Origin: an uncultured bacterium
GTDB lineage: Bacteria; Planctomycetota; UBA1135; GCA-002686595
Direction: 5' to 3'
Assembly (NCBI GenBank): GCA_943787795.1
Contig: CALSNU010000006.1
Span: forward strand, 160,001-224,000
DNA length: 64,000 bases
The translations under genes and the position numbers were made by a program. Each line of letters begins with the position of its first letter. Position 1 is the stretch's first letter. Positions 1-64,000 of this stretch are shown here, in pieces. The notes under the pieces are model-generated. The model was not told where the DNA came from. It saw only the letters and a program-made list of their open reading frames with translations, and did no database searches.

Positions 1-95
1 GCCGAGGCCGCGACTGAGAGCGCCAAGGGCGCGATGGCGCCGGTGAGGACGCGGGTGAAGACGCGGGTGGCGTTACAGCGAAGCGAGAGGTACAT
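1..95 (-). CDS. 5' end of a probable secreted protein (partial, runs off the window)
   Basis: ATG at 95 opens MYLSLRCNATRVFTRVLTGAIAPLALSVAAS..., a signal-peptide-like sequence with no stop before position 1. Confidence 0.5.
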   Translation of the reverse strand, partial: MYLSLRCNATRVFTRVLTGAIAPLALSVAAS

Positions 96-457
96 GGCTA
101 GGTCGCGTCGTGGATGGGAAGAAGGTGGCCAGTCGAAGGGCCGTCTCGGAGAGAGGGGGGGCACAGCTGCGGCCTGGGCCCCTGCGCGGCGCAAGGCAGG
201 GCCGCTCGACCCTAGCACACGGTTCAGGTGCTGAGCCGAGCAAGCGGCCTGCAGGTCTCGTAGAGCCCGTTGCTGGCCCAGGGCCCGGCGGAACCACCCC
301 CCCGATGACGGGCACCTGGTCGCCCATGAAGAGATCGGCCTGGGGGGCACCTGGACCCGTGGAGCGGCAGATCTACCCGGAGATCGCCGATTGGCCGCGA
401 GCCCCCTCGACAGCCGACCCTTGGAGGACCGAAGTCAACTCGCGGCGGGTGGTGGAG

Positions 458-533
458 TGGCTCCCCGAGCAGGATTCGAACCTGCGACACAGCGGTTAAC
501 AGCCGCTTGCTCTACCAACTGAGCTATCGGGGA
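458..533 (-). tRNA. tRNA-Asn (GTT)
   Basis: Reverse complement TCCCCGATAGCTCAGTTGGTAGAGC...GCGGCT-GTT-AACCGC...GGTTCGAATCC...GGGGAGCCA; 76 nt with encoded CCA. Confidence 0.97.
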
Positions 534-543
534 ATGAGGCCGA

Positions 544-571
544 AGAATAGCCCCCTGGGGAGGCTTGTCAA
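544..571 (-). promoter_or_regulatory. sigma70-type promoter of tRNA-Asn
   Basis: TTGACA-16 nt-TATTCT immediately upstream of the tRNA on the minus strand. Confidence 0.7.
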
Positions 572-724
572 GCAACTGCGACGGGTCCGTGGACCTGAAA
601 TCGCGCTCAGCACGATGCCCCACGAATGAGACCGGCGGGCTTCTCCAAGGGGGCACCGACTTGAGGTCCACCCGTCGGCGGGACCCCGACCTGTCCTCGG
701 ATGGCCCGGCCCTCCCGCTACGGA

Positions 725-1558
725 TCAGTACTTCAGGCCCAGCTTCTTCAATTTGGGAGCGATGACCATCTGGCAGTACCCCTGGGAGGTGTTGTCGAAG
801 TAGTAGCCCTGGTGGTACTGCTCTGCGGGGTAGAAGACGGCGGCTCCCGTGACCTCGGTCACGATGGGGTCGTCGAAGGTGGGCTGAACGTCCCGCTTGG
901 AGGTCTCTGCGATCTTCCGCTGCTCGTCGGAGTGGACGAAGATCGCGGACCGATACTGGGTGCCCCGGTCGTTGCCTTGGCGGTTGAGGGTCGTCGGGTC
1001 ATGCAGGCGCCAGAACCAGTCCAGCAGCTCGGCATAGGTCAGGACTGACGGGTCGAAGGTGACCCTCACGACCTCCGCGTGACCGGTTCGTCCGGTGCAG
1101 ATGTCCTTGTAGGTGGGGTTGTCGGTCTCGCCGCCGGTATACCCCGACTCCACCGACTTGACGCCCTCGACCTGCTCAAGGACCGCCTCGATGCACCAGA
1201 AGCAGCCCGCTCCAAGGGTGGCCACCTCCTCTGTGGGTGCCGCTTCCGTCTGATCGTCGCTCATTGTGTTCTGGGGGCTGGAGGTCGAGGGGTCTGAGGT
1301 GGCCTGGCCGGGAGTGGTTTCCGATGCAGCGGCGCCCTGCTCGGCGCGCGGGTCAACGGGGGCGAGGGTCGCGTCCCAACCACCGGCGCTCATCTCGCCG
1401 GCCTTCGAGCCAGGCTCGCCGGGGGCAACGACCGAGGTGGCGGCGCCCTCTGTGGTCGTGGGGGCGTCTCCGGCGCTACAGCCTGATGAGCCAGCCAGTG
1501 AAAGCATCAAGCCCAGGGCGACGGCGAGTTGGGCGAGTGGTGATGTCGGTTGGATCAT
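725..1558 (-). CDS. msrA: peptide-methionine (S)-S-oxide reductase MsrA with a lipoprotein-like N-terminal extension
   Basis: GAGCFWC active site, SGYTGG, HDPTTLNRQGNDRGTQYRS and FYPAEQYHQ motifs; alternative internal start at MSDDQ (about 1264). Confidence 0.93.
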   Translation of the reverse strand: MIQPTSPLAQLAVALGLMLSLAGSSGCSAGDAPTTTEGAATSVVAPGEPGSKAGEMSAGGWDATLAPVDPRAEQGAAASETTPGQATSDPSTSSPQNTMSDDQTEAAPTEEVATLGAGCFWCIEAVLEQVEGVKSVESGYTGGETDNPTYKDICTGRTGHAEVVRVTFDPSVLTYAELLDWFWRLHDPTTLNRQGNDRGTQYRSAIFVHSDEQRKIAETSKRDVQPTFDDPIVTEVTGAAVFYPAEQYHQGYYFDNTSQGYCQMVIAPKLKKLGLKY

Positions 1559-1570
1559 GGTCTGAGTACC

Positions 1571-2497
1571 TCAAAGGTGTTCCAGCAGCGGATCGGGGAG
1601 GCGAATCGGCCCCGCCTCCTGGCTCCCCATCATGGGCTCTCTCAACCAGAACTTCGCGGGCCGGTCATGCTCGGTTTCGGTGAAACCCGCACTACGGGCC
1701 GCCCAGCGGCAGATCCGCTCCGGAGACATCCCTTGGTTTCGCAGCTCCCGGAGGGTGACGGCTCCATCCCGCTTTGCGAGGCGCTCGCCCTGGGCATCCA
1801 GGACGAGCGGAACGTGGGACTGCCGCGGCACGGGCAGATCGAGCGCCCTCGCCAGGAGGATCTGTCGGGCGGCGCTGGGGACCAGATCGTCGCCCCGGAG
1901 CACCTCCGTGACCCCCTGGAAGGCATCGTCGACCACCGTCGCCAGCTGATAGGAAGCCACACCATCCTTCCGGGCCACCACGAAGTCGCCCGCGGTGGTC
2001 GCCACGTTGACCTGCTGCGGTCCGAGGGCCCCGTCGGTCCAGCGGACGGCGTCGTCACTGGCCCGGAAGCGGAGGGCAAAGGTCCCAGGGGCCGCCGTTG
2101 CGGCTCGGCTGGGGTCCAGCCGGCAGGTCGCCGGATATCGAGTCTCGCCGTCAGGGCCCTGTGGTGCACTCCCTGCGCTGGCGATCTCCTTCCTCGTACA
2201 CACGCAGGGATAGATCGCCCCGGCGTCCTCCAGCGTCTCCAGGGCCGCCCGGTAGGCGGCCGCCCTGGAGGACTGGAAGAGGGGCTCACCGTCCCAATCG
2301 AGCCCGAGCCATTCCAGGTCCTCGAGGATGCCCTCGGCGCTCCCTGGCAACACCCGCTGGTCATCCAGGTCATCCACTCGAAGAACCACACCTCCACCCT
2401 GGCTCCTTGCGGACCACCAGGCCAGGAGGAAGGAGCGCGCATGCCCGAGGTGGAGGCGACCCGTCGGCGAGGGCGCGAGGCGTCCCACGACGGTCAC
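1571..2497 (-). CDS. gluQ: glutamyl-Q tRNA(Asp) synthetase
   Basis: RLAPSPTGRLHLGH (HIGH-like), CxC...YPATC zinc site, YQLATVVDD, RGDDL and LAKRDG; 308 aa with no anticodon-binding domain. Confidence 0.9.
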   Translation of the reverse strand: MTVVGRLAPSPTGRLHLGHARSFLLAWWSARSQGGGVVLRVDDLDDQRVLPGSAEGILEDLEWLGLDWDGEPLFQSSRAAAYRAALETLEDAGAIYPCVCTRKEIASAGSAPQGPDGETRYPATCRLDPSRAATAAPGTFALRFRASDDAVRWTDGALGPQQVNVATTAGDFVVARKDGVASYQLATVVDDAFQGVTEVLRGDDLVPSAARQILLARALDLPVPRQSHVPLVLDAQGERLAKRDGAVTLRELRNQGMSPERICRWAARSAGFTETEHDRPAKFWLREPMMGSQEAGPIRLPDPLLEHL

Positions 2498-2555
2498 GGT
2501 AGGCGCCCCCCGGGAGCGTCATCCACTCGCTTCGCGCAGCGGGTCTGGAGGGCGC

Positions 2556-3713
2556 TCAGCGCAGCAGTCCCCGGGGCCCGCGCCCGCGGGCGTCCTCGCG
2601 GAGCTTGCGGGGGACCTCGTCGCCGAAGGTCGTATAGCAGGAGCGCGCCGCGAGCACGTGCGGGTCGTCAATGGGGACCGTGCGCTGCCCCTGCCCGGGA
2701 ACCGTGATGTCCACATCTCCCACAGCCCCGCCGCGCCACGCCACCATCCGGTTGGCGGCGCCCTCAAGCAGCAGGCGGGTGGCGTGGGCGCCGAAGAGGG
2801 TGCCGAGCACGCGATCGTCCGCGACGGGGGAGCCGCCACGCTGGACATGCCCGAGCGTCACGGCGCGAGCTTCCACCTCGGACCGACGGTCAATCTCGTG
2901 GGCGATCTGCTCCCCGATGCCGCCGAGCTTGACGGGATCGGGCGAGGTCGGATCCAAAGTGTGGATCACCTGCTCGCCGCCCTCCATGCAGGCGCCCTCG
3001 GCGACACAGATCACCGTCGAGCGACGCCCGATGGAGGTTCGCCAGTCGATCTGTTCGAGGATGTGCTCGAGGCGGAACGGGATCTCCGGGATGAGGACGA
3101 CATCGGCGCCTCCTGCGATCCCCGCGTGCAGCGCGATCCAGCCCGCGTTGCGCCCCATGACCTCCACGACGAGCGCGCGGCCGTGGCTCTCCGCCGTCGT
3201 GTGCACTCGATCGAGGGCCTCGGTGGCGACCTCGACCGCGGACTGGAAGCCGAAGGTGAGCTCGGTGCCGTGGACGTCGTTGTCAATGGTCTTGGGGACG
3301 CCGATGACCGGGATGCCCGCCGCGGCAAAGGGCTGCGCGCATGCCATGGTGCCGTCCCCGCCAATCACGACCAGCGCCTCGAGGCGGTGCTCCTCGATCG
3401 TGGTGAAGCAGTCTGCTGTGACGTCCTCCCAGGTGACCGTCCCATCCTCGGCCTGGCCCGTCGCGAAGCGCGCGGGGTTGGCCTTGTTCGAGGTGCCCAG
3501 GATCGTGCCCCCGAGCTTCAAGATGCCCGAGACGTCGTCGTAGCGCAGGTCACGGACGCGGTTCTCGATCAGGCCGAGGAACCCGTCCTCGATGCCGTGG
3601 ACGTCCAGGCCGGATTGGATGGCGTGCTTGGTCACGGAGCGCAGGACGGCGTTCAGTCCGGGACAATCTCCGCCGCCGGTGAGGACTCCAATGCGCCTGG
3701 GGGTGGTGGTCAT
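2556..3713 (-). CDS. pfkA: 6-phosphofructokinase (probably ATP-dependent, group III)
   Basis: GVLTGGGDCPGLN, GGTILGT, IGGDGT, PKTIDND, EVMGRNAG and LGHVQRGG; start placed at MTTTPRRIG. Confidence 0.93.
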   Translation of the reverse strand: MTTTPRRIGVLTGGGDCPGLNAVLRSVTKHAIQSGLDVHGIEDGFLGLIENRVRDLRYDDVSGILKLGGTILGTSNKANPARFATGQAEDGTVTWEDVTADCFTTIEEHRLEALVVIGGDGTMACAQPFAAAGIPVIGVPKTIDNDVHGTELTFGFQSAVEVATEALDRVHTTAESHGRALVVEVMGRNAGWIALHAGIAGGADVVLIPEIPFRLEHILEQIDWRTSIGRRSTVICVAEGACMEGGEQVIHTLDPTSPDPVKLGGIGEQIAHEIDRRSEVEARAVTLGHVQRGGSPVADDRVLGTLFGAHATRLLLEGAANRMVAWRGGAVGDVDITVPGQGQRTVPIDDPHVLAARSCYTTFGDEVPRKLREDARGRGPRGLLR

Positions 3714-3931
3714 GGGGAGGAGTCTAACGGCCTGACCACCCCACGTATCGCGTGCAGTCGGCATCCCCTCCGCGTCCAGGGCAAATCTGCGGCCAGGGCG
3801 ATCGGTGCAGGTGGACCCCAGCCGGGGCGGGTCGTCGAGCCCCATCTGGTACAGGCCCAGGATGCCTCGGCGCTGAATCTGCCACCAAGTGCGACGGCCT
3901 CTGGCGCGCCACCGAGATAGGCTTGGCCAAC

Positions 3932-4480
3932 ATGGAGTACCGACCCACAGCGATCCCCGACGTCGTTCTCTGCATCCCGAAGGTCTTCGGCGATGAGCGC
4001 GGCTTCTTCATGGAGACCTTCCGCGCCGACGAGTTCGAGCAGGAGTGCGCCCCGGTCAAGTTCGTCCAGGACAACACCTCACGATCCAGCCAGGGGATCC
4101 TGCGTGGGCTCCACTACCAGAACCCCAATCCTCAGGGGAAGCTGGTCCGGGTCAGCGAGGGCGAGGTCTTCGACGTGGCCGTGGACATGCGCAAGGGGTC
4201 CCCGACCTTCGGCAAGTGGGTCGGTGAGTTCCTCTCGGCGGAGAACAAGCACGCGCTCTGGGTGCCGCCGGGATTCGCCCACGGCTTCTACGTCACCACC
4301 GAGGCGGCGGAGTTCAGCTACAAGTGCACGGACTTCTACGCGCCCGAGCACGAGCACGCGCTGAAGTGGAATGACCCGGCGGTGGGGATCGAGTGGCCTC
4401 TGGACCGCGGCGGGCCGCCCAAGCTCTCGCCGAAGGACGAGGCGGGCCGCTCGCTGGCGGACGCTCTCCCCTTCGAGTAG
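3932..4480 (+). CDS. rfbC: dTDP-4-dehydrorhamnose 3,5-epimerase
   Basis: FGDERGFFMET, FVQDN.S.S..GILRGLHYQ, DVAVDMRKGSPTFGKW and PGFAHGF. Confidence 0.95.
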   Translation: MEYRPTAIPDVVLCIPKVFGDERGFFMETFRADEFEQECAPVKFVQDNTSRSSQGILRGLHYQNPNPQGKLVRVSEGEVFDVAVDMRKGSPTFGKWVGEFLSAENKHALWVPPGFAHGFYVTTEAAEFSYKCTDFYAPEHEHALKWNDPAVGIEWPLDRGGPPKLSPKDEAGRSLADALPFE

Positions 4481-4557
4481 GCGCCAGGTCGGCCGCAGGT
4501 GCCCGCTGAGCCGTCGGGGCCGGCCCTATCCCTTGACGAGCTGTTGCGCAGGTCCGG

Positions 4558-4737
4558 TCACCCAGCCAACACGTCGACGGGGCCAATGTGGCGACCAAAG
4601 ATCCAGCCAACGGGTAGGCCGGTGACGGCGCCCACGATGAGCCCTGGCATCCCAAAGGGCGTGAAGCTGTAGGCGAGGCCGCCCACGATGAGCGCGCCGG
4701 CGAGCGCGCAGAAGGATTGCCAGATCTTGCGGAGCAT
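4558..4737 (-). CDS. small hypothetical membrane protein (two TM helices)
   Basis: MLRKIWQSFCALAGALIVGGLAYSFTPFGMPGLIVGAVTGLPVGWIFG..., two Gly-rich hydrophobic segments. Confidence 0.55.
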   Translation of the reverse strand: MLRKIWQSFCALAGALIVGGLAYSFTPFGMPGLIVGAVTGLPVGWIFGRHIGPVDVLAG

Positions 4738-4828
4738 CAGGGATCGAGGTCGGCCTGGAGCGCACACCAGGGCCCTGGGCGTTCCCGGGGCGAGCGCGGC
4801 GGTGAAGGGGCCTCTCGACCAAATGTAA

Positions 4829-4861
4829 GTGGCCCCGCCTGGCTAAGCCAGGCGGGGCCAC
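4829..4861 (-). terminator. intrinsic terminator after ahcY
   Basis: Perfect 15-bp stem GTGGCCCCGCCTGGC-TAA-GCCAGGCGGGGCCAC followed on the minus strand by TTACATTT. Confidence 0.75.
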
Positions 4862-4904
4862 GCTTCAGCGGACGACTCGCCCTCGCGGGCTCATCGCACG
4901 CAGA

Positions 4905-6368
4905 TCAATACCGGTAGGTGTCGGGCTTGTACGGCCCTTCCTGCGGGACGCCGAGGTAGTCGGCCTGGTCCTTGGACATCTCGGTGAGCTTCACGCCGAG
5001 CTGGCCGAGGTGCAGACGGGCGACGCGCTCGTCGAGGTGCTTGGGCAGGGTGTAGACCTTGTTCTCGTAGAGCGACGCGTTCTGGAAGAGCTCGATCTGC
5101 GCCATCACCTGGTTGGTGAAGGAGCAGCTCATGACGAAGCTCGGGTGGCCGGTGGCGCAGCCGAGGTTCAAGAGGCGGCCCTCGGCGAGGACGAGGATGC
5201 TGTGGCCGTCGGGGAACTCCCAGCGATCGACCTGGTCCTTGATGTTCTCACGGACCATCCCGTCCTTCGCCTCGAGCTCCGCCATCTGGATCTCGTTGTC
5301 GAAGTGGCCGATGTTGCCGACGATGGCCATGTCCTTCATCTGCTCCATGTGCTCGAGGCGGATGATGTCCTTGTTGCCGGTGGTCGTGACGAAAACGTCG
5401 GCCTCGGTGAGGTAGTCCTCAAGGACGCCGACCTCGAAGCCCTCCATGACGGCCTGCAGCGCGCAGATCGGGTCAATCTCGGTGACGATGACGCGTGCGC
5501 CCTGGGCGCGGAGCGACTGGGCGGAGCCCTTACCGACGTCACCGTAGCCGCAGATGATCGCGACCTTCCCGGCGAGCATCACGTCCGTCGCGCGGAGGAT
5601 GCCGTCGGTGAGGCTGTGGCGGCAGCCGTAGAGGTTGTCGAACTTGCTCTTCGTCACGGCGTCGTTGACGTTCATCGCCGGGAACGGAAGCTCGCCGCGC
5701 TCAACCATCTGGTTGAGTCGGAGGACACCGGTGGTGGTCTCCTCCGAGACGCCCTTGATGCTTGCCTCGACCTTCTGCCACTTATCGGTGTGCTTGGCGA
5801 CGCTCTTGGTCAGGGAGGCCAGGACCACCTGCCACTCGGCGCTAGCGCCCTCCGCGGCGGCCGGAACGGCGCCCGCGCGCTCGTACTCGGCGCCCTTGAG
5901 GACGTACATGGTGGCGTCGCCACCGTCGTCGAGGATCATGTTCGGCAGCTCGCCCTCGGGCCAGGTGAGCATGCGCTCGGAGCAATCCCAGTACTCCTCG
6001 AGGGTCTCACCCTTCCAGGCGAAGCACGGGATGCCGGTGGGGGCCTCCACGGTGCCGTGGGGGCCTACGACCACCGCGGCGGCGGCGTGGTCCTGGGTGG
6101 AGAAGATGTTGCACGACGCCCAACGCACATCCGCGCCGAGCTCGACCAGCGTCTCGATGAGGACGGCGGTCTGGATCGTCATGTGGAGGGAGCCCGAGAT
6201 CCGAGCGCCCTTCAGGGGAAACTTGCCGGCGTACTCCTCGCGGAGCGCCATGAGGCCAGGCATCTCCTTCTCGGCGATGCGGATCTCCTTGCGGCCGAAG
6301 TCGGCCTCGGCGAGGTCGCGCACGTTGAAGTCGGTCACGACCGGGCGCTGCGTGGTGACAGTGGACAT
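4905..6368 (-). CDS. ahcY: adenosylhomocysteinase
   Basis: [58 protein letters not shown] and [14 protein letters not shown]. Confidence 0.98.
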
Positions 6369-6398
6369 GTTGTTGTTGGGGGTTGGCGCCCTGGGGCG

Positions 6399-7436
6399 TC
6401 AGGGTTGCGGGGCACGCCCGCGGACAAGGTAGAGGGGCAGCGCGACGTCTCCATGGGGAGCGGCCGCGCGACTTTCCGCATCGGTGGTTCCTTCGGACCC
6501 AGGCTGCGGGCAATAACGATCCTCGAGCGGTTCGACGATGACATCGACGAACCCCGCCCGAGTGAGGGCTTGTTGGGTGGTGGCGGGCTCGAGACCCAGG
6601 TGGCGATCCCCGAGGTCCTGATGCATCCACGCTTCGTGGTGGGGCATGAGCTCGACGACGCTGAGCGTCCCGCCGGGCTTCAGGACCCTTAGCATCTCGC
6701 GCAGGGCAGGCGCGAGCTCCGGAAGGTGATGCAACACCATCGCAGCCACCGCACCGTCCAGCTCAGCGTCCGCGAGGGGGAGGGCGTCCAGCTCGCCCTG
6801 TCGGAATTCAACCGCGGTGCGATCCGGCGTGATGTCGCGCAGGCGGCCGCGAGCCTCCTGGAGCATCCCCTCCGAGCGGTCGACGCAGATCAGTCGCTCG
6901 CAAACGCCGGCGAGCGACCGGGCGACGTAGCCCGTGCCGCAGCCGAGATCGGCGAAGGTCAGGCCGGGACGGAGGAGGTGGGCGGTCGCCCGCTCACGCG
7001 CCGTCCCGCGCTCGAACAGGGCTCCCACCTTGTCCCAGTCGCCGGCAACCCGGTCGAAGAACGCCCGCTCGTCCCCCTGGCGCTCGGTGAGGACTCCCGC
7101 GAGGCGCAACCGGTCGGACTGGTGCTCAGCGACCCGCCCGAGGTCCGGCTCGAGCGCGTGCCAGAGCCGTCCCAGGGAGGAGGCTTCCCCCGCGCTCACC
7201 GCCGCCGACCGCAGGTACGTGCTCGTGCCCGCCCGGCGCTCGTCGAGCAGGTCGTGCTCGCGGAGGACGCGCAGGTGGTTGCTCACCCTGCTCTGGGCCA
7301 TCCCCAGACACCGGGCGAGCTCACCCACAGAGAGCTCCTCCATGGCCAGCAGCGCCATGGCTCGCATGCGGGTGGCGTCCGCGAGCACCTTCATCAAGGT
7401 GGGGGCGGAGTGGGGCTGGGTGAGGGAGACGACCAT
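6399..7436 (-). CDS. sahR: ArsR-family regulator fused to a SAM-methyltransferase-like domain (SahR-type)
   Basis: N-terminal LADATRMR...LSVGELA...QSRVSNHLRVLR HTH; C-terminal DLGCGTG, VDRSEGML and MVLHHL; lies directly upstream of ahcY. Confidence 0.85.
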   Translation of the reverse strand: MVVSLTQPHSAPTLMKVLADATRMRAMALLAMEELSVGELARCLGMAQSRVSNHLRVLREHDLLDERRAGTSTYLRSAAVSAGEASSLGRLWHALEPDLGRVAEHQSDRLRLAGVLTERQGDERAFFDRVAGDWDKVGALFERGTARERATAHLLRPGLTFADLGCGTGYVARSLAGVCERLICVDRSEGMLQEARGRLRDITPDRTAVEFRQGELDALPLADAELDGAVAAMVLHHLPELAPALREMLRVLKPGGTLSVVELMPHHEAWMHQDLGDRHLGLEPATTQQALTRAGFVDVIVEPLEDRYCPQPGSEGTTDAESRAAAPHGDVALPLYLVRGRAPQP

Positions 7437-7451
7437 GGGATTGAACACTCA

Positions 7452-7467
7452 ATCATGACCCGGTGAT
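7452..7467. promoter_or_regulatory. putative SahR operator overlapping the sahR-ahcY promoter
   Basis: Palindrome ATCA-N8-TGAT (ATCATGACCCGGTGAT) overlapping a minus-strand TGGAAT-17-CATGAT promoter-like element. Confidence 0.55.
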
Positions 7468-7646
7468 GAAGCGGATTCCAGGGTGCAAGGGCACATTTCA
7501 CCGAGAAAATCGACCTGAAATGAGACTCGGGCCAGTTCCCCAGAAGGCGAACCGGCCCGAGTCGAGTGATGGAGCCAGGCCCCTGCGGCTAGCGGTCGCG
7601 GGGCTGGCTGACGGTAAGCGTCAGGCGAGCCGCTTCCGAGCCGGCT

Positions 7647-10130
7647 TCAGGAGAGGCCAGCCAGATCGGGCGCCTCGATGGAGAGGATCTCGACCTCGAT
7701 ATCACCGCCGGGCAACTGAACGGTGCTCTGCTCGCCGGTGCTGGCCCCGAGCAGGCCCTTGGCCAGCGGCGCGCGGTACGAGATCACCTGGGTGTCAAGC
7801 ACCCGGTCCTCGTCCCAGGGTCCGAGGAGCAGCACCGTCGCCTCCTTGTTCTCGGAGAGGTCCCGGTAGTGAACCTTGGTTCCCGGGCAGACCGTGTCCT
7901 CGATGACCGCGGCCTCCTCGATCAGGTCGGTGAGGCGGAGCTCCTCCTCCATTTCCATGGCGCGGGCCGTCAGGTTGCGCTGCTCCTCGATGGCAGCTTC
8001 CCACTCGGAGTTCTCCGAGAGGTCTCCGAACGACGCAGCCCGCCCGATGGCGTCCTGGTTCTCGGGGATCTTGATCTCACGCAGCTCCTTGAGCTCGAGC
8101 GAGCGACGTCGAAGGCCGGCCCGCGTGGTCCAGACCGTCTCTCCTTCCCAGAAGAAGCCGGCGTCCTGGGCGAAGAACTGACGGTCCTTGCTGAGGGCGA
8201 TCTCCGTGATCAGGTTGTCGATCTCGCTGTCGACGCCGCGGCTGGCCGTGACGTTGGCGCTCCGGAGCGCGGAGACGTCCGCGGTGGAGAAGAGCTGGCG
8301 CAGCATGGGGTTGTCCCCCTTGCAGAGGTAGTCCGTCAGACGGCCCGAGATCCGGGTCAGCTGGGGGTTGCCACGTCGCTCCTGGAACGTGTTGACCGCC
8401 AGGGCGAGCAGCGCCTGACCGCGCTGAACGGGGGTCGGCATGTCGTCGTGCACGCCACCGTCCTCGTAGCGCTCGGCGAGGACGATCATCAGCGTCGGGT
8501 TGCGGAGGGGGCGGGCCAGGAGGCCCGAGTAGTGGCTCCGCAGCTCACCGTCGTGGCCAGCGGCGACGATCCGGTCGACCAGCGGCCTCACCTGACCTGG
8601 CGCCGCGTGCTGAAGCTGGGGGAGGACGTCCTCTACCCAGGCGAAGTCGTCCTCTTTTTCCTCCGCGTCAGCGTCCTTCACTTCCGCGGGGGCGTCTTCT
8701 GCGGTCGCTGAATCAGAGTCGGCTGAATCGGCTTCAGCCGCATCAGGCCCAGCGGCATCAGACTCAGCCGTATCAGACTCAGCCGTATCAGACTGGGGGG
8801 CCGCTTCCGCGGCAGGCTCATCCGCCGCAGGCTCCGCTCCGTCCGTGGCCTCGACCTCGAGCGCGGCCACCTCGGCCTGGGCCTCGGCGAGCTGAGCATC
8901 GACCGCCTCCAGCGCGAGCTGGGCGCCCCCGGTGCCGAATAGCTCCGGGAGAATGGCGACCGACCGCTCCTGGTCCTTGGCGCCAGGCAGGGCCTGGAAG
9001 AGCTTCCAGATCTCGGGCGGCTGGGAGGGGTCCGGCGGGGCCGGGGCCTGGGTGACCTCGTAAAGAACCCGGCGCATGAGCTTGGGCGAGGCTCCCTGCT
9101 TGTCTCGCAGCATGAGCCACGCGGCGAGGCGCTCGGGGAGCGGCTCGGCCTCGGATGCCGCGGCCGTCTCGAGCTCCTGGATGGCAATGGCGGCGAGGTC
9201 GTCGGCGACGCCCTCACCGACAAAGAGGTCGCGCACACGGGCGTGCACCTCGGACACATTCGAGGCCCGCTGCAGCAGGCGCTTCAGCGCCTCGCCCGGG
9301 TCCTTCTTGACCAGAAGCTGCGTCACCGTCGACTTCTGGGGGGTGCCGCTGACCTCGATCTCATCGGAGTTCTCGGCGAGCTTGCGAGCCTTGCGCCACC
9401 AGGCCGACCAGGCGCTGCCCTCGATGCCGATCTGCATCATGGCGGTCTTGATCGTGGTGGTGGTGGCGCGACCGTTGTGCCGGAGTAGGATCGCGTTGAG
9501 GGCGTCCAGCGGAGCCTTCTTGACCTCCTTCTTCAGCTCCTCCGCGTCCTTGAGGGACCTCGAGCGCAGGTCCTTCTCGGGGAGCGGATCAAAGATGTCC
9601 ATGGCCGCGTTCAGCGGGAACTTGTCCTCTCGCCCATTCCAGAACCGGACACGTGCGTATCCGTCTGAAGCGTTCATCTCCAGCACCTCCCCGACACCCC
9701 AGCCGCCAGGGTGGAAGACCGTGCTCCCGGGCTGGAAGGCCAGCAGCTTGGCCATCTTCTTCCAGGGGGTCCGCAGGTCAGGGGCGCCCTCGGCGAAGCC
9801 GGTGACCTCCTTGAAGACCGGATACCACGCCTCGTCCGACCATGCCTTCTCGCAGGCTCCGTGGAGGGGCTCTGCGAGTTCGCCGGGGTTGCCGCCGGCG
9901 GCCAGCGAGGCGCCGAGGACCAGGGCCGCGTCGGCGGCACGATCCGCTCCGATCAAGGCCTCGGCGTGCTCCCTCGCCTGTCCGACCAGGCGGCCTGCGC
10001 GCTTCTTCTCTCCGGCGAGCTTGAGGGCGGGAAGGAGCTCGTCGATCGGTCCGCCGGTCGAGCGGAGCTCGGCCCAGGCGTCGTCGAACTCTTGCCACAT
10101 TTCCTTGGTGACGAGGAGGGGAAGGGTCAT
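7647..10130 (-). CDS. greA: large GreA/GreB-family elongation factor (C-terminal Gre domain, long N-terminal extension)
   Basis: C-terminal IPENQDAIGRAASFGDLSENSEWEAAIEEQ...LLGPWD...ISYRAPLAKGLLG; about 830 aa as in PVC-group long GreA. Confidence 0.85.
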   Translation of the reverse strand: MTLPLLVTKEMWQEFDDAWAELRSTGGPIDELLPALKLAGEKKRAGRLVGQAREHAEALIGADRAADAALVLGASLAAGGNPGELAEPLHGACEKAWSDEAWYPVFKEVTGFAEGAPDLRTPWKKMAKLLAFQPGSTVFHPGGWGVGEVLEMNASDGYARVRFWNGREDKFPLNAAMDIFDPLPEKDLRSRSLKDAEELKKEVKKAPLDALNAILLRHNGRATTTTIKTAMMQIGIEGSAWSAWWRKARKLAENSDEIEVSGTPQKSTVTQLLVKKDPGEALKRLLQRASNVSEVHARVRDLFVGEGVADDLAAIAIQELETAAASEAEPLPERLAAWLMLRDKQGASPKLMRRVLYEVTQAPAPPDPSQPPEIWKLFQALPGAKDQERSVAILPELFGTGGAQLALEAVDAQLAEAQAEVAALEVEATDGAEPAADEPAAEAAPQSDTAESDTAESDAAGPDAAEADSADSDSATAEDAPAEVKDADAEEKEDDFAWVEDVLPQLQHAAPGQVRPLVDRIVAAGHDGELRSHYSGLLARPLRNPTLMIVLAERYEDGGVHDDMPTPVQRGQALLALAVNTFQERRGNPQLTRISGRLTDYLCKGDNPMLRQLFSTADVSALRSANVTASRGVDSEIDNLITEIALSKDRQFFAQDAGFFWEGETVWTTRAGLRRRSLELKELREIKIPENQDAIGRAASFGDLSENSEWEAAIEEQRNLTARAMEMEEELRLTDLIEEAAVIEDTVCPGTKVHYRDLSENKEATVLLLGPWDEDRVLDTQVISYRAPLAKGLLGASTGEQSTVQLPGGDIEVEILSIEAPDLAGLS

Positions 10131-10337
10131 GTCGGCTCTTGGTGGTGGCGACACCAGTGGGGTCCGGGTCGCCGGGTGGGCGCCCGGAGACGGGCGCGAA
10201 TTTCTTGGATAAGGCAGCGCCCCCGCGATCGGTACAACCGAATCGCAGGGGCGCTTTGAGGAGTGTGCAGATCCCCACCCCCGCCGTCTACTTTTCCTGA
10301 CCTTCTCCGGGGGAACTTCCGGAGAGCTCGATCAGGA

Positions 10338-11528
10338 TCAGTCGACCGCGAGCAGCAGGCCCTTGAGGTAGCGCGATCGTCCGAAGTCGGGACGCTGCGG
10401 GTGATCATGGGAGGCCCCCATGGTCTCGAGGAGCCGGACGTCTCGCTCGGCGCGGCGCGCTGCCTGGAAGATCAGACCCGCGAAGCCGGGCAGATCCAGC
10501 GCGCCCGAGCACGAGAAGGTCGCGAGCAGACCGCCGGGCGCGGTGGCCGCCATGCCGAGAGCGTTGAGGTCGCGGTACTTGATCTTGGCAGCCTCGAGGT
10601 CCCGGGTCCCCTTGGCGAGCTTGTGCGGGTCAAGGATCACCAGCCCTGGCCGGCGGCTGCCTCCGGCCACCTCCCTGAGCACGTCAAAGGCGTCTGCGTG
10701 TCGCACCTGGACCTCGGCCTTGTTCTCACGGGCGGCTTGATCGGCGCGCGCCAGCGGCTCCTCATCAAGATCCACGGCCCGGACGCTGTGGGCACCGGCG
10801 AGCGCCGCAGGGATGCTGAAGCCGCCCGCGTGGCAGCACAGGTCAAGCACGTCCCGACCCCGCGCGAGGTCAGCGACCTTGCGACGATTATCGCGCTGGT
10901 CGCAGAACCAGCCCGTCTTGTGGCTGGCCCCCGGGTGCACGAGGAACCGGACGCCGAACTCATGGATGTAGCGGGGCTCGACCTCGTCGCCGTCCCGGCC
11001 TGGGTCAGCCTCGGGGAAGCCCTCGGGACCACGGGCGGTCCTGGCGAAGCGGTGGAGCACGGCGTGCCCCGGGAGCAGCTCCTGGAGGATGGACCCGACC
11101 ATTTCTCGGAGCTCCCAGAACCCCAGGCTGTGGTACTGGCAGACCAGGGCGTCGCCGAGCTTGTCGACGATGAGGCCGGACAGGTCGTCCCCCTCGGCGT
11201 GCACGATGCGATACGCGTCTGTGACATTCTCAAGCCCGAGGACCCGTCGACGGAGCCGCAGGGCGGCTGCGATGAGGCGCTGGAGATGCTGCCGGGGGCG
11301 CTCCAGGTCGCTCCTCCGGCCCCGACTCAGCATCCGGAGACGGATGTCAGAGGTGGAGTTGTAGAGCGCGTGTCCGCAGAATCGACCCGCACGATCGATG
11401 ACCTCCACGATGGAACCGTCCCTCGCGACGGGGCCGTCGGGGCCGTAGTCGTCCGTGAGTCGAGCGTAGACCCAGGGGCCCGGAGGGATTCGGTCCACCG
11501 CCAGGTGGACTTGTTCGTAAGGGGGCAT
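10338..11528 (-). CDS. class I SAM-dependent rRNA methyltransferase (RlmI-like)
   Basis: PWVY PUA-like N-terminus, YRIVHAEGDDLSGLIVD, HKTGWFCDQRDNR, VLDLCCHAGGFS, VILDP, TFSCSG and DHP...YLK. Confidence 0.88.
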   Translation of the reverse strand: MPPYEQVHLAVDRIPPGPWVYARLTDDYGPDGPVARDGSIVEVIDRAGRFCGHALYNSTSDIRLRMLSRGRRSDLERPRQHLQRLIAAALRLRRRVLGLENVTDAYRIVHAEGDDLSGLIVDKLGDALVCQYHSLGFWELREMVGSILQELLPGHAVLHRFARTARGPEGFPEADPGRDGDEVEPRYIHEFGVRFLVHPGASHKTGWFCDQRDNRRKVADLARGRDVLDLCCHAGGFSIPAALAGAHSVRAVDLDEEPLARADQAARENKAEVQVRHADAFDVLREVAGGSRRPGLVILDPHKLAKGTRDLEAAKIKYRDLNALGMAATAPGGLLATFSCSGALDLPGFAGLIFQAARRAERDVRLLETMGASHDHPQRPDFGRSRYLKGLLLAVD

Positions 11529-11597
11529 CCGCGGATCCTACTCCCGGCGCCAACCCCCGGGGGCCTTCGGGGGCCCCTTCCGACCACCACATCAGCC

Positions 11598-13751
11598 ATG
11601 CACGTCCTCCTCATCGAGACCATCGCCCTCATCGGCGCCACCGTCCACACCATGGAGCCCGGCCCGGACCCTGGCGGGGTTGTCGCTGCGGGCCCTGCGG
11701 TGGTGCTCATCGAGGACGGCCTGATTGTCGCCGTGGGGCCAGACGTCGAAATTCCGGCGGACGCGGAGCGGATCGAGCTCACTGGCCTCCACCTCGTCCC
11801 CGGGTTGACCGATGGGTGGTGCAGCTATGACCCGGATCAAGATCCGCTCTGGCTCGCGTCGGGGGTCACGACGGTGAGGGACATCGGCGCCTCGGCGGCC
11901 CAGGGCGTGTACCTCAAGTCCCTCGCGCTCCAGAGCCCCAGTCCGAGCCCACAGCTGCTCATCGGGTCTCCCATGTTCTTCGACGGACGACGATCCCAAG
12001 CTGGTGAGTTTGGACTCGGGGCCCCAGAGCAAGCCGCAGAGCAGATCGCCGAACTCCTCGAACTCGTCCAGGAGAGCAACGGAGCCTTCGACTACTTCAA
12101 GCACGACGGGAGCCTTGACGAGGGGCAGCTGCGAGTGGTCTGCCAGGCTGGCCTCGCCTACGGCGTCGAGTCGTGGGGCCCCGTCCCCCGAGAGGTCGGC
12201 ATCCTTCGTGCACGCGCAGCGGGTCAGTCAGGCCTCGTTGGCCTCGGGTCATTGCTGCCTGAGGGCGCCGACTTCGGGACCCTGTCCGAGGCGCAGGAGG
12301 CGGCACTGAACGCCTCCATCAACGATCTCGCGGAGGGCGACTGGAAGGTGGCGCCGGCGATGATGAGCCTCGCTCGCATCCTCCGCTCGAGCGGCCCCGA
12401 GGAGCCGGAGATCATGGCTGCCCTCGGACTCAACTACCTGAGCCAGTGGCGCTCCGAGCTGGAGACCTTCCAGATGCTCAGGGCCACCCAGGGCGACGCG
12501 CTGCTGGCTGCGGTGAAGGCTGAGCGCGAGACCCTTCGTAGGATCCACGAGGCCGGGATTCAGCTGGTCCCTTCCTCCGGTGCCCCGAGCCCAGCAATCG
12601 CGCCGGGTGGGGGCCTGGTGGACGAGCTCGAGGAGTGGGTCGCCGCTGGCATCCCCACGGAGGAGGTCCTCGCCCTCGCCACCCGCGGCGCAGCGGAGGC
12701 GGTGGGCGGAGCGGTGCCCGCTGGACGCGTCGCCCCCGGGTACGCCGCCGACCTGTTGGCCCTCTCCAGTGATCCGCGTCGCTCGATCGGCGCTCTGCGG
12801 GCCCCCGAGGTGATGATCCTGAAGGGCAAGGTGCGAGAGGGGTTCGAGCTGGAAGAGAGCGTGGTTCAGCTCGTCGAGGCCGAGGCTGCGGCGAGGCTCG
12901 CGCGCTCCCGCCCGGTGCCCCTTGATCCCCCTCCCATGCCGTCTGGAGAGCTCAAGGCCTCCGGGGTTCTGGAGGTCAAGCTCTACGGTGAGCGCACAGC
13001 CACCGAACGCTACGCCGTGGTTGAGCTGCCCAAGGGGCGGACCGCCTACGGTGCACGGGTCCGGTATGCCGGGCCGCCGGGACGGCCCGCAGTGGAGATG
13101 GTGGTGGTCCAGGTGATTCACGAGGGGCTTGTGGAGTTCCTCGACATGACCCTCAACGAGGTCGACGAGGCCGGGGTGCCGCAGAGGAAGGACGGCATCA
13201 ACCGCTTCCTCGCGAGGGCGCGGCCGGTGGGGGCGACCGGCCGGCTCGCCCTTGAACGGTTGGGAGATGGTCGGCTCATCGGGAGCGTGCGGGTTCCGGA
13301 ACCGATCGCCGCGGTCGAGGGCAGCATGGCCCTGCTGGGCCTGATTGCCGGGAAGCACTTTCCGGAGGGGCCGAGCTTCGTGATTCGCTTCGATGCCGTG
13401 CAGATGGAGCCGGTGGTCGAGCGGCGGATCCTCACCGTGGACCCCGTGCTCCACCGGTTGGACCTGGGTGGTCGCGGCACGATCAACACGTACGGGCTCA
13501 GTGGCGACGGAGCCATCCTGTTCGCGGTCACGGCAGACACGCGGAGCCGGACCGAGGGGGTGCCGCTGATCGGGACCCTTGACGATGAAGTGAGCGCGCT
13601 CGCCATCGATCAGAAACGGACGTACACCGGGGACCCGACCACCTGGGCCGATGATGCGCTGGCCAGGCCAGCGTCCGCACCGATCTCTGACCCAACCGCT
13701 GCGGGGACCTCAAAGGAGGCTGGTCCGGCGACTGGAGCGGGAGGAAAATGA
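11598..13751 (+). CDS. amidohydrolase-fold protein lacking the canonical metal ligands, with a C-terminal extension
   Basis: VLIEDGLIVAVG, HLVPGLTD, GVTTVRDIG, EVLALATRGAA and GRVAPGYAADLL framework; the HxH motif is replaced by GWCSY. Confidence 0.7.
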   Translation: MHVLLIETIALIGATVHTMEPGPDPGGVVAAGPAVVLIEDGLIVAVGPDVEIPADAERIELTGLHLVPGLTDGWCSYDPDQDPLWLASGVTTVRDIGASAAQGVYLKSLALQSPSPSPQLLIGSPMFFDGRRSQAGEFGLGAPEQAAEQIAELLELVQESNGAFDYFKHDGSLDEGQLRVVCQAGLAYGVESWGPVPREVGILRARAAGQSGLVGLGSLLPEGADFGTLSEAQEAALNASINDLAEGDWKVAPAMMSLARILRSSGPEEPEIMAALGLNYLSQWRSELETFQMLRATQGDALLAAVKAERETLRRIHEAGIQLVPSSGAPSPAIAPGGGLVDELEEWVAAGIPTEEVLALATRGAAEAVGGAVPAGRVAPGYAADLLALSSDPRRSIGALRAPEVMILKGKVREGFELEESVVQLVEAEAAARLARSRPVPLDPPPMPSGELKASGVLEVKLYGERTATERYAVVELPKGRTAYGARVRYAGPPGRPAVEMVVVQVIHEGLVEFLDMTLNEVDEAGVPQRKDGINRFLARARPVGATGRLALERLGDGRLIGSVRVPEPIAAVEGSMALLGLIAGKHFPEGPSFVIRFDAVQMEPVVERRILTVDPVLHRLDLGGRGTINTYGLSGDGAILFAVTADTRSRTEGVPLIGTLDDEVSALAIDQKRTYTGDPTTWADDALARPASAPISDPTAAGTSKEAGPATGAGGK

Positions 13752-14998
13752 GCACGGGACCGGACGCCGATTCAAGCCACGGGAGGGTCGCGACTCCGCT
13801 CAATCGAGAGGTGCCCGTTGCATCACCCGGCGAGTTTGGGCCGCTGCAACTCGGGGACGGACGGGTGAGCGAGCGGGGTCAGCTCCGCGTCTGGCCGCCG
13901 GTGATCCTCGCGCCGATGGCCGGGGTAACCAACCTGGCGTTCCGCTCGCTGTGCCGTGAGTACGGGGCCGGGCTGTACGTCTCCGAGATGATCACCGCGC
14001 GCGGCTACCTCATGGGGAACCGGCTCACGGCGCTGCTCGCCTCTTCCGCGCCAGACGAGAAGCCCCGGTCCGTCCAGGTCTACGGGGCTGACCCCGTGGA
14101 TCTTGGGGAGATGGTCCGCAGCCTCGTGGACGAAGGAGTAGACCACCTCGATATCAACATGGGATGCCCGGTGCCCAAGGTGACCCGCGCGGGAGGAGGG
14201 AGCGCGATCCCATGCAAGCCGAAGCTGCTCGCGCGGCTCGTTCGGGCCATGGTCCAGAACGCTGGCGACGTCCCGGTCACGGTCAAGATGCGCAAGGGCA
14301 TCCACGACGAGCTGCTGACGTTCGAGCAGGCGGGCCTCGCCGCCGCCGCAGAGGGGGCCTCGGCGGTGGGGCTCCACGCGCGCACGGCCGCACAGCTGTA
14401 TTCGGGCGAGGCGGACTGGGACGCTATCGGCCGGCTGGTTGAGGTCCTGGACGTCCCGGTGCTGGGCAACGGTGACATCTGGGAGTCCTTCGACGCCCTG
14501 CGGATGATGCGTCGCACCGGCTGCGCGGGCGTCATCGTGGGGAGGGGCTGCCTGGGAAGGCCGTGGCTCTTCGGCGAGCTGGCCGACGTCTTTGACGGCC
14601 GAGAGCCCGGCGTGCCGCCCGACTTCGGACAGGTCGTCGAGATCATGATGGGGCACGGTCAGCGCCTGGTGGAGCTGTTCGGGGAGACGGTTGGGGTGAG
14701 GCAGATGCGCAAGTGGACCGCCTGGTACACCAAGGGCTTCCGCGGCTCCGCGAGGGTGCGTGGACGCCTCATGCGTATCGAATCCCTTGAAGACATCCGT
14801 ACGGCCGTCGCGGAGCTGGATCATTCGGAGCCCTTCCCCGTGACCGCCCTCCGCGCGATGCGGGCGAAGGGGTCCAAGGTCCAGACGGTCAAGCTGCCCG
14901 AGGGCTACCTCAAGGAGCTCGATGACGACACGCCGCCCAAGGGGCCGCGGACCCTCGACGAGATCGAGGCCTGGGAGAAGGCGCTCAATGGAGGCTGA
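13748..14998 (+). CDS. dusB: tRNA-dihydrouridine synthase DusB
   Basis: LAPMAGVT, SEMI, DINMGCPVPKV, VTVKMRKG, LHART, GNGDI and GRGCLGRPWLF. Confidence 0.92.
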   Translation: MSTGPDADSSHGRVATPLNREVPVASPGEFGPLQLGDGRVSERGQLRVWPPVILAPMAGVTNLAFRSLCREYGAGLYVSEMITARGYLMGNRLTALLASSAPDEKPRSVQVYGADPVDLGEMVRSLVDEGVDHLDINMGCPVPKVTRAGGGSAIPCKPKLLARLVRAMVQNAGDVPVTVKMRKGIHDELLTFEQAGLAAAAEGASAVGLHARTAAQLYSGEADWDAIGRLVEVLDVPVLGNGDIWESFDALRMMRRTGCAGVIVGRGCLGRPWLFGELADVFDGREPGVPPDFGQVVEIMMGHGQRLVELFGETVGVRQMRKWTAWYTKGFRGSARVRGRLMRIESLEDIRTAVAELDHSEPFPVTALRAMRAKGSKVQTVKLPEGYLKELDDDTPPKGPRTLDEIEAWEKALNGG

Positions 14999-16262
14999 GG
15001 CGAACATTCAGGACGTGCTGGTCCTCGGGGCGGGTGCAGCAGGGCTCTGGTGCGCGGAGGTCGCGGCCCGTGGTGGGCGCGATGTGCTCGTGCTGGAGAA
15101 GGTCTCCCGGACGGGCACGAAGGTGCTCGCCAGCGGCGGCACCCGGTGCAATATCACCACCACGCTCGGGGCAGCGGAGGCCGGCCGTCTCTTCGGCCCA
15201 AAGGGTGAGCGCTTTGTGCGTGCCGGTTTCCGCAACCTGACCCCGGCAGCGGTCCGAGCGCGCTTCGAGACCTGGGGCGTCCCCACGGAGGAGGCGCCGC
15301 TCGAGAAGATTTTCCCCTCCTCCGGGAACGCGAAGGACGTCCGCGACGCTCTCGAGGGAGCCGCTCGCGGAGCCGGCGCGCGGATCCATCTGGACGACGG
15401 CGCGGTGGCCGTCGAACGGGAGGGCGACGCCTGGGTCGTCCGGACGGCAGCCGGCAATTCGTGGCGGGCCCGAGCTCTGGTGCTGGCGGTGGGTGGGAAG
15501 AGCTACCCCAAGACTGGAACCACGGGTGATGGCTATGCGTGGCTCGAGGCCCTGGGGCTTGAACTGGTGGAACCGGTCCCTGCGCTCGTCCCGCTGACCT
15601 CCGAGGCCCCTTGGGTCCATGAATTGACGGGGATCGCGTGGCAGGGAGGGGAGGCCCGCCTGGAGGACGACGGAGGGCGCGTTCTTGAGCGCCGCCGCCG
15701 CCCGATCATGTTCACCCATCGCGGGGTCTCCGGGCCTGCCTCGATGGACCTCTCCCATCACGTGGCCCGCGGGGCGGGGGCCGACCTTCGCCTTCGCGTG
15801 GACTTCTTCCCAGCCCTCGACCGCGAGGCCCTGCGCGCGGCGCTCGTGGCCTCCGCAGGACTCCCTGGTGCCCCTCGGCTGCAGCGGGCGTTGGGGACGC
15901 TGGAGACGGGGCCCATGCCACGGCGGCTGTTCGACGCCGTGGCGTCGGCGGCCAGCCTCCGAAGCGACGTCGCGGTCAACGGATTGGACCGCAAGAGCCG
16001 CCACGCTTTGGTCGAGGCGATGAAGGGCCTGCCCGTTCCCGTGCACGGCACCGTCGGGTGGGACCACGCCGAGGTCACCGCGGGTGGACTGGCACTGCGC
16101 GAGGTCAACCCTCGGAGCATGGCCGTGAATCGCTGTCCCGGCTTGTTTGTGATCGGAGAGCTCCTCGACCTCAATGGCCCTATCGGCGGCCTCTCGTTTC
16201 AAGCCGCCTTCGCGACGGCGCAGCTGGCGGGCGAGGCGCTCGCTGCGGCAGCGCCCTCCTGA
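14988..16262 (+). CDS. HI0933/BaiN-family NAD(P)/FAD-dependent oxidoreductase
   Basis: GAGAAGL, GTKVLASGGTRCNIT, GGKSYPKTGTTGDGY, MFTHRGVSGPA, AEVTAGG and GELLDLNGPIGG. Confidence 0.92.
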   Translation: MEAEANIQDVLVLGAGAAGLWCAEVAARGGRDVLVLEKVSRTGTKVLASGGTRCNITTTLGAAEAGRLFGPKGERFVRAGFRNLTPAAVRARFETWGVPTEEAPLEKIFPSSGNAKDVRDALEGAARGAGARIHLDDGAVAVEREGDAWVVRTAAGNSWRARALVLAVGGKSYPKTGTTGDGYAWLEALGLELVEPVPALVPLTSEAPWVHELTGIAWQGGEARLEDDGGRVLERRRRPIMFTHRGVSGPASMDLSHHVARGAGADLRLRVDFFPALDREALRAALVASAGLPGAPRLQRALGTLETGPMPRRLFDAVASAASLRSDVAVNGLDRKSRHALVEAMKGLPVPVHGTVGWDHAEVTAGGLALREVNPRSMAVNRCPGLFVIGELLDLNGPIGGLSFQAAFATAQLAGEALAAAAPS

Positions 16263-16351
16263 TGCCGCAGGGCGGGCGAGGGTCAAGTCCACGGCCCATA
16301 CCGACGCGGCGCCCCAGCCTTGGCAGCGGAGAAGGTCTCCGGACGACCCCC

Positions 16352-16457
16352 GGGCCACGTCTATCCGGGGCAACGCCTAACGGGGGGCAACGTCTAACGG
16401 GGGGCAACGTCTGACCGGGGGCAGTGTTTAACCGGGGGCAATGCCTACCTCGGGGCA
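16352..16457. repeat. tandem array of about six 17-bp units (GGGGGCAACGTCTAAC-like)
   Basis: Cores at 16371, 16388, 16405, 16422 and 16439 (period 17); the last unit contains the stop codon of 16445..17644. Confidence 0.85.
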
Positions 16458-17644
16458 CCGCCGCCCTTGGGGGGCGCGCCTACCGGCTCCGGCGCGGGTG
16501 CAGGGGGCCGGGGATCGAAGGCCCCGTATTCCCTGAGGATGCCCTCGAAGGTTCTCCTGGCCCAGTCCTTGGACTCTTCGAGGCTCTTCATCCTGGCCCT
16601 GGAACGGGCGACGACCTCGGGGTCGTCGTCGGCCTGGGCCGCGCGCTCCTCGAACCACTTCCCCCAGCCCTTCACCGACGGCAGGTCCTCCGCGAGCTTG
16701 ACGGGATCGGAGCTCTGCAGCTCCCAGAAGCCGTTCAGGCGGAGCTTGCTGGGGCCGTAGCCGCCGGGGAGGACCGGATCAGCGGAGAGGTAGGTGCGAG
16801 CGAGGGCTGTCCGTAGAGCCCGATACTTGCGGAGCTTCGCGTAGTGAATACCGAGGCGGTCGTAGAGCGGTCGCTGCTTGCGGCCCGCGACTGGTGCGAC
16901 GAAGCTGCTCCAATCGTCTTCGAGATCGTGCAGCATGCCGAGACACTCCACATCGGGCATCTCGATCTCGGTGCCTGAGGACCAGGCCTCGTACAGCGTG
17001 ATCTCGCGATAGGCGTTTCCGCTCCGGTCCGAGTAGGCGTGAGAGAAGGCCCTGGCCTCAGCGCGGACCTCCCCGCCGTCCAGCTGCTGCTCCACGAGGG
17101 CCTCCACGAGATCGGTGTAGGGGCTGAGCCCGCGGCAGGCGTTGAAGGCGATCCGCTCGGGTTCGTCCCAGCGGGCCTCCATGGCGACGCTGCCGGCGCT
17201 CCAGTCATACCCATAGGCGGGCCTCAGGTCTCGCACACGGCGACCTCCGACCAGCTTCTCCACGGTCGCGCTGAACCTCGGCTTGGAGGTGTCCACGAAC
17301 TTTCTGGGGATGAGCTGCGCCGGGGCGTGCTTGGCCGTGTCGTACAGCGGCGGCTGCTCCGACGCGGCGGGCCAGTCGAAGCGGTTGGCGCGGTGCTGAT
17401 CGAGGACAAAGCGCTCCAGCGTGGACCGGAAGTCCTTGGCGCGGTCGCACTCGGCGACGAACCAATCCACGGTGTCCTTTTGATCCGCCGGTGAGAGCCC
17501 CTGCCAGGCTGCGAAGAGCTCCGCGTCCTTGGGCGCTGAGTTCGAGGGAGCGGTCTCCCCCGACTGCGCTTGGGCCGAGGCAATGGGCAGGAGAGCGAGC
17601 AGCGGAGCGGCGAACACGCGCCGCGTCTTGGAGTGCGAGACCAT
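16445..17644 (-). CDS. hypothetical secreted protein
   Basis: 399-aa ORF with signal peptide MVSHSKTRRVFAAPLLALLPIASAQA; no recognised motif. Confidence 0.75.
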   Translation of the reverse strand: MVSHSKTRRVFAAPLLALLPIASAQAQSGETAPSNSAPKDAELFAAWQGLSPADQKDTVDWFVAECDRAKDFRSTLERFVLDQHRANRFDWPAASEQPPLYDTAKHAPAQLIPRKFVDTSKPRFSATVEKLVGGRRVRDLRPAYGYDWSAGSVAMEARWDEPERIAFNACRGLSPYTDLVEALVEQQLDGGEVRAEARAFSHAYSDRSGNAYREITLYEAWSSGTEIEMPDVECLGMLHDLEDDWSSFVAPVAGRKQRPLYDRLGIHYAKLRKYRALRTALARTYLSADPVLPGGYGPSKLRLNGFWELQSSDPVKLAEDLPSVKGWGKWFEERAAQADDDPEVVARSRARMKSLEESKDWARRTFEGILREYGAFDPRPPAPAPEPVGAPPKGGGAPR

Positions 17645-17770
17645 GCCGCCATCATCCCTGTCCGAGGGCGGGGGGTCTAGAACCCCGAGGAAAGCCTCGG
17701 GTTCAACCCTTCATTCGTTGCCGGCGCTGCTCGCCGAGACAAGCAGCGACGCTCAGCCGTGCGGGGTCCC

Positions 17771-17804
17771 AAAAAAAATGGGGGCGGGTCCGAGGACCCG
17801 CCCC
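17771..17804 (-). terminator. intrinsic terminator
   Basis: GC-rich perfect hairpin followed by a T8 tract on the minus strand. Confidence 0.85.
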
Positions 17805-17978
17805 ACGGGAGGGTGCGACCGAGAGCAAGAGGGGGATGTCTCGATCGCAGCGACTTGCGTCGCCTTGGAGGCGCAACGTCCAGGCGGAAGATGCCGGCAG
17901 ACCGTCTCGCTACCACCGCACAGTGACGAGGGGTCGGGGGGAGCCAGCGGATCCGTGACTGGGTGCGCCTCACCGCAC
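17771..17978 (-). ncRNA. candidate multi-hairpin small RNA
   Basis: No credible ORF; consecutive stem-loops ending in GGGGCGGGTCC-TC-GGACCCGCCCC plus ATTTTTTTT; TACTGT -10-like box at about 17985-17990. Confidence 0.4.
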
Positions 17979-18096
17979 GCGAGAACAGTACCCCCGGGAC
18001 GAGGCGGGCCGGGGCTCCACCGTGAAAAAAAGGCCGCACTGTCTCGACTCGGCCCAGAAACGGGGCTGAGGGCCTCTGGGTTGGGGGAAACCCTAT

Positions 18097-19497
18097 CTAG
18101 CGATCCTGCCTTCCACCGCGCCGGCGTCTGCGCCGGCGCCGTTTCCGCGTCTTCTTGCGCTCCTCATCCAGCTGGTCGCCGCCTGCGGCACGGGCACGCT
18201 CTGCGCGGTCGCGCCATGCCTCGACGATATCCAGTCCGACACCGCGGGCCTGCGACCTCAACTGGAAGAGCAGGAAGGCGTCCATGAACTCCTCGGAGCG
18301 CGCGAAGAGGATCTCGGAGAACCGCTCGGGAGGCGCGACGAAGTTCTGCTGTGCCACGAGCGCTTTGCGGGCACGGGTGAAGTCCTTCTTCGGGAGCCGG
18401 GTTCGTTCGGCGATGCTATCCAGCAGCTCCCACGCCGCGTCAAGCCGCGCGCGGTTGTCCAGCGGCTCGGCGTCCTTGGCGCGGCGCGCCAGCTCCATCT
18501 CGTAGGGGAGGAGGAAGAGCAGGGCCACGATCAGCCCCGAAGAGGGCGGCTCGTGATCGCCGCTCTGGACGTGGGCATCGAGCGCCGCCAGCAGGTCCCA
18601 GAAGGGCTCGGCGCGCTCGGGGATATCGTCCTCGGGCCCGAGGTACTGCTCGAGGATGGGCACGAGAACGTCCAGCGCACCGACGTCCCGCAGCATCTGG
18701 AATGCCGCCGTGGCCACCCCAGATCGGGCGAGCCTGAAGATCTCCTCAAGGACACGTGGGGCCGCCGCCTTGTCCAGATCGGGGGCCACGTCACACATGG
18801 CGTCCCAGGTAGGGTCATCGATCTCGAGATCCAGCCGGGTGGCGAACTTGACGGCCCGTAGGATCCGCACCGGATCCTCGGCGAGCCGAACCTCGGGATC
18901 TCCAATCGTCCTCAGGGACCGCTTCTCCAGGTCCGCGAGGCCTCCCACGTGATCGAGGATCTCATGGCTACTGGGGTCCAGAAAGAGGGCGTTGACCGTG
19001 AAGTCACGCCTCTTGGCATCGGACTGAGCCGTCCCGTACTCGTTGTCGTCGACGATGAGCAGGTCATCGTCATCGGTGGGCTGGTCCCCCGGTGCGGCGC
19101 GGAAGGTCGCCGTCTCGATGATGTGATCGCCGTAGAAGATGTGCGCCAACTTGAAGCGGCGCCCGATGATCCGGCAATTTCGAAAGAGGCGGCGGATCTC
19201 CGAGGGGCGCGCGCTGGTCGCGACGTCGAAGTCCTTGGGCCGGCGCCCGATGAGCAGGTCGCGGACGCATCCGCCGACGAAGTAAGCCTCGTGCCCATGG
19301 GCCTGGAGGCGCTGGACCGCCCGCTTGGCGTCGCGGTGGAGCAGACCCGGGTCGATATTGGTCGCAGGGACGCGGAGCGCTCCACTCCCACCGCCCTTCT
19401 TGCGGCGGGGCCGGGCCCGGCCGCGATCGCTGCGGGGGGCACGGTCTCCGTCGCGGGCACGTTCGGCGGGGTCTTCCTTGGACTGACGGGGGCTCAT
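18097..19497 (-). CDS. pcnB: poly(A) polymerase I
   Basis: YFVGGCVRDLL, PKDFDVAT, PAP-type signature IIGRRFKLAHI, RRDFTVNAL, EDPVRILRA and an Arg-rich C-terminus. Confidence 0.93.
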   Translation of the reverse strand: MSPRQSKEDPAERARDGDRAPRSDRGRARPRRKKGGGSGALRVPATNIDPGLLHRDAKRAVQRLQAHGHEAYFVGGCVRDLLIGRRPKDFDVATSARPSEIRRLFRNCRIIGRRFKLAHIFYGDHIIETATFRAAPGDQPTDDDDLLIVDDNEYGTAQSDAKRRDFTVNALFLDPSSHEILDHVGGLADLEKRSLRTIGDPEVRLAEDPVRILRAVKFATRLDLEIDDPTWDAMCDVAPDLDKAAAPRVLEEIFRLARSGVATAAFQMLRDVGALDVLVPILEQYLGPEDDIPERAEPFWDLLAALDAHVQSGDHEPPSSGLIVALLFLLPYEMELARRAKDAEPLDNRARLDAAWELLDSIAERTRLPKKDFTRARKALVAQQNFVAPPERFSEILFARSEEFMDAFLLFQLRSQARGVGLDIVEAWRDRAERARAAGGDQLDEERKKTRKRRRRRRRRGGRQDR

Positions 19498-19567
19498 TGG
19501 CGAGAGATCTTAGTCATGAACGGGCTCGCGTGCATGAAGTCCGGGGATCGGATGCCCCGAGTGGCGG

Positions 19568-19596
19568 TTGCCCGAGGCAGTTCTCGGGGCTAAGGT
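19568..19596 (+). promoter_or_regulatory. sigma70-type promoter of tRNA-Trp
   Basis: TTGCCC-17 nt-TAAGGT ending 12 nt before the tRNA. Confidence 0.6.
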
Positions 19597-19608
19597 TCAG
19601 CCGCGCGG

Positions 19609-19685
19609 AGGGCAGTAGCTCCAATCGGTAGAGCGACTGATTCCAAATCAGTAGGTTCGGGGTTCGAATCCCTGCTGCCCTGCCA
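19609..19685 (+). tRNA. tRNA-Trp (CCA)
   Basis: AGGGCAGTAGCTCCAATCGGTAGAGC-ACTGATT-CCA-AATCAGT...GGTTCGAATCC..CTGCCCTGCCA. Confidence 0.97.
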
Positions 19686-19801
19686 CCCCTCTCCTCGCCT
19701 CCAGCGGAGGCGCCCAGCTCACTGGCCAGGGGGCTGATCGGCCCCCCCCGGCGTCGTGCGCGACGGTCTCCCCCGCGCTCACCTCGTACCTTCCCGGATC
19801 G

Positions 19802-20770
19802 ATGCACGACAGCCTTCCCGCACCCGGCGCCCCCGGGGACCCCGGAGACGAGGAGGGCGACTTTGCCCCCCTTGACGAGTCACTGATACCTGATGACCTC
19901 CCGGGGGGTCCTCTGGATCTCGAGGATGACGACCTGGATGAGGACCTCGGGGAAGAGGAGGGCGAAGACGACGGTGAGGAGACGGCGGAGGGAGCCGAGT
20001 CCGGCGACGGAGATGGCGCCCCGGAGGCGAAGCCGAAAGCTCGATCAAAGAAGCGCAAGGGCTCCGATGAGGATGAGGAGGTCGAGCACCCCGACACGCC
20101 GATCCCCTCCGAGTCCAAGATGCGCAAGGCCCTCGACAAGGCGTTTGCGGGCCAGGATGACATCAACGAGCGCATGCTCGATCTGATGACCAAGCACGCT
20201 CGGCTCCTCCTCGAGACCAACCGGACCATGAACGTCACGGCGATCCTGGACCCCACCGAGATCGCGGTGAAGCACTACCTGGACTCCTGGCGTGTGACCC
20301 GGATGATCCCGCTGGTGGCGCGTACGGTTCTGGACCTGGGCTCGGGTGGGGGCTTCCCGGGGATCCCCGTGGCCATCGCCGAGCCGGATTGCTCGATGAT
20401 CCTCTGCGAGTCCATCGGCAAGAAGGCGCGCTTCCTCGAGGAGACGGTGAAGACCCTGGGGCTCAAGAATGTCCGCGTCGTGCATGCCCGGGCCGAGGAC
20501 TACCTCGCGACGAATCGAGTCGACCTCGTCCTGATCCGCGCCGTGTCCTCGGTCCGCGAGAACGTGCGGGTCCTCCGCAAGGTTCGGCACTCCGTCAAGG
20601 ACGTGGTGATGCTCAAGGGCAACTCCTGGGGCCGGGAGGTCCGCGCCGCCGAGCGTGAGGCGGAGCGCCTCGGGTTCAAGCTCGACACCGTCCTGGAGCA
20701 CGAGCTCCCCGATGAGATGGGCAAGCGGGCCATGGTTGTCTATCGGGCCCCCGGCGGCGACGGCCTCTGA
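19802..20770 (+). CDS. rsmG: 16S rRNA m7G527 methyltransferase RsmG with an acidic N-terminal extension
   Basis: NRTMNVTAI, KHYLDS, LDLGSGGGFPGIPVAI, ESIGKKARFL and RAED. Confidence 0.9.
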   Translation: MHDSLPAPGAPGDPGDEEGDFAPLDESLIPDDLPGGPLDLEDDDLDEDLGEEEGEDDGEETAEGAESGDGDGAPEAKPKARSKKRKGSDEDEEVEHPDTPIPSESKMRKALDKAFAGQDDINERMLDLMTKHARLLLETNRTMNVTAILDPTEIAVKHYLDSWRVTRMIPLVARTVLDLGSGGGFPGIPVAIAEPDCSMILCESIGKKARFLEETVKTLGLKNVRVVHARAEDYLATNRVDLVLIRAVSSVRENVRVLRKVRHSVKDVVMLKGNSWGREVRAAEREAERLGFKLDTVLEHELPDEMGKRAMVVYRAPGGDGL

Positions 20771-20873
20771 GCCGCCGCTCCGCGTGAGCTCTGCGGCGAC
20801 GGCCTCTGAGCCGCCGCTCGCGTGAGCTCTGCGGCGACGGCCTCTGAGCCGCCGCTCCGCGTGAGCTCTGCGG
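20754..20873. repeat. three tandem 38-39-bp palindromic units
   Basis: GCGGCGACGGCCTCTGAGCCGCCGCTCCGCGTGAGCTCT at 20754, 20793 and 20831; the first unit contains the rsmG stop codon. Confidence 0.9.
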
Positions 20874-20960
20874 GGAGGGCCCTGTGCGCCTCCAGCGGTG
20901 TGGGGGGGACGCGGCGACCCCGTCACTTGAGGCTGAGGGCAGGTTGACTCTGAGTGGGGG

Positions 20961-20989
20961 TTGACTCCGAGCCGGGCCGCTTCTAACGT
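20961..20989 (+). promoter_or_regulatory. sigma70-type promoter of tRNA-Leu
   Basis: TTGACT-17 nt-TAACGT upstream of the tRNA. Confidence 0.7.
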
Positions 20990-21003
20990 CTCGGCCTCCA
21001 CCC

Positions 21004-21090
21004 GCCCGGGTGGCGGAATTGGTAGACGCGCATGGTTCAGGTCCATGTGCCCGCAAGGGCGTGGGGGTTCGACTCCCCCCCCGGGCACCA
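21004..21090 (+). tRNA. tRNA-Leu (CAG)
   Basis: GCCCGGGTGGCGGAATTGGTAGACGCG, anticodon arm CATGG-TTCAGGT-CCATG, long variable arm GCCC-GCAA-GGGC, 3' ACCA; 87 nt. Confidence 0.97.
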
Positions 21091-21092
21091 GC

Positions 21093-21130
21093 CTCCGCTT
21101 GACACTCTCAAGCGGGGGCTGGTTTTCTTG
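21093..21130 (+). terminator. terminator after tRNA-Leu
   Basis: CTCCGCTTGA...TCAAGCGGGG hairpin followed by TGGTTTTCTT. Confidence 0.6.
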
Positions 21131-21314
21131 GTGGAGGAACCCCTCAGCGTCTTGAACCGGGCGCGACTCCGCCAGGCCCGTCAGCCCTGGGCTCCAGGGG
21201 CCCTGACGGGGGAACGGACGAGGGGCCCTGACGAGGGGAACGGAGAGGCCCGCCTCCACGCGGTGCTCCTGCAAGGTTCGGGGGCAGCCCCGGCCGGCCA
21301 TCGTGGGAGATGGT

Positions 21315-22727
21315 TCAGTCAGCGGTCACGGAGATGCCATCGCCGAGGCCCCAGCAGATCTGACTCGACCCCCCAAGCCTCTCAAGCCGCTGAGACATCT
21401 CGAGCCCACGGGAGAGGATCTCGAACGCGTTACCGCTGATCATCACCTCCTGGACGGCGTGTCGTACCTCGCCGCCCTCCACCCATCTGGCGGACTTCGC
21501 CGTCCCGCTGAAGTCACCTGAGGCGGCGTCCACCGAGCCGGAGAAGCGCTGGATGTAGAGGCCCCTGCCGAGCGCGCCGATCAGCGCCGCCTCATCGGCG
21601 GCGGCCTCGGCGGAGCTGGGCCCGATGACGAGCGCGTGGAATCCGAGCCCGGGGACTCCGCGAGCGCCACCCTGGGCGTGCCCCGTGGACACCGCTCCGT
21701 CCACCGCGGCAGAGTAGCCGTTGTGGATGAACCCTCGCAGGACCCCGTCCTCGAGGAGCTCGAAGCGGGTGGCCGCGAGCCCCTCCCGGTCGAAGGCTCG
21801 CGCGCCCATGGAGCGCCGATCGGTCGGGTCATCGACGATGTTCAGTCCGGGCGCGACCTCGTCGCCGAGCCGGTCAGCGAGCGCGCTCCTGCCCCGCTGG
21901 ACCGCGATGGCCGATGCGCTCCCCAGCAGGGGCTGAAGGATCGCGCTCTGCAGGGCGCCGGGGGCGAAGAGGACCGGGCCCTGGTAGGTCTGGCCGGCCC
22001 GCGCGCCGAGGTTCCCGATACAGCTGACGGCGACCTCACCGGCGATCCGATCCAGCTCCCCGGGCAAGTCGGCCTTGTCGCGGACCGCGACGCCGCGGTA
22101 GTCAAAGCCGCCAGTCTCCTCTCCGTCCACCGCGAGGGCCATCAGGCTCAGGCTGAGGGCCGCGTCGAAGTCGAACTGGTGAACACCCCTTGTGCTCACG
22201 AGCAGGGTGCCGCCCGAGACCGCCGAGAAGGACGCCTGGTCCACGGAGAGCCTGGGGTCGCGGCCGAGCGCTGCGTCGGCCAGTCCCTGGGCACCCTCGA
22301 CCACCTCGCGCACGCCGATGGCGGCGAGCGCCGGGTCCACACGCGGTCCCATGAGGGCGTCGGTGTCCACGGGGGTCGGCTCCGAGAGCACGTTGGCCTC
22401 ATCCGGCGGGCTCAGGCGCGCGATGGTCACGGCCTCGGCTGCCATCGCCTGCAGGGCCGCATCCGACGCCTGGTTGGTGGACGCAAAGCCGAGCCGGCCC
22501 TCGAGCATCACACGCAGCCCGCAGGTCGCCCCCTCGTCGGACTGGACCTGCCCGAGGTCGCCCTTCTCCACCTTGGCAGAGAGGCTGCGTCCGGACCGCG
22601 CGCAGACCTCGACCTCCTCTGCGCCCGCGGCGCGGGCGGCCTCGATCAGGAGCTCGGCGCGACGCTCCAGCTCCGCCTGCTGCGCGGTCGCGTCGGTGGT
22701 TTCGGTCCCGTTGAGTGTGGTGCCCAT
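21315..22727 (-). CDS. pmbA: TldD/PmbA family protein, PmbA/TldE subunit
   Basis: GLRV...GFAST, FDREG, STGHAQ and SGDFSG; lacks HExxxH; overlaps the tldD stop. Confidence 0.85.
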   Translation of the reverse strand: MGTTLNGTETTDATAQQAELERRAELLIEAARAAGAEEVEVCARSGRSLSAKVEKGDLGQVQSDEGATCGLRVMLEGRLGFASTNQASDAALQAMAAEAVTIARLSPPDEANVLSEPTPVDTDALMGPRVDPALAAIGVREVVEGAQGLADAALGRDPRLSVDQASFSAVSGGTLLVSTRGVHQFDFDAALSLSLMALAVDGEETGGFDYRGVAVRDKADLPGELDRIAGEVAVSCIGNLGARAGQTYQGPVLFAPGALQSAILQPLLGSASAIAVQRGRSALADRLGDEVAPGLNIVDDPTDRRSMGARAFDREGLAATRFELLEDGVLRGFIHNGYSAAVDGAVSTGHAQGGARGVPGLGFHALVIGPSSAEAAADEAALIGALGRGLYIQRFSGSVDAASGDFSGTAKSARWVEGGEVRHAVQEVMISGNAFEILSRGLEMSQRLERLGGSSQICWGLGDGISVTAD

Positions 22728-24136
22728 CAGCCTCGCCCCCCGACCAGGATCTCACACGAGAGCCACGGGCCGCCCGCGTCGACCTTGGCGGGTTGACCCT
22801 TGCCGCAGTAGCCAGAGCCGAGGTCCCACCGGAAGTCCCGGCTCACGCCGTCGACGGTCGCCAGGACTTCAAAGGCCATCCCTGACAGGTTGACTCCGCG
22901 CTGGAGCTCGCCTCGCTTCCCGTTCTTGATGGGCCACGCCTGGAGGGTCCCGAACATGAACTCGCCGTTGGCATCCGCCTGGCCGTTCCTGGGCCCGTCC
23001 ACCATGAGGCCGTCCTCGATCCCATCGATGAGCTCATCCAGCTCGGTCTCGCCGGGGGCGATGTAGGTGTTGCGCATGCGAATGAGCGGTTCGTCGTCAT
23101 ACTCCCAGGCTCGCGCGTTGCCGGTGGGCGCGACGCCGTACCGATGGGCCGTCTGGCGATCGTGCAGGTAGCTCTTGAGGACCCCGTCCTCGATCACCGT
23201 GACCGAGCCCGCGTGGACCCCTTCGTCGTCCACGTCGAGGGTGCCCCCCGCGCCTGCGGCGTATTCGCTGACCCCGCTGTCCTTCAGGGTGACGAGCTCG
23301 GAGGCGACGGACGTTCCGATCCGGTCTCTCGCGCAGCTGCCGGCCTCGACGAAGTCGGCCTCGACCGTATGCCCGACCGCCTCGTGGGTGAGCAGGCCGA
23401 CGATCGACGGAGAGAGCAGCACCTTGCGGCGGCCGCCCTCGGGGTAACCGGCGCCGAGCAGGTCCACGGCCATGTGCGCCGCGCTGTCTCCGAGCTCGTC
23501 GGCGGAGGCACCTCGGAAGAGGCAGTCCCAGGCACCGGTCACGCCCACGCTGCGCGCGCCGCGCTGCAGCTCACCGTCAGCCTCGGCGACGGTCATGACC
23601 CGTAGTTCGGGGCGCGCCACCCGCGTCCACGCGCTCGCGCCGTCGCTGGTGACGATGCCCTTCTCCTCGAAGGACTCGGTGTAACCGCTGGAGGCGCTGA
23701 CGATGCGCGGGCTCTGGCCGCGGGCCCGCTCCTCGAGCCCGAGCACCAGCTGGATCCGCTCGTCCACCGACGCCGCCAGGAGCTCCTCGTACCCGGGCGC
23801 GTCGAAGCGCCCAACCGCGAGGTCCGCCGCTGGGGGTGGCGAGATGCGCTCCTTGCGCGCGCTCGCAGAGGCCTGCGCCGCGGCCCGGGCGGTCTCGATC
23901 GCAGCGCGCACCGCCGACACCTCGAGCCGGTCGGTGGAGGCGAAGCCATAGGTGCCCGACGAGAGCACCCGGACGCCGACGCCCGTGTGCTCGCTGAGCT
24001 TGGCCTGGTCGACGCGCCCCTTTTCGACCGCGACGCTGCGGGTGCGCTTGGCGTGGTAGCGGAGCTCGACGTGGTCATCGGCGCCGTCGAGGCGCAGGGC
24101 CTCGGCGAGGATCGGTCTGGGGTCCTGGCTGGTCAT
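22727..24136 (-). CDS. tldD: TldD/PmbA family metalloprotease, TldD subunit
   Basis: HEAVGHTVEAD zinc motif, DDEG, TGNARA, PLIRMRNTYI and CGKGQ; start at MTSQDPRP. Confidence 0.9.
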   Translation of the reverse strand: MTSQDPRPILAEALRLDGADDHVELRYHAKRTRSVAVEKGRVDQAKLSEHTGVGVRVLSSGTYGFASTDRLEVSAVRAAIETARAAAQASASARKERISPPPAADLAVGRFDAPGYEELLAASVDERIQLVLGLEERARGQSPRIVSASSGYTESFEEKGIVTSDGASAWTRVARPELRVMTVAEADGELQRGARSVGVTGAWDCLFRGASADELGDSAAHMAVDLLGAGYPEGGRRKVLLSPSIVGLLTHEAVGHTVEADFVEAGSCARDRIGTSVASELVTLKDSGVSEYAAGAGGTLDVDDEGVHAGSVTVIEDGVLKSYLHDRQTAHRYGVAPTGNARAWEYDDEPLIRMRNTYIAPGETELDELIDGIEDGLMVDGPRNGQADANGEFMFGTLQAWPIKNGKRGELQRGVNLSGMAFEVLATVDGVSRDFRWDLGSGYCGKGQPAKVDAGGPWLSCEILVGGRG

Positions 24137-24196
24137 GGGTGGAGGGTAGTGCATCTGGACGCCCGCTCCGAGGGCGCTGCACGTAGACTCCGTGCC

Positions 24197-24679
24197 ATGG
24201 CGGCCGATTCCAGACCCCGCGAGCGGCGCTCCATCGCCCGTAACAAGCGCGCGACCCACGAGTACCTCATCCTGGACGAGCTGGAGGTCGGGATCGTGCT
24301 CAGGGGGACGGAGGTCAAGAGCCTGCGGGCCGGCCGCGTCTCCCTGCAGGAGGCGTTCTGCTTCATCAAGGACGGGGAGCTGCGGATCATGCAGATGCAC
24401 ATCCCCGAGTACGCCCAGGGCAACATCCACAACCACGCCCCCGTCCGCGACCGGGTGCTGCTCGCCAAGAAGCGCGAGGTGGCGAAGTGGAACAAGACCG
24501 TCCGGGAGAAGGGCACCACGCTCATCCCGATGGAGATCTTCTGGGACGGCTCGCTGGTCAAGCTGCGGGTCGGTCTCGCCAGGGGCAAGAAGCTCCACGA
24601 CAAGCGCCAGAGCAAGCGCGAGAAGGATGACCGCCGCGACATGGACCGCGCGATGAAGTCGGCCCGGCGCCCCGACTAG
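24197..24679 (+). CDS. smpB: SsrA-binding protein
   Basis: NKRATHEY, GIVLRGTEVKSLR, HIPEY and LARGKKLHDKR. Confidence 0.97.
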   Translation: MAADSRPRERRSIARNKRATHEYLILDELEVGIVLRGTEVKSLRAGRVSLQEAFCFIKDGELRIMQMHIPEYAQGNIHNHAPVRDRVLLAKKREVAKWNKTVREKGTTLIPMEIFWDGSLVKLRVGLARGKKLHDKRQSKREKDDRRDMDRAMKSARRPD

Positions 24680-24735
24680 GGCGCGGCCTCCCGACATGGG
24701 CGCGGCCTCCCGACATGGGCCCGGCCTCCCAACAG
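24660..24735. repeat. tandem array of four 19-bp units
   Basis: GGGCGCGGCCTCCCGACAT at 24679 and 24698, variants at 24717 and 24660; the first unit overlaps the smpB stop codon. Confidence 0.8.
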
Positions 24736-24746
24736 GGGCCTGGCAC

Positions 24747-26429
24747 CTACCGGTAGGGCGCGGACCGCTCGAGGCCGAGGGCCGTCCGGTAGCTCGGGAG
24801 TCGATCCAGGGCCCGCCGAACGCGGATGGCCCGGTCGAAGTCGAGGTCGCCCAGGTCCCTCCTCACGAAGGCCACGCGGAAGGGGAGGAGGTCGTCGCGG
24901 CGCTCGTAGCCCTCGGCGACGCGTCCGTCCGCCTCAAGCGCGGCGAGGAAGCGCCGCGCCACAGGCGCCATACCCTGCGGACGGGTCGGGAGGAGGATGA
25001 GGGCCGGCTGACCGGCATACATCTCATCCAGCATGGCCGCCCTCGCCGCGGGGCGGCCAGGATCCCCTTCTGGCACGTTCAGGAAGCTCGCGGCGGAGGG
25101 CGTCACGAGGCCGCGAATGTCCCACACGGGGTTCCCGGAGAGCGCGCCGATGAAGCCGATGTCAGGGCACGCGATGGTCTCTCCCTCCGGGGTCAGCTCG
25201 AGCACAGCCCAGGCGTCCAGCTCCTGCCGGCCCGGCTCCCAGGGCGCTTGCACCCGGGCGGGGACCTCCAGCATCCAGGCGCCCCGGGGCTCCACGGCCA
25301 GGGCGATGTTGTGCGACCGGTCGTAGCCCACCGTGGCCTGATTCCACGCCGACCCGCCCAGGAGCAAGAGCACGACGGCGGGGGCTGCCCACCGGGCGCG
25401 GGCCCGCGTGGCCGCGGCCATCCACCCGAAGCCCGCCGCCGCGCCCACGGCGAGGAAGGGCAGCGGCGGCACCATGAAGCGATACCGGGGCATCCAATCG
25501 GTGAACGCGTAGGCCACGAAGAACAGGCCGGAGAAGCCCATGCACCAGGCCACAGCGGGGACCCTGCGCCGCCCAGCCAGCGCGCACGCCGCCGCGGTCA
25601 CCCAGAGGGCGGCGAAGGCCCAGCCCTGGTGGAAGAGGAACCGGTAGAGCAAGAAGCGCGCGCCTCGCCCCGCGGCCAGCGCCTCCAGCAGCGGTGGCCC
25701 GCCGCCCACCTTGGCGGCGTGAGTGGCCGGGAGGAGGCCCCCGTAGGTCCACCAGCCGACGACCTCGAAGGCCCCGACGCCGAGCATCGCGGCGCCCACC
25801 CAGGTGAGGTCCCGCCTGCCGAGGGGCTCTGAGCGGAGCGCCATGGCGCGGCGAACGACCACGTAGAGGGCATAGGCGGGAGCCTCGGGGCGGCTCATCC
25901 AGACGAGGAGGAAGAGCCCTGCGGAGAGCGGCCGGGCCTGGGCGTCGCCGCGCTCCACCTCGAAGCGCCAGGCCATCAGCACGAGGAGCAGGGTGAAGCT
26001 CGCGGTCTCCAGCCCGGCGACCGCCCAGAGGGCCATCGACGCGTTGGTGGCGACGATGGCGGCGGCCACCAGACTCGGCCCGCCCCCGAGCCCCACGCGC
26101 CGTGAGAGGCCGTAGGTGGCAGGCACGCAGAGCAGCGCCGCGAGCAAACCGCCGAGCTTCAGCCCCAGCACCGGCGGGAGGCCCAGGGCCAGGAGCCCTG
26201 CCCCATAGAGCGTCCACAGCGGGTTGGAGAACCCCTCCACGGCCTCCCCGGGGTTCCATGCCAGGACCCCGCTCCCGACGAGGTTCTGGCCATACCGGAG
26301 CGAGATGAACGCGTCATCCACCGTGTAGGGCCAAAACGAGAGCGCGCTCGCGAGCAGGAACGCCGTCAGCGCGACCAGGGCCGCCCAGGACCCGGGGGTG
26401 GGGCGCTCCAGGGTCGCTTCGCTGTCCAT
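24747..26429 (-). CDS. multi-pass membrane GT-C-fold glycosyltransferase-like protein
   Basis: VDDAFISLRYGQNL...WNPGEAVEGFSNPLW, GLETA, RPEA and DWMPRYRF with many TM segments. Confidence 0.75.
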   Translation of the reverse strand: MDSEATLERPTPGSWAALVALTAFLLASALSFWPYTVDDAFISLRYGQNLVGSGVLAWNPGEAVEGFSNPLWTLYGAGLLALGLPPVLGLKLGGLLAALLCVPATYGLSRRVGLGGGPSLVAAAIVATNASMALWAVAGLETASFTLLLVLMAWRFEVERGDAQARPLSAGLFLLVWMSRPEAPAYALYVVVRRAMALRSEPLGRRDLTWVGAAMLGVGAFEVVGWWTYGGLLPATHAAKVGGGPPLLEALAAGRGARFLLYRFLFHQGWAFAALWVTAAACALAGRRRVPAVAWCMGFSGLFFVAYAFTDWMPRYRFMVPPLPFLAVGAAAGFGWMAAATRARARWAAPAVVLLLLGGSAWNQATVGYDRSHNIALAVEPRGAWMLEVPARVQAPWEPGRQELDAWAVLELTPEGETIACPDIGFIGALSGNPVWDIRGLVTPSAASFLNVPEGDPGRPAARAAMLDEMYAGQPALILLPTRPQGMAPVARRFLAALEADGRVAEGYERRDDLLPFRVAFVRRDLGDLDFDRAIRVRRALDRLPSYRTALGLERSAPYR

Positions 26430-26455
26430 GGGGGACAGGATAGGAGGATCACGCG

Positions 26456-26484
26456 TTGTGACCGAGCACGCTCCGGCCTATCCT
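26456..26484 (+). promoter_or_regulatory. sigma70-type promoter of ssrA
   Basis: TTGTGA-17 nt-TATCCT upstream of the tmRNA. Confidence 0.55.
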
Positions 26485-26518
26485 TTATGCGACGCCCGGC
26501 GGGGCGTCATCAATGGAT

Positions 26519-26875
26519 GGGGGCGCACTGGTTTCGACCGGTTTCCGTCGCTACCAGGTTGCGTGCCGGGGATCCCAGGTCACCCCGCTAATCATCCCGG
26601 GAACGGCATCTTACTTGCCGACAACAACTACGCACTGGCAGCCTGAGAGTTGCCCGTCTTCGCCTGGAGTGCCCGTGGCCGGGCGAAGACGCCATTAGCG
26701 GGCTGGTCGCAACGCTGCGCCTCGGGGCCGCGCGACGAGACTTTACCGAGGCTGGCTCAGAAGCAATGTGTCCGCGGGCGGCTGCTGAGTGAGATCTATG
26801 CCGGTGGACTATGCACGTAGACGCCGGGTTGGTTGCGATTCCGGGACGGGGGTTCGACTCCCCCCGCCTCCACCA
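26519..26875 (+). ncRNA. ssrA: transfer-messenger RNA; tag reading frame ADNNYALAA* at 26617-26646
   Basis: 5' GGGGGCG..GGTTTCGAC, 3' GGTTCGACTCCCCCCGCCTCCACCA with a G-U acceptor pair, YALAA tag, and smpB nearby. Confidence 0.97.
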
Positions 26876-26885
26876 TCCCCACAAC

Positions 26886-26921
26886 GCGGAACGCGCTCCA
26901 CACCCGTGGGGCGCGTTCCGC
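26886..26921 (+). terminator. hairpin after ssrA
   Basis: GCGGAACGCGCTCCAC-ACCC-GTGGGGCGCGTTCCGC, a 16-bp stem. Confidence 0.65.
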
Positions 26922-27155
26922 TGTACTTCCCGGCTCCCCGGAGCGTCCTGAGACGGATCATGACGCGGACCATGCGCTACCGCGACCGATCCGGCAGTGT
27001 CGGTTGCCTGGGCCACTGCCAACGGCGCGCTGCAGTTCGTTGACCTCCATGGGGTTCCCTGGGGAACACCCCACGGACAGAACCCCTTGCCCCGCTAGCT
27101 GGAGCCGCGGTTCGGTCAGCGGCAGGCAGATGGCTCTGCTATTCCTCTGCCATGC

Positions 27156-27245
27156 TCACAAGAAAGTCACCGCCACCGCGTCCGTGAAGTTGGACCTCAG
27201 CGCCGGGTTGGCGTCGCGGTACCAGGGCTGGAAGGACGAGGTGGG
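27156..27245 (-). pseudogene. orphan C-terminal fragment homologous to the end of the FG-GAP protein
   Basis: FQPWYRDANPALRSNFTDAVAVTFL* versus YQLWYRDAVGGQTTSNFTDAVAVTFQ*; 29-bp exact DNA identity between 27166-27194 and 36900-36928. Confidence 0.7.
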
Positions 27246-27349
27246 GGAGGTGAATCGGAGGACCCGGCGATGACCCGGCCAGGAAGGCGGGCTCGGGCCC
27301 AGAGTTGACCACCGGGCATTTTGCGCGATCGTTGCTACGACTCCGTACG

Positions 27350-27538
27350 TTACGCGCTCCAGCGGGTGGGCGGGTTGGAGCCCGGCGCGACCCCCGTCCC
27401 CAGCGGCCCACGCCACTGCCCCCAGTGCGCCTCCGCCGGGGCCGCCACGGCCGTCCCCAGGTCGTCGGTCTCCTGGGCGAGTCCGGTCGATCCGAGGGCG
27501 CACGCGAGCGCCAGGACTCGAGCGAGCGGAGCGTTCAT
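27350..27538 (-). pseudogene. truncated N-terminus of a PQQ-binding-like beta-propeller protein
   Basis: Signal peptide followed by HWGQWRGPLGTGVA...PPTRWS, then a stop after 62 aa. Confidence 0.65.
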
Positions 27539-27849
27539 GGGATCACCCTACGCTCCCGAGCGCGGCATCGTTGGCCTCGGACGCAGGCAAGCTTCCGGCC
27601 CCTGTCTCCAATGTGGGGGCGAGCACCTGCTCACGACCTCCTCTGCCGAACCGCGCCCGTCACAGTGGCTCCGCGGCACCGCCTGCGGCGGGCGTCACCG
27701 GAGCCTCGCGGGCAGCGAGTCCGAGGGCTCCCGGGTCGAACAGCGGGAGGATCCGGCAGGACCGCGATCACGGGGGGGGCGGGAGGCGCTTCAGCGAGGA
27801 CCGAGACGGGCGCTTGAAACATGGAGGGCTCCTTTACGAGGCTGAGTGC

Positions 27850-28734
27850 ATGTCCTGGTCACCCGCCATGCTCATCCTCGCAGCATCCACCGCCATCCCC
27901 CTTCTCGTCGCCGCCGCGTCGGGTCCGCCGCAGGCGGAGGCGAGCGGGGCCCTGAAGCACCAGGATGCTGCTCGCTACGACGGCGCGCCGTCGTTCGATG
28001 GCTCCCTCCCGCCGGGAACGGTCGCGGTGGCGCGCCAGCCGGTTCGGTGGAGCCGACGGGACCCCGGCTGGGAGGTGAAGGGGAGGACCAGCGATTGGCC
28101 TGCGGCGATCGAGCGGCGATTCATCGCGCGCCTGCAGGGGATTCGGGGGGCCGACCTCGACCTCGCCGCGCATCACGCCGACCTCGGCGTCGGGGGCGAG
28201 TGGGAGAGCTGCAAGGGGGCGTACCGAGCCGTGCTCCCCGGCGGCGTCGGGGTCTACGTCGTCCATCATGGCTCCGGCTTCGCGGGGCGAATGGAGCTCT
28301 CGGTCGTCCTTCATCGCCCCGCCACCGGGGAGGTGAGTCGCGGGACCGGGTCCTGCGGGCTCCTGTGGTCCCAGGTCGGCAGCGAGGGACCGAGGGCCTT
28401 CTGGTCCGACATCGACGGCGACGGCTCCGTCGAGCTCGGGTTCCAGCTCCACCACCACAACGGCACGGCGTCGGACGGCGGATTCATCCGCTGGCTCCGG
28501 ATCACGGACGACCTCGACCTCGAGGAGGTGCACGTGTCACGGCTGTACGACTGGGTGAGCGTCGAATCGCGGCGAGAGGAGGGCTTCATCAGGTACCGGC
28601 TCCTGCGGGACCCCGACGGGACCCTCCGGGATGAGGCCTGGTTCGAGACCCCCTCGTTCGGACTCGGGCCCGTTCGCGTCCTCGATCACTCGCTCGGTGT
28701 TCCTCGGGGCGGCGAGCGGTTCAGCTATCGCTGA
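27850..28734 (+). CDS. hypothetical secreted protein with a DxDGDG calcium-binding-like motif
   Basis: MSWSPAMLILAASTAIPLLVAAA signal-like segment; WSDIDGDGSVELG. Confidence 0.65.
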   Translation: MSWSPAMLILAASTAIPLLVAAASGPPQAEASGALKHQDAARYDGAPSFDGSLPPGTVAVARQPVRWSRRDPGWEVKGRTSDWPAAIERRFIARLQGIRGADLDLAAHHADLGVGGEWESCKGAYRAVLPGGVGVYVVHHGSGFAGRMELSVVLHRPATGEVSRGTGSCGLLWSQVGSEGPRAFWSDIDGDGSVELGFQLHHHNGTASDGGFIRWLRITDDLDLEEVHVSRLYDWVSVESRREEGFIRYRLLRDPDGTLRDEAWFETPSFGLGPVRVLDHSLGVPRGGERFSYR

Positions 28735-29490
28735 CCCGCCGCCGCTCCGCCCCGCCGAGCCCCGGCCCTCACTCTCCCTTCCAGGCGGTCATGTGGCCCT
28801 CGATCTCGTCCAGGACCCAGGGCGTCTGGACCACGACCAGCTGGAGCTCCGCTGTCATGCGGATCGAGAAGGCGGGGTCCTGGTCCCAGGTGTCTCTGGC
28901 CACGTGCTGGCTGAGGTAGGCCTGGGCGAGGGACGGGCTCCGGGTCGGCGCCCCGGGCGTGGGGGCCAGCGCGGCGAGCTCCGGGTAGGCCGCCAGGGTG
29001 GCGGGATCGAACTCGCCGCCGTCCAGCGTCTCCCGGAGGTCCATCCAGAGCACCTCCTTCGCGGACGACTCCACCTCCTCCTCGGCGAGGACGCAGACGC
29101 AGCCGCCGAGGACCTCGAAGGTGAGGCCGGCGCTCGGCCCGGGGCGGCTCAGCAGGTCACGGGCGCCGGCCGTCCAGAGCACGCCGACTCCCCGCTCCTT
29201 CCCCGCGGCGGTCAACCTCGCGGTCAGCGCGCCGGTGTCCATCCGTGCCAGTGCGCGGACCCCGCCCAGGGCGCGCACGAGGGGCGCGGCGCGCCGATCT
29301 GGTCCGGAGGAGGCGCTCCTCGAGGTGCCGCCGGGTACGCCCCGCGCCGGGCAGCGGGAGGCGGAAGGCCCGAAGTCGGTCGAGGAGCGCCTGGGCACGC
29401 AGCTGGGCGCGGGGCAGGTGCCGGACGAGCAGCGCGTCCGGCTCCGCGGTCACCCGGTCGCCCTGGTCCCAGCGGTGGAGGTCCCCGAGG
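28724..29490. repeat. 767-bp direct repeat, copy 1 (3' end of the ECF sigma gene)
   Basis: Near-identical to 34597-35363 at offset 5873, with a few substitutions and two single-base indels. Confidence 0.95.
28769..29490 (-). pseudogene. 5'-truncated, frameshifted duplicate of the ECF sigma gene 3' end
   Basis: Encodes the same C-terminus (...DEIEGHMTAWKGE); has one extra C at ACGCCCCGCG (about 29340) relative to copy 2 and no native start. Confidence 0.8.
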
Positions 29491-29593
29491 AAGAGAAGAA
29501 GAAGGCTAAGAAGCTCAACGCTTCACCTGCCTCCAGGCAGGCCAGCACGGCGTATTGCGCACTGAGCAAGGGCATCGAGATGTGCTACGGTCA

Positions 29594-30364
29594 CTAGAGT
29601 GGCGGGTCGACGCTGAACGACTCGACGACCAGCGTCTGTCCTCGGCGACAAAGAACGTCGATCATCGGGAGGACTCCATCGGGGACTTCCTTCGTGAACA
29701 GGACCACGATCTGGCCAGACGAACTTGGTTCGATCGACGGAGGGGATTGCACGACCTCAATGCAGTCGCAACTCTCCGAGACTTCGACCAAGGTGATCGG
29801 ATCCTCTGTGGGGTTCCAAATAGACATGACCGCTTGGTGTGCATTCACTTCGCGGTGCAGCACGACAAGCCGAGAGCCGTCTCCGGGACCACTCAGACCG
29901 ACGCAGACGCCGATGGCGATTGATGTGATTCCGATCGAAGCATCGAGCGACGCGAGTGCGCCGAGTCGTATTCTCCCGACGACCGCGCCCACGAGCGACA
30001 CACCTAGCACGGCCGACCAGACTGCCCAAATGAGGCCAGGGCTCGCGCCGATCACGCCGAGGCAGCCACAGTCCGGCCCGAGGTCACGGCGGATCAGCAG
30101 AGTACCGATGCACCACCCCGCCAGAGAGAGCGCGTTCAGTCTTGACGTGGTGCCGCGGAGCAGAAGCCAGGCGGCTGCCGCCTCGCCGAAGATCGACAGC
30201 TCGTGGAGCCGCCAAGCGAATCCTCCGGCAGCCAGGAGCCGGCCGCTCGGGTTCCGGTCCGCGAGCGTCGCGAAGACCACGGTGGCGAACAACGCACCGA
30301 GCAAGATGCGGAGGCCTCGGAGTCCGCGGGTGAGCCCAGTCTCTTCCTGCTGCATCGGCGTCAC
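29594..30364 (-). CDS. MauE/DoxX-like membrane domain fused to a DUF1573-like Ig domain
   Basis: TM segments with EAAAAWLLL and GPDCGCLG (MauE CGCxG); C-terminal IWNPTEDPITLVEVSESCDC...IEPSSSGQI; GTG start overlaps the upstream TGA. Confidence 0.7.
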   Translation of the reverse strand: MTPMQQEETGLTRGLRGLRILLGALFATVVFATLADRNPSGRLLAAGGFAWRLHELSIFGEAAAAWLLLRGTTSRLNALSLAGWCIGTLLIRRDLGPDCGCLGVIGASPGLIWAVWSAVLGVSLVGAVVGRIRLGALASLDASIGITSIAIGVCVGLSGPGDGSRLVVLHREVNAHQAVMSIWNPTEDPITLVEVSESCDCIEVVQSPPSIEPSSSGQIVVLFTKEVPDGVLPMIDVLCRRGQTLVVESFSVDPPL

Positions 30365-31401
30365 CTGGAGACGAAATGGACAGGGATGACTATCGCGGCG
30401 CCCGTCGAGCGAACGATGACCTGCCCGATCCCGGGCCCGGTGAAGCCCCTGGGAACGGACAGTGATAGGGTATACGAGTTGCTGTCCGGCTCTCTCGGTT
30501 CGATCGAGACGGCAGTGAACACATCTCCGATCTGATCGACGCTGGTTCCCCTCCAGCTCGGATCGCTTGAAGTGATCCGCACCTCCGTACTCGCGACACG
30601 CAGGGAGTCGATGAAGCCGAGGGAGAGGGCGTCCGGGTGGACGGTGAATTCTGCGCTCTTCCGAAGGACGATGGTGCGAAGTAGAAACCGCGGAGTCCCC
30701 ACCGATTCACTCTCGACGAACGTGTCGAAGTGGAACTTGCCGAAGGGCGTGGTGACCGGGTCGAACGTCGGAGTCAGCAACAGATTCCGGCCGTGGGCCT
30801 CGACGTCCCACGACACGAACTCGGTAGTGCAGCTGACGGCGACCGAGTCCATCGATATCCCCTCGTCAGCCCGCAGCGTTACCGGAAGGCCCGCGTAGCT
30901 CGCTCCCTCACCGAGCTCGATCGTCACGGGGTTGGCCCGTGTCGACCATGCGCTTCGTACATCGAAACGAACTTTGCCGACTCGAAGGAGTGAACGGTCG
31001 TCGTTGAGTTCTGCGAATATCGTGCTCTCTCGTTTACCCGGTGCACCTGTGTCCAACTCGCAATCCACGCTGAAGCGCTGTCCCGACCCGACGGTCCGTT
31101 GGCTGCTCGACGCCTCCACGCACCCGCAACTCGTCCAGATTCGCTTGATCTGGAGCGCCCCACCGGACCGATACTCGAAGTCGAACGACGCACGCGCGAC
31201 CGATCCACGTTCGACGGAACCCAAGTCGATGACCTGCTCCGAGAGGCGAACAACCCCGATATCCTGTTCCACCAACGGGCTTGCCGTCGTCGGCAGCGCG
31301 TCTACCGAGAGCGCCAGGAGCCCCATTCCTCCCGCCAGGCAGAAGAGCAGAGTCCCGACCGCGAATCGGACGAGCTCGCCATTTCCCTTCTTCTTGGCCA
31401 T
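30361..31401 (-). CDS. DUF1573-domain exported protein with tandem Ig-like domains
   Basis: N-terminal TM or signal, IDLGSV...LQIKRIWTSCGC...VGSGQ, then repeats starting ANPVTIELG and VHPDALSLG. Confidence 0.75.
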   Translation of the reverse strand: MAKKKGNGELVRFAVGTLLFCLAGGMGLLALSVDALPTTASPLVEQDIGVVRLSEQVIDLGSVERGSVARASFDFEYRSGGALQIKRIWTSCGCVEASSSQRTVGSGQRFSVDCELDTGAPGKRESTIFAELNDDRSLLRVGKVRFDVRSAWSTRANPVTIELGEGASYAGLPVTLRADEGISMDSVAVSCTTEFVSWDVEAHGRNLLLTPTFDPVTTPFGKFHFDTFVESESVGTPRFLLRTIVLRKSAEFTVHPDALSLGFIDSLRVASTEVRITSSDPSWRGTSVDQIGDVFTAVSIEPREPDSNSYTLSLSVPRGFTGPGIGQVIVRSTGAAIVIPVHFVSR

Positions 31402-31410
31402 GGCTTGGCG

Positions 31411-32769
31411 TCAGGACTTCCGGAATACGACGACGAATGCAATTCCGGCAAAGACGACACCCAAGAGGGCCAAGGGCCACCTACGTCCTCCGTTGCTAGT
31501 GCCCGGGCGAGCGCCCGTTTCGGCATCCAGCGGCGAGTTGGCGCTCGCGAAAGGGGCTTCGGAAACGCTCTCGCCGGAATCCACTCGTGCGGGCATCGGG
31601 TGCAAATCTCGTTCCACCGCTGCCTCTGCGGCGATCGACGCGATCCGCTGATCGTCGACGGGGATCAGTCCCTCGACGTACTCGATCGCGGGGTCGACGC
31701 GTTTGTCGATGACCCTCGAGCCCGGCCGAATCAGGATGCTCCGGGGGCGAGGCTCGCCGTCGGTCTCGGAGAAGGTCCCTGAGAATGAGGTCACAGAACG
31801 AAGTTGGGCACTCTCGCTCGGCCAATACGTGCGGTGCTCGACGCCCAGGGGGGCCGCACTTCCATTGGCTTCAACGAAGTCACTCGCCTTGAGCTGCTCC
31901 ACGACCTGGCCCCGGGCATTCGTCACCGTGTAACGCACGAGGCCCCCGTGACGTGCATCGAGCACGGCTTCGAACCTCCCCGACACGAGGCAGAGTGGGG
32001 GGCGCGCGATGTCGGGCCAGGGCCCCTGTGGCGAGCTCACGTCTGCGACCGCCACGATCGTCGAGCTTGAGGAGTCGCTCGTGACGTTCCAGATCCGGGG
32101 CTGATTCTCGAAGCTATGCGCTAGGAAGCTGACCGACTTGTAGTAGGTCTGCCAGTAGGGGGCTGGGACCATTCGAACGACCGTGTCCTCGGAGGTGAGT
32201 CCGATCGTCGCCGAAAGGGTAGCGGGGATCTCCCGCGCCTCGTCTGCTGCGGTTGTGAGCGAGTAGATGTACTCCTGGGGCCGGACCTGCAGGTAGATGT
32301 TCGATCGAATGACCTCGTCTTCGAGCCGTTCGTCCGGATCGAAGGACTGGGAATAGTCGAATACGCCATCGTGCACCGCGAACTCGAAAGGGCCTCCGTG
32401 CGTGTGAGGTCCGGGGATCGTCTGCCGAACGAGAGTCGCGTGCTCTCCCGCTCGCTCGCGGAGGATCGCGTCGATCTTCGAACTGCTCGGCGGGTTGCCG
32501 CTGTAGAGCTTCGACCTGGACTCCACCAGGGCTTCGAACAAGTAGTCCTCGAGTCCGTTCGCGACGGCGGGCTGCATCTCGTGGAAGTACGCGGAGTACT
32601 CCATCGAGTAGCGTCCGATCGGATAGCCCTCGGTCGAGCGCCGCAGTTGCTGCGCTACGAAGACCGAATCGAGTGGCTGCGCGGCCGCGGTGGGCTCGCC
32701 TGCGGTCTGTACTCCGGCGGTCCCAACCGCCAAGAGCGCCAACTGTGCAATGCACGAAAACGAAGCCAT
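31411..32769 (-). CDS. hypothetical exported protein with a C-terminal membrane anchor
   Basis: Signal MASFSCIAQLALLAVGTAG; beta-rich body with a LolA-like-looking segment (VLDARHGGLVRYTVTNARGQVVEQ); ends RRWPLALLGVVFAGIAFVVVFRKS. Confidence 0.7.
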   Translation of the reverse strand: MASFSCIAQLALLAVGTAGVQTAGEPTAAAQPLDSVFVAQQLRRSTEGYPIGRYSMEYSAYFHEMQPAVANGLEDYLFEALVESRSKLYSGNPPSSSKIDAILRERAGEHATLVRQTIPGPHTHGGPFEFAVHDGVFDYSQSFDPDERLEDEVIRSNIYLQVRPQEYIYSLTTAADEAREIPATLSATIGLTSEDTVVRMVPAPYWQTYYKSVSFLAHSFENQPRIWNVTSDSSSSTIVAVADVSSPQGPWPDIARPPLCLVSGRFEAVLDARHGGLVRYTVTNARGQVVEQLKASDFVEANGSAAPLGVEHRTYWPSESAQLRSVTSFSGTFSETDGEPRPRSILIRPGSRVIDKRVDPAIEYVEGLIPVDDQRIASIAAEAAVERDLHPMPARVDSGESVSEAPFASANSPLDAETGARPGTSNGGRRWPLALLGVVFAGIAFVVVFRKS

Positions 32770-32915
32770 ATTATGCTCACTAGAGGTCAGTCGTGCCGAG
32801 TCGCCAACCCAGAAATTGGGAAGGGCTCCGGAGAAGCCCTTCCCGCGGGTCATTCGCGACGACTCGGCGGGCGCCGGTTCAATCAAGTTTGACTGCGCCG
32901 GGCGTCAGTACGCGG

Positions 32916-34259
32916 CTAGATCGGGTCGCAGTCAGGAACAAGCGCGTTGCCCGGCGCCGGTGAGGCTGCAAGGCTGAAGCAGCACTGGTGTCCCATCGGC
33001 GCCAGATGGGGGTCCATCGTAGCCGGGAAGAGAGCGCCGAATATGCCGCCGAGGAGCCCGCCGTGCTGCGGTGTGCACGGTTGGACCCACACGGTGACGA
33101 TGAAGCCCGCATTCGGCATGAGCCTCGCCACCACTGCGCAGTTCCCGAATCCGGAGCACGAATAGCGGTCGTATCCATGTCGGTGCTCGCCATTCGTGTC
33201 GCGATTCCGAACACAGGGTGCAGCGATTGTCGTCTTCACGCACTTGCCACAGCCCCTGCGATCGAAGTCCGCTGGAACCCCGGGGATCGTCGTGGTGTTG
33301 TTGCACTTGTCGTAGAACCCCTTGGTCGGTTCCGGGTCGAACTCGGGGGAAGCAGGGCCGTTGACACCGAGAACGTCGTTCGGAAGGTCCAACGTCTCTG
33401 CGACCTTGAAGGTCGATGCAATCCCGCCAGGGAACAAAGCGGTACTCGCTTTGACCGTGAAGGAGGTTGCGCCACCGCCCCAAGCGGTGTTGGCATAGGC
33501 GTTGAACGACCCAGTCACGACCACCGCGTGTTCACCGTTGGCGATGGTGACCGACGCCGGTAGATCGAGAGAATCCAGGATCGATGCCGGTCCCGAATAT
33601 TTAAGGGTGACGACTTCGTTGCCGACCTCGTTATCCCTAGTGACCACAAACTGCAGCGAGTCAGTCGTCCGAATGCCGTCGATCCAGGACTCGTGGGGGG
33701 GGACGATGGAGTAGCCCGGAAGTGAAGTCTGAATCGAATAGACTTCGTGATCGTCATGCCCGGTCACCGACGTATTAGTGACTGTCATCGATCCAACTGC
33801 ACCGACGTAAACGTGGAAGTCCTGAGTGTTGATCAGGATCGGATTGAGCATCATGCCCGAGTGCATGGGCACATGCGCCACAAACACCGTTGAGGTCGGA
33901 TTCGAGCTGGCCACTCGAAGGTCCGCGCGCGGAACCTCGAAGTATCGAGCGCTCCCTTCTTGATACCAGTCCACCCCATTATAGTCGAGCGCGACGGCGA
34001 CCTTGGGGGCCGTTCCTGTATCGGCGACGAAGCCGATCTCGATGTAGCCATGACTCACCGCAGAGTCGATGTTCGTGGTCCCCGAGGGATTGAGTACTTG
34101 GCCTACGCCCGTCCCGGGGGTCCAGGCAGCGCGGCTGACAGTCATTGAGCCGCCTTGGCAGGCAGGCACCGTGGCAGACGCGTTCGTTGCGAAAAACGAG
34201 CAGAGGATTGGGAGGGCGGCAACGGGCAAGAGTGCTCGCCCGAACTTAGAATGCTTCAC
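32916..34259 (-). CDS. secreted protein with a Calx-beta/Ig-like segment and a Cys-rich C-terminal domain
   Basis: Signal MKHSKFGRALLPVAALPILCSFFATNASA; FVVTR...VTLKYSGPAS...LPASVTIANG; 10 Cys in the last about 130 aa. Confidence 0.75.
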   Translation of the reverse strand: MKHSKFGRALLPVAALPILCSFFATNASATVPACQGGSMTVSRAAWTPGTGVGQVLNPSGTTNIDSAVSHGYIEIGFVADTGTAPKVAVALDYNGVDWYQEGSARYFEVPRADLRVASSNPTSTVFVAHVPMHSGMMLNPILINTQDFHVYVGAVGSMTVTNTSVTGHDDHEVYSIQTSLPGYSIVPPHESWIDGIRTTDSLQFVVTRDNEVGNEVVTLKYSGPASILDSLDLPASVTIANGEHAVVVTGSFNAYANTAWGGGATSFTVKASTALFPGGIASTFKVAETLDLPNDVLGVNGPASPEFDPEPTKGFYDKCNNTTTIPGVPADFDRRGCGKCVKTTIAAPCVRNRDTNGEHRHGYDRYSCSGFGNCAVVARLMPNAGFIVTVWVQPCTPQHGGLLGGIFGALFPATMDPHLAPMGHQCCFSLAASPAPGNALVPDCDPI

Positions 34260-34596
34260 GAAATTGAGTGGCTAGAGGGTAACGAGTAGCGCTCGTCGAT
34301 CACATACCACAGCCTACGTCTCTCAACTCCGCCTTGAGAGGACGGCTACTCCAGCCCTCAGAGGCGTGCGAGCTACAGGGGCCGAGGTGGATAAGCGATC
34401 CAAGCTGCCACTTGGCGGAGCAGCGGGTCGTGGGGGTGATTGAAGGGGAACAGAAGGGAGGGGCGAGGACCGCCCCGGCCGAGGGCCCGGCCCAGGGAGG
34501 GGCCGCTGAAGCGCTCTATGATCAAGGGTAGGGGAGAATAGCTAGCCTCGCAACGGGTGATGCGGGAAAAGTCCCCACCCTGGGCCTCGCCGCTGG

Positions 34597-35363
34597 GCTA
34601 TCGCTGACCCGCTGCCGCTCCGCCCCGCCGAGCCATGGCCCCTCACTCTCTCTTCCAGGCGGTCATGTGGCCCTCGATCTCGTCCAGGACCCAGGGCGTC
34701 TGGACCACGACCAGCTGGAGCTCCGCCGTCATGCGGATCGAGAAGGCGGGGTCCTGGTCCCAGGTGTCTCTGGCCACGTGCTGGCTGAGGTAGGCCTGGG
34801 CGAGGGACGGGCTCCGGGTCGGCGCCCCGGGCGTGGGGGCCAGCGCGGCGAGCTCCGGGTAGGCCGCCAGGGTGGCGGGATCGAACTCGCCGCCGTCCAG
34901 CGTCTCCCGGAGGTCCATCCAGAGCACCTCCTTCGCGGACGGCTCCACCTCCTCCTCGGCGAGGACGCAGACGCAGCCGCCGAGGACCTCGAAGGTGAGG
35001 CCGGCGCTCGGCCCGGGGCGGCTCAGCAGGTCACGGGCGCCGGCCGTCCAGAGCACGCCGACTCCCCGCTCCTTCCCCGCGGCGGTCAACCTCGCGGTCA
35101 GCGCGCCGGTGTCCATCCGTGCCAGTGCGCGGACCCCGCCCAGGGCGCGCACGAGGGACGCGGCGCGCCGATCTGGTCCGGAGGAGGCGCTCCTCGAGGT
35201 GCCGCCGGGTACGCCCGCGCCGGGCAGCGGGAGGCGGAAGGCCCGAAGTCGGTCGAGGAGCGCCTGGGCACGCAGCTGGGCGCGGGGCAGGTGCCGGACG
35301 AGCAGCGCGTCCGGCTCCGCGGTCACCCGGTCGCCCTGGTCCCAGCGGTGGAGGTCCCCGAGG
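34597..35363. repeat. 767-bp direct repeat, copy 2
   Basis: Matches 28724-29490; lies within the intact 3' end of the ECF sigma gene. Confidence 0.95.
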
Positions 35364-36683
35364 GCGTCGCCAAGCTCGTGGACAAGCCCGTCGGTGCCGC
35401 TGCGTGCCGTGCGATACAGCGGAGGGGGAACGGCGCCATCCTCGAAGTAGGGGACCGGGTCGAGGCGGAGGTCCTCGAGCCGGTACTCGAAGTCGACGGC
35501 GTGCTCCATGAGCTCCCCGAGGTCCGCCACCTGGACGGCGCCGTCCGCCACCTCCCACCGGGGGCGGCCCTCGGCGAGGCCGAGGGTCAGGGCGAGCCAC
35601 CGGGCGAAGCTGACCTTGGTCGGTCGAACCAGCCACCGTGGGTCGGACGGCGTGGTCGCGCGGGCGGCGCCTTTCGCGACCACGATCGGCACCGCCGCGG
35701 CGCTGGACAGGCGGGTGAGCGTCGTGCCCAGGGGCTCCCCGGGGGTCCAGGTGGGCGGTTCGACCCCGAGCGACTCGACTCGCGTCCGCAGAGCCCGCTC
35801 GGCTTCGGGCTCGTCGATCACGTAGCGGGGGATCCCCGCGCGGGCCTCCCGCACGGCGGTCCAGTACGGGTGCTCCTCGGCGAGCAGGGCGACGCGCTCC
35901 TCCGGCTGCTCCGCTGGCGCGAGGAGGCCGCGGGCCCCCATGGGGCCGAGGCCGGCGAGGGCCACCGGCCCCCGGGCGTGCCCCGAGGGCACGGCCGCGT
36001 GCGCGCCTCGATCCGCTGGACGGCCCAGGTCGGCCCACGGAGAGGGGAGCCAGCCGAGGAGGAGGCCGGCGGCCAGGGCGCCCGCGACCGCGAGGGCCGC
36101 GCCGATCCCCTGGACGGAAGCGAGGGGCAGCGCCGGGGTGGCCGCGGCCAGGGCGGAGAGCCGCCCGCGGCTCTCATCGTCCGCGCAGAGCCGGCGCTGC
36201 AGCTCCTGGTGGGCGCGATGGAGGCGCGTTCGAACGGTGCCCGGGACGACCCCGTCCACCTGCGCGATCTCGGGGACGCTCATCCCCTGGTCGTAGCGGC
36301 GCACCACCGTGCTCCGATAGGGCTCCTTCAGGCCCAGCACGGCCCGAACCACCTCGTGGCGAAGCTCCAGATCGCTAAAGGGCTGGCACTCGTCCCTCGC
36401 CCCGCTCTGCTCGTGGAAGCGGCGGCGCCGGGCCGCCCGGTCGCGGTTTCGGCTCACGCCCCGGACCGCCGCCTGCAGCCAGGGACGCAGGCCCCGCCCC
36501 TCACGGTCCCGAGAGGGGGGGCGGCCCGCCGGACGGGGCCCTCTCGAGTGCGCGGACCCAGACGTCCTGCGCCACGTCATCCGCCTCCGCGGGGTGCCGG
36601 GTCAATCGCAGGGCCAGCCGGCGGACGAAGTCCTGCTGCTGGATGAGGGCCTCGTGAAGGTCATTGGCGGTTCGCTGATGCAT
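34643..36683 (-). pseudogene. ECF sigma factor with TM helix and periplasmic extension, frameshifted in a C7 tract
   Basis: AGGAG RBS and ATG at 36683; sigma2 DFVRRLALRLTRHPAEADDVAQDVWVRAL stops at 36501; LRPWL and sigma4 (LKEPYR...EIAQVDGVVPGTVRTRLHRA) continue in another frame; removing one base from G7 at 36515-36521 joins them. Confidence 0.8.
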
Positions 36684-36889
36684 GGTCGTCTCTCCTACCC
36701 TGATCCCTCCGGCGGGTTTGCGAACGTTCCCGAGACGACCTTCTTTTCTCGGAGGCATCGCCGCGCGCCCCACTCGGCGGCCCGAAGGAGAAGCCTGAAT
36801 TGGCTATGGGATCCGGCAGTGGCTCGCCACCCCTCTTCCATGCGAGCGGGGCCCACCGCCGGAGCTCCGAGGAGCCCCGGCCGCGACCG

Positions 36890-39874
36890 TCATTGGAACG
36901 TCACCGCCACCGCGTCCGTGAAGTTGGATGTGGTCTGCCCGCCGACGGCGTCCCGGTACCAGAGCTGGTAGTTCCAGGTCTCGCCGGGTTGGACGGTGAC
37001 GAGGCCGGTGGGGGTGGGGTGGGTGTTGAGGTTGATGTCGAGGAGGATGCCGCCCGCGGCGCCGGAGCTCTTGATTTGCCCCGGGCCAACGAAGCGCCCC
37101 ACGCTGCCGGAGAGGCAGAGGGTTCCCTGGCTGTTGGGGACGTTGGGGGTGAAGCCCGAGGTCTGCGAGGTGATGAAGAAGCCGAAGGAGCTGGCGGGCA
37201 GGGCTCGGGCCGTGAGCGCGACGTTGTTGAGAGAGCTGGCCCCGTCACCGATCACGGTCAGCTCACCGGGGAGGCCCGTGGAGTTGGTCACCGCAGGGCT
37301 GCAGTAGGTGGACCCGATGGACTCGCAGGCGTCGAAGGTCCCGTTCCCGTTGAGGTCGAAGGTCGGGTCGCCGGCCAGCTGGCAGAGGTCAGGGACGCCG
37401 TCCCGGTCGCAGTCCGTCACCGTGCCGCTCGTGATGTCGCAGCCATCCGGGATGCCGTTAGCGTTGCAGTCCTCGGCCTGCGGGATGAAGAGCTGGTTGC
37501 GGTAGGTGAGCACCTGATCACCGGTCCAGACCGCGACGGCGAGGTCCGGGACTCCATCCGCATCGAGCCGGGCGGCGCAGACGAAGCTCGCGCGGTTCAG
37601 GCCGGCACCCACGGTGACCTTGGGGCCGAAGCTCGCCGCTCCGAGGTTCTCGAACCACGCCACCTCGCCTGCCGGGGTGGAGCCGAGTCCGTAGGCGGAG
37701 GCCGCGAGGTCCAGGTCGCCGTCGAGGTCCAGGTCCGACACCGTGAGGCTCGAGGCCCGCGGCAAGTCTGTCGAGACGATCTCAGCGGGGCCGAAGGTGA
37801 GGCTGCCCTGATTGGCGACGAAGCCGAGTGAGCCATCTGCGACGGAGGTGAAGGCGATGTCCAGCTGCCCATCACCGTCGAGGTCCGAGGCGCGGACGAA
37901 GCTGGGCTGGTTCACGGAGGCGACGAGGTGCTCCACCCAGCCAGCGCCGAGGCCCAGGTTCTCGAAGACGCGAACGGCATTGTCGTCGCGCGATGCAGCA
38001 AGCACGTCGAAGTCCCCGTCGCCGTCCACGTCGGCGGCGTCGACGCAGAGCACATGGTCCGCCGAGCTGGTGATGGTCTGCCGAACGCCGAAGGAGCCGC
38101 CTCCCAGGTTCGGGTACCACGCCACCGTGTCGTCGTTGAGTGAGCCTGCGATGACGTCCACGCTTCCATCTCCGTCGATGTCCGCATGTCGGACCGTGCG
38201 GGCGCCATCCAGGGCGGTATCCAGGGGCAGGCCGGGGCCGAATGACCCTCCAAGGTTCAGGTAGAGGCTGATCGTGTCGGCCGCGGACTCCGCGGTGACG
38301 AGATCCTCGTCCCCATCCCCATCGGCGTCGAACAGGGTCACCGAGAAGACCCCCGGCGCCTGGCTGGTGATCAGGGTCTCGCCTCCAAACTGGCCGGTGC
38401 CGTCGTTCGCGAACCAGTAGACGCTGCTTCCACTTCGTCCGGCGACGACGAGGTCCAGGTCACCGTCGAGATCGACATCAGCTTCTTCGACCGCCCAAGG
38501 TGCGCCAAGCGGCCCGGCGTTGATCTGCGCGGCGCTGCCGAAGCTCGATATGCCGGCGAGCTCGCAGCTGTCTGGCGTTCCGTTCCCGTTGCAGTCGGCT
38601 GCAAATCCGCTCGTGATGTCGCACTCATCGGGCAGGCTGTTGCCGTTGCAATCGAAGCTGGTGCCGTTGGCGATGTCGACGCTGTCCGCAACGCCGTTGC
38701 CGTTGCAGTCCAGGAGGAGATTCTCGTACCACGCGAGCCTGTCGTCGATGACGCTCGTCGACAGCACGTCTGCGTCCCCGTCCCCGTCCAGATCCGTGGC
38801 GAAGACCGTCACGGCCCCGGTCGCCACCGTCGTGATCACCTGCTGGGCGCCAAACACGCCTCCGCCCTGGTTCTCGTACCACGCGACCTTGTCGTCGTCG
38901 CGACTCGCCGACAGCACGTCCGCGTCCCCGTCCCCGTCCAGATCAGTGGCGTACACCGACCAGGCAGCGTCCGCGCCCTGGGTGATCACCTGCTGGGCGC
39001 CGAACACGCCCCCGCCCTGGTTCTCGTACCACGCAATCTTGTCGTCGCCAAAGCTCGCAGACAGCACGTCCGTGTCCCCGTCCCCGTCCAGGTCCGTGGC
39101 GTAGACCGAGATCGCACGGTCCGCGTCCGTCGTGATCACCCGCTCGGCGCCGAACACGCCTCCGCCCTGGTTCTCGTACCACGCGATCTTGTCGTCGTCG
39201 CGACTCGCAGACAGCACGTCGGCGTCCCCGTCCCCGTCAAGGTCGGTCGCGTAGACGGACTGGGCCGCGTCCGCGACCGTGGTGATCACCTGCTGGGGCC
39301 CGAAGGCGCCTCCGCCGAGGTTCTCGTACCACGCAATCTCGTCGTCGAAGCCGCTCGCGGACAGCGCGTCCGCGTCCCCGTCCCCGTCCAGATCGGCGGC
39401 GTAGACCGAGAGGGCAAAGTTCGCGCTCGTGGTGATCACCCGCTGGGGACCGAAGGCGCCCCCGCCCAGGTTCTCGTACCACGCGATCTTGTTGCTGGCG
39501 AAGCCCGCAAACAGGACATCCGCGTCTCCGTCCCCGTCCAGGTCGGTGGCGTAGACCGAGGTGGCGCCGCTGGAACTCTGCGTGAGCACCTGCTGGGGAC
39601 CAAAGGCGCCTCCGCCCAGGTTCTCGTGCCACGCGATCTTGCCGTCCAGGTAGCTCGCGGAGAGCACGTCCGCATCCCCGTCCCCGTCCAGGTCGGTGGC
39701 GTAGACCGAGAGGGGATCGTCTGCGCTCGTCGTGATGATCTGCTGTGGACCAAACGACTGGGGCGTCGAGACCGAGGCCAAGGCCACGGCGCCGATGCCG
39801 GACAGCGCGGCCTTCAACAGGCTCGGAGATCCCAGGCCGGGTGGAGAATCGGGGGACGGGTACACAAACGCCAT
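36890..39874 (-). CDS. secreted FG-GAP/VCBS repeat protein (two 7-bladed propellers, DCNGNG repeats, conserved C-terminal domain)
   Basis: Seven copies of the ATDLDGDGDADVL...AWYEN unit, DCNGNGxPDxCD repeats, seven further DxDxDG blades, C-terminal YCSPAVTNSTG...WYRD...SNFTDAVAVTFQ. Confidence 0.9.
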   Translation of the reverse strand: MAFVYPSPDSPPGLGSPSLLKAALSGIGAVALASVSTPQSFGPQQIITTSADDPLSVYATDLDGDGDADVLSASYLDGKIAWHENLGGGAFGPQQVLTQSSSGATSVYATDLDGDGDADVLFAGFASNKIAWYENLGGGAFGPQRVITTSANFALSVYAADLDGDGDADALSASGFDDEIAWYENLGGGAFGPQQVITTVADAAQSVYATDLDGDGDADVLSASRDDDKIAWYENQGGGVFGAERVITTDADRAISVYATDLDGDGDTDVLSASFGDDKIAWYENQGGGVFGAQQVITQGADAAWSVYATDLDGDGDADVLSASRDDDKVAWYENQGGGVFGAQQVITTVATGAVTVFATDLDGDGDADVLSTSVIDDRLAWYENLLLDCNGNGVADSVDIANGTSFDCNGNSLPDECDITSGFAADCNGNGTPDSCELAGISSFGSAAQINAGPLGAPWAVEEADVDLDGDLDLVVAGRSGSSVYWFANDGTGQFGGETLITSQAPGVFSVTLFDADGDGDEDLVTAESAADTISLYLNLGGSFGPGLPLDTALDGARTVRHADIDGDGSVDVIAGSLNDDTVAWYPNLGGGSFGVRQTITSSADHVLCVDAADVDGDGDFDVLAASRDDNAVRVFENLGLGAGWVEHLVASVNQPSFVRASDLDGDGQLDIAFTSVADGSLGFVANQGSLTFGPAEIVSTDLPRASSLTVSDLDLDGDLDLAASAYGLGSTPAGEVAWFENLGAASFGPKVTVGAGLNRASFVCAARLDADGVPDLAVAVWTGDQVLTYRNQLFIPQAEDCNANGIPDGCDITSGTVTDCDRDGVPDLCQLAGDPTFDLNGNGTFDACESIGSTYCSPAVTNSTGLPGELTVIGDGASSLNNVALTARALPASSFGFFITSQTSGFTPNVPNSQGTLCLSGSVGRFVGPGQIKSSGAAGGILLDINLNTHPTPTGLVTVQPGETWNYQLWYRDAVGGQTTSNFTDAVAVTFQ
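38715..39745 (-). repeat. seven intragenic 150-bp tandem repeats
   Basis: TCCCCGTCCCCGTCCA-like and TTCTCGTACCACGC-like blocks recur with a 150-bp period. Confidence 0.9.
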
Positions 39875-40823
39875 ACTTTGAGCGTAGCACCGGGCCCTGC
39901 TCCAGCGGCGAGAGGGGCGAGTTCTGGGCCATCCAGTACGCACGAGCCAGGCCCAAGCCCCATGGAGCGCCTTGGTTCAGCCCTACCGTCGAGCCCAGAC
40001 TCCGTTTCGGGACAGTCCCCCCCCCGTCGCGCTTCGCTCAAGGCCGCTGGCGCCCTCCGGCGATCGCTGCTCCATGCTGGATCGATGCGAATCGCACACC
40101 GCTGGCAACGACCAACGGATGCGGTAGCCATCCCGCTGGAGGGTTCCCCGACCCGCCGGGGGAAGGCGGCGCCGTCCATCGGCGCCGCTCTCTCGAGCCC
40201 AGAGGTCTCGGCACGAAGATGGCGATCTTCCGGCTCAACGGGGCCAGCTACCGGCTCAATGGAGCCAGAGCGCGAGGCGACCGGATAGAGCCACCGGCCT
40301 GATGAGAAGGCCCCGACTTGGAGGGCTCAGGTCAGGCTACGGTGAACCGATTCACCGGCTTGACGGCTCGAGCTGCGATCCAGGAGGCCTCAGCCCTCCT
40401 GCACTCGGGAGGAGCCCTTGGGAGAGGAGCTCCGAAAAGACTCGGACGTCCCTCGAGCAGTCGGCTGATAGGAACAGGCAAGATCGGCAAGGCTGCCCCT
40501 GACGCTTTCGGTGATCATGGGCCAGGCCACGAGCAGGCGTTGAAGGTCCTGATCAAGGTGGGTGGCTGCATCGGAAGGCAGACGGCCACCGGCACCATCC
40601 GCCCCCAAGGCCCGGAGGATGGCGGAAGTGCCGATGCCGGAGCTCTGCTTTCCGCTGGGGCGCCCAGCTTGCCCAGGCGACGGGCCAGACTCCCATTGAC
40701 CCAGGCCCAACCTGCTGCCGGCCCGCTTACCCACCCCGCGGGGCTGAGTGCACCGTCCTTCGGCCTGGTCGGGTCAAGGCGAGCCGCCGCCTCGAAACAT
40801 CCCGGCGCGGCTCGGGGGACACC

Positions 40824-43799
40824 TCAGGGGGTGCGCGTCTTGGCATCCGGCCCCTGCTCTTCGCTCGCCTTGGGCGCGAGGAACTCCTCAAGGGTGGCCT
40901 GAAGGTCATCGAGCCGGATCGGCTTGGCCAGGAAGCCGTTCATGCCGGCGCCCTCGCAAGCCTCTCGGGATTCGACCAGGACGTTGGCGGTCACGGCGAT
41001 GATGGGGGACTCATAGCCTCCGTCGCGCAAGATCCGCGTCGCCGTGAGGCCGTCCATCACCGGCATCTGGCAGTCCATCAAGACCAGCTGGAAGCTGCGC
41101 TGCTTGAGGATCTCCACGGCCTGCGCGCCGTTTGACGCGAGTTCAAACTGCACCCTAAGGCGGGAGAGCATGGCGGACATCACCCGTTGATTGACGAGGT
41201 TGTCTTCCACGAGCAACACCTCCCCTGAGAACCCGACCAGTGAGAGTCCGCTGGCACGCTCCCTCTCCCTGGCGAGAAGCGCCGCAGCGAGTTCACGTCG
41301 CGTGACCGGAGCCGCGAGGGCGCTGCCCTCAATAGAGCCGGCGTTCTCGCTGAGCCAGGCCCACTCCGTGATCACCACACGACGGTTCGGGATTCCGTCG
41401 AGCGTGGAGAGCGTTCGAACCAGGGTCGGGCCGCGGTTGATCACAACCACCGGGGCCTCGGGGGCCTCCTGGGGCGAGGAGACCTCGCTGGCGCCGAGGG
41501 CTTCCAGGTACCCCCGGGCGACACCCTGGTTCTCGGTCAGATCGCCCCGAAGGACGAACCTCATGCCCGTGAGTTGAGGGAGGGTCGTCGGTTGACCGCC
41601 GCTGGGCAGGTCGAGCTCTGCGATGAACGCCGCGCCCCTTCCGCGTCGACTCCGCACCTCGATGGAGCCGCCCATCAGCGCCACGAGCTCACGGCAGATC
41701 GACAGGCCCAACCCGGTGCCCCCGAAGCTGCGGGTGGTGGAGTCGTCGGCTTGTTGGAAGGGGGCAAAGAGCTTGGGAAGCGCCTCCTCGGCGATCCCCA
41801 TCCCGGTGTCCGTGACCTCGAGGCGGAGGCCCACGCGCCCTGCTGGGGCGCTAATGCTGGACAGCCGGAGGCCGACGTGTCCCTGCTCCGTGAACTTGAT
41901 GGCGTTCCCGACCAGGTTGACCACCACCTGCTTGAGCCGAGTCGGATCGCCCAGGACTGCCGCCCCGCCAATGGGCACCTCACAGGTGAGCTCGATCTCC
42001 CTCCGATAGGCCGCGTGGGCCATGAGCCGCGCGCAGTCCTCGACCAGCTGAGCAGCGTCGAAGGAAAGGCTCTCGAGGACGATCTTGCCCGCCTCGGCCT
42101 TCGAGAAGACGAGCACATCGTCGAGGATCTCGAGGAGGTGCTCTGCCGCCGAGACGGCTGTGGTGAGGTTCTCCTGCTGCGATGAGCTGAGCTGGTCCAG
42201 CTGCAGGAGCTGGAGCATGCCGAGGACCCCATTCATCGGGGTCCGAAGCTCGTGACTCATGTTCGCGAGGAACGCCGACTTCGCGCGCTGGGCCTCTCGC
42301 GCCGCCATCATGGCCTTGCGCGTCTCCTCCTCGACGCGCTTGCGCTCGGTGATGTCCCCGACGACCCAAAGGACAAAGTGAGAGGCCTCCGCCTCATCGC
42401 CCACGGGGGTCCGCGCGAGCTCGACGGAGATCGTGGAGCCGTCGCTCCTACGCGCGTCGACTTCGAGCTTGCGACCGTCGCCGGGTCCCGTCTGCCCGGC
42501 GGGGACGGCGACCCAATCGCTGAAGAGGCGCCCGACCACGGCCGGACCCTCCAGGTTGAACATGCGCAGGAAGGCCGGGTTCGCGTCCATGACGCGGCCC
42601 TGGCGGTCGACGCTGACGATGCCGTCGATGACGTTCTCCAGGATGGCCCTCTGGAGCTGATTCTTGCGATCAAGGGCCGCCTTCTCCGCGAGAGCTTCGA
42701 CGAGCGCAGCGACCTGCGGGGCGACCCCGCTGACCGCCCCGAGGTCCTCATCCACGAATGCCTCGCTATCCCGGACCAGGATCAGGTTCCCGAACTCCAG
42801 CTCACCCTGCCGGAGCGGAATCCATGCAAACCAGCGCCCATCATGAGGCTCCAGCGAGGCCGCCCCGTTGGGGGCGAGGTGGGGAGGCCTGGGGGGCGCG
42901 GCTGTGCAGACTGCACAGCCGTCATGGTCCGCGTGCTTGAGGCAAACGGCGTCGCTCGAGGTGAGCTGGACCACGGTGGCCAGGAACGCCTGGTAGACCT
43001 CCGCTTCCCCGTACCCCAGCAGGTGGAGCTGCTGCGCGCGCGAGAGCGCTTCGAGTAGCTGCACGGTCTGCGCCTGACGCGACCGGGCGAGACCGAGCCG
43101 CTCCGCCATCGAGTTGAAGCTGGCGGCCACCCTCCCGATCTCGTCGTCCCTGTTCACCGGGACACGCGCCATGAAATCCCCGCTGGCCACGGTATCCACC
43201 GCTTCCTCCAGCCCCCGCAGCCGCCTCGTCAGGAGCGTCCCCAGGATGAAGCTGAACAGCGCAACCAGCGCCATCTCGAAGGCGACGATCTCCGTGGCGC
43301 GACGCTTGGCGGCGGAGACGATCTCGAAGGTCTGGGAGGTGTCGAGGCCGATCTCTACCCGTCCAAACGGCTCGCCAGCCACGCGAATCTGGCCGGCCGC
43401 GTCGAACACCCCGTCCTCAAGCGTGTCCGCGAGTGAGGTGTCAGGGGTGCGGGCGCCGAGCTCAATCGAGCTGCTGTGCGCGACGGACGCGAGCAAGCGG
43501 CCTCGGGCGTCGAGGACGCGCACGTAGAGCAGTGAGGTGTCCTTGAGCGCCGTCTCTGCGGTGTCATTGATGGTCGCCAGGTCCTCCTTGAGGACGGCCT
43601 CCTTGAAGGTGGAGGAGAGGAGTCGAACGGCGGTCTCCGCCCGGATTCGGATCTCCTGCTCCTGGGCCTGCTCGATGTATCGAACGCCCGTGACCACAAG
43701 AATCAGGAGCACCACCCCCTCGATCAGCGCGATCCCCAGGATCGTCCGCGCGCGGAGAGAGAGGCTTCGCGTCCGACGCGGCTGGGGGGCCCTGGTCAT
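40824..43799 (-). CDS. hybrid sensor histidine kinase (TM, periplasmic sensor, HAMP, GAF-like, PAS, HisKA, HATPase, REC)
   Basis: DEIGRVAASFNSM HAMP, FLANMSHELRTPMNG H-box, NLVGNAIKFT, DTGMGI, GGTGLGLSI, LLVEDN...LMDCQMPVMDG. Confidence 0.95.
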   Translation of the reverse strand: MTRAPQPRRTRSLSLRARTILGIALIEGVVLLILVVTGVRYIEQAQEQEIRIRAETAVRLLSSTFKEAVLKEDLATINDTAETALKDTSLLYVRVLDARGRLLASVAHSSSIELGARTPDTSLADTLEDGVFDAAGQIRVAGEPFGRVEIGLDTSQTFEIVSAAKRRATEIVAFEMALVALFSFILGTLLTRRLRGLEEAVDTVASGDFMARVPVNRDDEIGRVAASFNSMAERLGLARSRQAQTVQLLEALSRAQQLHLLGYGEAEVYQAFLATVVQLTSSDAVCLKHADHDGCAVCTAAPPRPPHLAPNGAASLEPHDGRWFAWIPLRQGELEFGNLILVRDSEAFVDEDLGAVSGVAPQVAALVEALAEKAALDRKNQLQRAILENVIDGIVSVDRQGRVMDANPAFLRMFNLEGPAVVGRLFSDWVAVPAGQTGPGDGRKLEVDARRSDGSTISVELARTPVGDEAEASHFVLWVVGDITERKRVEEETRKAMMAAREAQRAKSAFLANMSHELRTPMNGVLGMLQLLQLDQLSSSQQENLTTAVSAAEHLLEILDDVLVFSKAEAGKIVLESLSFDAAQLVEDCARLMAHAAYRREIELTCEVPIGGAAVLGDPTRLKQVVVNLVGNAIKFTEQGHVGLRLSSISAPAGRVGLRLEVTDTGMGIAEEALPKLFAPFQQADDSTTRSFGGTGLGLSICRELVALMGGSIEVRSRRGRGAAFIAELDLPSGGQPTTLPQLTGMRFVLRGDLTENQGVARGYLEALGASEVSSPQEAPEAPVVVINRGPTLVRTLSTLDGIPNRRVVITEWAWLSENAGSIEGSALAAPVTRRELAAALLARERERASGLSLVGFSGEVLLVEDNLVNQRVMSAMLSRLRVQFELASNGAQAVEILKQRSFQLVLMDCQMPVMDGLTATRILRDGGYESPIIAVTANVLVESREACEGAGMNGFLAKPIRLDDLQATLEEFLAPKASEEQGPDAKTRTP

Positions 43800-43810
43800 G
43801 GCGGCGTCCC

Positions 43811-44752
43811 TCAGAGCTCCTCGAGCCCAAGTGCGCGGACGTCGTCCCAGTCGGCGTCCTCGCCGCGCTCGAAGCCCTTGAGGCGAATGGGCTCAAGCAG
43901 GCTCATGCCCTCGGGCGTCTCGTGCAGCATCGCCAGCGCCGCCTGGACGGCTGCGACCACCTCAGCGGGGACGCGGGAGTGCGCTGCAATGGCGTGGGGC
44001 GTGAAGCCCTCACTGGTCCAGATGATCTGAAGCTGGTCTGAGACCTCGGGCGGCATCGCGTTGAACGTGCGAACCACGCCGCCGCCTGCAGGGATCGTCC
44101 CGGAGGCGACGTTGCGGTAGACCGAGTCGTGGGAGCTGACAAACTTCGGGCGGTACGTGAGGTCCGCCGCGCCCAACTCGGCGCGCGGTAGCAGCGTCGC
44201 CGCGAACGCCGCGGGCGCTGGGAAGGCCACATCCAAGCCATCGAGGTCTCCGATGGTCTGGATCTCGCTATCTACGCGCGCCACCAGGACCCCCTTGATG
44301 CGCTTGTCCTTGGCCCGGGCGAGGGCCTGGTACTCCGCGGTCTCATGAAACACCACGTAGTGGTAGGGGTTCATGTAGGCAAAGTCAGGCTCCCCCCTGC
44401 GGAGGCTGCCCTCGAACTCCGGGATGTCCTTCTTGGTCCGGAACCGCAACTCGACCCCTGACGCCTCCGAGACGGCCTTGAGCAAGGGGACCCACTGCTC
44501 TGCGGACTTCGACGCTGACTGCTGGGGCACCACGCTGAAGGTGTACTCCTCCACGTCAGCCACGGCGGCGTCCGCGGCGTTCTCCAGTGCTCGAGAGCTT
44601 GCGGGGTCCTTCTCCGCTGCCGGCGAGGGATCCTCGGGCCGGGAAGCTCGGTCTTCACCCGAAGCGGCGCTCCCCGGGGCCGCCGCTTCATGGCAGCCCA
44701 GGGACCACCCAGAGATCAGGATCAGCGTCGGGAGCAGAGCGCGAGGGAGCAT
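43811..44752 (-). CDS. phosphate/phosphite/phosphonate-type substrate-binding lipoprotein (PhnD-like)
   Basis: Lipobox-like SLGC; FSVVPQ, DFAYMNPYHYV, AFPAPAAFAA and SHDSVY. Confidence 0.85.
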   Translation of the reverse strand: MLPRALLPTLILISGWSLGCHEAAAPGSAASGEDRASRPEDPSPAAEKDPASSRALENAADAAVADVEEYTFSVVPQQSASKSAEQWVPLLKAVSEASGVELRFRTKKDIPEFEGSLRRGEPDFAYMNPYHYVVFHETAEYQALARAKDKRIKGVLVARVDSEIQTIGDLDGLDVAFPAPAAFAATLLPRAELGAADLTYRPKFVSSHDSVYRNVASGTIPAGGGVVRTFNAMPPEVSDQLQIIWTSEGFTPHAIAAHSRVPAEVVAAVQAALAMLHETPEGMSLLEPIRLKGFERGEDADWDDVRALGLEEL

Positions 44753-45049
44753 GGCTTTCAGGGCAGGGCAGGGCAGAGGAGGAGCAGTATGGGAGGCAGG
44801 CATGGACCGCCCGATGCAGCAGAGCAGCACGCATGCAGGCGTTCGGCGGGGTCGAAGGCCTTGACGCGCCGCCTTGGCCGCAGCGGGCGATCAAGACGCC
44901 GGACCGCAAGTTCGTCAGGACCACGGTCCATTGGAACGCGTGAAGCCGGTCACAACACCATGCCTGACTCCAGGGCTCGGCCTGCACGCGGAGAGTGGTT
45001 CGGGGGGAAACCCCTATCGACCGACCCACGCCGCGCTTCACGCACTGCC

Positions 45050-45475
45050 TTACTTCGACTCACTGACCAAGCAACGAGCGATTGAACCCTCGATGTTCAC
45101 GGAGATGGTCACCCGACGCCCTTCGGAGCCGACGCGCCAGGCGGTGAGGATACGATCCGACGCCGAGGCGTTGCTTCCAAGACGCTGCCCCGGCGCATAG
45201 TCCACCGCTTCGGCCAACGCAGGGTCTTCCCCATGGGCCGCCAGCGCCTCACGACAGATCCGCTCGATGGCAGGCAGCGACCACTCCCCGGTCGAGGACC
45301 TCACATCGAGCGCAGGCACATCGAACTGCGTCGAGGTGTCGAGGACTCGGACCAAGGTCAGGGCCCCGACTGCGGCAAAGAGGGCCGCCCAGATGAGCTT
45401 GAGCGCCGTCGAGAACCCCCGAAGCTGGAGTCCATCGGCCGTATCGGCCGCCGCGGTGCGTGCGTCTTCGTCCAT
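45050..45475 (-). CDS. hypothetical single-TM protein
   Basis: 141-aa ORF with the hydrophobic segment LIWAALFAAVGALTLV. Confidence 0.5.
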   Translation of the reverse strand: MDEDARTAAADTADGLQLRGFSTALKLIWAALFAAVGALTLVRVLDTSTQFDVPALDVRSSTGEWSLPAIERICREALAAHGEDPALAEAVDYAPGQRLGSNASASDRILTAWRVGSEGRRVTISVNIEGSIARCLVSESK

Positions 45476-45681
45476 ATACGCAGGCTAGCCTCCACAAGCC
45501 CGATTCGTTCAGCCGTCCTCCCGGGTCCTCTCTGATTTCAGCTCCTGATCGGCCCGGGACGCCCGGCAGGCGCCGCGCAGCGCCACCTCTACCCAGAATG
45601 GGCCTCAGAATCTGCCCCGCTCTACCGGGATCCGGGCGTGGGCGTTGAACCGGGACGATGGGTGGAGGACACTCCGATCCC

Positions 45682-46869
45682 ATGCGCCGCGCCCCACTGA
45701 TTGCCCTCCTCGTCGCCGCTGGCTTCGCCGGCTGTCGCGGAACCTCTGTCGCCACGCAGAACCTCGACGCCGTCCTGAGCTCCAGCGACAGCTTCCGCTA
45801 CCGGGGAGCGACCACCAACCGTTGGAAGGACCTGATGGTCACGGGGCTGAATTCTGTGCGCTCGGTGATGAGCGCCGAGAACCGCCCGCAGACCGAGCAG
45901 AGCATTCCGAACCCGACGGAATTCGCCTACGAGAACCTCGTCGACCTCGGCGCCTCGACCCAGGGGCCTACGGCATGGAGGCACAACGAACAGGTTCGGG
46001 TTCTCGCTCGCTACGCGGTGTACGCGCCAAGCCAACTGTGCCGCGAGCTCGCTGTGCGTCAGCTCGCCTCGCACGCAGAGCGCCTTGGACTCTCCGGCCC
46101 GTTCGTCCCCCCGAGCGAGGCAGCCAGCCCGGCCGAGCTCATCGAGGCGGTTGACGGGCTGCGGGACACGCTCCGAAGCGTCTCGCGCCGCCGCATGGAC
46201 GAGACCGCGCGCGCCGATTTTGCCGCGGCGCTCTTCCTTGCGGGGGAGCTGGATGTCGACGTTCAGGGAGGCGCCAGACTGCTCGGCGCGCTGAGCCCGT
46301 TCCTTCGCGGTCGTCTGATCCGTGGAGAGCAAAGGGCCCAGGTTGCCGAACTCTCGCGGCGAGTGCAGGAGCGGATGACGGCGGAGGCGCTCTGGAGCGG
46401 TGCGCGTGATGTCTCGCCGCTCGTACGGGCCGCAGCGCTGCGGGTCGGGATGACAACCTACGGCGACCCGTACCGTATCGAGGCCCTGCTCACCCTTGAC
46501 CCGTCCAACGACATCGCACCATGGATCATCGAGGAGTACAGCGGCTATCAGCTCCCGCCTGCGCTCCCCGGCGACGCTCCGGTCTACGTCGCCATCGCCG
46601 AGGCCTTCGAAGAGGCGGGCGTCCCGCTGGCTGCCCGGCGCGAGACCCGCAAGGGACTGGAGCTGCGGGCCACGCTCGCGACGGCACTCCTGCGGGTCGC
46701 CGTGGCCGACAATGCCTTCGGGATTCGTGCCCAGCACGCCGCCATGAATGCGCTCAGCGCCCTGAGCTCAGGTGAGCTGGTGAGCCTTCGGTCCGAGGAG
46801 TGGCTGGTCTGGGGCGAAGAGGCAATGAGCCATCTTGGCGAGCAGATGCAAGCTGATGGGAACGACTGA
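45682..46869 (+). CDS. hypothetical lipoprotein, helical/HEAT-like
   Basis: MRRAPLIALLVAAGFAGC lipobox; DVSPLVRAAAL HEAT-like motif. Confidence 0.75.
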   Translation: MRRAPLIALLVAAGFAGCRGTSVATQNLDAVLSSSDSFRYRGATTNRWKDLMVTGLNSVRSVMSAENRPQTEQSIPNPTEFAYENLVDLGASTQGPTAWRHNEQVRVLARYAVYAPSQLCRELAVRQLASHAERLGLSGPFVPPSEAASPAELIEAVDGLRDTLRSVSRRRMDETARADFAAALFLAGELDVDVQGGARLLGALSPFLRGRLIRGEQRAQVAELSRRVQERMTAEALWSGARDVSPLVRAAALRVGMTTYGDPYRIEALLTLDPSNDIAPWIIEEYSGYQLPPALPGDAPVYVAIAEAFEEAGVPLAARRETRKGLELRATLATALLRVAVADNAFGIRAQHAAMNALSALSSGELVSLRSEEWLVWGEEAMSHLGEQMQADGND

Positions 46870-48187
46870 AGAGGACGTCAACAGCGCCCCACCGACGGGT
46901 GTGTCGACGGCCGCCATGTTCGACGAGGTTCGGCGAGAGCGCGGCGCCGCTGGGGCCCGTCGCGGCGCGGGCTGGAGGTTCTTCGGCCTGCTCGTGTTCG
47001 CGCTGGCCGTTTGGCTGATCTCTCGCAACATCAACTGGCACGACGAGGTGCGGGTCGAGAGCCGTTCCGGACAGGAGACACTCGTCCTCAGGGGGTCCAT
47101 CGAGAGCAACTGGAGAGCTCGCCCCATGGACTTCGTCAGCTCAGCGAGCGTCAAGGACCTGGATCTACGCCCTGGGCAGCGCCTGATCGTGGAGGACGGG
47201 CAGATCCTGAGCTCCTCGGGTGCGGTGCTCGTCAGCACCGGAGGAGCATCTGCAGCCCTGGAGGCCGATCTCATCGACGTCCGGCCAGGCCTCGCGGAGA
47301 CCCTGAGCGGCGTCGAGGCCAAGGAGCTGTGGATGGCCTTCGCCCTCCTGGCCCTCGCGTCCCTGGCCGTGGCCACGCGGTGGTGGCGGCTGCTGAGCGT
47401 CCACCGCTGTCCCACTCGCTGGCTAGACGCCGTGCGGTTCACTTATGTGGGGCTCTTCTTCAACGTGATCTTCCCGGGGTTCAACGGCGGCGATGTCGCG
47501 CGGGCCGTGGCCGTCGTCAAGCGTCACCCCACCCGTCGCCCCGAAGCGCTCATGAGCGTGGTCGTGGATCGCATCCTCGGGCTGGTGTCCATGGTGGTGA
47601 TCGGGACCGGCTTCGTCCTCTCTTGCGGGGACCGCGCCGCGGACCTCAAGCTCCCCGTCAGCGTGGCGGCCGCCGCCATGCTCGTTGGAGGCGCGGTCTT
47701 TTGCAGCGGGTCCGTGCGCCGCTGGATCCGCCTCGAGGCCCTCCTGGGCCGACTGCCCATGGGGGAGGCTCTCGCGCGCCTTGACCGGTCCGCACGGCTG
47801 GTGGTCTCCCGGCCCGCAGAGCTGGTCGGGGCCCTCTTGCTCTCCAGCCTGAATCACCTCCTGACCGGCGCCGCGGTCTCGTTTGTCGCGGCGGGGCTCG
47901 GGAGCCACCTTGGGTTCGCAGAGTGGATGTCCACGACGGCCATCGCCAACACCATCTCCGGCCTGCCGATCTCGCCGGGGGGCCTCGGAGTGGGGGAGCA
48001 CCTGTTCGGGTCCCTGGCGGCGGTCTTCGGCAGCACCTACGCCATGGGCGTGGCCACCAGCCTCATCTTCAGGCTCGGGCTCTACGGCCTCTCCATGCTG
48101 GGGGGCCTCGTGCTCCTGATCCCGGGACCGATCGTCGGGTCCACACCTGGATCGACCCCCGGGCCCGCAACGAATTCGCCCGCCTAG
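46856..48187 (+). CDS. lysylphosphatidylglycerol-synthase TM-domain (flippase-like) protein
   Basis: RWWRLL, YVGLFFNVIFPG..GGDVARA, SVVVDRILGL and LPISPGGLGVGE. Confidence 0.85.
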   Translation: MGTTEEDVNSAPPTGVSTAAMFDEVRRERGAAGARRGAGWRFFGLLVFALAVWLISRNINWHDEVRVESRSGQETLVLRGSIESNWRARPMDFVSSASVKDLDLRPGQRLIVEDGQILSSSGAVLVSTGGASAALEADLIDVRPGLAETLSGVEAKELWMAFALLALASLAVATRWWRLLSVHRCPTRWLDAVRFTYVGLFFNVIFPGFNGGDVARAVAVVKRHPTRRPEALMSVVVDRILGLVSMVVIGTGFVLSCGDRAADLKLPVSVAAAAMLVGGAVFCSGSVRRWIRLEALLGRLPMGEALARLDRSARLVVSRPAELVGALLLSSLNHLLTGAAVSFVAAGLGSHLGFAEWMSTTAIANTISGLPISPGGLGVGEHLFGSLAAVFGSTYAMGVATSLIFRLGLYGLSMLGGLVLLIPGPIVGSTPGSTPGPATNSPA

Positions 48188-48318
48188 CCCCCAAGGGGGA
48201 GCGCGTGGCGCGCGCCTCACATCGAACCCGTGGGCGGAATCGGGTGGTCCCTGGGGCTGCGACCTGATGGAATACCGGCCGGAACGCCCACGTCTTGCGC
48301 CCATTACCCCCCGCAGTC

Positions 48319-49221
48319 ATGTCTCTCGCCGTCATCGGAACCCTCGCCTACGACTCCGTCGAAACTGCCCACGACAGCCGTGAGAACGCGCTGGGTGGCT
48401 CGGCCATGTACTGCGCAGTGGCCGCCGCGCCCTACACCAAGCCTCGCCTTGTCGGCGTGGTGGGCGGGGACTTCAAGGACGAGCACATCGAGCTCATGCG
48501 TGGTCGAGGCATCTGCACCGAGGGACTCGAGGTCATCCCCGAGGGCAAGACGTTCCGCTGGGGTGGGCGCTATGAGCCCGACTGGAACACCCGCCACACC
48601 ACCTACACCGATCTCAACGTGCTGGGGGACTTCGACCCGAAGCTGCCCGACGGCTACCGCGACTCACGATTTGTCTTCCTCGCGAACGCACACCCCGCGG
48701 TCCAGCTCCAGGCGCTGGAGCAGGTCGAGGCCCCGGAGTTCTCCGTGGCGGACACCATGAACCTGTGGATTGACATCGCCCGCCCCGACCTCGACGCGCT
48801 GATGAAGCGCGTCGACGGACTCATCCTCAACGACGAGGAGGCGCGCATGCTCACCGGTGAGAACAACCTCATCCGCGCCGCGCAGCGCGTGCTGGAGCTT
48901 GGCCCGAAGGTGGTGATCCTGAAGAAGGGCGAGCACGGAGCCTTCATTATGGGCGAGGGGCTGCACTTCTCTCTTCCCGCCTATCCCGTCATCGAGGTGA
49001 TTGATCCGACGGGCGCGGGCGACTGCTTCGCTGGCGGCTTCATGGGCTATATCGCCAGCGTGGGGGACGCCTCACCAGAGACCCTGAAGCGGGCCATGCT
49101 CCACGGGACCGTTGCAGCGTCCTACTGCGTCCAGGGCTTCAGCGTCGAGGAAATCGCCAACCGCGAGCGCGCGGACTACGACGAGCGCTACCGGGATCTC
49201 CAGGCCATCGTGACCCTGTAG
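48319..49221 (+). CDS. PfkB-family carbohydrate/nucleoside kinase
   Basis: GTLAYDSVET, LGGSA, VGVVGGDF, NDEEA, KKGEHGA and DPTGAGDCFAGG. Confidence 0.92.
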   Translation: MSLAVIGTLAYDSVETAHDSRENALGGSAMYCAVAAAPYTKPRLVGVVGGDFKDEHIELMRGRGICTEGLEVIPEGKTFRWGGRYEPDWNTRHTTYTDLNVLGDFDPKLPDGYRDSRFVFLANAHPAVQLQALEQVEAPEFSVADTMNLWIDIARPDLDALMKRVDGLILNDEEARMLTGENNLIRAAQRVLELGPKVVILKKGEHGAFIMGEGLHFSLPAYPVIEVIDPTGAGDCFAGGFMGYIASVGDASPETLKRAMLHGTVAASYCVQGFSVEEIANRERADYDERYRDLQAIVTL

Positions 49222-49287
49222 CGCGGCGGCGAGAGGGCGCAGCCGCTCCGCGCAGGCCGGCGCGCTGAAACGGAGGCAGCCAGTCGT

Positions 49288-49312
49288 CGACCCGACCCGA
49301 CCCGACCCGACC
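49288..49312. repeat. (CGACC)5 microsatellite
   Basis: CGACCCGACCCGACCCGACCCGACC read directly from the sequence. Confidence 0.85.
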
Positions 49313-49354
49313 CGGGCATCCGCCAGAACACTGGCCGCAGGAGTGAAGGACCAG

Positions 49355-49476
49355 AAAAAACGAGGAGGCCCCGGCTCGCTTCCTTCCGGGACCTCCCCAG
49401 GGCTGATGACTCTCCAGTTCAACCCGAACGAACGGGCGATCCGACACCCGTTCCCCACCGAGTCCGCGCAGCCCGC
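49355..49476 (-). ncRNA. candidate GGA-rich small RNA
   Basis: Three hairpins with GGA in their loops, seven GGA in about 120 nt, terminal stem plus T6, upstream GG-N10-GC element. Confidence 0.45.
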
Positions 49477-49486
49477 CCGATCGGGG

Positions 49487-49502
49487 GCAGATTTGGCACC
49501 AA
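49487..49502 (-). promoter_or_regulatory. possible sigma54 (-24/-12) promoter
   Basis: TTGGTGCCAAATCTGC has GG-N10-GC spacing; the plus strand has an overlapping imperfect TGGCAC-N5-TTGA. Confidence 0.35.
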
Positions 49503-49616
49503 CTTTGACTTTTCGGGCCCAAGGGACCTCCAGCGCCGTCCCCCCGACGGCGTCACGCGGGCGGCAGGCAGCCGAACCCTCCACAGCAACCTCCAGGCGC
49601 TAACCGGCGGCACCAC

Positions 49617-49685
49617 GCCCACCACACAGGGCCCACCACACAGGGCCCACCACACCGGGCCCACCACACCGGGCCCACCACACCC
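49617..49685. repeat. five tandem 14-bp units (GCCCACCACACMGG)
   Basis: Units at 49617, 49631, 49645, 49659 and 49673, ending 4 nt before the thpR ATG. Confidence 0.9.
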
Positions 49686-49689
49686 ACGG

Positions 49690-50280
49690 ATGAAACGCCT
49701 ATTCCTAGCCCTGAGCATCGACGACGAGTTGGCGCGCCGGCTGGTCCGGGTCGCTCCGGAGTTCGAGGCTGAGTGCGGCCCCCTGGTGGTTCATGGTGAA
49801 GAGGACCTTCACCTGACGCTGTCGTTTCTCGGGGAGCTGAAGGAGGAGGATGTCCCAGGCGTTGTTCGCTCTGCTGGCGAGGAGTTTCGGGGGCTCTTCG
49901 CGCCTGAGCTGCAGCTCACGGGAGCCCTCGAGCTCCTCCCCGCCGGAGGTCTCTCCCCGAAGGCCCTCGCCGCGGTCGTGTCCGAGGTGGGGGACGGCTC
50001 GGGGCGGCTCCACGCCCTGAGGAATCGCGCCCAACAGGTCGCACTCTCGCGGCGGTGCGCGGCCCACCGCGGCGACCGCCGGCAGGCCTTCCGGCCCCAC
50101 GTGACCCTGGCGAGGCTCGACGGACCGCCTGCGGGCCCCTGCCGGGCACTCGAATCCGGGATCTCGAGGACCTGGACCGGATCCGAAGTGGCGCTCTGGG
50201 AGTCCCTCGCGGATCGAGCCGATGGAGGGCCGCGCTATCGACAGCTCTTCAGCTGGGGCCTGGCCATCGCGCCCAGCTAG
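49690..50280 (+). CDS. thpR: RNA 2',3'-cyclic phosphodiesterase (2H family)
   Basis: MKRLFLAL, DLHLTLSFLG and FRPHVTLAR (two HxT motifs); upstream of recA. Confidence 0.88.
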   Translation: MKRLFLALSIDDELARRLVRVAPEFEAECGPLVVHGEEDLHLTLSFLGELKEEDVPGVVRSAGEEFRGLFAPELQLTGALELLPAGGLSPKALAAVVSEVGDGSGRLHALRNRAQQVALSRRCAAHRGDRRQAFRPHVTLARLDGPPAGPCRALESGISRTWTGSEVALWESLADRADGGPRYRQLFSWGLAIAPS

Positions 50281-50442
50281 CAAGCTGCAAAGCGCCCGCC
50301 GTAACCCCCACGCGGCTCGACCGTCAAAGGTTGGCCGAGACGAAAAACAGCTAGGCCATTCCATCCGGACGCCTGAGACGCTATACCGAACGGACACCGA
50401 ACATCCGTGACCGGCCGCACCACCGCAACAGGAGCATCCAAC

Positions 50443-51621
50443 GTGAATCGATCCAAGCCCCCCAAATCCAAGATCCCCACCCGTGGGATCAACAACAACG
50501 ACGGAACCCTCGCGGGTCGCGAGAAGGCGATCACCGCCGCCGTCGGTGAGATTGAGAAGAGCTACGGCGTCGGCTCAATCATGCGCCTCGGCGCCCAGGG
50601 CGACCTGATGCGGAAGATCGAGGGCATCTCGACGGGCTCCATCAACCTGGACCTCGCTCTCGGCGGAAAGGGGCTGCCGAAGGGCCGCATCGTCGAGATC
50701 TACGGACCGGAGAGCTCGGGTAAGACCACCCTGACCCTGCACACCATCGCCGAGGCGCAGAAGCAGGGAGGCGTTTGCGCCTTCGTGGACGCCGAGCACG
50801 CTCTCGATCCCTCGTACGCCCGAAAGCTCGGGGTGAAGCTCGAGGACCTACTCGTCAGCCAGCCCGACACGGGCGAGCAAGCGCTCGAGATCGTCGAGAC
50901 CCTGGTCCGCTCGAACGCGGTGGACATCGTCGTGATCGACTCGGTCGCGGCGCTGGTTCCTCGCGCCGAGATCGAGGGCGAGATGGGCGACAGCTTTGTC
51001 GGACTCCACGCCAGGCTGATGAGCCAGGGCTTGCGCAAGCTCACGGGCGCCATCGCCAAGTCGAACTGCCTCGTGCTGTTCATCAACCAGATCCGAGAGA
51101 AGATCGGTGTGATGTTCGGTAGCCCCGAGACGACCACGGGCGGACGCGCGCTCAAGTTCTATTCGTCCGTTCGCCTTGATATCCGACGGATCGGACAGCT
51201 CAAGGATGGTGAGAACGTCGTGGGCAACCGCACCAAGGTGACGGTGGTCAAGAACAAGGTCGCTCCGCCCTTCCGCAAGATCGAGTTCGACATCCTCTTC
51301 AATCGAGGCGTGTCCAAGGAAGGAGAGCTCCTCGACCTCGGGATGAAGGCCGACGTGGTCCTTCGGTCGGGTACGTGGTACTCCATGAAGCACCCCTCGG
51401 ACGGTGAGATCCGGCTGGGCCAGGGAATGGAGCGGAGCCGTCAGTTCCTGATGGATAACCCGGATCTCGCAGCCGTGATCGAGGAGGCCATCCGCGCCAA
51501 GTTTGCGCCTGCCCCCGAGGTGGAGGCTGAGACCGAGCCCGAGGCCACCGCGGACCCCGCCCCGGCGGAGCCGGCGCCGCCGAAGAAGAAGGGCGCAGGC
51601 GCCGCTTCAGCCTCCAAGTAG
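50443..51621 (+). CDS. recA: recombinase RecA
   Basis: [61 protein letters not shown] start preceded by AGGAG. Confidence 0.99.
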
Positions 51622-51640
51622 GGGCCGATCCCGGCTCGTG

Positions 51641-51680
51641 GGGAAGCGCGTTGGCCATCATCGGCCAGCGCGCTTTCTCT
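51641..51680 (+). terminator. recA terminator
   Basis: GAAGCGCGTTGGCC-ATCATC-GGCCAGCGCGCTTT followed by CTCT. Confidence 0.7.
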
Positions 51681-51801
51681 GCGTTAGGCCGGCCCGTGGC
51701 GGTCCTTGAGCACTCGCATGCCTTGGGGATTTTACCTCCCTGCCGGACCGGCTCGGCGACAGGGCTCTGGCCTGCCCAGCGGCCGGGGCTGCTGGCACCA
51801 C

Positions 51802-51896
51802 GGCGTCCGGGCCCGTGCTTGGTCGGCGTCCGGGTCCATGTCTCTTAGGCGTCCGGGTCGCCGCCTGGTCGGCGAGCGGGTCCGTGCGCGGTCGGC
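51802..51896. repeat. four degenerate 23-bp tandem units
   Basis: GGCGTCCGGG-like heads at 51802, 51825, 51848 and 51871. Confidence 0.7.
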
Positions 51897-52610
51897 AACC
51901 GAAGCGGCGCGTCGAGCGGGGCCAGCCGGCCGCTGCGCGGTGGCGTCCCGAAGGGCGCCGGGGCGAAAGGCGCTTGCCCCTCCAGGCACTGCAGGCCGGC
52001 CCATGAGCCCGTCATGACGTTCGAAGCCTCGGGGGACCACCCGACGGCCCCTGGTCTCAGGGGCGAAGGGTAGAGGCCAAGCCCCTTGCGGCGCCTCGGT
52101 AGAGCGGACAACGCCCCTTGTCATGGGCATCGGCCGGAACGGCCCTAGCCACGCCCTGGCCCGGTAAGCACCGCCACGGCAAGTGGCGAGGACGGGCGAC
52201 CGTGCCCCTTCGAGCCGCTCGTGGCCTCCCGCCAAGTCAGCCCCACGTCGAGCCGTTGGATGCGGTCGCGGGGGGGGGCAGGCGAGCATGCGCGAGGTGG
52301 CGGGGCGGCGCCGGTTGGGCAGAACACGCTGGAGAGGGGCAGGGGCCCCCGGGCCCGCGGGCGCAAGACACGGCCCAGCTGCCCGTCACCGCGGCCGAGT
52401 GACGGATCTGGCCAGGTGTCGTCAGACCGTGAACGTGCCTCTTCGCGCCACGGCGCGGGGATTCTGGCCCCTGGGGACCATTCAGGCAGGGAACCGCTCC
52501 CGAGGCTCGCTATGATCCCGGGCTTCGAAACGTCTTGCTCCCCGGCCCACTTCTTCTCGACCCGCAGCCAGCGGTTGCGGCGCCCTGATCCCATGAGTTC
52601 TGGCGACGTC

Positions 52611-55307
52611 ATGTCCTTCACTGCCGCGCGCGTCCGTAAAGAGTTCCTCGAGTTCTTCGAGGAGCGAGGTCATCGAGTGGTGCCGTCGGCTCCCGTCTTC
52701 CCCCAGGACGATCCCACCCTGCTCTTCACGAACGCAGGGATGAACCAGTTCAAGGACGTCTTTCTCGGCACCGGGTCCAGGAAGTACAGCCGAGCGGTGG
52801 ACACTCAGAAGTGCATTCGCGTGCAAGGCAAGCACAACGACCTCGAGGAGGTGGGACGCGACACGTACCACCACACGTTCTTCGAGATGCTCGGGAACTG
52901 GTCCTTTGGAGACTACTTCAAAGAGGACGCCATCCAGTGGTCGTGGACACTGCTGACCGAGGTGTGGGGGCTACCCAAGGACCGCCTGTGGGTCACGGTC
53001 TTCGCCGGGGACGCCTCGGATGGGCTGCCCGCCGACGAGGAGACGGAGCGCATCTGGAAGGAAAAGACGGACATCGACCCCGCCCACGTCCTGCGGTTTG
53101 ATCGCACCGACAACTTCTGGGAGATGGGGGAGACGGGGCCCTGTGGGCCCTGCACCGAGATCCACATCGACCGGGGTGGCCCCGAGACTGACCCCAACGA
53201 CGGGGCGGACCTCGCGGAGGGCGTCAACGCAGGCAACGAGCGCTTCATCGAGCTCTGGAACAACGTGTTCATCCAGTTCAATCGCCAGGACGACGGGAGC
53301 CTGGTGGAATTGCCGTCCAAGCACGTGGACACGGGCATGGGCTTCGAGCGAGTCCTCGCCGTGCTGCAGGGCAAGTCCTCCAACTACGACACCGACCTCT
53401 TCACGCCGATCTTCGAGGCCATCGAGCAGGCCACCGGCAAGACCTACGGGCGGAGCTTCGACGGCGAGGCCGATGTGGCCTTCCGGGTATGCGCGGACCA
53501 TGTCCGGGCGTTCACCGCCGCGGTCGCGGACGGGGTCGCGCCGAGCAACGAGGGACGCGGCTACGTGCTTCGCCGCCTCGTCCGGCGCGCAAGCCGCTAC
53601 GGCCTCCAGCACCTGGACGCGAGGGAGCCCTTCCTGCACGCGGTGGTCCCGGCCGTGGTCGAGGTGCTCGGGGACTCATTCCCCGAGATGCGGACACGGC
53701 TGGAGCACGTCCAGCTCGTGATGCGAACCGAGGAGGAGTCCTTCCGCAAGACGCTGGATCGAGGCCTCGTCCAGTTCGAGAAGCTCAAGAAGTCCACCGC
53801 GGGTGACGTCATCAATGGAGCCGACGCGTACGAGCTCTACGCCACGTTCGGCTTCCCCCAGGACCTCGTCGAGCTGATGGCCCGCGAGAACGGGCTCAGC
53901 GTGGACGGCGACGGGTGGGAGTCCGCTCGGGCGGCCCACAGTGAGGTCTCCAAGAGCGAGGGGAGCTTCAAGCAGATCCTCTCCGGCGAGGAAGCCGCCG
54001 GCATCGACGGGACTCGGACCGTGTACCACGAGGACGCGGGTGGCCGGACGCAGAGCGAGGGCAAGGTCCTGCGCTTCATCCCGGGCTCCGACGGTCGCGC
54101 CGACCGGCTGGTTCTGGACTGCACCGCCTTCTACGGGGAGTCGGGCGGCCAGGTCGGCGACTCGGGCATCATCGAATCCCAGGACGGCACCTTCCGTTTC
54201 GTCGTGGAGGACACCCGGAAGATCGGCGACATCCACGTTCACTTTGGCACCACCGACGGCGCGCCCGAGGTCGGCAAGGGGGCCATCTGCCTTGTGGACG
54301 CCGAGCGCCGGGCTTCCATCCGCGCCAACCACACGGCGACGCACCTCTTGCACCAGGCCCTGAGGGAGACCCTCGGCGACCACGTGGCCCAGGCCGGCTC
54401 GTATGTGGGGCCTGACAGGCTCCGGTTCGACATCAGCCACCCCACCCAGATCACGGATGAGGAGGTGCTGCGCGTTGAGGATGCCGTGAACGAGCACATC
54501 GCGCGGAATCTCCGGGTGAGCACCACGGAGGAGACCCCCGATGAGGCCAAGGCGCGTGGCGCGCAGGCTTTGTTCGGTGAGAAGTACGGGGACGTCGTGC
54601 GCGTGGTCGCCATCGACGGCGACGAGGCGCAACGGCCCTCGTCCCTCGAGCTGTGCGGGGGGACTCACGTGGAGAGCACCGGCGAGATCGGCCCCTTCAT
54701 CGTGATTTCAGAGCGCGCCGTCGCTGCCGGGGTCAGGCGCATCGAGGCTCTGACCCGCCAGGGTGCGATCGCCGCGTTCCAGGAGCAGCGCCGCCTCCTG
54801 AAGGAGGTTTCGAGTCAGCTCAAGGCGTCGGTGGAGGAGATCCCTGGCCGGGTCGCCCAGCTCCAGAAGCAGGTCAAGGAGGCCAAGAAGCAGAAGAAGT
54901 CCGCCTCCGGCGACGCCGTCGGACGGGCCTTCGAGCGGGTCCAGGCTGAATTTGAATCCCGTGGCGGGGTCTTCGCCGGGGCCATGGACCTTGCGGACCT
55001 CGACCGAGACTCGTTGAGGCTCCTCGGAGACCGCGTCAAGGGCGCCCACCGGGATCACGCCGTGGTGCTCCTGGGCCGCGGCGAGCCCGGCGTCGACAGC
55101 AGCGGCATCCCCTTTGTGGCCCTCTGCGGGGGTCAGGGGCTCGAGAAGGGGCTCAAGGCCGGTCAGCTGGCGGGCCTGGTGCGAGGGCACCTTGGCGGTG
55201 GGGGCGGCGGCCGACCGGAGACCGCCCAGGGTCAGGGCGAGCGCGCATCTGGTATCCCTGCGGCCATCCAGGAGCTGGTCGAGGCCTTCTCGGCGGCCCT
55301 CCGGTGA
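52611..55307 (+). CDS. alaS: alanine--tRNA ligase
   Basis: DPTLLFTNAGMNQFK, HHTFFEMLGNWSFGDYFK, DTGMGFER, NHTATHLL, ELCGGTHV and GGGGG; alternative ATG at 52593. Confidence 0.98.
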   Translation: MSFTAARVRKEFLEFFEERGHRVVPSAPVFPQDDPTLLFTNAGMNQFKDVFLGTGSRKYSRAVDTQKCIRVQGKHNDLEEVGRDTYHHTFFEMLGNWSFGDYFKEDAIQWSWTLLTEVWGLPKDRLWVTVFAGDASDGLPADEETERIWKEKTDIDPAHVLRFDRTDNFWEMGETGPCGPCTEIHIDRGGPETDPNDGADLAEGVNAGNERFIELWNNVFIQFNRQDDGSLVELPSKHVDTGMGFERVLAVLQGKSSNYDTDLFTPIFEAIEQATGKTYGRSFDGEADVAFRVCADHVRAFTAAVADGVAPSNEGRGYVLRRLVRRASRYGLQHLDAREPFLHAVVPAVVEVLGDSFPEMRTRLEHVQLVMRTEEESFRKTLDRGLVQFEKLKKSTAGDVINGADAYELYATFGFPQDLVELMARENGLSVDGDGWESARAAHSEVSKSEGSFKQILSGEEAAGIDGTRTVYHEDAGGRTQSEGKVLRFIPGSDGRADRLVLDCTAFYGESGGQVGDSGIIESQDGTFRFVVEDTRKIGDIHVHFGTTDGAPEVGKGAICLVDAERRASIRANHTATHLLHQALRETLGDHVAQAGSYVGPDRLRFDISHPTQITDEEVLRVEDAVNEHIARNLRVSTTEETPDEAKARGAQALFGEKYGDVVRVVAIDGDEAQRPSSLELCGGTHVESTGEIGPFIVISERAVAAGVRRIEALTRQGAIAAFQEQRRLLKEVSSQLKASVEEIPGRVAQLQKQVKEAKKQKKSASGDAVGRAFERVQAEFESRGGVFAGAMDLADLDRDSLRLLGDRVKGAHRDHAVVLLGRGEPGVDSSGIPFVALCGGQGLEKGLKAGQLAGLVRGHLGGGGGGRPETAQGQGERASGIPAAIQELVEAFSAALR

Positions 55308-55455
55308 ACCCCGGCCGGGCGTCAAACAGACGCCAGGGCAGATTCTTTCCCCAGGCGTGGGCCCAGGGGTTGGACCCGCGGACCCTCAGCCGATAACATT
55401 TTCCGCTCGGATCGCCGATCGGCGCCCCGGATCAAAGCACGCTCAACACCCGAAG

Positions 55456-55665
55456 ATGGCACACCCCAAGCGCAGGACCTCGAAGTCCGCCAAGAACAAG
55501 CGTCGGTCTCACCTGTCGCTCAACGCCCCTCAGGCACACCACTGCCCGAGGTCCGGCGTCCTCACTCGCTCACATCGCATGAGCGAGGACGCGACCCACT
55601 ACGGGTTCGAGAAGGGCGGACAGAAGGGCCGCGAGGTCTTCCAGAAGGACGACTCGGACTTCTGA
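55456..55665 (+). CDS. rpmF: 50S ribosomal protein L32
   Basis: MAHPKRRTSKSAKNKRRSH; upstream of plsX. Confidence 0.93.
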   Translation: MAHPKRRTSKSAKNKRRSHLSLNAPQAHHCPRSGVLTRSHRMSEDATHYGFEKGGQKGREVFQKDDSDF

Positions 55666-55809
55666 TCCGATCGGCGGGGTGCGCGGCCTTTGCCCGGTCC
55701 CGTGAACTCCGCGCGCGATGACCCTGCTGACGGTTCGCCTAAGGCGCCGGCAGAGAGGTTTAGCGTAGCTGCTCACCTGCTCACCCGCTCTTCCGGTCCC
55801 GAACGGCCC

Positions 55810-56811
55810 ATGGATCAACCTGATCGAATCGCGCTGGACGCCATGGGGGGCGACTCCGCCCCGGCGTGCAACCTGGACGGCGCACTGCTGGCCGTCGAGC
55901 GTGGCGTGCCCGCCGAGCGCATCCTCTTGGTGGGACGCGAGGACGAGATCCGCGCCGGCCTGGAGGAGCGTGGGGGGAACCCTGGATTCGCAACTCTCCA
56001 TGCGGACGAGGTGATCGCGATGGATGAGAAGCCGGCCGTGGCGCTGCGCTCCAAGCCGGGTTCATCCATCGGCGTCGCCACCGGGGCCGTCAAGGCCGGA
56101 TTGGCGGGCGCTCACGTCAGCATGGGGAACACCGGGGCGGTGGTGGGCGCGGCGACGGTGGGTCTCAAGACCCTCGAGGGCGTGCGGCGTCCGGGAATCG
56201 CCGTCACGGTGCGCCTCACGGGCAAGCCGGTCACCATCCTGGACATGGGGGCCAACGTGGTCCCCAAGCCAGAGCACCTGCTCCAGTACGGCCACATGGG
56301 CGCGGTCCTCATGCGCGATGTGGTGAAGAGTGAGCGCACCCGGGTCGCCCTCCTGAACATCGGCGAGGAGTCTTCAAAGGGCACCGACCTGCTCCGTGAG
56401 GCCCACGCCGCCCTGAGCGAGTCCGACCTCGACTTCATCGGGAACATCGAGAGCAACGAGATCTTCGGCGACACCGCCGAGGTCGTCGTGACGGACGGCT
56501 ATACCGGCAACGTGGTCCTGAAGCTGATGGAGGGCTTCTCCAGCTTCCTCCTCGGGCTGGTCGGGCGCGAGATGGCCGCCCACGGCGCCGAGTGGGCCCC
56601 CGAGGTCCTCGGCACAGTGCGCAAGAAGGTGGACTACTCGGAGTACGGTGGCGCCCTGCTCCTCGGCGTCCGTGGCGTCGTGGTGATTGGGCATGGGCGC
56701 TCGGACGCCCGCGCCGTCTCCAATGCCATCGAGCTTGCTGGCCGAGCGCTCGACGCTGACGTCAACGGAAAGATCGTTCAGGGTCTCTCCGATCGCGCGC
56801 CGTCGACCTGA
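55810..56811 (+). CDS. plsX: phosphate acyltransferase PlsX
   Basis: IALDAMGGD, SMGNTGA, LDMGAN, LLNIGEESSKG, VVTDGYTGN and GHGRS. Confidence 0.96.
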   Translation: MDQPDRIALDAMGGDSAPACNLDGALLAVERGVPAERILLVGREDEIRAGLEERGGNPGFATLHADEVIAMDEKPAVALRSKPGSSIGVATGAVKAGLAGAHVSMGNTGAVVGAATVGLKTLEGVRRPGIAVTVRLTGKPVTILDMGANVVPKPEHLLQYGHMGAVLMRDVVKSERTRVALLNIGEESSKGTDLLREAHAALSESDLDFIGNIESNEIFGDTAEVVVTDGYTGNVVLKLMEGFSSFLLGLVGREMAAHGAEWAPEVLGTVRKKVDYSEYGGALLLGVRGVVVIGHGRSDARAVSNAIELAGRALDADVNGKIVQGLSDRAPST

Positions 56812-56920
56812 TTGCGACCAGTAGCGGCGGCTGGCCGTTGATCACGGGGCCCTCGTTTCCGATCATCTGGCTCCCCCGGCGCGGATCGCGCCCCGAGCTC
56901 CTTCCTTATCCCCAATCAGT

Positions 56921-57910
56921 ATGTCCAGCATCGTTCGAGTCGGAATCGCTGGCACCGGCCACTCGACCCCCCCGAGGGTCGTCACCAACGACGACCTCGC
57001 CGAGGTCGTGGACACCAGCGACGAATGGATCACCCAGCGCACGGGCATCCGCGAGCGGCGGCACGTGGACGAGGGGACCAACTGCTCCACCCTGTGCACC
57101 GAGGCCGCCCAGCGGGCCCTTGAGGACGCCGGAGTCGAAGCCAAGGACATCGACCTCATCGTGGTCGGGTCACTGACCCAGGACCACCTGATGCCGTCCA
57201 CGGCGGTCCTCATTCAGCGCAACCTCGGCTGCGAGAACGCCGGAGCCTTTGATGTGCTGGCAGCCTGCACGGGGTTCATCACAGCTCTGCAGACCGCCGA
57301 GGCGTTCGTCGCCGCCGGCAGGGCCAAGAACGTGCTCGCCATCGGCGGCGAGACGCTCTCACGCTACCTCGACATGTCGGATCGAACCTCCTGCATCCTC
57401 TTCGGCGACGGCGCCGGGGCGGCGGTCATCCAACCGCTGGAGGACTGCCAGCAGGGCGAGCTGCTGCGCCACGAACTCGGCGCCGACGGTTCGGGCTACG
57501 AGTTCATCCACATCCCTGAGGGCGGCGCTGCCCGCCCGCACAACCACCCCGACTACGACAAGTCCAACCACTTCATCCGCGTCAAGGGCCGCGAGGTCTA
57601 CCGGTTCGCCGTGACAAAGATGTCCGAGCTCATCCGCGAGGCCGCCGCCGCAACCGAGACCGGTGAGGTTGACCTGGTCATCCCGCACCAGGTCAACATG
57701 CGGATCATTGAAGGCGCGCGGGAGCGTCTGGATTGGCCGATCGAGAAGTTCTTTGTGAACATCCAGAAGTACGGCAACACCTCCGCCGCCAGCGTCCCGA
57801 TCGCCCTCGACGAGGCGGCCCGTTCCGGGCAGCTCAAGAAGGGCGACACGGTTGTGCTCGTGGCCTTTGGGGCCGGGCTGACCTGGGGCGCCACCACACT
57901 CCGCTGGTGA
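56921..57910 (+). CDS. fabH: beta-ketoacyl-ACP synthase III
   Basis: DTSDEWITQRTGIRER, AACTGF, FGDGAGA, PHQVN and YGNTSAAS. Confidence 0.97.
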   Translation: MSSIVRVGIAGTGHSTPPRVVTNDDLAEVVDTSDEWITQRTGIRERRHVDEGTNCSTLCTEAAQRALEDAGVEAKDIDLIVVGSLTQDHLMPSTAVLIQRNLGCENAGAFDVLAACTGFITALQTAEAFVAAGRAKNVLAIGGETLSRYLDMSDRTSCILFGDGAGAAVIQPLEDCQQGELLRHELGADGSGYEFIHIPEGGAARPHNHPDYDKSNHFIRVKGREVYRFAVTKMSELIREAAAATETGEVDLVIPHQVNMRIIEGARERLDWPIEKFFVNIQKYGNTSAASVPIALDEAARSGQLKKGDTVVLVAFGAGLTWGATTLRW

Positions 57911-57927
57911 GCCGAGGAGCACCGACC

Positions 57928-58872
57928 ATGAACACCCTCCCGATTCTCTTCCCTGGCCAAGGGGCCCAGGCCCGCGGCATGGGCCGCGACTTCGCCGAGG
58001 CCTTCCCCGAGGCCGCCGAGACCTGGGCCGAGGCGGACGCCGCCCTCGGCTTCAGCCTTCGAGACGCTTGCTGGGAGGCGGAGGACGAGGTCAACCGCAC
58101 CGATATCGCGCAGCCCGGCATCTTCACCGCAGGCGTGGCGGCGATTCGCGTCCTCCAGGCCCGCGGGCTCGAGCTCTCCACCGCGCCCTTCATGGCGGGC
58201 CTCTCCCTGGGCGAATACACGGCCCACTGGGCGGCGGGGACCTTTAGCTTTGAGGACGGGCTGCGATTGGTGCGGCTTCGCGGTGAAGCGATGCAGGACG
58301 CCTCTGAGGTGAACCCGAGCGGAATGGCCAGCCTGATGGGGGCTACGCCGGAGCAGGCGGAGGCCCTCGCGGCCGTCGGCGCAGAGCACGGCGTCTGTCA
58401 GGTCGCCAACCTCAACGCCCCGGGCCAGATCGTCATCTCCGGGGCCTTCCCCGCCCTCGATGCCGTCGAGGCCTGCTCGAAGGACCATGGGGTTCGACGG
58501 GTCCGGCGCCTCGTGGTGGCCGGCGGATTCCACAGTGAGTGCATGCGTCCGGCGGCAGACCGCCTGGCCGAAGCGCTGGCGGAGACCACGATCTGCGACC
58601 CGACGGTCCCGGTGATCTCCAATGTCACCGCGGCTCCCGTGGCCTCAGCGGACGAGGTCAAGGCGACCCTGGCCACCCAGGTCTGCGCCCCGGTCCTCTG
58701 GGAGCGCTCCATGCGGCGGGCTCTGGACGAGGGACACCGGCGGTTCCTGGAGCCCGCTCCCGGCACGATCCTGGCCGGGATCCTCCGCAAGATCGACGGG
58801 GACGCCGAGGTGGTCCCCGTGAGCCGACCTGAAGAGGTCGAAGGTGCACTGGCGAGCGTCGGCGCCGCTTGA
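57928..58872 (+). CDS. fabD: malonyl-CoA:ACP transacylase
   Basis: FPGQGAQ, GLSLGEY, NLNAPGQIVISG and GGFHS. Confidence 0.96.
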   Translation: MNTLPILFPGQGAQARGMGRDFAEAFPEAAETWAEADAALGFSLRDACWEAEDEVNRTDIAQPGIFTAGVAAIRVLQARGLELSTAPFMAGLSLGEYTAHWAAGTFSFEDGLRLVRLRGEAMQDASEVNPSGMASLMGATPEQAEALAAVGAEHGVCQVANLNAPGQIVISGAFPALDAVEACSKDHGVRRVRRLVVAGGFHSECMRPAADRLAEALAETTICDPTVPVISNVTAAPVASADEVKATLATQVCAPVLWERSMRRALDEGHRRFLEPAPGTILAGILRKIDGDAEVVPVSRPEEVEGALASVGAA

Positions 58873-58939
58873 TGCTCCCAGCGCCCCTGGATACCCTCCC
58901 CGTCCAGCATTCGATCCGTCTCCTTTCCGGCAGCCAGCC

Positions 58940-59710
58940 TTGAGCGACCCCACCCAATCCCAGACCGCCAGGCCCCTTGAGGGCAAGGCCGCCCTCGTCA
59001 CGGGTGCCAGCCGCGGCATCGGTCGGGCCATCGCCGTCCACCTCGCCGGGCTCGGCGCCCGCGTCGCTTGCGTGGCCACACGCGTGGAGAACGCGGAACC
59101 GGCGGCCAGCGCCTGCGCGGAGCGGACCGATGGCGCGAGGGCCTACGGGGTCGACGTGTCGAACCACGGCGCCGTCGCGGACCTCGTCAAGCAGGTCGGG
59201 GCGGACCTTGGAGGGATCGACATCCTGGTGAATAACGCCGGGATCACCCGGGACCAGCTGCTCATGCGAATGAGCGAGGACGACTTCGACAGCGTCATCA
59301 ACGTCAACCTCAAGGGCACCTGGAACTTCGTCAAGGCCGCGGCGCGGCCCCTGATGAAGGCCGGAAGCGGGCGCATCATCAACATCGCCTCCGTGGTGGG
59401 GGTCACGGGCAACGCGGGTCAGGCCAACTACGCTGCGAGCAAGGCTGGCGTGATCGGGCTGACACGGTCCGCGGCCAAGGAGCTCAGCGGCCGCGGCGTG
59501 GCCGTCAACGCCATTGCCCCCGGCTTCATCGAGACGGACATGACGTCCGAGATCCCCGAGAATGAGCGCGCCAAGCTCGTGAGCGCCATCCCGCTCTCAC
59601 GCATGGGGGCCAGTGAGGAGATCGCCGCTGCGGTGGGCTTCCTCGCGGGTCCAGGCGGCGCCTACATCACAGGTCAGACCCTGATCGTGGACGGCGGATT
59701 GAGCCTCTAG
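58940..59710 (+). CDS. fabG: 3-oxoacyl-ACP reductase
   Basis: [25 protein letters not shown] and VDGGL; start codon (TTG) uncertain. Confidence 0.95.
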
Positions 59711-59816
59711 CGACCAGGGACACTATCATCCACGGCCGGCCACCGGCCTTTCCACGCAACCTGCCCGTCTCGACTCTCGAGCGGGCGCCCCCCTTCCTCC
59801 CATGGAGAACAGTCAC

Positions 59817-60059
59817 GTGAGCGACACCTCAGTCGACGAAAAGGTCACCAAGATCGTCTGCGACCAGATGGGCACGACCCCGGACAAGATCTCGCTCGAG
59901 ACCTCGTTCATCAACGATCTCGGCGCAGACTCCCTCGATACCGTCGAGCTCGTCATGGAGTTCGAAGATGCCTTCGACATCAACATCCCCGACGAGGACG
60001 CGGAGAAGATCCAGACCGTCGGAGCCGCCGTCGAGTACATCGGCGCCAAGCTTCAGTAG
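59817..60059 (+). CDS. acpP: acyl carrier protein
   Basis: [21 protein letters not shown] start preceded by GGAG. Confidence 0.97.
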
Positions 60060-60179
60060 AGCCGTCCCTGCACTGCGAGCGCGCTGCACGGCGCACGCTG
60101 AAGTCTGCCCTGCGAGGGGTTCAGATCAGTCGCAGTTCGTCACCCTCTCGCCCTCGCGGCCGTCCACGGCACCCCATCC

Positions 60180-61424
60180 ATGCGTCGAGTAGTCATCACA
60201 GGCCTCGGGACCGTCAACGCCCTTGGGCTCGACGTCCCGACCTCGTATCCGCGGATCCTCGCGGGCGAGAACGGCGTCACCACCCTGGATCGTTTCGACA
60301 CCACGGGGATCACCGCCACCATCGCGGCTCAGGTGCAGTGGTCCGCAGCGGACTGCGGGTTCGACGTGAAGGACCAGCGCAAGCTGGACCCCTTCACCAT
60401 GTGGGCCCTGATGGCGTCGGACGAGGCGCTGAAGGACGCGGGCTTCGGCGACCTCCGCGAGCACCCCGAGGCTGCGCGCGAGCGCTTTGGCTCGATCGTG
60501 GGCACGGGGATCGGAGGCATCACCGGCGTCCTCGAGCAGCACGACGTCATGCGAGACCGCGGGGCCCGACGGGTCACGCCGCACTTCATCCCGCGGATCA
60601 TGCCCAACGCCGTCAGCGGTCAGGTCGCGATCCGGCACGGACTCATGGGCACGGCGTTCACGACCTCGAGCGCCTGTGCCTCCGCGGGGCATGCGATCGG
60701 AATGGCATGGCGCTCCATCCAATGGGACGAGTGTGACCTCGTGGTGACGGGGGGCGCGGAGTCCGCGATCACACCGCTCTCCATGGCCGGCTTCGCGTCC
60801 GCCAAGGCGCTATCCACGCGCAACGACGCGCCGCACGAGGCGTCACGTCCCTTCGACCTGGATCGGGACGGCTTCGTGATGGGCGAGGGCGCGGGCCTCC
60901 TCGTGCTTGAGGAGTACGAGCACGCGAAGCGCCGCGGGGCGCGGATCTATGCCGAGGTGAAGGGCTACGGCTCCACCGACGACGCGTTCCACATCACCGC
61001 TCCCAAGGAGGACGGGCACGGCCCGGCCAGGGCCATGGGCGACGCGCTGCGCCACGGCGGCGTGGACCCGACCAACGTCCAGTACATCAACGCCCACGGA
61101 ACGAGCACCGCGTACAACGACTCCATCGAGACCACGGCCATCAAGCGGCTGTTTGGAGATCACGCGAGCAGCCTGGCCGTGAACTCCACCAAGTCGATGA
61201 TCGGTCACCTCCTCGGAGCGGCCACGGCCGTGGAGCTGGTGGTGACGGCCAAGGCCATCGCGAACGGCGAGGTCCACCCGACGCGGAACTACACGACGCC
61301 CGACCCTGCCTGCGACCTTGACTACGTGCCCGGAGAGGCCCGCGCGCTCTCCATCGAGAACGCCCTGTGCAACTCGCTGGGATTTGGCGGACATAACGTC
61401 TCGATCCTCATCGGTAAGCTCTGA
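60180..61424 (+). CDS. fabF: beta-ketoacyl-ACP synthase II
   Basis: RRVVITGLG, SACAS, NAHGTST, KSMIGHLLGA and SLGFGGHN. Confidence 0.97.
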   Translation: MRRVVITGLGTVNALGLDVPTSYPRILAGENGVTTLDRFDTTGITATIAAQVQWSAADCGFDVKDQRKLDPFTMWALMASDEALKDAGFGDLREHPEAARERFGSIVGTGIGGITGVLEQHDVMRDRGARRVTPHFIPRIMPNAVSGQVAIRHGLMGTAFTTSSACASAGHAIGMAWRSIQWDECDLVVTGGAESAITPLSMAGFASAKALSTRNDAPHEASRPFDLDRDGFVMGEGAGLLVLEEYEHAKRRGARIYAEVKGYGSTDDAFHITAPKEDGHGPARAMGDALRHGGVDPTNVQYINAHGTSTAYNDSIETTAIKRLFGDHASSLAVNSTKSMIGHLLGAATAVELVVTAKAIANGEVHPTRNYTTPDPACDLDYVPGEARALSIENALCNSLGFGGHNVSILIGKL

Positions 61425-61435
61425 GCGACGGACCC

Positions 61436-62812
61436 ATGGACGCCCGGATGAGCACGCTGCGGACTCGCTTCGAGGAGGCCGGACAGGGTCACGTGCTCGG
61501 TCTCTGGGAGAGCCTCGGCTCCGCCCAGCAAGCAGCCTTCGCGGCCCAGCTTGAGGGCGTCGACCTCGACCTCGTCACGCGCCTGGGTAGCCGCCTCACC
61601 GATGACTCCGAGGCGGACAGCCCGGCGCTCGCCCCTCCGGAGGTCTTCCCCGCCTCGGCGAGCGGGGCGCGCAGCGACGAGCGGAAGAGGGCGATCGCGC
61701 GCGGCGAAGAGCTCCTCGCTGCCGGTCGGGTGGGGTTCGTGCTGGTCGCCGGTGGGCAGGGCTCACGGCTGGGCTTCGACGGACCCAAGGGCGCCTACGA
61801 GATTGGCCCCGTCACCTCCAAGAGCCTCTTTGAGTGGCACGCGGCGCGGATTCAGGCCGCCGGTACGCGGCACGGCTTCAAGCCCCGCTGGTATGTCATG
61901 ACCTCGGCGGCCAACGACGCCGCCACCCGCGCGTTCTTCGACGCACACGGCCACTTCGGCTTCGACCCGGCCGACGTCTTCCTCTTCCAGCAGGACATGC
62001 TCCCCGCCCTGGACCCCGAGGGGAAGATCGTCCTCGCGGCGCCTGGGGAGCTCTTCCTCGCCCCGAACGGGCACGGCGGGACGCTGGCGGCGCTGAAGTC
62101 CTCGGGCGCGCTGGCCGACATGGCCGCGCACGGGATCGACGAGCTGAGCTACTTCCAGGTGGACAACCCCCTCGGCCGGCACGCCGACCCCCTCTTCATC
62201 GGCCTGCACGACCTCGCGGCGGCGGAGATGTCGAGCAAGGTGGTGGCGAAGCGGGATGCGGCGGAGAAGGTGGGGGTCCTCGGGCTCTTGAACGGCGTGC
62301 TCGGGTGCATCGAATACTCCGACCTCTCCGATGACCTGCGCAACGCCACCGACGAGCGTGGCGAGCTCCTGTTCAACGCCGGCAATATCGCAGCCCACGT
62401 CATCCGCCGCGACTTCGTCGAAGCCCTCACCGACGGCGGGGACCTTGACCTCCCATGGCACGTGGCGCGCAAGAACCTCAAGTGCATCTCAGCGGACGGT
62501 CAGCCAGCAGAGCGGCCGGGCGTGAAGTTCGAGACGTTCATCTTCGACGCCCTCGCCAGGACCAGCGCCAGCGTGGTCCTGGAGGTGCTGCGCGAGGAGG
62601 AGTTCAGCCCCGTCAAGAACGCGGAGGGCAACGACTCTCCGGCCACCACGCGGAGCGATCTGACCCGGCTCGCCTGCCAGGTCTCGGGGGCGGAGAGCGC
62701 CGCGATGGAGCTGGATCCCCGCCTCGCAGAGACACCCGCTGAGTTCGCTGCGAACCAGCCCCAGGCCGATGACACCGCGAATGGGGTGGTCTTCAAACCC
62801 GCTCCTCGCTGA
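61436..62812 (+). CDS. UDPGP-family (eukaryote-type UDP-GlcNAc/UDP-sugar) pyrophosphorylase
   Basis: VAGGQGSRLGFDGPKG, PNGHGG, QVDNPL, IEYSDL, KFETFIFD and EFSPVKNA. Confidence 0.9.
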   Translation: MDARMSTLRTRFEEAGQGHVLGLWESLGSAQQAAFAAQLEGVDLDLVTRLGSRLTDDSEADSPALAPPEVFPASASGARSDERKRAIARGEELLAAGRVGFVLVAGGQGSRLGFDGPKGAYEIGPVTSKSLFEWHAARIQAAGTRHGFKPRWYVMTSAANDAATRAFFDAHGHFGFDPADVFLFQQDMLPALDPEGKIVLAAPGELFLAPNGHGGTLAALKSSGALADMAAHGIDELSYFQVDNPLGRHADPLFIGLHDLAAAEMSSKVVAKRDAAEKVGVLGLLNGVLGCIEYSDLSDDLRNATDERGELLFNAGNIAAHVIRRDFVEALTDGGDLDLPWHVARKNLKCISADGQPAERPGVKFETFIFDALARTSASVVLEVLREEEFSPVKNAEGNDSPATTRSDLTRLACQVSGAESAAMELDPRLAETPAEFAANQPQADDTANGVVFKPAPR

Positions 62813-63894
62813 TGGCTGCCTGGGAGACCTGGCGCCGCCAGGACGTCAAGGAGCGCCTCACCCGGACGCCCATCACCGTGCTGATGGGCGGACAGAGTGG
62901 TGAGCGAGGCGTCTCACTGACGTCTGGTGGCGCGGTGCTTGCGGCGCTCCGCGACCTCACTGGCCCCTCCTTCGAGGTCTCACCCCCGGTCTTCGAGGTG
63001 GAGATCAACCCTGCCGGCAAGTGGACCCTCGACGGCGCTGCGCTGGAGCCTCAACAGGCCATTGGCAGCCTGCCAGAGGACACGGTCTTCCTGCTCGCGC
63101 TCCACGGCGGAGAGGGCGAGGACGGGACGGTTCAGGGGCTCCTGGACGAAGCCGAGCGCCGATACACCGGAGCGGGGCCGGAGTGCTCTGCCCTGTGCAT
63201 GGACAAGCACCTGAGCCGCGAGGCGGCCTCCCGCGCCGGGGTCCGCGTCGCCGAAGGGGCCCTGGTGACACGAGCCTCCTTCACGGAAGATCGAGCGGGG
63301 GCCCTGTCCAGGGCTCTCGCAGTGCCCGGGCCGGTCCGCTTTGTGAAGCACACCAGCGCAGGCTCGTCGTTCGGGGTGCACCTGTGCCGCGATGATGCGG
63401 CGGTCGAGGCCGCCTGTGACGAGGTGACCGCGAGCGGCGCGGATGTGCTGGTCGAAGCCGAGGTCCGCGGCCTGGAGACCACAGTGGGGGTCATGGGGGA
63501 CGGGAGCGAGGCCTTCGCGCTGCCCGTGGCGGAGATCGTGCCTGGCGAAGGCGGCTTCTTCGACCACGAGCAGAAGTACTCCGCGGATCACGGCGCCGAG
63601 GAGTTCTGTCCTCCCCGCCACCTCTCCGATGACCTCGCGCAGAGGGTCAAGGCGAGGGCCTTGACCGCCTGGGGGTCATTCGGTGGCGCTCGCTATGCCC
63701 GGATCGACTTCATCGTCCCGGCGGAGCGGCGAGGGGACGGCTCCTTTCAGTTGAACGCCGACGCGGAGCCCGTGCTCCTCGAGGCCAACACGCTCCCGGG
63801 CTTCACCCCGCGTTCACTCTTGCCGCTGGCGGCGGCAGCGGACGGCGTCGGGTTCCGGGAACTATGCCTTGAGCTCGTGGCGCGCGCGCTCTGA
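62812..63894 (+). CDS. ddl: D-alanine--D-alanine ligase
   Basis: GGQSGERGVSLTSG, LHGGEGEDGTVQG, MDK, GSSFGV, RIDF and EANTLPGFT. Confidence 0.93.
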   Translation: MAAWETWRRQDVKERLTRTPITVLMGGQSGERGVSLTSGGAVLAALRDLTGPSFEVSPPVFEVEINPAGKWTLDGAALEPQQAIGSLPEDTVFLLALHGGEGEDGTVQGLLDEAERRYTGAGPECSALCMDKHLSREAASRAGVRVAEGALVTRASFTEDRAGALSRALAVPGPVRFVKHTSAGSSFGVHLCRDDAAVEAACDEVTASGADVLVEAEVRGLETTVGVMGDGSEAFALPVAEIVPGEGGFFDHEQKYSADHGAEEFCPPRHLSDDLAQRVKARALTAWGSFGGARYARIDFIVPAERRGDGSFQLNADAEPVLLEANTLPGFTPRSLLPLAAAADGVGFRELCLELVARAL

Positions 63895-64000
63895 GCTCCA
63901 CGGGAGCGTCCACGGATCACGTCGGGCAGGCTCCGCGCCGCGCTGATCCGTTGCCTGGGAGCGAGCCCACTCGTCCATGGGGCGCGACCCCGCACCCCTC

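Follow-up and report, generated by a model that had tools for sequence, protein, structure and literature searches.

Organization of the locus

The window analysed here, a 64,000-nucleotide stretch of DNA from a marine planctomycete, contains a foreign-looking insert of about 5 kb in which four open reading frames, referred to here as g1 to g4, are read on the minus strand. The first (g1, 32916–34259) encodes the presumed cargo, an exported protein of 447 residues with a signal peptide, two predicted Ig-like (Calx-beta-like) β-sandwiches and a C-terminal domain containing ten cysteines. The second (g2, 31411–32769) encodes 452 residues from its ATG, in an open frame that extends to 32886; its product is predicted to be exported and held by a C-terminal membrane anchor. 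The product of g3 (30361–31401; 346 residues) combines an N-terminal hydrophobic anchor or signal with a DUF1573 Ig domain, which carries a CGC motif at residues 92–94, and a further β-rich region. The last gene (g4, 29594–30364; 256 residues) appears to fuse a degenerate MauE-like membrane domain to a second DUF1573 domain. The g2 and g3 genes are separated by 9 bp, g3 and g4 overlap by 4 bp, and the GC content of the insert is 62.6%, compared with 69.0% in the rest of the window. The first-pass annotation had described the same four co-oriented genes, with their tight spacing, in A+T-richer DNA, and the motifs that it listed (TSCGC, DCGCLG and SCDC) are all present in the translations. On the plus strand, an open frame of 34 codons (29491–29596) runs from the border of a flanking repeat to a stop beside that of g4 and is likely to be the tail of a fifth, convergent gene that is truncated at its 5′ end.

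At least half of the words of the insert were found in 14 public marine DNA runs by word search, and in one strain the start codon of g1 is ATG. A scan of the locus for promoters and terminators gave results at chance level. RNA contigs from two studies cover g1 and its leader only, a signal to which DNA carry-over may contribute and in which bare regions are uninformative.

A predicted disulfide-rich cargo protein

Ten of the g1 cysteines fall within residues 319–444, in agreement with the ten C-terminal cysteines counted in the first-pass annotation, and two more are present at C20 and C34. The g1 family comprises six distinct full-length proteins that share eight invariant cysteines, a skeleton that is kept across two families, and outside the cysteines the tip is just 11–32% identical among distant members. 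The annotation had expected a variable cysteine-rich gene, a description that does not fit this conserved, non-hypervariable cargo. In one homologue C349 and C426 are both missing, and in three an additional pair of cysteines has been gained jointly, the behaviour expected of disulfide partners.

The AlphaFold2 model of g1 has a mean pLDDT of 58, with most of the cysteine domain below 50, and the fold searches therefore barely probed that domain. Foldseek returned NCX1 as the top match (E 2.4e-7), VIA gave a Z of 9.7 (rmsd 2.5, 101 aligned) to generic Ig folds, and the ESM Atlas yielded weak Calx-beta leads only (0.81). Together, the models predict two Ig-like domains followed by a ten-cysteine tip. 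Searches of PDB sequences with the g1 and g2 alignments gave no match under E 0.8. Reading of the g1 sequence revealed no clear lipobox, and its hydropathy profile shows a glycine-rich hydrophobic stretch at residues 374–390 and a second near 400–412. A relationship between the tip and the small cysteine-rich proteins of MauE cassettes was considered and rejected, as none of the five tested was significant (the best was equalled by 20 of 500 shuffles).

A membrane-anchored partner with a predicted LolA fold

The g2 hydropathy peaks at residues 4–20 and 433–449 bear out the earlier description of an exported protein with a C-terminal transmembrane anchor. Its AlphaFold2 model (pLDDT 79.5) matched 9tp6 in Foldseek (E 1.2e-5) and 9tpm in VIA (Z 11.4, rmsd 7.2, 212 aligned), and the best structural matches were all LolA, LolB, RseB or DUF1329 proteins, at 5–12% identity and high rmsd. 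We consider g2 to be a predicted member of the LolA/LolB superfamily, in which an unclosed β half-barrel is decorated with helical inserts and joined by a low-confidence linker to the C-terminal anchor. The half-barrel is common to the g2 model and the known structures (PDB 9tp6, 9tpm, 3bk5 and 4z48). In contrast to those proteins, g2 has about 360 residues with helical inserts, the anchor and a fixed neighbour that is not a lipoprotein. No match to g2 was found in Pfam or NCBIfam, including the LolA-type families, and g2 could not be aligned to one anchored protein of a MauE cassette. When the g1 cysteine domain and residues 28–396 of g2 were modelled as a complex, the prediction scored 0.01, an uninformative value.

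Three genes form the conserved unit

The g2 family was gathered by phmmer, and relatives of g1 to g3 were obtained through the g2 profile, with the best five candidates per genome scored; co-occurrence in this small family thus rests on few, partly related loci. At all five distinct related loci, which come from four genomes and two families, g1 lies directly upstream of g2; one of these g1 genes is truncated and one g2 is interrupted by a transposase gene. The third gene encodes a DUF1573 protein with CGC at 4/4 intact related loci, and none of these four has a MauE-like gene after the trio. Searches with g4 found no homologue in 173 genomes of the family, where three weak matches proved to be unrelated DNA. 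The conserved unit is three genes, g1 to g3, not four. The association of a cysteine-rich gene, an anchored protein and DUF1573 for which the first-pass annotation had suggested a neighbourhood search does recur (5/5 and 4/4), but its MauE component does not (0/4).

Relatives of the cassette are patchy, occurring in 4 of the 301 genomes of the class. One genome (G062) holds two copies of an intact g1 beside a transposase-cut g2; the unit is on mobile elements there as here. A weak match to the g1 tip in another genome (G175; E 0.008) was discarded, as no cassette is present. Word-index searches with g1 and g3 returned self-matches only. No paper describing the trio was found in the literature, and it is apparently undescribed.

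DUF1573 as a candidate redox domain

The DUF1573 assignment passes for g3 (PF07610, E 5e-12, 46 bits against a cut-off of 26.1) and is borderline for the C-terminal domain of g4, which falls below the cut-off in one search (E 1e-5, 25.9 bits) and above it in the genome search (26.8 bits). The four related g3 genes all keep the CGC of g3, and the g4 domain has CDC at residues 199–201. Both domains share with the family (PF07610; NCBIfam OS_HP2, NF041425) an Ig-like domain with CGC or CDC; the cassette DUF1573 scores 23 bits against the OS_HP2 model, for which the cut-off is 100. In some genomes the first cysteine of OS_HP2/DUF1573 is selenocysteine, whereas g3 and g4 have cysteine. We found TGA at this codon in two of three loci examined, and DUF1573 is tabulated as a UGC selenoprotein in two publications (PMC9312934, PMC13188914). 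Selenocysteine at this position points to redox catalysis. A literature search found no published redox assay of DUF1573.

Profile searches detected DUF1573 in 185 and MauE in 154 of 251 genomes of the phylum, and among the top 150 matches listed for each the two genes lie less than 3 kb apart in at least 17 places. The three intervening genes tested all encode rhodanese. The common run is DUF1573–rhodanese–MauE, whereas here DUF1573 belongs to a cargo cassette. The three other DUF1573 genes of this genome have no such trio around them.

A probable degenerate MauE homologue

The first-pass annotation had assigned the membrane domain of g4 to MauE, a call that PF07291, the Pfam MauE model, did not return (no match at E≤1) and that a home-made profile of 70 sequences weakly favours. 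Against that profile g4 aligns colinearly with 5.8 bits, a score equalled by 3 of 2,000 shuffles, and hhalign gives 77% at E 2e-5. Two other profiles were set aside: with 26 sequences g4 scored below the best shuffles, and with 28 divergent sequences 36 of 2,000 shuffles scored as high. In the 70-sequence alignment, CGC at residues 99–101, followed by L-G, falls on the CXC-F-G of MauE before the last helix (F in 53/70), and the helix-2 glutamate (69/70) is kept. The lysine at the end of helix 1 (69/70) is replaced by Thr33, a Phe (58/70) is gone and helix 3 is short. Among the variants listed in metagenome runs, none affects the Thr33 codon. Hydropathy peaks lie at 18–34, 75–92, 114–130 and 142–158, with helix 2 below threshold. 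The likeness to MauE is one of a helical membrane domain with a conserved Glu and CGC ahead of the last helix; unlike MauE, g4 is missed by the Pfam model and has no counterpart of the conserved lysine. The frame is intact and translationally coupled, and another strain shows a single conservative difference in it. From sequence comparison, g4 is likely a degenerate MauE homologue fused to DUF1573, accessory to the trio and weakened.

Intact candidates are encoded elsewhere. The other MauE of this genome (G000:C1:1188861-1189934) retains the lysine, the glutamate and CGCFG, and all four genomes with related loci have an above-cut-off PF07291 match outside the cassette, matches that may include DoxX proteins. 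MauE is reported to be a general DsbB-like oxidase that replaces DsbB in Escherichia coli, requires its CXC and is expected to have a thioredoxin-fold partner (bioRxiv 10.64898/2026.03.05.709764), a report that makes oxidative folding plausible here. As in the mau system, where MauE and mauD serve MauA, thiol motifs in the cassette accompany a single exported protein that is rich in disulfides. The differences are that DUF1573, the partner domain, has an Ig fold in place of the thioredoxin fold of MauD or DsbA, that no dehydrogenase subunit serves as cargo and that cassette relatives have no linked MauE. Pfam searches of g1 to g4 and of four neighbouring genes gave no match to the mauA, mauB, mauD or mauG families; elsewhere the window was covered as a rough list of open reading frames.

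Flanking repeats and an IS91-type right end

The insert is bracketed by 767-bp direct repeats that are 98.8% identical over 768 columns. Copy 1 (34597–35363) consists of the 3′ end of an ECF sigma-factor fusion gene and about 45 bp downstream, and copy 2 (28724–29490) is a 5′-truncated duplicate of that gene end that overlaps the stop of a convergent gene (27571–28734). The ECF gene (34643–36773, minus strand; Sigma70_r4_2, E 2e-8) belongs to the host and is split over two frames, with the insert at its duplicated 3′ end. In 2 of 17 other genomes of the genus an ECF homologue is followed by other DNA, and in a sister species the insert is absent at this site. A tmRNA gene identified by ARAGORN (26519–26875, plus strand) lies 2.6 kb from the insert, at the edge of a variable region. 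The first-pass annotation mentioned neither the repeats, which lie at exactly the borders it gave to the cassette, nor the insertion-sequence remnant described below, nor the tmRNA gene.

In metagenome assemblies the repeat appears as a separate contig at about twice the flank depth that ends at the repeat borders. An assembly artefact was rejected: contigs from independent runs end 30 bases into the repeat, one of them crosses the junction between element and ECF gene, and the junction between element and g1 is spanned at 100% by a contig from another sample.

Between copy 1 and g1 lies a remnant of about 210 bp (34387–34596, minus strand) that derives from the oriIS side, or right end, of an IS91-family element. 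It has no transposase, points at g1 and is 91–92% identical to copies on contig C4. One C4 copy follows a C-terminal Y2_Tnp fragment (G000:C4:694904-695086; 23.1 bits, cut-off 20.9). Earlier readings of this upstream repeat as a coding motif or an integron attC site were dropped because of the transposase fragment and the fixed end. Of the distinct metagenome junctions that include 12 or more bases downstream, all 60 have the right end fixed beside the tetranucleotide C-C-[A/C/G]-C, which could be target or element end and whose complement has T second in 52/60. Right-end remnants are present in 15/18 genomes of the genus. At their left ends (terIS), a preference for a similar tetranucleotide did not reach significance (32 of 67 borders against 29 expected, p 0.25). 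Searches found no complete IS91-type element and no circle, and no intact transposase in this genome (85% complete).

The Y2_Tnp remnant that precedes a copy of this right end, the subterminal palindrome and the fixed end at a tetranucleotide resemble IS91 and ISCR elements, and the order of host segment, element, captured genes and truncated duplicate of the host segment resembles ISCR1 complex class 1 integrons. Unlike in those systems, only the 210-bp right end is present here, no intact transposase was found, and CTTG, GTTC and GTCC, the tetranucleotides given in PMC13181058, do not match the one seen here; the passengers are envelope genes in a planctomycete chromosome, often in arrays. 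By this analogy, the insert probably arrived through one-ended rolling-circle transposition from the right end and subsequent integration via the duplicated ECF end, a route to which we give somewhat better than an even chance; the third letter of the tetranucleotide that starts copy 2 was found in 0/60 right-end junctions, which leaves the first transposition step conjectural.

Proposed function and alternatives

Our best reading, held tentatively and at slightly less than an even chance, is that g1 to g3 act outside the cytoplasm as a folding module dedicated to one cargo, that g4 is an accessory, probably weakened, MauE–DUF1573 fusion and that the whole arrived by the IS91-type route. In this mechanism g1 would be exported unfolded, and membrane-tethered g2 would hold its unfolded cysteine-rich tip near the inner membrane. 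The CGC of tethered g3 would then hand disulfides to the tip, performing the task of DsbA with an Ig fold, and g3 would be re-oxidized by a quinone-linked MauE-type oxidase, for which the intact MauE at another site in the genome is the likeliest candidate. Because g4 lacks the lysine proposed to bind quinone, it may act at most as an added relay. The mature protein, in which two Ig domains would form a stalk for the disulfide-locked tip, could serve in binding, as an adhesin for example, either at the cell surface or after secretion. Of the maturation or display system that the first-pass annotation envisaged for g1, the recurring unit around a disulfide-rich exported protein is supported, but a module of four genes equipped with a functional MauE is not, and no finding points to the export function that it also proposed. 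Against the folding module, the other three DUF1573 genes of the genome lie outside any such trio, and proteins with a LolA fold are for the most part carriers of lipids or lipoproteins, and g1 has no clear lipobox.

An alternative that we judge unlikely is a structural display complex, in which the g2 and g3 anchors stay bound and present g1, the CxC motifs are structural or metal-binding, and a general Dsb or MauE system folds the cargo. The fixed gene order, the anchors on both proteins, the mostly Ig-like scaffold of g3 and the missing dedicated oxidase at 4/4 related loci suit such a complex. Catalysis better accommodates the repeated DUF1573–MauE linkage and the selenocysteine at the first cysteine of other DUF1573 proteins (PMC9312934).

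A self-contained module of four genes, in which g4 is an active quinone-linked oxidase whose disulfides reach g1 by way of the fused DUF1573 domain and then g3, would account for the colinearity of g4 with MauE (5.8 bits, 3/2000 shuffles; hhalign 77%, E 2e-5), its retained Glu and CGCxG, and its intact, coupled frame with a single conservative strain difference. We regard this as quite unlikely, given the lost Lys and Phe, the short third helix, the lack of a PF07291 match and searches that found no g4 at 4/4 related loci or in 173 family genomes.

Similarly poor prospects attach to a conflict system, in which the exported g1, with its disulfide-locked tip, would act as an antibacterial effector, the anchored g2 as its immunity protein and g3 as a folding helper. 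The invariable position of g2 immediately downstream of g1, the patchy (4/301) and mobile unit, here and in G062, and the hydrophobic stretches of the g1 tip would fit, but the tip is conserved between families rather than swapped, no toxin family was matched in Pfam or NCBIfam, and G062 retains two copies of intact g1 beside a cut g2. It is improbable that the g2 cavity delivers a lipid or hydrophobic ligand to g1, or takes one from it, with the disulfide chemistry incidental, as the uniformly LolA, LolB, RseB or DUF1329 matches might suggest, since those matches have 5–12% identity and high rmsd and the constant DUF1573 CGC neighbour and the MauE-like fusion would be left unexplained.

Implications

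A bolder extension of the folding module, possible but doubtful in our estimation, is that DUF1573 is an Ig-fold, non-thioredoxin disulfide carrier working with MauE, a partnership revealed by the g4 fusion, and that with an anchored LolA-fold holdase it constitutes a third cargo-specific oxidative-folding pathway, spread among planctomycetes by IS91 right ends that have no transposase and assemble passengers into integron-like arrays. The locus is a chromosomal, non-clinical instance of the ISCR1 gene-capture layout, in a genus in which 15 of 18 genomes carry right-end remnants. It offers a direct test case for DUF1573, a widespread family of unknown function, with g1 as a defined substrate in which five disulfides are predicted and could be mapped, and it suggests an Ig-fold partner for MauE in place of the thioredoxin-fold one expected (bioRxiv 10.64898/2026.03.05.709764).

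Conservation of the cassette genes

Four minus-strand open reading frames lie where the first-pass annotation had placed them: g1 (32916–34259, 447 aa), g2 (31411–32769, 452 aa counted from the ATG), g3 (30361–31401) and g4 (29594–30364). The tight packing it described (a 9-bp gap between g2 and g3 and a 4-bp overlap between g3 and g4) and the A+T-richer DNA (62.6% GC in the insert versus 69.0% in the remaining window) were confirmed, as were the Cys-rich C terminus of g1 (10 Cys within residues 319–444) and the DUF1573 domain of g3 (Pfam, E = 5e-12). A Pfam search assigned no family to g1 or g2. At least half of the sequence words of the cassette occur in 14 public marine DNA runs, five of which are possibly source runs. 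In one other strain, the 15 differences listed include no gene-breaking change, a double change in codon 38 read together gives Arg, and the g1 start codon is ATG. DNA of g1 is also present in RNA libraries of three studies, which is not proof of transcription.

Alignment of five full-length g1 homologues (26–34% identity) revealed eight invariant Cys residues. C349 and C426 are absent jointly from one homologue and an additional Cys pair was gained jointly by three, which is the pattern of putative disulfide partners. The structure model of g1 contains two Ig-like sandwiches and a poorly predicted Cys domain; its best Foldseek match is NCX1 (E = 2.4e-7), and VIA gave generic matches with Z up to 9.7. 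A profile of the C-terminal Cys-rich domain (the g1 tip) had matches in 3 of 251 phylum genomes, namely the genome under study, a genome from another family (G062) and one weak match without the cassette. In G062, g1 is followed by a g2 that a transposase gene cuts, and this arrangement is present twice in identical form. This pair sits in a 5.0-kb unit with 110-bp terminal repeats, the copies being 100% identical (L181:9327-14328 and L182:9415-14416); the transposase gene that interrupts g2 is one that we take, from its motifs, to be IS66.

A phmmer search with g2 over 1.84 billion representatives gave 19 matches, of which 11 were aligned; two g2 copies, five long repeat-like proteins and one 785-aa protein were excluded. 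The structure model of g2 (pLDDT 79.5) resembles the LolA/LolB superfamily (Foldseek E = 1.2e-5; VIA Z 11.4, rmsd 7.2, 212 residues aligned) and has a membrane anchor at its end. With five candidates scored per genome, the g2 profile matched 4 of 301 class genomes, all of one family, and thereby four other loci. At all four, a g1 homologue lies directly 5′ of g2 (in one case its last 69 codons only) and a CGC-bearing DUF1573 gene lies directly 3′ of it. No MauE-like gene follows g3 at any of them, one contig stopping 750 bp past g3, and no real g4 homologue was found among 173 other family genomes. The conserved unit is therefore g1–g2–g3, with g4 an add-on. The expected recurrence of the neighbourhood thus holds for the trio, but not for g4. 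A candidate MauE, matching PF07291 above the cut-off, is found elsewhere in all four genomes with related loci.

g4 and the MauE family

The proposal that g4 fuses MauE to a second DUF1573 domain fared less well: Pfam gave no MauE, and the DUF1573 match (PF07610) stands right at the cut-off (E = 1e-5). The N-terminal part of g4 gives a colinear alignment to a MauE profile built from 70 sequences (5.8 bits), with 3 of 2,000 shuffles equally high (hhalign, 77%); two smaller MauE profiles gave no significant score. In the 70-sequence alignment, g4 keeps the MauE Glu and CGCxG, Thr replaces a Lys present in 69 of the 70 sequences, a Phe present in 58 is missing and the third helix is short. g4 fails two defining tests for MauE membership, and its N-terminal part is likely a degenerate homologue rather than a family member. 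A canonical-looking MauE is encoded on another contig of the same genome.

Across the phylum, MauE occurs in 154 and DUF1573 in 185 of 251 genomes. The two lie within 3 kb of each other at 17 or more places among the 150 matches listed of each (from 302 and 500), and the intervening gene was a rhodanese in all three cases tested. This DUF1573–rhodanese–MauE run recurs at L139, L141, L142 and further phylum loci, where the stretches examined show no obvious small cargo; it probably represents the same redox pairing in a housekeeping role. A small exported protein with 8–14 Cys lies upstream at 3 of 20 weaker, hand-picked MauE loci and at no fewer than one locus of another batch. Such proteins (L157:5957-6409, L214:9576-10001, L215:4759-5355 and L220:7186-7605) are encoded just 5′ of MauE or CarboxypepD_reg genes and have no detectable sequence homology to g1.

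Anatomy of the insert

The interval first assigned to the cassette, 29491–34596, coincides precisely with the unique sequence flanked by two direct repeats of 767 bp (copy 1, 34597–35363; copy 2, 28724–29490; 98.8% identity) that represent the 3′-terminal part of an ECF-sigma fusion gene. Assembly error is excluded as the origin of the repeat, because contigs of independent runs stop 30 bases into it and its depth, a rough guide, is about twice that of the flank. The fusion gene itself (34643–36773) is split across two frames near 36515. Two public runs have a one-base difference at 36514–36515, and there is another between the repeat copies near 29340/35214, so the frame split is an assembly error or decay. 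A neighbouring gene (36890–39943) encodes an FG-GAP repeat protein, and the DNA of its C-terminal domain recurs in many places, at dozens of sites in this genome.

The DNA separating repeat copy 1 from g1 includes an element of 210 bp. Contig C4 has further copies of it, one of them 3′ of a gene fragment for the C terminus of an IS91-family transposase. In 60 of 60 distinct metagenome junctions, counted where downstream sequence sufficed (four shorter ones were left out), the end of the element borders C-[A/C/G]-C and, beyond that, unrelated DNA. This fits an oriIS end whose target is a tetranucleotide, as reported for IS91 (PMC13181058). The host segment, element, captured genes and truncated duplicate follow one another as in ISCR1-linked integrons, which carry a 3′-CS duplication (PMC3575428). 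In the sister species G481 the cassette is absent at this site, and DNA matching the tmRNA-proximal region begins within ~200 bp of the ECF gene end; in G262, another genome of the genus, that gene end likewise leads into other DNA. A step-by-step model for ISCR1-linked integrons was reportedly set out by Toleman et al. in 2006. Counting against the detailed route are the left borders of the IS remnants, which have no sequence preference (32 of 67 versus 29 expected), a letter at the start of repeat copy 2 that is absent from all 60 targets, and the failure to find an intact transposase in this genome.

The stretch C4:694000-723100 (L007, L008) carries about ten IS91 right ends (the oriIS side), 40–840 bp long and spaced 1–10 kb apart. 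Unrelated passenger genes separate them, an arrangement like that of integron cassettes but lacking an integrase; matches to the stretch are present in 15 of the 18 genomes of the genus, and 68 metagenome stretches contain the end motif. A second repeated end-like sequence, at 27285–27353 between the tmRNA and the insert, recurs at C1:340110 and C4:701616, often near IS91 remnants, and may be the terminus of a different rolling-circle element. An orphan gene (27571–28734, 387 aa) between the tmRNA and repeat copy 2 is probably another passenger, because it is uncovered in one run that contains the cassette and missing at the same site in G481.

Proposed function of the cassette

Where Sec takes the place of Cys, the thiol is usually catalytic. 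In two of three DUF1573 loci (L233 and L235, from two related genomes), the CGC motif has TGA in place of its first Cys codon, making these genes candidate selenoproteins; DUF1573 is tabulated among selenoproteins, its motif being UGC, in two papers (PMC9312934; PMC13188914). In a preprint, MauE from two phyla substitutes for DsbB in Escherichia coli, the CXC being required, and quinone binding is proposed for a conserved Lys and Glu (bioRxiv 10.64898/2026.03.05.709764). On these grounds, we tentatively favour a scheme in which g3 would deliver disulfides to the g1 tip, g2 would keep unfolded cargo close to the membrane and g3 would be re-oxidised by a MauE-type oxidase, probably the intact copy. 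A structural display complex appears unlikely. The original four-gene module, in which g4 is active, is harder to credit, and an effector–immunity pair slightly more so. Lipid handling, for all the LolA/LolB-like fold of g2, is very improbable.

Under the disulfide-carrier scheme, the cassette would work as a dedicated oxidative-folding unit, as mauE and mauD do for MauA, but the locus is no mau cluster and g4 falls outside the MauE family. Among the papers listed by a literature search, with most subscription journals outside its coverage, there was no description of such a cassette, nor of DUF1573 together with MauE. The locus contributes a large conserved cargo, a MauE–DUF1573 fusion and an IS91 capture anatomy, together with evidence that a linked MauE is dispensable.
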